Virus record (IMG/VR): IMGVR_UViG_3300006925_000146
Span: 1 to 24,192 of that record
Origin: a virus
Taxonomy: Duplodnaviria; Caudoviricetes
Strand: one strand, 5' to 3'
DNA: 24,192 nucleotides
Numbering within the stretch: the stretch's first letter is position 1; every line of letters starts with the position of its first letter. A model generated the notes under the pieces. It did not search any database, had not been told where the DNA came from, and was given only the letters and a program-made list of their open reading frames with translations. A program made the translations under genes and the position numbers. This document shows positions 1-24,192 of this stretch, in pieces.

Positions 1-47
1 ACTTCATCATCATATTCAATCTCTACAACCATTCTAATCTTCTTCAT
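1..47 (-). CDS. 5' part of a small hypothetical protein (MKKIRMVVEIEYDDE...), runs off the window; third ORF of the attC array
   Basis: ATG at 47 preceded by GGGAGG Shine-Dalgarno; frame is open to the window edge; lies directly after the attC-like site 67-125. Confidence 0.6.
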   Translation of the reverse strand, partial: MKKIRMVVEIEYDDE

Positions 48-66
48 AAGTCCTCCCGTAAATCAC

Positions 67-125
67 ACATAACAATTATAGCCAGCAGACACGTTCGCCT
101 GCGTCCTTTGAATGCAGTGTTATGC
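67..125 (+). mobile_element. attC-like recombination site (59 bp, degenerate inner arms)
   Basis: ACATAAC (67-73) and GTTATGC (119-125) form complementary R boxes; central GCAG...CTGC stem; the L boxes pair poorly. The stop codon of the 62-aa ORF lies in the GTTA box. Confidence 0.6.
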
Positions 126-308
126 GCCAAGATTATTCAGCGCATCTGTTGTGCCTTTAAATTGCGGAATCTCTTCCGCCTCATGGTCTTTGTCGCAACA
201 ATCTTCACACCAATACTCGCCGCACATTTCCCAAAGGTAATCTCCATCGTCTGGAGTTTTATTGCAAATAGAACACTCTAAAATTCTTTGTGTAACTCTA
301 TGTCCCAT
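120..308 (-). CDS. Small Cys-rich, putative zinc-binding protein carried in an attC cassette
   Basis: CSIC...CEDCC motif; GGAG SD upstream; flanked by the perfect inverted repeat GTTATGCGCC (119-128) / GGCGCATAAC (325-334). Confidence 0.75.
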   Translation of the reverse strand: MGHRVTQRILECSICNKTPDDGDYLWEMCGEYWCEDCCDKDHEAEEIPQFKGTTDALNNLGA

Positions 309-327
309 TTTATTTCTCCGTATCGGC

Positions 328-404
328 GCATAACAACGCCATTAAAAATCGCTCATTCTTCGCTGGACTCGCTTACGCTCGCCTTTTATGGCCAAAGGTT
401 ATAC
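328..404 (+). mobile_element. attC (integron cassette) recombination site, 77 bp
   Basis: GCATAAC-AACGC-CATTAAAA (L'' with one extra base)...TTTTATG-GCCAAAG-GTTATAC. GCCATTAAAA pairs with TTTTATGGC leaving one extrahelical base. The minus strand is purine-rich and turns the C.A mismatch into G.T, as expected for an attC bottom strand. Confidence 0.75.
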
Positions 405-638
405 GGCTTCTTCTATCGCCTTTTGGTGCTCAATAACGGCACAAGTCATTTCCTTAGCTGCTGCTTTTGAAGTATCAACTATCGCATCAGCGCACAACTT
501 AAATATCTGTTCTATATGCTCCGGTGACAGCCGCAAGCTAACTTCTCCATGTTCGTTATCGAATACAATTTTTCCCGTGTATTTCCCTTTGTTTTTGCCC
601 CACCTTTCACGCTCTATTTCAAGTTTTACTAAATTCAT
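399..638 (-). CDS. Hypothetical protein (79 aa), attC-associated
   Basis: ORF with GGAGTGG SD; its TAA stop lies within the GTTATAC box of attC 328-404. Confidence 0.75.
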   Translation of the reverse strand: MNLVKLEIERERWGKNKGKYTGKIVFDNEHGEVSLRLSPEHIEQIFKLCADAIVDTSKAAAKEMTCAVIEHQKAIEEAV

Positions 639-659
639 TATCCACTCCGTAGTTAGTGC

Positions 660-2234
660 TTAAAATTCTGGAACAACGTCTTCAGACATTCTTCCCGTTT
701 CTTTGGAGTACATTAATTGACCTGCAACTCCTGTCTCCCCTGACCACCTATTCTTTAAAACACGGACGGTAGTTTGATTGGATGTTTCCGCATCCTGTTG
801 GTTACGTTCTAAGCCTATCACAATGTCACTTAGTTGTGCAATAGCAGCACTACCTCTAAGTTGAGATAGAGAAGTTATCACACCTTCTTCGTGTCCTTTG
901 TCACCGCTTGGTCTACGTAAATGTGAGACAACAATCAACCCTATGTTTAACTCCTCTGTAAGCGAGCGAAGGTTAGTCATCATGTTATCTATGATACGTC
1001 TTTCGTCACCACCCTCGATACCGGATACAACAATACTGATATGGTCTAGGATAACGTACTGACAGCCACACCCCCTTGCGAGGTAACGTATCTTTCCTAG
1101 TAGGTTTTCAGATTCAGTTGAACCCCAGTGATCATACATAAACACACGGCCTGTGCCAAGTGTAGCATCAAAGGCTTCTCGTAGTTCTTCCTTTGGGACA
1201 TCTTCGAGATGCACAAGCTTGTTTAAGTGTAAGGACATCAATCCCTGAGCTGTGCGTTTACTGGATTCCTCCAACGCAACGTAGCCTATGGTAGCACCTG
1301 CGTTCAGTAGATGATATGCAAACTCACGAGTGAGCTGACTCTTACCTAATCCTGATCCTGCTGTTACTGTTACAATCTCACCTAATCGACAGCCCCCTAT
1401 CTTCTCATTCAGTCCTGAGTAAGGGTAAGGGGTAGAGAAAACTTCTTTCTCCGTTGATACTTCCTCCCATAAGTCAACACCATTGATAATACCATCAGGG
1501 GCAAATTCTTTTGCCGACCAGAACGCATCAATCAACTCTGGTGTGCGTCCTGCCATGATCATATCACTTGCATCTTTTAAGGGTAGTCTTGCAATCTTAG
1601 CTTTTCTTGGTGATAGTAGTGCAGCACATTCAAGAGCTGCCTTCTGCCCTACCTCGTCATTATCAAACATAAAGACTACAGATTCAAAACCTTCAAGCCA
1701 TTCTATAGCTTGTTTAATGTCATGCTTCGCACCTGCTGCTCCTGTCTTGACAGAGACTACTGGCCATTTGTGGTCAAACGCTTGTGACATTGAGAGCGCG
1801 TCTAACTCTCCTTCAACGATGGTGACACTCTTTCCTTTGTCTCTCCAGAGCCACTGTCCGTACAGGCCTGCTTTTTTGAGGTTCCCTCGGACGCTGAAAT
1901 CTTTTCCTGCTGTTCTAATTTTCTGGGCGACTGTTTTACCGTCTTTGGTTTTATGATTTGCAATCTGCGCTGTCTGACCATTAAAAGTGCCTACTTGATA
2001 ATTCCAAAATTTCGCTGTCTTTTCTGTGAGACAACGCTTAATTAAAACTTCATGTGTACCTGTTAAAAAATCTACAGGTTTAATCTCTACCACCTTTGCC
2101 TCCTCTTGGGATTGCCCGTATGTGTTACACGCAAAACAATAGGTGTGGCCATCAGTATACAAACTATTTGCATCTGACGAACCACACTTATCGCATGGAG
2201 TGTGCATTACAAATTCACTCTCCGTTTCTAGCAT
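660..2234 (-). CDS. gp4: T7 gp4-like DNA primase-helicase
   Basis: N-terminal Zn ribbon CDKC...CFAC; TOPRIM motifs EGELD and DNDEVG; SF4 helicase Walker A GSGLGKS, ILDHIS, LRGSAAIAQLSD and KNR motifs. Confidence 0.97.
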   Translation of the reverse strand: MLETESEFVMHTPCDKCGSSDANSLYTDGHTYCFACNTYGQSQEEAKVVEIKPVDFLTGTHEVLIKRCLTEKTAKFWNYQVGTFNGQTAQIANHKTKDGKTVAQKIRTAGKDFSVRGNLKKAGLYGQWLWRDKGKSVTIVEGELDALSMSQAFDHKWPVVSVKTGAAGAKHDIKQAIEWLEGFESVVFMFDNDEVGQKAALECAALLSPRKAKIARLPLKDASDMIMAGRTPELIDAFWSAKEFAPDGIINGVDLWEEVSTEKEVFSTPYPYSGLNEKIGGCRLGEIVTVTAGSGLGKSQLTREFAYHLLNAGATIGYVALEESSKRTAQGLMSLHLNKLVHLEDVPKEELREAFDATLGTGRVFMYDHWGSTESENLLGKIRYLARGCGCQYVILDHISIVVSGIEGGDERRIIDNMMTNLRSLTEELNIGLIVVSHLRRPSGDKGHEEGVITSLSQLRGSAAIAQLSDIVIGLERNQQDAETSNQTTVRVLKNRWSGETGVAGQLMYSKETGRMSEDVVPEF

Positions 2235-2605
2235 TACTTAAGCCACTCCTCTGGGATTATTTCTTCTGCCCAAATGAAACCATGACGATCTGCCCATTCA
2301 CCACAAGTCATCTTAGTTCCATCTTTGCGTTTCTTTGCACCCTGTACTGTGCTGTTTGCTCTTTGAAAAAGAAAACGTATGTCCAAGTCAGGGTGCTGTT
2401 CCTTCATGCTTCTCATCTTACGTTGAGCATCTTGTCGGAAGTAACCTTTCACCTCAATGTACATCTCGTTGATCTTAAGATCAGGAATGTAGTTTCGTTC
2501 CACCACATAGGGTAGCTTACAAGGTTCATACTCATAAGCCACCCCACGGGCATCAAGGTTCTTCTGGACCCGTTCTTCAAGTGTACTCCTAGAAGTCAAC
2601 GGCAT
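2234..2605 (-). CDS. gp3: T7 gp3-like endonuclease I (Holliday junction resolvase)
   Basis: RSTLEE, YIPDL...IEVKG PD-(D/E)xK motif, HPDLDIRFLFQ, W-x-x-x-HGF; lies between SSB and primase. Confidence 0.95.
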   Translation of the reverse strand: MPLTSRSTLEERVQKNLDARGVAYEYEPCKLPYVVERNYIPDLKINEMYIEVKGYFRQDAQRKMRSMKEQHPDLDIRFLFQRANSTVQGAKKRKDGTKMTCGEWADRHGFIWAEEIIPEEWLK

Positions 2606-3212
2606 CGTCTAACTCCTCTGCTGATACAGAGTTGTTAGCGGCTTCGCTTGGCGGAGGAGCCACGAAACCGTCTTCCTCGTCAAAGACACTAGCGACACTA
2701 TTACCGTATTCCACTAGGTCAATTACTTGAACTGCTTTTAATCGTAAAGATACACCAGCTTTCTTCGTACTTGCCATTACATAAGGAACAGGTTCAAAAG
2801 CTACCTTCACTCGTGAACCATTGCCTATAAGAATGTCATTGGACATCGGAACTTTCTTTGAGTCTAATACAGCAGGTTGTTGCTCGTAGTGCGTACCATC
2901 ACGCCTCTGCACTTTAGCTTTTAACTTAAACTTAAACTCTACGTTACCTGTGTCATCACCTGTATCTCGGTCAAAGACTGGTTGGCATACTTCTTGAGTG
3001 GTCAGCGTGTTCTTTAAACGGGGGTCATCTTTCACTGCCTCCTTGAACTTAGCTTGAACTATACCTTCTAGTTGCTCACTCATTGCTACAGATTGCGCTA
3101 CGGGCATTTGCAGGTTGATACTATAGTCACCCAAAGGGTTAAACTTTGTATCTGGTTCAAAGACCTTCGCCCAAAGCGCTGTGCCTTCTAATACTAATAT
3201 ATTTTTAGCCAT
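2589..3212 (-). CDS. gp2.5: T7 gp2.5-like single-stranded DNA-binding protein
   Basis: EPDTKF, IGNGSRVKV and GVSLRLKAVQVIDL motifs; acidic C-terminal tail ending in Phe (DDAVDF). Confidence 0.95.
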   Translation of the reverse strand: MAKNILVLEGTALWAKVFEPDTKFNPLGDYSINLQMPVAQSVAMSEQLEGIVQAKFKEAVKDDPRLKNTLTTQEVCQPVFDRDTGDDTGNVEFKFKLKAKVQRRDGTHYEQQPAVLDSKKVPMSNDILIGNGSRVKVAFEPVPYVMASTKKAGVSLRLKAVQVIDLVEYGNSVASVFDEEDGFVAPPPSEAANNSVSAEELDDAVDF

Positions 3213-3254
3213 ACTTTATGTTTCCTTAATAGTTAATATGAACGGGGGGGGTGG

Positions 3255-3275
3255 CTATAGGGGAACCTTCGAGAT
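3255..3275 (-). promoter_or_regulatory. Phage RNAP promoter, copy 1 (ATCTCGAAGGTTCCCCTATAG)
   Basis: 21-bp exact repeat with 11599-11619; ends in CTATAG like T7 promoters; overlaps the RNAP stop codon and precedes the replication genes. Confidence 0.85.
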
Positions 3276-4933
3276 TATGCGAAAAAGTAATCACTTAACA
3301 AGACCTCCTCTATATCCAGCGTACCTCGCTTTGGTGGTGGTGGGATAACTGCTTGATCCCCTAATGAAGTAACTGCGTGTGTGTAGAGATTTAGCAGTAC
3401 GTCATGTTCTTTATACATCTCGACAAAAGCCTCTCTTAACTTCATGTTTAATAAAGGCATGTTGGGAGAATGTGTGCCGTAGCTGTCGTGAACCATTGCA
3501 AAATCCACAACTCCTTCTTTTAAGCATTTGTCTATTGTAAAAGTTAATGCCGCAGCGTCCAATGAATGAACAAAGTTAGGACTGCTTCCCGACACGCTTT
3601 TCTTCTTGTCTATTTCGTTTTCAAGTGGCTGGTTGTAATTCAATTTAACAACGGAGCCGCTTAAATGAGTCTTAATGCGTAACTTGTTCGTGTTGATGTA
3701 CGCCTGTCGCACTAATAACCCTGTAGGAGTTATCCACTCAAATGGTTTATTGTGAGCACAATACAGTTTAGCAATACTTTTAATATAATTCATTACTTCA
3801 TGTGCTGATTGTATGACTTCGTTGATTGCTTGCCAGACAAAACCTGACAAGTAACGTGCAGGTCTGAAGAAATCATCATCCCAAGGGTTATTACCCATAT
3901 ACTTATCAGACAAAGCTTCAGCTATATAAGCACTACAAGCGTGACGTGTACCACTGTAAGGAACAATCATTACAGGTCTCTTGCATATTTTCCTATCAAT
4001 ACCCATTCGTAGTAATTGCCTAGCCAACTCTGTATCTTCTTGCTCTAATAGCTCCGTTGCTCTCTTTGCTACATCAGCATAAATGTCCTGGGGTTGTTTA
4101 CTAGGTGTAAGGTTTACTGAACGCCCGCCCTCAGAGTCCCTGAGCATCGCAGAGAGGTGTTGCAAGCCATTACATGAGCCATCACTTGCACATGGTAAAC
4201 GTGTTTCATATGGCTTCCCGTTAGCTCTGGCGATGTTGTATTCTGCCCACTCTTTGCACCACGCTAAAGCTTGCCAAGGTTTGTCCGCTTCTTGCCACCA
4301 CTTACTACCTAGCGGATCATTATAAACAGCTATGGCATTGTCTGCATTCATGTACGCCCACAATTCACGATCTTCTAAACTTACTTTATCTACTCCAAAT
4401 ACATTAGCTCCGTGTATGGCTAACCATTGGGCTTCCTCGGAGGTCGTGATAGTAGCTGTATTAGCAAACTCTAGTAATGCTTTAGAGTAATCAGCATTCT
4501 GTGGGGACAAAAAAGATTCTACTGGATACTTACGCCCCCTGAAATCTAACTGCCACACGTACCACATGTTCCCTATGTCTTTGTATTCCTCTGCTATCTG
4601 GATAGTTCTCTCGACCTGAATACGTTTAGACATGCTTTTATTGTTGATGGTGTGTACCTTGTTACGGGCAGCTTTAAATGCTTTAAACTGTAACATCTCC
4701 TCTTCGTTGAGGTGTTTAGGTTCTTTACTAAAAGGGTACTTAGGTAAATCTAAGTTATCTCTTGGAGGTAAACCCACCCATTCTTGCCCACTGTCCCAAC
4801 AAGTACGCAAGACATCAACCACAAACGCATTCACTTGCCAAGGAGTGTGTTGTAGAGCGTTAACACATTGATACTCTAATGAGAGGTCTAGCTCTTCAAT
4901 CTTAGCTATGTAATCTTTAGCTGCTTTTCTCAT
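3275..4933 (-). CDS. gp1: T7-like RNA polymerase, C-terminal catalytic part (thumb, palm, fingers)
   Basis: DFRGR, motif A DGSCNGLQH, motif B RKICKRPVMIVPY, motif C HDS, C-terminal YFFA. ATG overlaps the upstream TGA (ATGA), with GAGGG 7 nt upstream. Confidence 0.93.
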   Translation of the reverse strand: MRKAAKDYIAKIEELDLSLEYQCVNALQHTPWQVNAFVVDVLRTCWDSGQEWVGLPPRDNLDLPKYPFSKEPKHLNEEEMLQFKAFKAARNKVHTINNKSMSKRIQVERTIQIAEEYKDIGNMWYVWQLDFRGRKYPVESFLSPQNADYSKALLEFANTATITTSEEAQWLAIHGANVFGVDKVSLEDRELWAYMNADNAIAVYNDPLGSKWWQEADKPWQALAWCKEWAEYNIARANGKPYETRLPCASDGSCNGLQHLSAMLRDSEGGRSVNLTPSKQPQDIYADVAKRATELLEQEDTELARQLLRMGIDRKICKRPVMIVPYSGTRHACSAYIAEALSDKYMGNNPWDDDFFRPARYLSGFVWQAINEVIQSAHEVMNYIKSIAKLYCAHNKPFEWITPTGLLVRQAYINTNKLRIKTHLSGSVVKLNYNQPLENEIDKKKSVSGSSPNFVHSLDAAALTFTIDKCLKEGVVDFAMVHDSYGTHSPNMPLLNMKLREAFVEMYKEHDVLLNLYTHAVTSLGDQAVIPPPPKRGTLDIEEVLLSDYFFA

Positions 4934-5709
4934 GTATGCACCCTCACGAAAGGTAACTTATTTATATGGTCCGAGTAGTAACCACCGCCCCAGAACCCTT
5001 CCCAGTCTTTAGGTTGCACAATACATGGGCTATATCTCGGCAACGCTACTGAATTGGTATCGTTAAAAGCTTTTATCCAAGCTGCTGTCTCTTCTGTGGG
5101 GGCGACATGCCAAACTGTTTTGTTTCTGTTAATACGTTTATCTAATTTAACTATGCCGGTGCTGCTTATAATAAGATCAATCATTTTAATTCCTACATGA
5201 ACACGTTCTTCATTAGTCCAGTTTGGTATTTCTATATCATCCAACTTCATCTTGTGATTAAGCCCGTGACGTTTATGATCAAAGCCTTTATCTGATTTCT
5301 TGTTAGCTTCTTTGATCATGTTATCCGCTACACCATCTTGAAGTTTAAGCCATTGCTCTAAGCGTTTTTGAGTTTCTATTTGTACCCCAATGTTACGGGC
5401 TACAGTCAGCAATGTCGTCTTGGATGCTATGTTATCAATTAAACTAATTAAAGACAAGTAGGCTACCTGATCAGCCTTCATATTCTGTATAAGTTTTTTG
5501 GTAATATTTCTGTTTTGTGTTTTATCTTTAACTAAAGCTCTAATAGCTTCTTCAACTGGCTGCACAATCCCCTTGATGATAGTACGTCCGTGTTTTGTTC
5601 TCGACCCTAAATCTTTTTGTAGAAGATCATCTAGTTGTTTATTAAATCTATCTATTCCTGACTGAACCATTTGATATTCTAAATCAATTTGCTCGTTGAT
5701 TGTTGCCAT
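4930..5709 (-). CDS. gp1: T7-like RNA polymerase, N-terminal (promoter-binding) domain as a separate ORF
   Basis: Ends in PCIVQPKDWEGFWGGGYY...FVRVHT, matching T7 PCVVPPKPWTGITGGGYW...LVRTH; also WTNEERVHVGIKMIDLII. Start placed at ATG 5709 (GAGGT SD) rather than 5760, which would run into an attP arm site. Confidence 0.88.
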   Translation of the reverse strand: MATINEQIDLEYQMVQSGIDRFNKQLDDLLQKDLGSRTKHGRTIIKGIVQPVEEAIRALVKDKTQNRNITKKLIQNMKADQVAYLSLISLIDNIASKTTLLTVARNIGVQIETQKRLEQWLKLQDGVADNMIKEANKKSDKGFDHKRHGLNHKMKLDDIEIPNWTNEERVHVGIKMIDLIISSTGIVKLDKRINRNKTVWHVAPTEETAAWIKAFNDTNSVALPRYSPCIVQPKDWEGFWGGGYYSDHINKLPFVRVHT

Positions 5710-5745
5710 GTCTATACCTCTATACGGTAGATAAATTGGAGTATA

Positions 5746-5958
5746 TGTGTCCTTACCCATAACTAACTACGATTACGGAGTAAGTGTACCATAGAATTTA
5801 GTACGTGTGTCTTTATATCTACAGCCAATAACATCGGATGCGTAGATAGTATGTATGGGATTAGGAAACCGATGTCGTTTTTAAAAACCCCACACTTATT
5901 AATGTTTTGATTCACTGTGTCCCCTGTTTAGGACACATTAGGACACAAAAAGGACACA
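5746..5958. mobile_element. Putative attP with arm-type integrase-binding repeats and a core near 5861-5874
   Basis: AGGACACA at 5930-5937, 5940-5947 and 5951-5958; inverted copies TGTGTCCT 5746-5753, TGTGTCCC 5916-5923 and TGTGTCTT 5806-5813. Non-coding gap directly downstream of the integrase. Minus strand CATCGGTTTCCTAA resembles a tRNA-Arg(CCT) anticodon arm. Confidence 0.7.
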
Positions 5959-5959
5959 T

Positions 5960-6940
5960 CTATTTACCCTCTAGTATGTTGATGCCATCTAACAAACCTT
6001 CAGGTGCTAGGTAAGCATACTTCATTGTTGTTTGGATGTTGCGATGGCCCATCCACTCTTTAACTTTAAATATATCCATGCCGCCCATGACTAATTTACT
6101 ACAGCAAGTACTACGGAATGTTTTCCATATTGCATCTTGCATACCTGTACGATCTCGCAACCTTTTCCAGCGCCTTCTAAACTGTCTTGGGTGTTTATCG
6201 AACGGAGTGCGTTCAACACACTCTAAGGTACGTTGTGTTGCCGGGAGCAGTAAATCGTCACCGTTCTTGCGGTCAGGTATCATCAGTCCCCATTTGTTAC
6301 CAATAGGTATGGGTGTTGGATCAAACTTCAACAACTCACTAGCTCTCATACCTGTATCAAGGCTAACAACTGCTGCATCGTGAATATAATCCTCACCCAT
6401 TTCTAAGAGAGTATCAAGTAATAGCTTCTCCTGTTCTGGTCGATACCATTTAACAGTGTGGTTGGCTTCCTTCTGTCTGTGTATCTTAGGCAACTCAGAT
6501 AATTGATTGTTATCAACTGCCATAAGTAATCCCTGACGTAAGCAAGAGAGGTGACGGTTGATTGTACCGCCCGCCCTGCCTTGCTTCTTCATCATCTGTA
6601 CATAACCTTTGATAAGTTGAGTATCTATCTTACTTACTGGTGTTTTGTGTCCGAACCACTTAGTTAAACACTTCATGGTACTTGGCACATGATCTTCGCT
6701 CTTTGTACCTTCCCATAATGTTTCGTATGCTTCGTCTAGTGACTTACCTAGCGACCAAGCCGAAGATACTCCCGTATCGGAGTTAATATGTGATGGTGGT
6801 AGCAGACCACGTTTGAGGGCGTGTCTTGCCTGTGCTTCCCATAATTCAGCATCAGCTAAATTAGGAAAAGACTTTCGAGCCTTGTGTCCATCTACTGACA
6901 CGTACGCTTGGTAAGATTTACCTCTAGGTTGTACACTCAT
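5960..6940 (-). CDS. int: Tyrosine integrase
   Basis: N-terminal arm-binding-like domain; TINRHLSCL; TGMRASELL (catalytic R); KTFR in the HxxR position; MGHRNIQTTMKY (H and catalytic Y). Confidence 0.93.
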   Translation of the reverse strand: MSVQPRGKSYQAYVSVDGHKARKSFPNLADAELWEAQARHALKRGLLPPSHINSDTGVSSAWSLGKSLDEAYETLWEGTKSEDHVPSTMKCLTKWFGHKTPVSKIDTQLIKGYVQMMKKQGRAGGTINRHLSCLRQGLLMAVDNNQLSELPKIHRQKEANHTVKWYRPEQEKLLLDTLLEMGEDYIHDAAVVSLDTGMRASELLKFDPTPIPIGNKWGLMIPDRKNGDDLLLPATQRTLECVERTPFDKHPRQFRRRWKRLRDRTGMQDAIWKTFRSTCCSKLVMGGMDIFKVKEWMGHRNIQTTMKYAYLAPEGLLDGINILEGK

Positions 6941-6975
6941 AGAATTCTCATAACCTCAACTGCTAAATATACAAT

Positions 6976-7004
6976 AATTAAAATAGACACTACATTTAAA
7001 GCAA
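6976..7004 (-). promoter_or_regulatory. Possible sigma70 promoter for the integrase
   Basis: TTGCTT followed after 16-17 nt by TTTAAT/TTAATT in the intergenic gap; the region is AT-rich, so the match is weak. Confidence 0.3.
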
Positions 7005-7019
7005 CGTCGTATGGATTAT

Positions 7020-7334
7020 TCATAATGCCTCCAGCTTCTTTGCAAGTAGTTTACCTTGCTTTGTTAATTTAATAAACTTTTCAATTCTTTTCTCAGGATT
7101 TTCATACAGTGCGATCAAGTTATATTTCACAAGTAATGCCATGTTACGGCTTGCGCTTGCGCTAGTTGTATCCATCTCGTGACCAACGTCTAACACACGT
7201 AAACTCTCTGCCCTAAAATATGTTTGTTGTGCTATATAAAGAAAAGCAAATAGAGTTTGCGAACTAATGAAAGGGTCAACTTTGCGAAATTCTTGAATTA
7301 ACTTTATCTTCTTTTCTAATCCTCGACCAACCAA
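7020..7334 (-). CDS. MarR-like winged-helix transcriptional regulator
   Basis: HTH DVGHEMDTTSASASRNMALL and wing ENPEKRIEKFIKLTKQGK; TTG start with a strong AGGAGG SD; upstream of the integrase as in marine T7-like phages. Confidence 0.85.
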   Translation of the reverse strand: MVGRGLEKKIKLIQEFRKVDPFISSQTLFAFLYIAQQTYFRAESLRVLDVGHEMDTTSASASRNMALLVKYNLIALYENPEKRIEKFIKLTKQGKLLAKKLEAL

Positions 7335-7467
7335 TACAACCTCCTAACCACGATATATAAAAATCAAACCCATACTTTGTTTTACGTGAGAAAGTCTGTG
7401 GTAAAAGACTTACACCGTAAAAACTGCGATAAAAACAGAACTCATTCTTACCTAACCTAAAAAACAT
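7276..7467 (-). CDS. Small hypothetical protein overlapping the start of the MarR-like gene
   Basis: ATG with an AAGGGG SD directly after the predicted promoter; 59-nt overlap with the next gene. Confidence 0.45.
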   Translation of the reverse strand: MFFRLGKNEFCFYRSFYGVSLLPQTFSRKTKYGFDFYISWLGGCIGWSRIRKEDKVNSRISQS

Positions 7468-7492
7468 ATTAATCCCCTTAAGTCAAATTATA

Positions 7493-7521
7493 TTTATATC
7501 TACATCGTAATAATTACGCAA
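7493..7521 (-). promoter_or_regulatory. Sigma70 promoter with an overlapping palindromic operator
   Basis: TTGCGT-N17-TATAAA; perfect inverted repeat CGTAAT-A-ATTACG at 7506-7518 overlaps the -35 box and spacer. Confidence 0.55.
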
Positions 7522-7624
7522 CCGATAAAACATAGGATACTTTGTAAGTCAACAGATGATTCAAAATGAATCACCTTTTTTAATTGACTTGGGTTGAGGA
7601 TTTATTTCTCTTGTGGATAAATAT

Positions 7625-7810
7625 TCAGTTGAACTCGCCATTAGGGACGAAAGTATCATCTGTAATATTATAATAAGCGTGTTCTCCTGTTGTATAATTG
7701 CACATGTATAAGTATTCTTTATCGCCCCAAGTGAATGGTTTTTCATCTCCTAGTTCAGCCGGTCTCCAGTCATCTGATAAATTTTCCAATGCTAGGTCTA
7801 GTGTGTTCAT
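7625..7810 (-). CDS. Hypothetical early protein (61 aa)
   Basis: GAGGT SD, co-oriented with neighbours, aromatic-rich EKPFTW...YLYM...HAYY motif. Confidence 0.7.
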   Translation of the reverse strand: MNTLDLALENLSDDWRPAELGDEKPFTWGDKEYLYMCNYTTGEHAYYNITDDTFVPNGEFN

Positions 7811-7832
7811 GTCTTATATTACCTCTATAAAG

Positions 7833-8045
7833 TTATTTAAAAGTGTTACCTGTTGTTTTATTCTCTGACGAAATATCTACATCTTCAATTATTGAAATAG
7901 CATCCATTAATGTGTCTATAGAAAGCTGTTGTGTGTCTTTATTAACCTTAGCCCCAAAGATTTTGTCATAGTTTGTATCATACTTGTTTTTATCCGTAGG
8001 CCGTTGCTTGTCGCCTTTACCAGTCATTGTTTTAACCCTCATCAC
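7833..8045 (-). CDS. Hypothetical early protein (GKGDKQRP...YDKIF type)
   Basis: Motif of a kind common in small phage proteins; the real start may be the internal Met of MTGKG (GAGGG SD). Confidence 0.65.
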   Translation of the reverse strand: MMRVKTMTGKGDKQRPTDKNKYDTNYDKIFGAKVNKDTQQLSIDTLMDAISIIEDVDISSENKTTGNTFK

Positions 8046-8334
8046 GTTGTGGAATATCAGACATTAGTCGTTCAGCATTACTCAACTCTCTATAGAAAGA
8101 CATATAGCCAGCATGATGTGCTTTATATGTTGTGCCTGTTGTAGTTTTTACTTCCCTTTTCTTTCTACTACGCGCTGAAATAATATAATGACTGTTATCG
8201 GTTTGGATAAAGTAACGACATGCCCCATCTTTGTCTTTTCGTACAGTATGGCCAAGCTCTTCAGCTACCCTTGCTGCGAGTTTGATAATGTTATTTGCTG
8301 TGCTTGGTTTGATCTTACTGATTAAGTTTAACAT
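8032..8334 (-). CDS. Hypothetical basic early protein (100 aa)
   Basis: Co-oriented ORF packed into the early cluster. Confidence 0.65.
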   Translation of the reverse strand: MLNLISKIKPSTANNIIKLAARVAEELGHTVRKDKDGACRYFIQTDNSHYIISARSRKKREVKTTTGTTYKAHHAGYMSFYRELSNAERLMSDIPQRDEG

Positions 8335-8448
8335 GGTTTTTAGTCTCTTTGTTGTGGTGCGTTAGTGTTAAAGTAATTATGGAACAGTTAAAAAAATAAA
8401 TACAGTATTAATTGTGGTAATAGTTGGCAATTCCGACCTTTGTACTTT

Positions 8449-8799
8449 CTACAGATAATCCTCAAGGTTTTCATATAACCAAAAACACAAAGATCTCCGC
8501 AGATCTCCGTATTCATCTTCACCCCACAGATCATCAGTATTCTCATATAGCCAAACACCTCTTTCACCGCCAAACGCGATAGGGTAGAGTGGATCTCCGG
8601 AGTGCAAAGGCCAAGCCTTCATACATTTATCAATGAAGCGCGACCGTATGTCGAAATAAACACCGTCTATCTTATAAGTAAAACAAAAATTTATTTCATA
8701 GCATAGGCCAGAGCCGACATCGCGAGGTTTTATTTCTCCCGTTGCTAAAAATAATAAATGTGTCTTTAACGCATCAATAACTGGTTTGTCTTTATTCAT
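8449..8799 (-). CDS. Hypothetical early protein (116 aa)
   Basis: ACAGGTG SD; GLC...WPLHSGDPLYPI...LWG..EYGDLRR sequence looks like a phage protein. Confidence 0.7.
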   Translation of the reverse strand: MNKDKPVIDALKTHLLFLATGEIKPRDVGSGLCYEINFCFTYKIDGVYFDIRSRFIDKCMKAWPLHSGDPLYPIAFGGERGVWLYENTDDLWGEDEYGDLRRSLCFWLYENLEDYL

Positions 8800-8892
8800 A
8801 ATATCACCTGTTGTAGTTTACCTAGTGTCCGAAACACTCACAGACCAGTCTGTATAGCCTGTGGTAGTGTGTTAATGAGAACAGGAGTGTCT

Positions 8893-9246
8893 TTATAGCT
8901 TCTTTGCAAGTAGTTCACCTTGCTTTAGTGTCGCCCAATAGACAGGCTCACGTTGTCTTTGAGCGTCATTGAGTATTTGGTTGAGTCGTAGTTTATATAA
9001 CTTTGCCTTATCTTTTAGTGTATTAATAGCTTGTGCTATCCTGTGCTTATCTCTTACTAGCGCGTTTGTATCGTACATGTTTAACTCAATTAATCTTATT
9101 GTGTTTCTTAATATGCTTATGCAATACTCTCTGTCATTAATATCAGAAAATACAAGCTTACGTTCAGTCACTTCTCCGTTGTGTAGTGTAACTGTGTTTT
9201 TCTTTTTTTCTAGTGCGTAAATAATCGAGCTTACTGTATCCATCAT
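8893..9246 (-). CDS. Hypothetical early protein (117 aa)
   Basis: ACAGGTG SD; co-oriented. Confidence 0.7.
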   Translation of the reverse strand: MMDTVSSIIYALEKKKNTVTLHNGEVTERKLVFSDINDREYCISILRNTIRLIELNMYDTNALVRDKHRIAQAINTLKDKAKLYKLRLNQILNDAQRQREPVYWATLKQGELLAKKL

Positions 9247-9344
9247 TTCACCTGTTTAGTTAGTTAGTTGATAGTTTATAGTTTAGTAGATACCTGTCTT
9301 ATGTTAAGTATTGTTTATTCCAATAGTTTGGTATTAATTGGCAA

Positions 9345-10190
9345 TTATAACATTGCTACTAATTGGTTAAATGTTGATTCATTGAAAAAGAATCCATTTT
9401 TAGTGCTATCTGCCTTGCGTTCTGTTTTGGAGCTACCCTTGCGCTTGAGAGTACCAATTGCATTGGCTGCATCCTTAAAGCGAACATCGGTTTCGTCCAT
9501 GTCAACTAATGGTATATCACCTATTAATTGTGGCCGCTTCCACTCACCTTTAGTTTCTGCCGTATTCATTGCAAGCACAACCCGCTTTCCATCTCTGATA
9601 GCGCGTGCAGTATGCTTAATAACCAAATCATTGTTAGCGCTGCCGCTATAGGTTAAATCATAGTTTTTAAGGCGGTTATTTTTTACACGATAGTAAATTT
9701 TGGTGTAATCATAAAATTGTATATAGGGCATTGAGGCAATTAAGGCGCTAAAATCAATATCGCTTGTACCGTTTAAACGGATTGTAAGCGCTTCACTATG
9801 TTTTTTATAGTGCTTGTTTATTTCCTTTCGCAATTCAATTCCAAACCGTTCAGTTTCCAACAGATAACAGATAGTGCGCTTTATCTTTGCATTGTCTCCT
9901 ATTTTCATACCTAATAGGCCGCTGGTTTCTAAACAACCCGCCTTACATCCCGCCTTGCCTGCTGCTGGGCATATGGTTTGTTTTGCTACACTGTCGGCAG
10001 GTTTAAGGTATAAAACGCCAGTGTAAATATTAAGCTTTTCGCCTTTAACAACTTTAGCGCTGCTATTTACATTAATTAATGGCGTGTTGGTTTGGCTAAG
10101 GTATTGCCAGTTATTAATAGCCCATTTTTTAGCGGTAGTGGTTAGCTTGTCGCTATGCATAAGTTTAATTAGTGACACTTGTAGTTTCAT
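9345..10190 (-). CDS. GP88-like protein (Cys triad, possibly radical-SAM-related)
   Basis: CPAAGKAGCKAGCL, IRLNGTSDI, FYDYTK, NYDLTYS and DETDVRF motifs. Start placed at MKLQ (AGGTG SD); the ORF extends to 10244. Confidence 0.7.
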   Translation of the reverse strand: MKLQVSLIKLMHSDKLTTTAKKWAINNWQYLSQTNTPLINVNSSAKVVKGEKLNIYTGVLYLKPADSVAKQTICPAAGKAGCKAGCLETSGLLGMKIGDNAKIKRTICYLLETERFGIELRKEINKHYKKHSEALTIRLNGTSDIDFSALIASMPYIQFYDYTKIYYRVKNNRLKNYDLTYSGSANNDLVIKHTARAIRDGKRVVLAMNTAETKGEWKRPQLIGDIPLVDMDETDVRFKDAANAIGTLKRKGSSKTERKADSTKNGFFFNESTFNQLVAML

Positions 10191-10277
10191 TTTAGCACCT
10201 ATAGGTGGTTTATTGGTTGTTACCTTGTTTCTATTAATAGCCATTATTACTAATGACTATCTAACAAACAATGTAAA

Positions 10278-10622
10278 TTATTCGAATTTGAGCATGTCTT
10301 TTTGAAGTACCTTGTAATAGTTGCCGCCTACTTTAAATTGATACGGGATAGATTCGCTGCCTACGCGCACACCCCTAGGCGCTTTTCCTATATGCCTTAG
10401 TGCATTTTCTAAAGCTTTACTCTCTTTACAGTAGCCGCAACCGTCAGTCTTATAGAAGACAGTATCTGCCGTGCCGTCATTGTCAACAAGCGTATAATAG
10501 ACTTGATGTCCATATGTGCCGCTATTCTTTGAACAATACAGTTCTAGCCGGTATTGATTCCCTAAAGTAATACTTTTAAATGGTGTGGATTCACAACGCT
10601 GGTTTATAGTGTCCCAGTTCAT
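10278..10622 (-). CDS. First early gene, hypothetical protein with a GCGYCKES motif
   Basis: GAGG SD; immediately downstream of the host-type promoters. Confidence 0.75.
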   Translation of the reverse strand: MNWDTINQRCESTPFKSITLGNQYRLELYCSKNSGTYGHQVYYTLVDNDGTADTVFYKTDGCGYCKESKALENALRHIGKAPRGVRVGSESIPYQFKVGGNYYKVLQKDMLKFE

Positions 10623-10678
10623 GGTTTTATGCCTCGTTTAAGTAATGTTAAGAAATATGTTTGCTTCGACTTGTGATA

Positions 10679-10707
10679 ATTAAAGCATACGATTTTAGTA
10701 ATTGCAA
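10679..10707 (-). promoter_or_regulatory. Host sigma70 early promoter
   Basis: TTGCAA-N17-TTTAAT with an extended -10 TGn, about 55 nt upstream of the first early gene. Confidence 0.7.
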
Positions 10708-10772
10708 GGGTTCTTGAGTGTGAATAGTTAACAATAATTAAAAAAATAGATAAGAACACAAACACAGACCAA

Positions 10773-10789
10773 TGCAAGAATCATGCCAA
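10773..10789 (-). promoter_or_regulatory. Sigma54 (RpoN) -24/-12 promoter
   Basis: TTGGCATGATTCTTGCA matches TGGCAYG-N4-TTGCW with exact GG-N10-GC spacing; points into the early genes. Confidence 0.7.
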
Positions 10790-10839
10790 CTTTTAAAAAC
10801 ACCAAAGAACCTTCAGCATCTGTTTAATAATCTGATGTA

Positions 10840-10975
10840 CGGCCTTACGTTGCAACCTTTAATACTGTTTTGTGGCCTTAGGTGTGGCCTACGCCTATAA
10901 ATTAAGCATGGCCGAGGGGGGAATTTTCACAAGCGCTTTATACGATAACCACCTCAGATTTTTTCTCCAAAATTA
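10840..10975. other. Probable genome terminus / terminal-repeat region
   Basis: Non-coding stretch between the last late gene and the early promoters; short GGCCT(T)A repeats at ~10841-10891 and a G6 tract at 10916-10921. Exact ends cannot be determined from the sequence. Confidence 0.45.
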
Positions 10976-11004
10976 AGAACAACCGCTTGCGTAAGCAGAG
11001 GCGG
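10975..11004 (-). terminator. Possible intrinsic terminator ending late transcription
   Basis: Minus strand CCGCCTCTGC-TTAC-GCAAGCGG bulged stem followed by TTGTTCTT. Confidence 0.4.
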
Positions 11005-11054
11005 CTGTCAGATAGATTTAAGATCACCTCCCGGTAGAAGTAGAATAACTAACT

Positions 11055-11441
11055 TTACTCAAAGATAACTGTAAGAGTTCCCATAACAGGCGGAGTGCCC
11101 TCAAGTTCAATGAAGGCAAGTGGTGAGGGTGCTCCCTCTCCAGACCCATTATAAGCTGTTACGTAGAAGCCTGTGGGTTCCCCAACAACGATAGGGTATC
11201 CTAAAGAAACATAAACTGTATCAGAGGTGTCTACAAGTAACTCTCCACTGGCAGTATAGAGGCGGTAGCCAGCCACACCTCCTACACAAGTATCAACACA
11301 TATAGCAGGATTCCAATAGAAACCTATATCTCTTAGAACTGTGAGTCCTTGTGCTTGTGTCATTACTACAGAGCTAGTTAATAAGAGCACTGTAGCAAGA
11401 GCTGTTAAGATTGCCCTACATCTGGCATGTATTAATTTCAT
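11055..11441 (-). CDS. Exported protein with a signal peptide and a fibronectin type III-like domain
   Basis: Basic then hydrophobic N-terminus ending AQG; FYWNP...VAGYRLY...FYVTAYNGSGEGAPS is an FN3-type pattern; GGAG SD. Confidence 0.7.
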   Translation of the reverse strand: MKLIHARCRAILTALATVLLLTSSVVMTQAQGLTVLRDIGFYWNPAICVDTCVGGVAGYRLYTASGELLVDTSDTVYVSLGYPIVVGEPTGFYVTAYNGSGEGAPSPLAFIELEGTPPVMGTLTVIFE

Positions 11442-11502
11442 ATATAGGCTCCGGTAGGTAGTTATCTATAGTCATCCCAAAGACTCCTAATGAATTTCAT
11501 CA

Positions 11503-11572
11503 ATACTTAAAGTATACTTAAAGATATTCTTTAAGATACCTTAAGTATACTTAAGTATATACTATAGTATAT
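11503..11572. repeat. AT-rich palindromic CTT(A/T)AAG repeat array (origin or packaging region)
   Basis: About six CTTAAG/CTTAAAG/CTTTAAG-type units; perfect 16-bp palindromes CTTAAGTATACTTAAG (11540-11555) and ATATACTATAGTATAT (11557-11572). Confidence 0.75.
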
Positions 11573-11598
11573 GTGAACGGGGGGTGGGGGGGTCTTCC

Positions 11599-11619
11599 CT
11601 ATAGGGGAACCTTCGAGAT
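11599..11619 (-). promoter_or_regulatory. Phage RNAP promoter, copy 2 (phiOR-like)
   Basis: Identical to 3255-3275; predicted start GGGAAGA; located after the terminase near the genome end. Confidence 0.85.
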
Positions 11620-11631
11620 AACTCATGTATA

Positions 11632-11901
11632 TCAAGAAGTTACCTTTGGTGTTAATTCTTCTATTTTTATGACCCAACTTTTGGGTATTGCGATGTGTCC
11701 TCCCCCTGTTTCTAGCTCATCTTCAACGATCCTAGACCTCATTATGACAACCTTATCGGCATCATTAACCACTAACCACCCTACTTCCTGACAGATAGCT
11801 GGTTCATGCTCAATAATATCTTCAATGGTAGTCCAGCATCCATTGCTGTCTTGGGCATCCTGCCAAGTTAGTCTTACTATAGGTACTTGATCTATATCCA
11901 C
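11632..11901 (-). CDS. Conserved-type hypothetical phage protein (89 aa)
   Basis: W-x-DA...W...C-x-x-VGW...IP-x-x-x-V-x-x-I pattern; overlaps the terminase stop. Confidence 0.75.
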   Translation of the reverse strand: MDIDQVPIVRLTWQDAQDSNGCWTTIEDIIEHEPAICQEVGWLVVNDADKVVIMRSRIVEDELETGGGHIAIPKSWVIKIEELTPKVTS

Positions 11902-13562
11902 GTATTAGCCCTCGGTTGTGAGTTTACATTATAACCACTAGAAAACCTATCCAACTCAGAAAGTAGAGCTTGATTCCTTCTTTCCTGCATTTCCATATCA
12001 ACATCTGCTGCCATCTGTTCTACCCAGTAAGCCACACCCATAGCCAGAGCATCCAACCTATCGTCATGTGCTAGAGACCCCCGCTCTTTTGTTATACGGG
12101 TCATCTGATAGGTAAGCATGTACTTCTGAGCTTTCTCCGTTGGATGGTGTTGAACACTGTCAAAGTCTTCTTGGATGACTTTAGGGTCTATGATTAACTT
12201 GTGCTGATTTAAAACAGGCTCTAGTGTATCAATAATACGTAATTCTTTCTGCTTACTATGTCTCACCTCTTCGATAGTAACAGGGTATATCTTCTTCAGA
12301 ATAGGTTTAATCAGTTCTGTGAACATCCCGTCACCGAAGTTACTTTCTATCAGGAGCATGTTTACTTTATGGTCTTTAGCTAAATGAGCCAGTTTGGTTA
12401 GCGTGTGTTCGCTATAACCCCCTTTTATACCACCGCAAGCGGCAACATATAAGTAACCATTAAGCATCTTAACAACAGCATAGGCTGTTTCATCTTGACC
12501 TCTACCTGATGGATCAATAACAAGGACTGACCCGTCATATTCCACGTAGGAGCCAACAGAAGCTTCAGGAGCGAAGAACTTGTCTCCACTAAGGCCAACA
12601 TTAGGGAGTTCTTTAACTTCCTTCATAACGCCATACACGAGCTTCTCGGGTGCCTTGTCTTTATCTATAGACATAACCATCATATCTGAGAGCTTTAGAG
12701 GGTATCTATCTATGTCTGATAAGCTTGTATCGAGCATAAACTGCAAGGCAAACCCTGAACGACCGTAAGATAGCTCACGTTCTAGTAGGTCATCATCGTC
12801 AAATCGCTTAGGATCTACTGGTTGGCCGTCTAAGGGGTTTTCTGAAGAACCCATATCATCCCATAGGTTAGGAGCCAAACGTTCCCCATACGACTTCTCA
12901 GCGTATTCTACGCTAGGATAGCGAGCTGGCCACACTCTCATCTTGTAGCCTCGCTCTGTGAGTGTATTATAAAGACTCATTTCACACTGAGGTGTCCCTA
13001 GATATAAAATCTTTCCTTCAGGTTTCAATATAGCGTCGAATTCCTTTACAGCTTCGCCTAGTTTATCTCTCATTCCCTGTGTCATGGAGTTGTTGGGAAT
13101 TTCCACGTCATCAGCCAAAATTACATCAGCTCTGCTACCAGTGAGCTGGCCAGTGATACCTACTGATTTAACAGAAGGGCTACCACTAGCCAGTGCTGGT
13201 CTTACATCAAACGCAATCTTACTCCACCTTTGCTCATTTGTTGCAATGAGATGTTGGCATATTGGGAGTTCAAGAATTAAACGTTGAGCAAACGTAGAAA
13301 AATCGTCGGCACGTTGTTTTGAGGCTGAGACAACCATAAACTTCTTCTGGGGATCAAGTAGAAGCTGGTGAACGACAAAGGCGGCAGCAATATAAGACTT
13401 ACCTATACCCCGAAACGCCTCGACGATTGATCTTCGTGGGGCGTGTTGTATAAAGTTAGCAATATCATATTGAACAGGTGTAGGCTCAGGTAGGTTAAGG
13501 TGCTGCCAGACTAGGAATAAAAAATTCCTAAAGTCTTCCAACCTCGGGTCTAGCTTATCCAT
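11892..13562 (-). CDS. terL: Terminase large subunit (T7 gp19-like)
   Basis: AFRGIGKS Walker A, GSRADVILADDVE Walker B, YLGTPQ, nuclease motifs IDPSGRGQDE and HDDRLDAL. Confidence 0.97.
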   Translation of the reverse strand: MDKLDPRLEDFRNFLFLVWQHLNLPEPTPVQYDIANFIQHAPRRSIVEAFRGIGKSYIAAAFVVHQLLLDPQKKFMVVSASKQRADDFSTFAQRLILELPICQHLIATNEQRWSKIAFDVRPALASGSPSVKSVGITGQLTGSRADVILADDVEIPNNSMTQGMRDKLGEAVKEFDAILKPEGKILYLGTPQCEMSLYNTLTERGYKMRVWPARYPSVEYAEKSYGERLAPNLWDDMGSSENPLDGQPVDPKRFDDDDLLERELSYGRSGFALQFMLDTSLSDIDRYPLKLSDMMVMSIDKDKAPEKLVYGVMKEVKELPNVGLSGDKFFAPEASVGSYVEYDGSVLVIDPSGRGQDETAYAVVKMLNGYLYVAACGGIKGGYSEHTLTKLAHLAKDHKVNMLLIESNFGDGMFTELIKPILKKIYPVTIEEVRHSKQKELRIIDTLEPVLNQHKLIIDPKVIQEDFDSVQHHPTEKAQKYMLTYQMTRITKERGSLAHDDRLDALAMGVAYWVEQMAADVDMEMQERRNQALLSELDRFSSGYNVNSQPRANTWI

Positions 13563-13776
13563 TACGACTCCTGTTTTTCTTCACATTAGAGATGCGAAGG
13601 TTTGACATACTGTTGTTTTTAGGGTTTCGATCTTTATGATCTACGTCCTTACCTTTGACAGCAGCAGTACCCTTAGCCTTCTTAATTTTAAGTCTGGCTT
13701 TATTACGAGATGATCTACGTGCTATTTGTTCTGGCTTGCCTTGGTAGTTAGCGTATTCTTTTTTATAGTTACGCAT
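13555..13776 (-). CDS. Small HNH endonuclease-like protein
   Basis: KDVDHKDRNPKNNSMSNLR...NR motif; lies between terS and terL. Confidence 0.8.
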   Translation of the reverse strand: MRNYKKEYANYQGKPEQIARRSSRNKARLKIKKAKGTAAVKGKDVDHKDRNPKNNSMSNLRISNVKKNRSRNG

Positions 13777-13979
13777 TAGTGAGAAGCCTCCTCAAAAGGC
13801 AGGGCAGTTAATAAACTTGCCATAGGTGATTCAGCAGTAACTATATCGTTACTCGCTCCGTTATCCTTAAGGAACTTTACAGCTACTGAGAGTTCAGCAG
13901 AGGTGGCATTCCCTGATTCAACTCTTGCCAGTAGTTCTTTGGTAACACCATCGTGTAACTCGTCTAATTTATTTTTCAT
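13776..13979 (-). CDS. terS: Terminase small subunit (T7 gp18-like)
   Basis: ATSAELSVAVKFLKDNG motif, size and position. Confidence 0.88.
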   Translation of the reverse strand: MKNKLDELHDGVTKELLARVESGNATSAELSVAVKFLKDNGASNDIVTAESPMASLLTALPFEEASH

Positions 13980-13981
13980 AA

Positions 13982-14371
13982 TTAACCTTTCATCACTTTA
14001 GCTATCTTCTCACCACTACGTCCAACGACATAGCCACCTAATCCAAGTTGTAATAACACCCATGCCTCATCTTTTAGAGGTGTCGCTAGAAGCCCTAGAG
14101 AGTCCCCTACGGCAAGTATTAAGAAGGTAAGCATTGTTATAGGCCGCCAAGCTGCAACGATGAAATGTTCACTCTTTGCTTCAGAGGACACTATAGCTTG
14201 TTGGCCTTTAATCATTTCTTTTTCGTAATCAAACACACGTTGCATAGCTGCCGCTTGGACATCCAATAAGTGTCCTTTAGCTTTTAATCGTTCATCGTCG
14301 CTTGTGTGTAGTGCATCCACTAAATCAGCAGCAGGTTTAAAGATGCCTGCTATGAGGTCTGTAACGCCCAT
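13982..14371 (-). CDS. Holin (3TM / GTA-type)
   Basis: SEAKSEH...WRP motif, hydrophobic segments, GLGGYVVGRSGEK near the C-terminus. Confidence 0.78.
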   Translation of the reverse strand: MGVTDLIAGIFKPAADLVDALHTSDDERLKAKGHLLDVQAAAMQRVFDYEKEMIKGQQAIVSSEAKSEHFIVAAWRPITMLTFLILAVGDSLGLLATPLKDEAWVLLQLGLGGYVVGRSGEKIAKVMKG

Positions 14372-14373
14372 GG

Positions 14374-14595
14374 TTACACTCCTATTAATTTAAGAATACC
14401 AAGTAGACCTAGTTGTTCACTCAGCCAGCAGATAACACCGCCCACGACAAACCATTTGATTTGCATTAAAGACTGATTAATAGCATCTAACTGATCTTTA
14501 AAAACCACTGCGTTCTTCTGTAGAGTCGCTAGTTGTTCTTCGTGTAGATCAATACGCCATTCCAAGCGGTCTACTTGTTGTTTTAAGTCATCCAT
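14374..14595 (-). CDS. Coiled-coil protein with a C-terminal membrane anchor (lysis module, XhlA-like architecture)
   Basis: Heptad-rich N-terminus, hydrophobic C-terminus, adjacent to the holin. Confidence 0.6.
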   Translation of the reverse strand: MDDLKQQVDRLEWRIDLHEEQLATLQKNAVVFKDQLDAINQSLMQIKWFVVGGVICWLSEQLGLLGILKLIGV

Positions 14596-14612
14596 TTAGT
14601 TGTCCTTTATGC

Positions 14613-15284
14613 TTAATATAAGGGGGGTGTGTAGGGTGGATTTTTCATAAACTGTTGCGCTATTACGCCATGCCTAACGCTACTAGAGGTGCCATAACCG
14701 TCTGCGTTTATGTTAATCTGGCCGAACTCAGGGATCCATGTCATTGCATACATCCTAACGTAGTATTGAGTGTTTGCTACTAATCCAGTTAGTTTAGCAA
14801 ACCCTGTAGTGTTTGTATGGTCAGTATAGCCAGCTCCAGCTCCCGTTAAGTATTCACCGTATCTACCTGTTTGCAAGGTTGTACTGTAAGTTGCAAAAGT
14901 TGGATCAGTGCTATGAACCATATAGATACCATAACCGTTAAGATCATAAAGATCATTTTGCGCGCTAAGAGAACCGTGTATTAAAATTACATCATCCCCA
15001 TTAGCTTGGTCAGTGGTAGTGAAGGTAAGGCTTTTGTCAGTACATTGAAACATATCAGTGGTCTGAAATGCTTGGTATACAGTTGTTTCCTGATAATCTG
15101 CAACATCCACTAACGTGTAGTGCCCACTAGGTACGCCTTGTCCATTGCCAAAAAAATCGCCAAGGCCTGTAATGAGTGCTAAAGGGAGTGTACCAGTGTC
15201 ATCAAGATTAGCAGGGTTTAACGTAGAGGTACTCGTGAGTACCCCTGACGAATCAAAGCTTGCTAAGGTTCTTGCCTTAGTCAT
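14613..15284 (-). CDS. Putative secondary tail fibre / receptor-binding protein
   Basis: MTKARTLA N-terminal peptide of a kind seen in marine phage tail proteins; Thr/Gly-rich, beta-type C-terminal domain; AAGGA SD. Confidence 0.6.
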   Translation of the reverse strand: MTKARTLASFDSSGVLTSTSTLNPANLDDTGTLPLALITGLGDFFGNGQGVPSGHYTLVDVADYQETTVYQAFQTTDMFQCTDKSLTFTTTDQANGDDVILIHGSLSAQNDLYDLNGYGIYMVHSTDPTFATYSTTLQTGRYGEYLTGAGAGYTDHTNTTGFAKLTGLVANTQYYVRMYAMTWIPEFGQININADGYGTSSSVRHGVIAQQFMKNPPYTPPLY

Positions 15285-15314
15285 AATGAGTTTCCTTTTA
15301 AAAGTGAATATAGC

Positions 15315-15336
15315 AGAGGAACCTCTAGGCTCCTCT
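15315..15336. terminator. Intergenic hairpin (terminator or processing/stability element)
   Basis: Minus strand AGAGGAGCC-TAGA-GGTTCCTCT stem; a T-run follows only on the plus strand. Confidence 0.4.
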
Positions 15337-15376
15337 CTTTTATGGTGTATCTGTTACGATATTTGCGGCTGTCATG

Positions 15377-15970
15377 TTATAAATACTTTAGTGTCACGCT
15401 AATTTGTTTATCGTTTAAAGAGTTCGGCTTGGTAGACACTATTTCTACTAAACCTTCTTCTACTAATCTTGGTATTCTTACGTCTATGTCTTGACCTTTA
15501 CTATTAATATGTACGACACAACGATCACAGCCTATAGCGTTGAGCAGTTTCTTCTCATGGGCGACTGCATCATTAGTCCATGTATATCCACCTAGGTCTT
15601 CTAAAGCGCCTAAAAAATATGCCCAACCATAAGAGGCTGTTGTATTTTTATTAACAGCACAAGACCAAAGAGCAACTATAGACTCCCCTTCCACAAATAA
15701 GAAGAAGTACCCTTTATTACTTTTTGATATAACATCCATAGACTTAGACACCATACTGTGAAACGTAGGTTTTTCCATGTGGTTATAGGGGAAGTTATCA
15801 GAAAGAAAGTATTTCTCCATCCTAGTTTGAGCTTCCGCAATAAAGGTGTCTCTTTTTTGTTCAGCATGTTCTAAACCCTGTTTAAAGACTTCAGAGTCTA
15901 AGACGCTAGTTACTTCTTCTAGGCTATTGACAATATAAGTAGTTAAACCGTTATGACTAAATACATCCAT
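15377..15970 (-). CDS. Hypothetical protein, possibly GNAT-like fold
   Basis: FFLFVEGESIVAL strand pair and KKLLNAIGCDRCVVHI resemble acetyltransferase topology; weak evidence for function. Confidence 0.55.
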   Translation of the reverse strand: MDVFSHNGLTTYIVNSLEEVTSVLDSEVFKQGLEHAEQKRDTFIAEAQTRMEKYFLSDNFPYNHMEKPTFHSMVSKSMDVISKSNKGYFFLFVEGESIVALWSCAVNKNTTASYGWAYFLGALEDLGGYTWTNDAVAHEKKLLNAIGCDRCVVHINSKGQDIDVRIPRLVEEGLVEIVSTKPNSLNDKQISVTLKYL

Positions 15971-15971
15971 A

Positions 15972-16433
15972 TTAATATCTCCATGTTACGTTAATTGAGT
16001 CTTCACTCGCTCCATCAATGAGCGGGAAAGTGCTAGGGCTAGTCCATGTCCAAATTGACGTAGTACCTGATAATGAGTAAGTCGCGTTAACTCTAGCAAA
16101 TATGTGGCCATCAAAAGATAAATTTACCCACCCACTGTCAGAAGTATGGCCCGTAATTCTGACAATAAACAACTCATTACTATTTTGATCGGTATGGTCA
16201 AAGAAGGCAACTACAGAGTGCTGTACTGAGTCATCTGTGTGTACTTGATTAGAAGTAGGCGAAATAGAGCCTAGTTGCGCATCAGGGGGTGAGATAACTC
16301 CGTCTGCATATCCGTTGCTAGTTGATTTTGTTACTTCTTGCTCTGAATTAATAGTGAAAGTATCTTCAGATAGAGCAACATCATCAGAATATACTATAGG
16401 CCTTGTAAGGTCTTTTATAATATCTTTTATCAT
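15972..16433 (-). CDS. Hypothetical tail-associated protein
   Basis: Ser/Thr-rich, beta-type composition; within the tail cluster. Confidence 0.6.
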   Translation of the reverse strand: MIKDIIKDLTRPIVYSDDVALSEDTFTINSEQEVTKSTSNGYADGVISPPDAQLGSISPTSNQVHTDDSVQHSVVAFFDHTDQNSNELFIVRITGHTSDSGWVNLSFDGHIFARVNATYSLSGTTSIWTWTSPSTFPLIDGASEDSINVTWRY

Positions 16434-16476
16434 GGGAAACCTGCATACTTTGTTACTTGAGGAGCCACGTTACCCC

Positions 16477-16722
16477 CTATCGAGTTTCGTCAATGAATAC
16501 CTTGGATTGCGTACCACCTGAAACTATGTATTTCACATAAGGTGTTAAGACGATCTCTTTAAGCATGTCCGTCGTAACAGTTTCAATAGTTACATAATCA
16601 GTACCATTAAGACTCCCTTGAATAGTAACTGTTTCACCGCTTCCAATTACCACTTGGATTACTCCATGAGAACCGTCACCCATCCTTGGGTTATAAGCCG
16701 TTGCTGATATTAATTGTGCCAT
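16477..16722 (-). CDS. Small putative virion/tail protein
   Basis: VTIQGSLNGTDYVTI beta-sandwich-like motif; AGGA SD. Confidence 0.65.
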   Translation of the reverse strand: MAQLISATAYNPRMGDGSHGVIQVVIGSGETVTIQGSLNGTDYVTIETVTTDMLKEIVLTPYVKYIVSGGTQSKVFIDETR

Positions 16723-16778
16723 TTTAGTTTTTCCTATCGTTTAAATTTTGGTTTGCTTCTTATAGCCATATCAGTTAG

Positions 16779-17042
16779 CTATATTCCCGCTTTCTCTCTT
16801 GCTTCTACTTCAAACTTATTGTTCTGATACCCTACTCTGTACTGTTCTATGAGATACGAGATGTAGAACTTAAACCAACCTAATCGTCTTACTTGATCTA
16901 CGTGCACCATCTCGTGCTCTCTAAAAAGAAACTTACTTAATTCGCTTCTATAAAATACAAAGGGGTATAGAACTATTGCTTTGGCTTTTATTCTGTACTT
17001 CCCAAATAACCAAGGACATACAAACTCTCTTACCTTCAACAT
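16779..17042 (-). CDS. Small zincin-like metallopeptidase (HExxH, DUF4157-like)
   Basis: HEMVHVDQ followed by NKFEVEARE; AAGGTGG SD. Confidence 0.7.
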   Translation of the reverse strand: MLKVREFVCPWLFGKYRIKAKAIVLYPFVFYRSELSKFLFREHEMVHVDQVRRLGWFKFYISYLIEQYRVGYQNNKFEVEAREKAGI

Positions 17043-17064
17043 TTTTATACCACCTTATTTTGTA

Positions 17065-18297
17065 TTAACTCGTTGCTTTGTAAACACCAGAAGATGCCTC
17101 CCAAACAATCGCAGTGTTATCAGTTCCATATGGTAAGGTGTTATCTGTGTGGAGCCTTACCACACTACAAGAATGTCCCGGTGGTATGACTACATCAAAT
17201 GAATTTTCTGTAATCGTTCCGTCACTTGCTACGAATATAAGATTAGTGAAACCAGAAGCGAGGCGTAGTTTAACATCAATATCACCTATATTTAAGATTT
17301 TCTGGATAAACCTAAACTTATTTCCGGAATGGTTAATTGTTGCAATAATTTCGGTAAAATTTAAGGAAGAACCCTGAACGATATTCTGGCTTGGGGCGTT
17401 GCCGAAACGTACTCCAAAGTTCTGTGTACGGTAAAGCCAAGTTGTACCACCTATAAAAGAGTCAACCCGAGCCATTTCTATATCTAAATTTGTTGGCACA
17501 GACGATAAATATTTTCTTAGATTAGAGTAAGGGTTTACAACAACTTCAGTACTGTCAACACCTGTAGTACTGTCATCGTTATAATTAATAACAGAATAGT
17601 TATTAGTAACCTGAACAACATCAGAGGCCGCTAAGGTTTCAAAGTATATTCTATTGCTCTGAAGAGCAATGAAATAATCTGCTGTTGTTATTGGGAATGA
17701 TGTATCTCTTACTAGCTTCACGCCATTTAAGAAGACAAAACAATTAACATTAACGTCATCTACTTCAATGTAACTATAATTACCTCCCCCAATAACAGTA
17801 TCAGTGAAGGTAGTAAAGGTTTCGGTCTCGTTTTCAGGAATAGTTAGTTCAAAACCAGTACCATTATAAATTTTAAGGACTTTGCTAGTAGTATCATACC
17901 AGAGATCGCCCAAAGAAGGGCTAGTAGGTGCGGTGCCAGAAGCTACATAGAACGTTGAGGCTGCAAAGTTGACCTCAGAGGCAGTATCAATCGCCTCCTG
18001 TGCCATATAAAATAACTGGTTAGCGTCATCGTCCAGTACGTCAGCAGTCATCAGAGACCCGTCTTGGTAATCATTAAGCCTTAAGTTTTGGCTGGTTTGA
18101 CGACCTATGCGGATCTCCGCTCCATTAGCAGGAGCCGTGACGAAAGTCACAGTCTCCCCTAATACATTGTAGTCAGTGGGGGAGCTTTTTAATTCTCCAT
18201 CCACTGCAACTACCAAGTGGTCTTCTTGTAGATACTTTGGCGTTGTGTAGGTAGCTTGAGTACCATCACCAGCGTATTCAATATATGAAAGTGCCAT
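17065..18297 (-). CDS. Tail fibre protein with a T7 gp17-like N-terminal adaptor
   Basis: YLQEDHLVVAVDG...IRIGRQT...DYQDGSLMTADVLD...QLFYMAQEAID; internal GDLWYDT...LKIYNG motif. Confidence 0.88.
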   Translation of the reverse strand: MALSYIEYAGDGTQATYTTPKYLQEDHLVVAVDGELKSSPTDYNVLGETVTFVTAPANGAEIRIGRQTSQNLRLNDYQDGSLMTADVLDDDANQLFYMAQEAIDTASEVNFAASTFYVASGTAPTSPSLGDLWYDTTSKVLKIYNGTGFELTIPENETETFTTFTDTVIGGGNYSYIEVDDVNVNCFVFLNGVKLVRDTSFPITTADYFIALQSNRIYFETLAASDVVQVTNNYSVINYNDDSTTGVDSTEVVVNPYSNLRKYLSSVPTNLDIEMARVDSFIGGTTWLYRTQNFGVRFGNAPSQNIVQGSSLNFTEIIATINHSGNKFRFIQKILNIGDIDVKLRLASGFTNLIFVASDGTITENSFDVVIPPGHSCSVVRLHTDNTLPYGTDNTAIVWEASSGVYKATS

Positions 18298-18306
18298 TTT
18301 GTTTTC

Positions 18307-21300
18307 CTATTTTAATATGTCGAAGAAACCATCTTCTGTTGCTGATTTAATATCTTCCTTCTCTTCTATTCTATCCATTACGTCAGGGACTTCCTCCGCT
18401 AACATATCCCACGCTTCTTCTTTATAATCGCGCATGATTGCCCTTATCTCTTTTACTTTGGGGCTATTAGAGGGAGTACCTACAGCAATACTATCATCCA
18501 TAAGTACCTCTTTAATCTCCAGATCAGGTCTAAGGCTACGGTAGTGGTGCATCCATCTACTCATGTAACTCTCTTCTGGTCTGTTCTTAGTAGCGGGAGC
18601 ATAAAGAGTCCTTAAGTCTTCCTCTCCATATCCTTTCTTGTAACGATAAGGATGATAGAAGTATGTGTTGGCATCTAGGCCTAACTGAAACATTTTCTCT
18701 CTGTTAAAGATTTGGGTTTCATTTAAACCTTTCCTAAACTCCTCTTCTTGTGTTGCATTAAAGATTATATTAGAGGCCATAGGGTCAGGGTTAGTGATAG
18801 GCATACCATTTACATCATAAGAAGGTGTTAGCTTGGCTTTGAAAGTATCAATATCAAGGTCAATACCTAGCTGCTGTAACAAAGGATCTGCATACTCTTC
18901 TAGTGCATGGTGATAGGGAAGACCTTGTTTCCTCAACAGTTGCTCAAAGCTTGCTGTTTGGTATCGTGTAGGATCTTCAAACTCATACAGTTTGTAAATC
19001 TGACGGGGGAACATAGCCCCAACAACGTCAAAAAACTTCTTCGTAAGAATAGGTTTATCTTCATCTGTTGGGTCATTTACTGCTTGTGATATAAGACCCG
19101 CAGGGCCAAAGACATCCTCATAGGTCTGAGAGAACCCTGTAAGAAGTCTAGCATCGGCTATAGTGGTCGTTAAACCAACTAAGGCCGCAGACATAGGTCT
19201 GGTAGCATCTTCCCAAAAACGCTCAAGCTCCCCTTTATCAGTAATACCTTCTTGCTGTTGACGCAATAAAAGGATCTGATAGTTTTCCATAGTGTTGGCT
19301 ATGATTTTGATAGGTGTAGAGATAGGATCAGATAATCTGTAACTCCACCAACTACCATCAGGTAACTGAATAGAGTAAGGATGCTCCGGGTCATTAGCGC
19401 CAGTAATAGTACCAGCAGCCAACATCGTCATAGTTTCCATTGTCAACGCTTGTCCTAGTAACATCTCACCTCTTGCACGTAGCATGGCTTTGTTACCATT
19501 CTTACCCAATAGATCATCTCTGAACTTCTGCGTAGACAGCACGTTCAATGCAGGAGTAAGACGTATCCCTTCTTCAAATACACGTACAGGTGTTCTCCAG
19601 AACAGGTTTAACAGCAACTTAGCTACAGGCCACTCTCTTACAAACTTCTCGTACTTCTTAGCACTGCCTGACAGTAACCCTGCACCACTAAACTCTTTCT
19701 TAAAGAGAATATCGTTAGAGTATTCGATGGCTCCTTGATCATTATAAGAGAATAAACCACTCTCATTTTTAACTAATTCATCAGCAACCCAGTTCTCTAA
19801 CTCTTCGCCTTTAAGTTTCTTAGCTACACCTTTACGGTAGACAGCATCAACTGTTTGTTCACGTAGAGAGGTGTCATAAGCTTCATCAAGTTTTGTTTTA
19901 ACCTGATTATTTATAAATGCGTCTAACTCACTTCCTTTTAAACCTTTCTTAACACCTTCCTCATAGGCATCATCAGTAGCCCTTGCAGAGACAAACCCAC
20001 GATAGTTAATATCCTGTAGGAACGCATCAGAGGCCAACAAGAGTCTAGGGAAGAGTCTTATAACCGAACCTGTAATACCCTTAAACCTAATATCCTCATC
20101 GAACATCTTGTTGGTTTCAAAGGTAGCTATCTGCTTCTCGTATTTAAAAGCCATAGCAGCCGCTTTAAACGCAGACTGACGCATAGCTTTTATACCAGCA
20201 TAGCCAGCCATCATTTCTAAACGGGCTTGTTTGTTCCACTTACCACCTAGAGCAAAGTCTAGTGCAGGTCTGTAGATAGTCTTTAAACTAGACACACCCA
20301 CGTTCAGCAGTAAGGTACTCACCGAGAATACGTTACCAATGGTAAGCTCTACTGCATCTTTGGATCTTTCTAGGAGTTGGTGTTTAAACTTGTCAAGTAA
20401 ACTTCTTTTTGGTTTATTTTTAGTTGCTCCGGGTTTTTGTTCGAGGTTGTTTAAATCAGGATCGGCATCATCAATAACCTTATTAAGCTCTTCCCTTTTT
20501 TCTCGACTTAGTTTGAGGTAAGTAGCAGGATCATTGTTCTCAAGAGCCTCTTTTAACTTAGCGTCATACTTTGCTCTTACTTGACTCAGTTTAGTTTTCT
20601 CGATGCCCTCTTCTATAGCTTCCTTCTTCTTGACTAAAAGTTCAGCCTCAGACAAATCAGGGAACTCTTCTTTAAGCTCCGCCATTGAATAACCTTTACC
20701 ACTAATAAAGATACCATCACGTTGTTTGAGTGCCATACCCTGAGCGCCAGCTAAGTCAGCATCAAGGTCGTAGATAGGAGATGCGTTAGCCTCGGCTTGG
20801 AGGATTTGTTCACGAAGTTTTATTTCTTGTTCAGGTGTTGAAGCCTTTTGCCACTTCTCTAGCAATTCATCTTGCTCACGTAAGAAGTGGTCACGGACAC
20901 CTTGGATAACCTGATCAATGTTTGCACGTGACTCTACAGTAAGCTCACTATTGCGGATATGATCTGCTAGTTTAACAAACCTCGCAGGGGTCATCTTAAT
21001 GATGTCAGGGATTAAACTTGCTGCCCTCTCTGTAATAGACTCCATGTTTCTTAAAGGAGCTGTTAAGGCTGTGTTGTAGTAAGGGATCTCAATGAGAACC
21101 CCATCTATGTCTAAGACTTCAGGTGTTTCTTCTTGCTTAGGAGTAACTGAAGGTTCCTCTAGGGTGCTTTTAGGGACTTCAACTTTATCTGCTTCATCTA
21201 CCTCATCAACCTTGATTGATCGGTTTTCTCTTTCAGCTTTAATCTGCTTTAGTTTATCTTTTCTAGCAACCTTGTTGGTAATAGCTGTTACACCAGTATC

Positions 21301-21990
21301 AGCCGCAGTACCTAGAATTGCCCCTCCAACAGCACCTATAGCTGTGCCTGTAAGCACGTTACCATAATCTACAGAGTCTTGAGCGCCACCGCCTACACGG
21401 ATACCTTCTCGTATACGCGCATCAGCAGCTCCGTAGATACCGCCTTCAATAGCCCCTATTGTACCACCACGTTTGATACCTTGTTTGAGGAGTTCTTTAA
21501 GACCTTGTTTGGTGGCTACCTTACCAACTTCCTTGCCAGCTAAACCAAAGCCAAGTGTAGTGATACCTACATAGGTTGCAGGATCAGTTAAGAAGCCTTT
21601 GGTAAATCTTCCAAGAGCTTCGAGGTTAGGCTCATCAATCTCATCGAATGTTTCCATCATGTAGAGGAAGGCTTCTTTCTGTTCTTGGGTAGCGGATTGG
21701 AGCTTCACTGCATCCACAGCCATACCTAGAGTAAAGTTAGAGTTAAACCAAGCCATGTGTTCAATACCGTACTGGGCTAACTCTTCATCTGTACCACTCC
21801 ACTTAGTCTGTTCAGTTTTATCTATGTTATAAATCTCTTCCGCAGCCTTAAGCCAAGGGGTATGTGTAGATAAATCTTCATAGGCTGGAATGATAGAAGA
21901 GTCGTAGGTGGGGACAGGTGTTGTATAAGTCTTTTCCCAAGGACGTTTTACTGTCTCCACTTCGTAGTTCTTTTCCCAAGGGTTTGTCAT
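18307..21990 (-). CDS. Large internal virion (ejection) protein, gp16-like
   Basis: 1227 aa, helical, Gly/Ala-rich membrane-spanning-like segment near the N-terminus; lies just before the tail fibre. Confidence 0.8.
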   Translation of the reverse strand: MTNPWEKNYEVETVKRPWEKTYTTPVPTYDSSIIPAYEDLSTHTPWLKAAEEIYNIDKTEQTKWSGTDEELAQYGIEHMAWFNSNFTLGMAVDAVKLQSATQEQKEAFLYMMETFDEIDEPNLEALGRFTKGFLTDPATYVGITTLGFGLAGKEVGKVATKQGLKELLKQGIKRGGTIGAIEGGIYGAADARIREGIRVGGGAQDSVDYGNVLTGTAIGAVGGAILGTAADTGVTAITNKVARKDKLKQIKAERENRSIKVDEVDEADKVEVPKSTLEEPSVTPKQEETPEVLDIDGVLIEIPYYNTALTAPLRNMESITERAASLIPDIIKMTPARFVKLADHIRNSELTVESRANIDQVIQGVRDHFLREQDELLEKWQKASTPEQEIKLREQILQAEANASPIYDLDADLAGAQGMALKQRDGIFISGKGYSMAELKEEFPDLSEAELLVKKKEAIEEGIEKTKLSQVRAKYDAKLKEALENNDPATYLKLSREKREELNKVIDDADPDLNNLEQKPGATKNKPKRSLLDKFKHQLLERSKDAVELTIGNVFSVSTLLLNVGVSSLKTIYRPALDFALGGKWNKQARLEMMAGYAGIKAMRQSAFKAAAMAFKYEKQIATFETNKMFDEDIRFKGITGSVIRLFPRLLLASDAFLQDINYRGFVSARATDDAYEEGVKKGLKGSELDAFINNQVKTKLDEAYDTSLREQTVDAVYRKGVAKKLKGEELENWVADELVKNESGLFSYNDQGAIEYSNDILFKKEFSGAGLLSGSAKKYEKFVREWPVAKLLLNLFWRTPVRVFEEGIRLTPALNVLSTQKFRDDLLGKNGNKAMLRARGEMLLGQALTMETMTMLAAGTITGANDPEHPYSIQLPDGSWWSYRLSDPISTPIKIIANTMENYQILLLRQQQEGITDKGELERFWEDATRPMSAALVGLTTTIADARLLTGFSQTYEDVFGPAGLISQAVNDPTDEDKPILTKKFFDVVGAMFPRQIYKLYEFEDPTRYQTASFEQLLRKQGLPYHHALEEYADPLLQQLGIDLDIDTFKAKLTPSYDVNGMPITNPDPMASNIIFNATQEEEFRKGLNETQIFNREKMFQLGLDANTYFYHPYRYKKGYGEEDLRTLYAPATKNRPEESYMSRWMHHYRSLRPDLEIKEVLMDDSIAVGTPSNSPKVKEIRAIMRDYKEEAWDMLAEEVPDVMDRIEEKEDIKSATEDGFFDILK

Positions 21991-22024
21991 TTATTTACTC
22001 CGATGTTTATATTGGTGCTGGTTT

Positions 22025-23740
22025 TTAAGGCTTTGCTTCTTCTACGGGAACCCAGCTTTCTTTCTTACTGGGATCTCCCCCTATATACTTGAAGCCTTGG
22101 TCAATAGTGCCTATTTCTAGCCCACTACTACCTTCTTCAGGAGGTTCTACCGCATCCTCAAGAAATTGTATTTTATTATCACTGTTGACATATTCTATAA
22201 TAGGCTGCATTACTTTTTGGGCAGCTTCCTCATAAAAACCTGATAATGTTTTTGTAGTTAAATTATTACCACCCTCTATATGCTCTTCTACAGCTCCATA
22301 TACCTCACGCTTAAGCTCACCCTCAAGATATGTTAGAACAGGCGTGCCCTCCAACATTGCTTTAGAGTAGTTCTTCATGGCCCTAGCAAAAATAGTACCC
22401 TTAAATTGATCTTTAAGTTGGTTAAACTGAACCTTAAGGGGTTTTGAAGCCTCTGTGTTATCAATGAACTCATTAATACTTAGGCTCTTCTGGGCGCTTT
22501 CTAAAAGCATATTGAAATCGTTTTCGTTAGCCATCTTACCGAGATACAATTCAGACAGTTTTGTTTCTAACTCTTCAGCGGTAGGGATAACACCCTCAGC
22601 AAAACCAAAAGCAGTAAAGTCTTCTCTCACTGCCGCCTTCGCCAAATCACGTTTAGTTTTAAGAAAGAGTTTCTTAGCTTCAGCTTTTAGAGCAGGTTCT
22701 GCCTCTATTGCTTTTTGTTGATTTACTTTTTGGTTAATGTCTACAAGATATATTTTTTGATTATCTGTTAGAGCGTTGTTAGCTAAAATATTAGCATCGG
22801 GTGTAACCCATTCACCAGACCTTAGCTGTACCTCTAACTCTTTGGTTCTTTTGTCCTCTTCAATCTTATCTTCAGTTCTCTTTAAGTTTCTCTCTGAGCC
22901 AGCTAAAGATTTCTGTCTAATAACAGTAGTGGTAAGTTTTTCTCTCATGTCATCACCACCCTTACCAGAGAGAATGTACTGCTCTGCTAAGTGTGTATTG
23001 GCACGACCATTCTCGTCCCTTGAGAGTGCGTAGGTGTTAAAGATGTCCCCTAACATACCAGCGGCAATCTCGTTCTTTAAACCATAACCACCATCTTCAG
23101 GTTTAGCTGTAAGTCTAGTAAAGAGCTGTGATTCAGTAGCTCTAAAGGCTGCTGTAGGGTCTTTAGGGTTATTATCCTGAGCTTCTTTCCAAACTGTTGG
23201 AAGTATATTACTAATAACATCTTTCTTCTGTGTTAAGATAGACTCATTAATACCTTTGATAAGGTTGGCTTCAGTTTGGAGCCTAAAGGTGTTTGCGAAT
23301 ACTGCTTGTGCTTCTGGGTTATCCTTATAACCTTCAAAGGTTTCGTTATAGCCTGCTCCCTCCTCACTACTTGCCCAGCTAGTGAAGATATTATTAAAAG
23401 AGCTGTTTTCATCATAGTTCTGGCTTGCCTGCGCTCCTTCAAAAAGAGCTGCTTGACGGCTTGCCTCTACCCTTGCTTGGTCTTTTTGTAAAGCTGTGGC
23501 TTTGCGTTCTAGTTTTTCTCTAAGACGTTCTTCTTCCGCAGCTACCTTAGCATTAGCCGCCCCTAAGTTACTTACAGCACCGCTAACCTGACCCAAAGCA
23601 TCCGCAATCATCTTTCCACGTTGGCCAGCGTTTGTCCGTACAAAGGTGTCAACAGGTTGAGCTTTGACTTGGTAGCCAGTACGCACTGCCGGGTTACGTA
23701 AATCACCCGCACCCTGTCGTATTGATTTATTCTTTGCCAT
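22025..23740 (-). CDS. Internal virion protein, gp15-like
   Basis: AQPVDTFVR...LGQVSGAV N-terminus, helical composition, position between gp14-like and gp16-like genes. Confidence 0.78.
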   Translation of the reverse strand: MAKNKSIRQGAGDLRNPAVRTGYQVKAQPVDTFVRTNAGQRGKMIADALGQVSGAVSNLGAANAKVAAEEERLREKLERKATALQKDQARVEASRQAALFEGAQASQNYDENSSFNNIFTSWASSEEGAGYNETFEGYKDNPEAQAVFANTFRLQTEANLIKGINESILTQKKDVISNILPTVWKEAQDNNPKDPTAAFRATESQLFTRLTAKPEDGGYGLKNEIAAGMLGDIFNTYALSRDENGRANTHLAEQYILSGKGGDDMREKLTTTVIRQKSLAGSERNLKRTEDKIEEDKRTKELEVQLRSGEWVTPDANILANNALTDNQKIYLVDINQKVNQQKAIEAEPALKAEAKKLFLKTKRDLAKAAVREDFTAFGFAEGVIPTAEELETKLSELYLGKMANENDFNMLLESAQKSLSINEFIDNTEASKPLKVQFNQLKDQFKGTIFARAMKNYSKAMLEGTPVLTYLEGELKREVYGAVEEHIEGGNNLTTKTLSGFYEEAAQKVMQPIIEYVNSDNKIQFLEDAVEPPEEGSSGLEIGTIDQGFKYIGGDPSKKESWVPVEEAKP

Positions 23741-23754
23741 TGTTGTTTCCTTTA

Positions 23755-24192
23755 TTACTCAATTTCACCGAAGCCGCCTGATTTATACTGAGCAGTAGTA
23801 TTAACACCAGCCGACCCTATCTTTAGGGCTGTAGCCATAGGGCTTGCTTTAGACACAGAGTTAATACGTGACTGCGCTCTTGATGTAGCCCCTAAGCGCT
23901 GCTCACCTAACTGTGCTTGAGTACGCTCAAGGTTCTGTCCGCTCATTGTGTTGGACTCTAAACCTTGTCGCATGATGTCTTGGACAACAGCGTTGTTGTT
24001 TAGGAAGCCACCGCTCTCGCCACCTGCTACGGTAGCTTTTGCAGCTAACCCTTGTGTCTGTCTGTCCTGTTCAATGGATTGGGCTGCTGTTGCTTCTTGC
24101 TCCTGAGCTTCCTGAAGATTAATCGCTCTATCTTCGTCCATCTTAGCTTGGTTAGCTGCTTTGGCATTAGACTCGAAAGCTTTGTTTTGTGC
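23755..24192 (-). CDS. Internal virion protein, gp14-like (5' end outside the window)
   Basis: Frame is open to the window edge; Ala/Gln-rich; ATVAGGESG and SPMATALKIG motifs. Confidence 0.78.
   Translation of the reverse strand, partial: AQNKAFESNAKAANQAKMDEDRAINLQEAQEQEATAAQSIEQDRQTQGLAAKATVAGGESGGFLNNNAVVQDIMRQGLESNTMSGQNLERTQAQLGEQRLGATSRAQSRINSVSKASPMATALKIGSAGVNTTAQYKSGGFGEIE

Follow-up and report, generated by a model that had tools for sequence, protein, structure and literature searches.

Small genes and attC-like sites beside a phage helicase gene

The DNA analyzed here (the window, 24,192 nucleotides) belongs to an uncultured marine T7-like phage, a podovirus whose genome is represented by this one 24-kb contig. 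Every long open reading frame (ORF) of the window lies on the minus strand, in a T7-type gene order that comprises internal virion proteins, tail fibre, holin, terminase, small early genes, and a tyrosine integrase, followed by a two-ORF RNA polymerase and then by a gp2.5-type ssDNA-binding protein, endonuclease I, and the primase/helicase. The closest cultured relatives of the helicase are found in Roseobacter and Ralstonia podoviruses, at 55–57% identity. An array of small cassette genes forms the left edge of the window, 3′ of the helicase gene; in L002, an identical IMG/VR contig, the order reads helicase, P0002, P0001, a 62-aa ORF, and DNA polymerase. The features to which we refer below all lie on the minus strand.

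1..47, minus strand: start of the third cassette gene (62 aa in L002, where a half-site and then the DNA polymerase gene follow)
67..125, minus strand: attC-like site W2, between P0001 and the next cassette gene; GCATAAC, 45-nt body, GTTATGT; 25.2 bits, E 0.0025 with covariance model R2 (described below)
120..308, minus strand: putative cassette gene P0001, 62 aa, Cys-rich; TAA stop at 122-120 in GTTAT 119-123 (the minus-strand ATAAC box); GGAG ribosome-binding site upstream
120..398, minus strand: one cassette on the reversed-polarity reading, made up of C, attC body, GTTATGCGCC, ribosome-binding site, P0001, and TAA
324..334, minus strand: start box of the P0001 cassette (333 down to 324), GTTATGCGCC; a contiguous inverse complement of the end box at 10/10 bases
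328..404, minus strand: attC-like site W1, the site named in the original prediction; GTATAAC, 63-nt body, GTTATGC; 17.2 bits, E 0.17 with R2
399..638, minus strand: gene P0002 (ORF A, 79 aa); TAA stop at 401-399 in GTTAT 398-402 (ATAAC box)
660..2234, minus strand: primase/helicase of the T7 type, which flanks the array upstream; Pfam domains DnaB_C, Toprim, and T7 helicase-primase N-terminal domain; phrog_239, E 3.5e-181
5960..6940, minus strand: phage tyrosine integrase, not IntI; 23 bits on TIGR02249 against a cut-off of 265, where the control IntIA scores 494 bits

The cassette genes are real and are encoded on the minus strand. All three cassette genes of the window phage are preceded by GGAG-type ribosome-binding sites, and the plus-strand ORFs that overlap them lack such a site. 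The original prediction had stated that the minus-strand ORFs place their TAA stops inside GTTA, and this is the case at both 122-120 and 401-399. P0001 has no match in Pfam, PHROG, or NCBIfam; its relatives, at 73% identity, are found in other, unrelated phage contigs, where they are co-oriented with their neighbours and are not accompanied by attC boxes. P0002 has seven full-length homologues at 56–99% identity. In the window, its own start box has been lost where it joins the helicase gene; elsewhere (contigs of runs X2 and X4), P0002 is preceded by GTTACAC and flanked by other bodies, with loose ends at 650 and 398.

Comparison with 78 further loci that surround related helicase genes identifies the helicase-polymerase junction as a hot spot. 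The gap at the junction measures 20–30 nt in 42 of the 71 loci that reach the polymerase, and the remaining loci carry one or two inserted genes there (for a 48–56-aa protein, a 79-aa protein, a GroES-like protein, or a cytosine methyltransferase). TAAC/GTTAT sites are absent from all of these. When the initial 3 kb of the window were compared with phage records by megablast, no matches were returned, and a generic repeat finder run on the window missed the attC-like sites. The sole Rfam match, miRNA-like and located at AT-rich palindromes near 11500, was judged to be chance.

On the plus strand, the W1 region reads GCATAAC at 327-333 and GTTATAC at 398-404. The extra base that had been noticed on the plus-strand arm following TAAC is indeed present: the 5′ arm GCCATTAAAA (337-346) is one base longer than the 3′ arm TTTTATGGC (384-392). 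The minus-strand R-box stem of W1 is paired at 7/7 positions, one of them a T.G wobble whose plus-strand counterpart is a C.A mismatch, and the fold consists of a 5–7-bp R stem, a 5x3 internal loop, and an inner stem (GCCAT/ATGGC) with two unpaired bases on the 3′ arm. The W2 body has an identical copy in contig L001. Using the models built here, W1 and W2 together qualify as a CALIN (a cluster of attC sites without an integrase), being 203 nt apart on the minus strand, with a further half-site past the window edge.

Compared with shuffled sequences, neither site is unusually stable as DNA: the z scores of W1 and W2 are +0.93 and −0.67 on the minus strand and +1.62 and −0.38 on the plus strand, none marking a stability greater than that of the shuffles, and neither strand of W1 or W2 folds better than shuffled sequence as RNA. 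The bare pattern TAAC..GTTAT, moreover, occurs 18 times in the window against 10.5 expected (10.0 by a second estimate). Because W1 and W2 by themselves are thus near chance in both pattern frequency and fold stability, the case rests on the family of sites to which they belong.

A site family and its cassette boxes

The family consists of 16 distinct sites extracted from four related arrays, which are confined to a few contigs: the window and L002; L001, L093, and L097; L098, a metagenome contig of 3,971 bp in which at least eight small genes follow one another; and L095 and L096, the two ends of one 44-kb contig whose array lies upstream of its primase gene. Exact-word scans of IMG/VR with a 20-mer and a 27-mer returned the same few contigs only, and a 19-mer scan of metagenomes returned 12 loci, of which L089, L091, L092, and L099 were set aside as chance matches in unrelated surrounding DNA. 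The 19-mer was matched four times in 185,579 species genomes, about the chance expectation; none of the four was confirmed by covariance model R1 (described below), and no host integron was found among them.

In an alignment of the 16 sites, T4, A5, C7, and the motif TTG.TAT are invariant, and A6 and T72 are conserved at 90% or more. The family boxes read RYATAAC and GTTATRN and thus have the core boxes of attC, for which the available text of Nivina et al. (2016; PMC5027507) gives 5′ RYYYAAC (R′) and 3′ GTTRRRY on the bottom strand, with AAC/GTT conserved. The fifth box base is T in the family, as in the validated PH101 and TJE1_attC2 phage sites introduced below, whereas classical attC has a purine there.

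These boxes frame the small genes in a regular manner. Each gene has GTTATnnn upstream of its ribosome-binding site and nnnATAAC at or just past its stop, with the TAA of the box (once TAG) serving as the stop codon in 13 of 17 genes counted by eye. The variable box bases fall into a few classes (GCGCC, ATTT, GTGT, and AAnn) and are matched across the genes: the two boxes that flank a gene are inverse complements over 7–10 contiguous bases in 13 of the 16 cassettes and at 9 of 10 bases in one more. For P0001, the start box pairs in this way with the end box GGCGCATAAC at 128 down to 119. The boxes that flank a body, by comparison, match over at least seven bases in 1 of 16 cases, with 9 of 10 bases in one more. 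Two of the 16 cassettes, ORF3 of the window phage and the L001 allele of P0001 (both read by eye), have unmatched ends. A rough hand estimate, which assumes about four tail classes and a chance of about 0.24 per cassette, places the odds of matching 14 of 16 at about 1e-7. Box-to-box cassette length is 202–228 bp in 12 of 14 cases, the other two measuring 250 and 356 bp.

The start of a classical integron cassette (the bases after G|TT) complements the cassette's own inverse core, whereas the box across the neighbouring attC is not its partner; whatever lies past the crossover is part of the next cassette. Most cassettes of the window family likewise open with bases that complement their own inverse core.

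Differences between closely related arrays reveal what has been gained, lost, or exchanged. The 44-kb contig has overlapping ends, which show 100% identity over the 127 and 126 nt that flank a 541-nt stretch found at one end only. This stretch contains exactly two cassettes, and its junction shares the 6 nt CATAAC; the contig therefore represents two haplotypes that differ by exactly two cassettes. On the reversed-polarity reading, the indel would be a gain or loss of whole cassettes at ATAA|C; the junction that belongs to the canonical reading, at G|TTAT, is not seen in it. The same difference could be a deletion between the 6-nt repeats, though 10-nt repeats adjoin. The matched cassette ends and this indel at the CATAAC box lend support to the reversed cassette class that the original prediction had proposed.

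Genes and bodies also vary with respect to each other. P0001 is present in two genome regions, between helicase and polymerase in the window and upstream of excisionase (xis) and integrase (int) genes in L098; the two copies share 92.7% identity strictly from box to box, and the bodies differ on both sides. Conversely, the bodies L98_b and L95_1 are 83% identical though they are next to unrelated genes. Gene and attC body are thus not strictly linked and assort independently, and when the linkage of a body to its upstream or downstream gene is taken as a test of polarity, both kinds of linkage are broken for P0001.

Apart from a 722-nt stretch that takes the place of the W1 body, L093 shares 99.5% identity with the window. 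We considered this indel as a candidate site-specific insertion and rejected it, since it ends on the right within P0001 and is thus more in keeping with ordinary homologous exchange. The contigs of one public run include both window-type and L001-type arrays. The assembled contigs of public runs contain no circular or excised cassette forms, and an apparent excision product joining 123 to 397 proved to be an L001-type haplotype that shares a 21-mer.

Strand polarity of the sites

Two published cases offer a reference for strand assignment. Rows of attC sites without IntI have been reported in the virulent phages PH101 (Pseudoalteromonas phage, NC_029094) and TJE1 (Tetrasphaera phage, NC_019930) by Qi et al. 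(2023; PMC9892861). In the available text of that paper, IntI1 recombined five of six tested phage sites and acted better on the bottom strand than on the top, and Table S3 lists bottom-strand sequences for attCaadA7 and for the TJE1 and PH101 sites. The phage type in that table is RYATAAC ... TTGTTATnn, with the extra base or bases on the 3′ arm; these bottom-strand boxes are the boxes that the window family carries on its coding strand. A body motif is shared as well, GCGAACGTAGTGAG in PH101_attC2 and GTGAACGTAGTGAAC in the window family.

We compared the sites in both directions with covariance models. R1 was built from the 16 family sites, all in sense orientation; the only structure it included was the 7-bp R stem, and it was searched against both strands of TJE1, PH101, and the window (205 kb), the two window training copies being left out. 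Fourteen non-training matches were obtained at E ≤ 10, and five of these are published sites: four in PH101 (ranks 1, 4, 5, and 13 of 14), of which two carry Table S3 primer sequences and two are further copies found by motif, and TJE1_attC2 (rank 2). The match at 1462-1519 of L107 may be a third TJE1 site and is a probable one; TJE1_attC1 was not recovered by R1. All of these PH101 and TJE1 matches lie on the strand that Table S3 of Qi et al. gives as the bottom, with marginal E values of 0.05–4.5. A true integron behaves similarly. R1 gives six matches on the integron of a Vibrio anguillarum prophage (L111), which encodes an IntIA scoring 494 bits on the integron-integrase model; 6/6 fall inside the cassette array, and five of the six are opposite to the strand of the cassette genes.

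The reciprocal model, R2, was trained solely on 11 known attC bottom strands (five from Vibrio, four from PH101, and two from TJE1). It gives 13 matches in 48.5 kb of arrays, all 13 on the coding strand and 12 of them family sites; the thirteenth overlaps a gene start in L095. Two places in the 24-kb window are matched, exactly W1 and W2, both on the minus strand. The controls are clean: at E ≤ 1, R2 matches nothing in the 78 related phage loci (547 kb), and R1 matches nothing in 48.7 kb of unrelated DNA that shares the 19-mer with the sites. The model E values are modest, and the R2 comparison is partly circular in that its training sites and their limits were chosen with R1, the status and strand of those sites resting on the paper and the integron context. 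A model of 11 known bottom strands thus recognizes the family, and its matches to the arrays, all on the coding strand, run against the canonical polarity, in which the gene lies on the attC top strand.

The folds give a partial view of the same question. An attC hairpin is characterized by an unpaired central spacer, extrahelical bases on the L′′ arm (3′ on the bottom strand), and a terminal structure that varies from site to site. The minimum-energy DNA fold contains the R stem in 10 of the 16 sites; folding with hard constraints did not enforce this stem in 6/16. Typical copies (L098 1633-1680, 3237-3289, and 2418-2484) have an R stem of 5–7 bp, an internal loop of 4–5 nt on each side, and an inner stem. 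The first bulge past the internal loop is readable in six of the 16 sites: five have a bulge of 1–2 nt on the coding strand's 3′ arm, and one has a bulge on the 5′ arm. The known bottom strands Va_1, Va_2, Va_3, TJ_2, and TJ_3 have their bulge on the 3′ arm likewise (Va_3, TJ_2, and TJ_3 as read from printed structures).

The original prediction had proposed folding both strands as a check, and the outcome is divided: the coding strand is steadier than the antisense in 11 of 16 sites, with a mean gain below 1 kcal/mol, but the mean fold z of the family, about −1.5, is alike on the two strands (−1.54 sense, −1.40 antisense), and W1 and W2 fold no better than shuffled sequence. Two further marks on which the prediction had relied did not hold as indicators of the strand. 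The W1 body is in fact purine-rich on the minus strand (59%), but this equals the general coding-strand bias and says little given a purine content of 55% over the window's entire coding strand; across the family, the bodies have 55.6% purine compared with 55.2% for the whole coding strand, and we rejected purine richness on these grounds. The minus-strand gain in G.T pairs is real for the R stem of W1, with its one T.G wobble, but is inconsistent across the family; since such wobbles are set by which cassettes happen to adjoin, we rejected them as a strand mark as well.

The strand assignment itself nevertheless holds at the level of sequence: the plus strand is the attC top strand, and the genes lie on the attC bottom strand. 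We place the genes on the bottom strand because the covariance models agree in both directions, because the bulge falls on the expected side in five of six readable sites, and because the family resembles Vibrio-type and PH101 bottom strands. What had been predicted from W1 extends in this way to 16 sites.

Recombinase, rival explanations, and relation to known systems

An integron integrase is not encoded in the window (TIGR02249, cut-off 265) or, as far as searched, in two related viral records, and the integrase of L098 has no IntI match. The arrays do not constitute a complete integron, in which IntI lies next to the array, and the sequence past the last cassette varies between arrays. We consider that the recombining enzyme is probably a host-encoded integron integrase supplied in trans, by analogy with bacterial CALINs, for which the available text of PMC4889954 describes IntI acting in trans. 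The explanation we favour, and regard as reasonably probable, is that W1 and W2 are integron-type attC sites bounding small cassettes, that the strand matching known bottom strands is the coding strand, and that recombination takes place at AA|C, as predicted, probably through a host IntI in trans. The phage likely keeps a phage-side pool of swappable gene cassettes.

Several other explanations would account for parts of these data. The sites could be RNA-level signals, such as 3′ stabilizing hairpins, RNase III-type sites, or weak terminators, with shuffling by homologous or microhomology recombination at the boxes in the manner of PeSL motifs and without IntI. The sense RNA forms a closed hairpin in 12 of the 16 sites, with a mean z of about −1.6, and several sites consist of a GC stem followed by a T-rich tail, some of those in L098 and L095 being terminator-like; the sites also lie exactly between a stop codon and the following ribosome-binding site. 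Break points occur both at the boxes and within genes, IntI was not found, and PeSL motifs offer a precedent in T4-type phages (PMC2839356 and PMC4122927, in the text available). This explanation leaves unaccounted for, however, the complementarity of the boxes that flank a gene (13–14 of 16), which is missing across the hairpins, and the cross-recognition, in one orientation, between the models of true attC sites and of the family. A simple scan calls neither W1 nor W2 a terminator, promoter-like sites are at the chance level (5 seen, 5.0 expected), and the two-cassette indel used the shortest repeat, of 6 nt, despite the adjoining 10-nt repeats. We therefore judge an explanation by RNA signals without IntI unlikely; a role in RNA and a role as attC are compatible and do not exclude each other.

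A phage tyrosine recombinase, either the integrase at 5960-6940 or the L098 xis/int pair, might instead act on attC-shaped substrates in an integron-like system of its own. In L098, an excisionase-like gene and then a tyrosine integrase gene come after the array on the same strand; seen from the attC top strand, they have the position and direction of intI in an integron. The window phage encodes a tyrosine integrase too. The two integrases, however, are just 21% identical (E 0.023), both are of the ordinary phage type (phrog_1, with best NCBIfam scores far under all cut-offs), and that of the window lies 5.3 kb from the array on the opposite side. The sites, moreover, resemble the substrates of true IntI enzymes, and we find a dedicated phage enzyme quite improbable. 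More improbable still, to the point of being nearly negligible, is the view that W1 and W2 are no more than imperfect inverted repeats whose TAAC and GTTA arose by chance. Such a view would be in keeping with the high frequency of the bare pattern in the window and with the insignificant fold z of W1 and W2, but it must contend with 16 related sites at gene boundaries in four arrays. These sites have a nearly constant TAAC and TTG.TAT, their cassettes have matched ends, and a model of known attC sites recognizes them while its negative controls stay clean.

If the family is made up of attC sites, the mobile unit would consist of C, the attC body, GTTATnnn, a ribosome-binding site, the gene, and nnnATAA. 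The attC would then serve the gene as a 5′ leader, and the cassette would end with the TAA of that gene. For the cassette at 120..398, crossover would be predicted at 399|398 and 120|119, as these points follow from the rule that the bottom strand is cut at AA|C (PMC5027507, in the available text, which also describes extrahelical bases near L′′) and from the CATAAC junction of the indel. Expression would depend on read-through of phage transcription, each gene having its own ribosome-binding site. As the bottom strand is the coding strand on this reading, it would also be the non-template strand. Replication of T7 runs in the direction of transcription. If this applies here, the coding strand would in addition be the lagging-strand template, and the recombining strand would thereby often be single-stranded; recombination might then be tied to the direction of transcription or replication, as the original prediction had proposed. 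According to the available text of Loot et al. (2017; PMC5371416), placement on the lagging-strand template increases both the folding of attC and the excision of cassettes, and is avoided by large chromosomal arrays.

The orientation would have a further consequence. If captured by a bacterial integron, reversed cassettes would be antisense to its promoter Pc, and phages would on that account keep a pool of their own. We raise, as a tentative and less probable extension, the possibility of a mirror-image integron economy in which the gene lies on the attC bottom strand, the attC is its 5′ leader, and its own stop is the crossover. Host integrases would shuffle such cassettes between co-infecting phages, aided by the non-template and lagging-strand position, and because the captured cassettes would be silent in bacterial integrons, the phage and bacterial cassette pools would stay apart despite sharing one enzyme.

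The arrays share many features with classical integron sites and differ from them in layout. Classical attC sites (attCaadA7 and the Vibrio type, as in prophage MK672802) have the same R′′/R′ boxes with AAC/GTT, and those family copies that fold cleanly also resemble them in the internal loop and, in five of six, in the bulge that follows on the bottom-strand 3′ arm. The family 5′ arm CATAAC-ACTGCATTCAAAGG resembles the Vibrio arm CATAAC-GCTGCGTTAAGGGG, and three family sites have GCGAAGC-type loops as in attCaadA7, within a motif set picked post hoc. Unlike those of classical attC, the hairpins of many family copies are weak. The classical cassette gene lies on the top strand downstream of Pc (PMC5027507, in the available text), whereas the genes of the window family lie on the predicted bottom strand, each with its own ribosome-binding site downstream of the attC; unlike classical integrons, the window arrays have no IntI and no apparent attI or Pc.

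Comparison with the published phage clusters is mixed. In PH101, gp132-135 are on the bottom-strand side, and attC sites lie about 55 nt upstream of gp133 and gp135, a layout as in the window; long unannotated gaps perhaps hold top-strand ORFs, and the layout may be mixed. PH101 thus appears to share the reversed layout in part. The TJE1 genes, unlike those of the window, are on the top strand, opposite to the R1 matches, which is the canonical layout. The window phage also differs from both in being a T7-like podovirus with its array between the helicase and polymerase genes and in its tiny cassettes. The PeSL motifs of T4-type phages (PMC2839356 and PMC4122927, in their available text) are also short intergenic stem-loops that flank small variable genes, mostly without assigned function, in hyperplastic regions of lytic phages, and indels between close relatives end at these motifs, as in the window family. 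Unlike PeSL motifs, the window family lacks an early-promoter consensus, its boxes are attC cores, and its variable bases pair across genes. Clusters of attC in phages have therefore already been published. A word search of the main text of Qi et al. (PMC9892861, text without figures) returned no passage on gene strand versus attC strand, and the integron literature searched, including the available text of PMC5027507, PMC5371416, and PMC4889954, contains no statement on reversed gene/attC polarity that we found. The reversed layout is thus one that we did not find in the literature searched.

The layout bears on how strand choice by the integrase is understood and on how small phage genes may spread. 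In bacteria, integron integrases recombine the bottom strand of attC, and in integron theory this choice serves to orient promoterless genes behind Pc. Arrays in which every gene lies on the predicted recombining strand would break this link between strand choice and Pc. If the sites are active, the attC/IntI machinery would be in use beyond the integron platform, and lytic-type phages would trade very small accessory genes with it, which would help to explain mechanistically how the hyperplastic regions of marine podoviruses vary. Activity would also provide natural attC sites with which the effect of single-strandedness on attC folding could be tested in a replicon with known directions of transcription and replication, and it would suggest that orientation acts as a barrier separating the cassette pools of phages and bacteria.

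Gene order and strand in other cassette-bearing loci

In a 3,971-bp metagenome contig (L098; reverse complement, about 2011-3380), an eight-cassette array is followed by two small ORFs, a gene for an excisionase-like HTH protein, and a tyrosine integrase gene, all on the same strand. When viewed from the attC top strand, this layout looks like that of an integron, in which intI is followed by attI and then the cassettes. In phage PH101 (NC_029094, record 75,400-78,900), which carries published attC sites (Qi et al. 2023, PMC9892861), the annotated genes gp132-135 lie on the same strand as all four attC bottom strands. Unannotated gaps of 250-270 nt follow both gp133 and gp135, and these gaps contain a repeated segment together with possible plus-strand ORFs.

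The top-scoring match of our covariance model of known attC bottom strands falls at 1216-1315 (minus strand) of L095, one end of a 44-kb contig with a cassette array (29.3 bits, E 0.00028). The match overlaps a gene for a 100-aa protein, covering its start codon and its first 85 nt. It may be a false positive, or else an attC site within which a gene begins.

The RNA polymerase gene and intergenic elements of the window

The T7-type RNA polymerase of the window (3275-5760, minus strand) is encoded by two ORFs with a 4-nt overlap. The gene may be split, or a frameshift or a mistake in the assembly could account for the two ORFs. Two intergenic regions share a motif composed, in order, of TCTCGAAGGTTCCCCTATAG, a C-run, and GTTCA(T/C)AT. 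Candidate functions for this motif are phage promoter, terminator, and end-related signal.

RNA polymerase ORFs and shared-motif sites (all minus strand)
276-aa ORF: N-terminal domain of the RNA polymerase
552-aa ORF: catalytic part of the RNA polymerase
3213-3274: shared motif, upstream of the ssDNA-binding protein gene
11442-11631: shared motif, near the terminase end of the genome

Positions 11503-11571, which lie between the early genes and the terminase region, hold AT-rich tandem and palindromic repeats, with a 33-nt unit and TATACTTAAG palindromes. These repeats are a candidate marker of either a genome end or an origin. The sole Rfam match in the window falls on these repeats and was rejected as spurious.

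The helicase-polymerase junction and possible entry of the array

Across 78 loci around related phage helicase genes (L003-L080), the helicase-polymerase junction is an insertion hot spot, consisting of either a 20-30-nt gap or one to two inserted genes. The leader TCA(A/C)TCCAGCGAGAKGAT is frequently present twice at this junction.

Inserted genes at the junction
48-56-aa protein
79-aa MKTKIHVNQH protein
GroES-like protein
Cytosine methyltransferase

In the window phage, a short direct repeat lies on both sides of the whole three-gene array, as seen in L002, an identical contig that extends past the left edge of the window.

Direct-repeat copies in L002
3783-3791: GAATTTTAA, at the helicase stop
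About 4624-4634: GAATTTAA, ahead of the polymerase leader

This bracketing suggests that the three-gene block was acquired by recombination with another helicase end.

Follow-up and report, generated by a model that had tools for sequence, protein, structure and literature searches.

A T7-type RNA polymerase encoded by two overlapping genes across a deep clade of marine phages

The locus described here belongs to an uncultured marine T7-like phage (IMG/VR record IMGVR_UViG_3300006925_000146). The whole stretch of DNA that was analyzed, hereafter the window, has 24,192 nt and corresponds to approximately 59% of a genome. T7-type RNA polymerases (RNAPs) are textbook single-subunit enzymes. In the window, two adjacent genes on the minus strand encode such an enzyme as a small, N-terminal subunit and a large, catalytic subunit (Table 1). 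All long ORFs of the window are on this strand, and Pfam and PHROGs searches identified a T7-type SSB, endonuclease, primase/helicase, terminase, tail fibre and internal virion protein. Features of the Autographiviridae type were present: an RNAP gene of the phage's own, a single coding strand, and T7-like replication and structural modules. No tRNA genes were found in the window. A giant vRNAP-like ORF was absent from the ORF list of this ~59% of the genome, and PHROGs named none among the 18 ORFs scanned. Counts of sigma-70 promoters and terminators around the RNAP genes did not exceed those in shuffled sequences, and none were located between the two ORFs.

Table 1. Features of the two-gene RNAP locus (positions in the window)
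Feature	Position	Strand	Description and evidence
RNAP small (N-terminal) subunit gene	4930..5709	-	259 aa + stop; T7 RNAP ~30-301: promoter-binding/refolding module, hinge (P224) and 34-residue likely anchor tail; ORF call, Pfam RPOL_N, BLASTP to T7
RNAP large (catalytic) subunit gene	3275..4933	-	552 aa + stop; T7 RNAP ~302-883: thumb, palm, fingers, specificity loop, all catalytic motifs; ORF call, Pfam RNA_pol, BLASTP to T7
AGAGG Shine-Dalgarno-like motif	5717..5721	-	7 nt upstream of small-subunit ATG 5709
GAGGG Shine-Dalgarno-like motif	4941..4945	-	7 nt upstream of large-subunit ATG; built on an AGG Arg codon
ATGA stop-start overlap	4930..4933	-	small-subunit TGA and large-subunit ATG
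Promoter-like 21-nt element ATCTCGAAGGTTCCCCTATAG	3255..3275	-	core ...CCCCTATAG; exact repeat
Second, identical copy of the 21-nt element	11599..11619	-	exact repeat

The small-subunit ORF matched Pfam family RPOL_N (PF14700; E 1.9e-15, 57.5 bits, cut-off 30.1) and the large-subunit ORF matched RNA_pol (PF00940; E 6e-105, 352 bits, cut-off 22). Residues 6-259 of the small subunit aligned to T7 RNAP 35-301 with 26% identity by BLASTP (phmmer: 5-258 to 34-300), and the large subunit aligned from T7 297/301 to 883 (BLASTP, T7 297-883, 32% identity). The small subunit thus ends opposite T7 S301, and the break between the subunits maps to T7 residue 301/302. Residues 1-~30 of T7 RNAP are missing from the window RNAP and also from an unsplit relative, P0001. 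The large subunit contains DFRGR (the DX2GR motif), DGSCNGLQH (motif A), KRPVMIVPYSG (motif B) and HDSYGT (motif C), all aligned to T7, and a C-terminal YFFA; in T7 numbering, the motif residues are Asp537 (A), Lys631 and Tyr639 (B), and Asp812 (C). As the start of the small subunit we chose the ATG at 5709, which is preceded by AGAGG and gives a protein beginning with MATINEQ; a 276-aa version from an ATG at 5760 lacked a Shine-Dalgarno motif and was rejected. The 259-260-aa form is the shortest one common to relatives.

The minus-strand sequence at the junction is GTG AGG GTG CAT ACA TGA, overlapped by ATG AGA, and the large ORF is read in frame -1 with respect to the small one. An earlier note on this DNA had described ORFs of 259 and 552 aa joined by an ATGA overlap, GAGGG 7 nt before the ATG, two identical copies of a promoter-like element, and a two-gene T7-like RNAP with intact catalytic motifs that is broken near T7 residue 300. 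Each of these observations was reproduced, the first three in the sequence itself and the last by Pfam domains and alignment to T7.

Whether related phages share the split was a check proposed in that note, and they do. A first set of 79 IMG/VR loci was reduced to 69 by dropping ten in which the match stopped short of the large-ORF start, and 20 loci of a second subclade, whose large subunits are 48-57% identical to that of the window, were reached via distant small subunits. In all 89 of these loci, which come from many metagenomes and span 48-100% identity in the large ORF, the RNAP is encoded by two separate ORFs; none is fused. Overlapping stop and start codons (ATGA, GTGA, TGATG or TAATG) were present in 88 of the 89. 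The 69-locus set, with 41 distinct 28-nt junction sequences, contained 64 loci with a 4-nt ATGA/GTGA overlap and four with a 1-nt TGATG overlap. Its remaining member, L035, has a duplicated junction with the two ORFs 19 nt apart and is the sole non-overlapping case. The second subclade was split in 20/20 loci (17 ATGA, one TGATG and two TAATG). The split arrangement is therefore conserved across a deep clade.

More distant relatives served as controls. Where the junction could be evaluated, the RNAP reading frame ran through it without a break in 43 of 44 IMG/VR loci and in 61 of 62 loci from bacterial genomes. A prophage/host search of 185,579 species genomes detected no close relative, and a profile search of species genomes yielded 63 RNAP loci of 29-49% identity. 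Among GenBank phages, blastn gave only a 53-nt match and tblastn nothing above 41% (large subunit) or 32% (small subunit) identity; the hits all appear to be single ORFs, with frames checked by hand in two records only. Protein databases contained 107 clusters of stand-alone small subunits, mostly 254-285 aa long and 38-100% identical, and at least 120 clusters of large subunits. The best 120 of the latter were all 489-556 aa long (56-89% identity), with no ~800-aa form among them. A search for longer proteins matching the small subunit, as would be expected of a fused form, found none, which counts as weak evidence.

In quick maximum-likelihood trees, two unsplit representatives were placed inside the split clade. 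However, the AU test did not reject a tree that groups all split forms in one clade (p 0.431), and we therefore claim neither re-fusion nor multiple origins of the split. DNA of the short representatives P0002, P0004 and P0005 and of the unsplit P0001 and P0003 was absent from IMG/VR, where only relatives of 32-40% identity were found, so the split or fused state of these five was read from protein length and N-terminus alone.

The AGG codon within the Shine-Dalgarno-like motif of the large subunit was frequent among relatives. It occupied the junction Arg/Lys position in 35 of 43 distinct junction contexts versus 22.7% of Arg codons elsewhere in both ORFs, a figure that takes the shared ancestry of the junctions as is, uncorrected. 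It was present in 20/20 loci of the second subclade, and seven distinct junctions had CGA instead. Since GAGG overlaps a V-R-x-H peptide that is conserved in unsplit RNAPs too, its conservation is partly due to coding.

The promoter-like element at 3255-3275 overlaps the large-subunit stop codon by one base, the last of the codon, and precedes the SSB gene; its second copy lies downstream of the terminase large-subunit gene (PHROGs), adjoining tandem repeats. No match of this kind was obtained in 100 shuffles. In most of 42 distinct relatives, a related element that differs from one subclade to another comes directly after the large-subunit gene. The 21-nt elements of the window are putative promoters, as suggested by their TATAG core, the fact that they are repeated, and where they lie.

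When folded alone, the small subunit was predicted with a pLDDT of 80.6 and a pTM of 0.72, and the model superposed on the T7 N-terminal domain with a TMq of up to 0.82. The T7 hinge residue P266 corresponds to P224, which is invariant in the small-subunit alignment. The cut is not at this hinge: the small subunit retains both the hinge and the 34 residues after it, and most of the invariant alignment columns (P228, P233, W236, G242, G243 and Y244) fall within these 34 residues. This pattern suggests that the segment is likely a fixed anchor on the large subunit. The tail (221-259) was poorly predicted in the lone small subunit, as expected of a docking segment.

Several known systems can be compared with this enzyme. 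Single-subunit T7 RNAP (PDB 1CEZ, 1QLN, 1MSW) shares its fold, all motifs and the T7-type TATAG core in the promoter-like element, but is one polypeptide rather than two, has a different promoter sequence and includes residues 1-~30. RNAPII of phage N4 was the only natural heterodimeric T7-type RNAP in the literature searched. It is described as the product of two adjacent genes, gp15 and gp16, whose subunits, like those of the window, align to non-overlapping parts of T7 RNAP; its N-terminal and thumb domains are reported to be truncated, and it needs the cofactors gp1 and gp2 (PMC4496689). However, gp15 (269 aa) includes the thumb and DX2GR, whereas the thumb and DFRGR of the window RNAP are on the large subunit. 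Residues 226-268 of gp15 aligned to large-subunit residues 121-162, and residue 8 of gp16 aligned to residue 169 (weak matches, E 3e-4 for gp15 and 3e-7 for gp16). From these alignment ends, the N4 cut lies at large-subunit residue ~163-168, approximately 165 residues downstream of the cut in the window. The earlier note was correct in placing the N4 split downstream of the one seen here. In addition, N4 RNAPII totals ~673 aa and is truncated, whereas the window RNAP has 811 aa and its small subunit spans the whole of T7 34-301; the two N4 genes are separated by 47 nt (NC_008720), in contrast to the ATGA overlap seen here.

A split at the same position has been made in the laboratory. In an unbiased screen of bisected T7 RNAP without added interaction domains, the 301 seam was one of five tolerated, and the data of Figure 2B include active in-frame bisections whose first fragment ends at residue 301 (mean 793 AU) or 302 (530 AU) (Segall-Shapiro et al. 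2014, Mol Syst Biol 10:742; PMC4299498). In these constructs, too, a ribosome binding site and start codon drive the second fragment. The 301 split was ~3-fold less active than the split at 179 (2488 AU), and the devices of that study were built on seams 67, 179 and 601, not 301. The engineered enzyme is a laboratory construct of T7 with few added residues, screened for activity, whereas the natural pair evolved across a deep clade and has ~5 extra junction residues. T7 RNAP nicked by proteolysis near 172-179 also keeps activity (Ikeda & Richardson 1987 and Muller 1988, as cited in PMC4299498), but this break is post-translational, inside the N-terminal domain, ~120 residues upstream of the cut in the window and not genetically encoded.

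The earlier note had allowed for a 1-nt assembly error, and one base inserted before the ATG would indeed join the two frames. An error of this kind, or a recent pseudogenizing frameshift, now has a negligible chance of explaining the split. The same layout recurs in every related locus down to 48% identity, and an assembly from an independent metagenome run (X3) bridges the junction, matching 4600-5283 without a single difference or indel. Purifying selection is strong on both ORFs (dN 0.06-0.11, dS at least 1.7 or saturated, dN/dS ~0.03-0.05 or lower), and every catalytic motif is intact, in agreement with the earlier claim that the gene is not decaying. A full-length chain could instead be produced by a programmed -1 ribosomal frameshift or by transcriptional slippage. 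In 88/89 loci (all but L035), the frame of the large ORF relative to the small one is -1, and the fusion product would match unsplit relatives in length. However, no slippery heptamer or homopolymer was conserved across at least 41 distinct junctions, and the last sense codons of the small subunit differ widely (HT, HA, WT, WA, WS, HGL, HG, RR, RS, RK, TN and AH). Moreover, the large subunit has a start codon at the stop-start overlap in 88/89 loci (over all 89, ATG in 88 and GTG in one), its Met1 is invariant in 21/21 aligned sequences, and the unsplit relatives P0001 and P0003 have no Met at this position. Such recoding is consequently very unlikely. Ligation of the two products after translation, for example by a split intein of the type used to rejoin engineered T7 RNAP halves (PMC4231753), is more improbable still: the sum of 259 and 552 aa (811 aa) fits unsplit relatives of 790-830 aa with no extra sequence, Pfam detected RPOL_N and RNA_pol only, and alignments show a gain of just ~5 residues at the junction relative to T7.

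The enzyme is likely a two-protein complex, because 89/89 relatives are split at a site where T7 RNAP tolerates cutting. We consider it highly probable that this T7-type RNAP is made from two genes whose products assemble into a stable heterodimer acting like single-chain T7 RNAP. Ribosomes that stop at the small-subunit TGA may restart at the overlapping ATG, aided by the GAGG 7 nt upstream, and such coupling would make the two chains in about the same quantity. The promoter-binding/refolding module and the hinge would come from the small subunit (T7 ~30-301), whose C-terminal tail (~226-259, equivalent to T7 268-301) would be permanently docked to the large subunit (T7 ~302-883); the latter would supply the thumb, palm, fingers, specificity loop and catalysis. 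Together, the pair may recognize the 21-nt ...CCCCTATAG elements. A different possibility is a sigma-like cycle, in which the small subunit binds for promoter recognition only and is released at promoter escape, leaving the large subunit to elongate alone. By alignment, the small subunit holds the entire module that binds the promoter and refolds in T7; it is also predicted to fold by itself, and the covalent link is missing in every member of the clade. If this were the case, the small subunit would be an initiation module shed or exchanged at promoter escape, the missing link would be functional, and the clade would represent a natural intermediate between single-subunit and factor-dependent RNAPs, comparable to mitochondrial RNAP with TFB2M. 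Yet a detachable factor is disfavored, since the invariant hinge proline and the conserved anchor segment, with its poorly predicted, docking-like residues, stay on the small subunit. The window also has only one small-subunit gene in its ORF list, and the T7 N-terminal domain is reported to be needed in elongation as well (PMC3961267). We thus regard the sigma-like cycle as improbable, and the stable heterodimer is the preferred reading.

In the T7-like single-subunit family, one polypeptide carries all functions; here and in 89/89 relatives, these functions are distributed over two ORFs, which in the window are in different frames. The window RNAP is therefore a homolog of this family but not a single-subunit enzyme. 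Full-text searches, with subscription journals outside their coverage, found no published description of a natural RNAP split at this site. The pattern is worth recording because annotation pipelines and gene callers will treat such genes as fragments. For synthetic biology, the clade offers naturally co-evolved split-RNAP pairs with diverged promoter-like elements, and for structural biology it provides a natural test of the weight of the covalent tether in the refolding from initiation to elongation. This clade of marine phages, which is deep and well sampled (107 small-subunit and at least 120 large-subunit clusters), thus encodes a full-size T7-type RNAP as two separate pieces.

All long ORFs of the window were found on the minus strand in the ORF listing, and the two RNAP genes meet at a stop-start overlap. 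An earlier note had read this junction as GTG AGG GTG CAT ACA TGA overlapping ATG AGA, and the sequence confirmed it. A GAGGG motif is present 7 nt upstream of the large-ORF ATG, and the frame of the large ORF is -1 relative to that of the small ORF. Two start codons were considered for the small ORF: ATG at 5709 is preceded by AGAGG 7 nt upstream, and ATG at 5760 lacks a motif of this kind. The 259-260-aa form is common to relatives, and ATG at 5709 is most likely the start, judging from sequence. A 250-nt gap separates the RNAP genes from the integrase gene (window 5710-6940), an arrangement also seen in temperate marine T7-like phages. The window yielded neither a tRNA nor an attP site.

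Features of the RNAP locus and the promoter-like elements
Feature	Position	Strand	Remarks
Tyrosine-integrase gene	5960-6940	minus	First in minus-strand order, directly upstream of RNAP genes
RNAP small ORF, 259 aa	4930-5709	minus	Pfam RPOL_N, E 1.9e-15
Stop-start overlap ATGA	4930-4933	minus	From sequence
RNAP large ORF, 552 aa	3275-4933	minus	Pfam RNA_pol, E 6e-105
Promoter-like element, 21 nt	3255-3275	minus	First base is last base of large-subunit stop codon
T7-type SSB, endonuclease, primase/helicase genes		minus	After 21-nt element in minus-strand order
Second 21-nt copy	11599-11619		Follows terminase gene; beside tandem repeats

Neither ORF had a close phage relative in GenBank by blastn or tblastn; the best tblastn identities were 41% (large ORF) and 32% (small ORF), and the matches were apparently single ORFs, with frames checked by hand in two records. 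IMG/VR contained 79 loci with 65-100% identity to the large ORF, 10 of which were left out as the match fell short of the large-ORF start. A continuous ORF was found in none of the remaining 69, which represented 41 distinct 28-nt junctions: 63 were ATGA, 1 GTGA and 4 TGATG (1-nt overlap). The only split-clade locus without overlap was L035, whose small ORF terminates 19 nt short of the ATG of the large subunit and in a different frame; its junction region looks like a local duplication. In the 59 loci with a complete small ORF, this ORF was open for 248-320 codons. Stand-alone small subunits formed 107 clusters with identity down to 38%, and all clusters reaching the C-terminus shared a V-R-x-H/R motif at their end. 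Tracing two distant small subunits (P0245 and P0234) back to DNA yielded 20 further loci, whose large subunits were only 48-57% identical to that of the window. All 20 were split (17 ATGA, 1 TGATG and 2 TAATG). Thus, the split is shared by all 89 related IMG/VR loci, with overlapping stop and start codons in 88.

The position of the cut was defined by alignment with T7 RNAP (NC_001604). The small ORF aligned with residues 35-301 (34-300 by phmmer), its end ...VRVHT lying opposite T7 ...VRTHS301, and the large ORF aligned from residue 297/301 through the C-terminus with 32% identity, suggesting that about five residues were added at the junction. The T7 motifs DFRGR, DGSCNGLQH, KRPVMIVPYSG, HDSYGT and terminal YFFA were matched in the large ORF. 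Together the two ORFs encode 811 aa, a size typical of unsplit relatives (790-830 aa), which implies that no dimerization or intein domain was added. For T7 RNAP, 36 active in-frame bisection points grouped in five seams are tabulated by Segall-Shapiro et al. 2014 (source data of Fig 2B, PMC4299498 supplement 3); residues 301 (mean 793 AU) and 302 (530 AU) alone make up one of these seams. The natural cut coincides with this engineered seam as given in that supplement.

Could the split be an artefact? The earlier note had allowed for a 1-nt assembly error and had argued against decay. Assembly error is ruled out by the 89 split loci, by continuous controls and by independent contigs: the ORF ran unbroken across the junction in 43 of the 44 evaluable loci from more distant IMG/VR relatives (L099 was broken; L125 was dropped and 4 loci cut by their own ends were left out), and did so in 61 of 62 evaluable prophage-like copies in bacterial genomes, and Logan contigs from four marine metagenome runs covered the junction with no indels. 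Run X3, one of these four and not among the runs flagged as possible sources, spans 4600-5283 with zero differences. The argument against decay was borne out, as the split is conserved and both ORFs showed low dN (0.06-0.11) relative to dS (at least 1.7 or saturated). In the Halomonadaceae genomes L225 (Salinicola) and L216 (Billgrantia), RNAP matches span ~2.1 kb vs 1.6 kb; the L225 stretch contains 19 stop codons, implying that this prophage RNAP gene is interrupted or has decayed. Programmed frameshifting, which would join the two frames, is also unlikely, because the junctions share no conserved slippery heptamer or homopolymer and the last sense codons before the junction are highly variable. 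The large-ORF start codon was present in all 89 loci, and Met1 was invariant (21 of 21 aligned). In 35 of the 43 distinct junctions, the Arg codon at 10-12 nt before the ATG was AGG, creating GAGG or AAGG; among 1726 Arg codons in the rest of both ORFs, AGG accounted for 22.7%. The count ignores shared ancestry and concerns a peptide that is itself conserved; in the second subclade, AGG occupied this position in 20/20 loci. Termination-reinitiation coupling at the overlap would supply near-equimolar subunits.

With regard to function, the small subunit might be a detachable sigma-like factor. However, the hinge and a 34-residue segment past it remain on this subunit, which makes this reading less likely. 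The T7 hinge comprises residues 258-266, with a pivot at 267-268, according to PMC3961267. P224 of the small ORF aligns with T7 P266, implying that the subunit keeps the refolding/promoter-binding module, an intact hinge and the segment beyond, and P224, P228, P233, W236, G242, G243 and Y244 were invariant in 38 small subunits. Folded alone, the subunit had a confident body (mean pLDDT 80.6, pTM 0.72) with a beta-hairpin at 187-204 and a low-confidence tail (221-259; block means 60, 69, 67 and 43), as expected of a segment that would dock on a partner. Since the hinge is intact and the conserved tail is poorly predicted alone, we favor a stable heterodimer, in which the T7 initiation-to-elongation transition would be unchanged. 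The template-free small-subunit model (mcb6173955377) matched T7 elongation complexes (TMq 0.73-0.82, best chains) far better than initiation or apo structures (0.41-0.47).

Among the best 120 large-subunit clusters (56-89% identity; 4456 hits in all at E <= 1e-50), none had an ~800-aa form; 117 were 552-556 aa and 3 were 489-502 aa. For one large-subunit homolog of 489 aa (P0365, 74% identical), the source record gives the name 'hypothetical protein [Porticoccaceae bacterium]', which points to a marine gammaproteobacterium as a possible host unless the sequence was wrongly binned. Among the best 150 matches, nearly all 50%-identity representatives had lengths of 770-910 aa and aligned from about residue 250-325 onward; P0002, P0004 and P0005 (554-557 aa) start at the junction. 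When 61 sequences were placed in a quick ML tree, one clade (SH-aLRT 98) contained all 26 DNA-verified split forms, these three representatives and unsplit P0001 and P0003. The AU test did not reject monophyly of all the split forms (p 0.431), so a single origin is compatible with these data, and we claim neither re-fusion nor repeated splitting. P0001 and P0003, unsplit ~800-aa RNAPs that are 50% identical, were placed within the split clade by quick ML trees, and their junction peptides differ from those of split forms; their placement could reflect re-fusion or a tree artefact. P0014 (538 aa) starts 17 residues past the junction and groups with unsplit RNAPs outside the clade; either an independent second split or truncation of the gene call could explain it.

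The two identical cognate promoters proposed previously correspond to two exact 21-nt copies ending in CCCCTATAG, which are putative promoters. Two 33-nt tandem direct repeats occur at 11503-11568, and the region 11503-11619, which holds these repeats and the second copy, lies between the terminase gene and early genes. The repeats probably mark the genome end, and the contig probably runs through joined ends, from late genes through the ends to early genes. A similar element directly follows the large-subunit gene in most of 42 distinct relatives (within 70 nt of the stop codon, L001-L079). Its sequence varies by subclade, e.g., ...CCCCTATAGC, ...CCCCATAAGC, ...ACCGTTAAGC and ...ACCTATTGTGC, a pattern that co-evolving polymerase-promoter pairs would show, and suggests that promoter specificities may have diversified within the split clade.

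Heterodimers were confined to N4-like phages among >500 homologs, according to PMC4496689. N4 gp15 residues 226-268 align to large-ORF residues 121-162 and gp16 residue 8 to residue 169, placing the N4 RNAPII cut ~165 residues downstream, in agreement with the earlier note; in addition, N4 RNAPII is a much reduced enzyme. Full-text searches of the openly accessible literature did not turn up a published natural split at the T7 301/302 site. The split clade probably belongs with heterodimeric T7-family RNAPs, a kind already known; within it, alignments indicate an enzyme that would operate as a divided T7 RNAP and falls outside the N4 RNAPII type.
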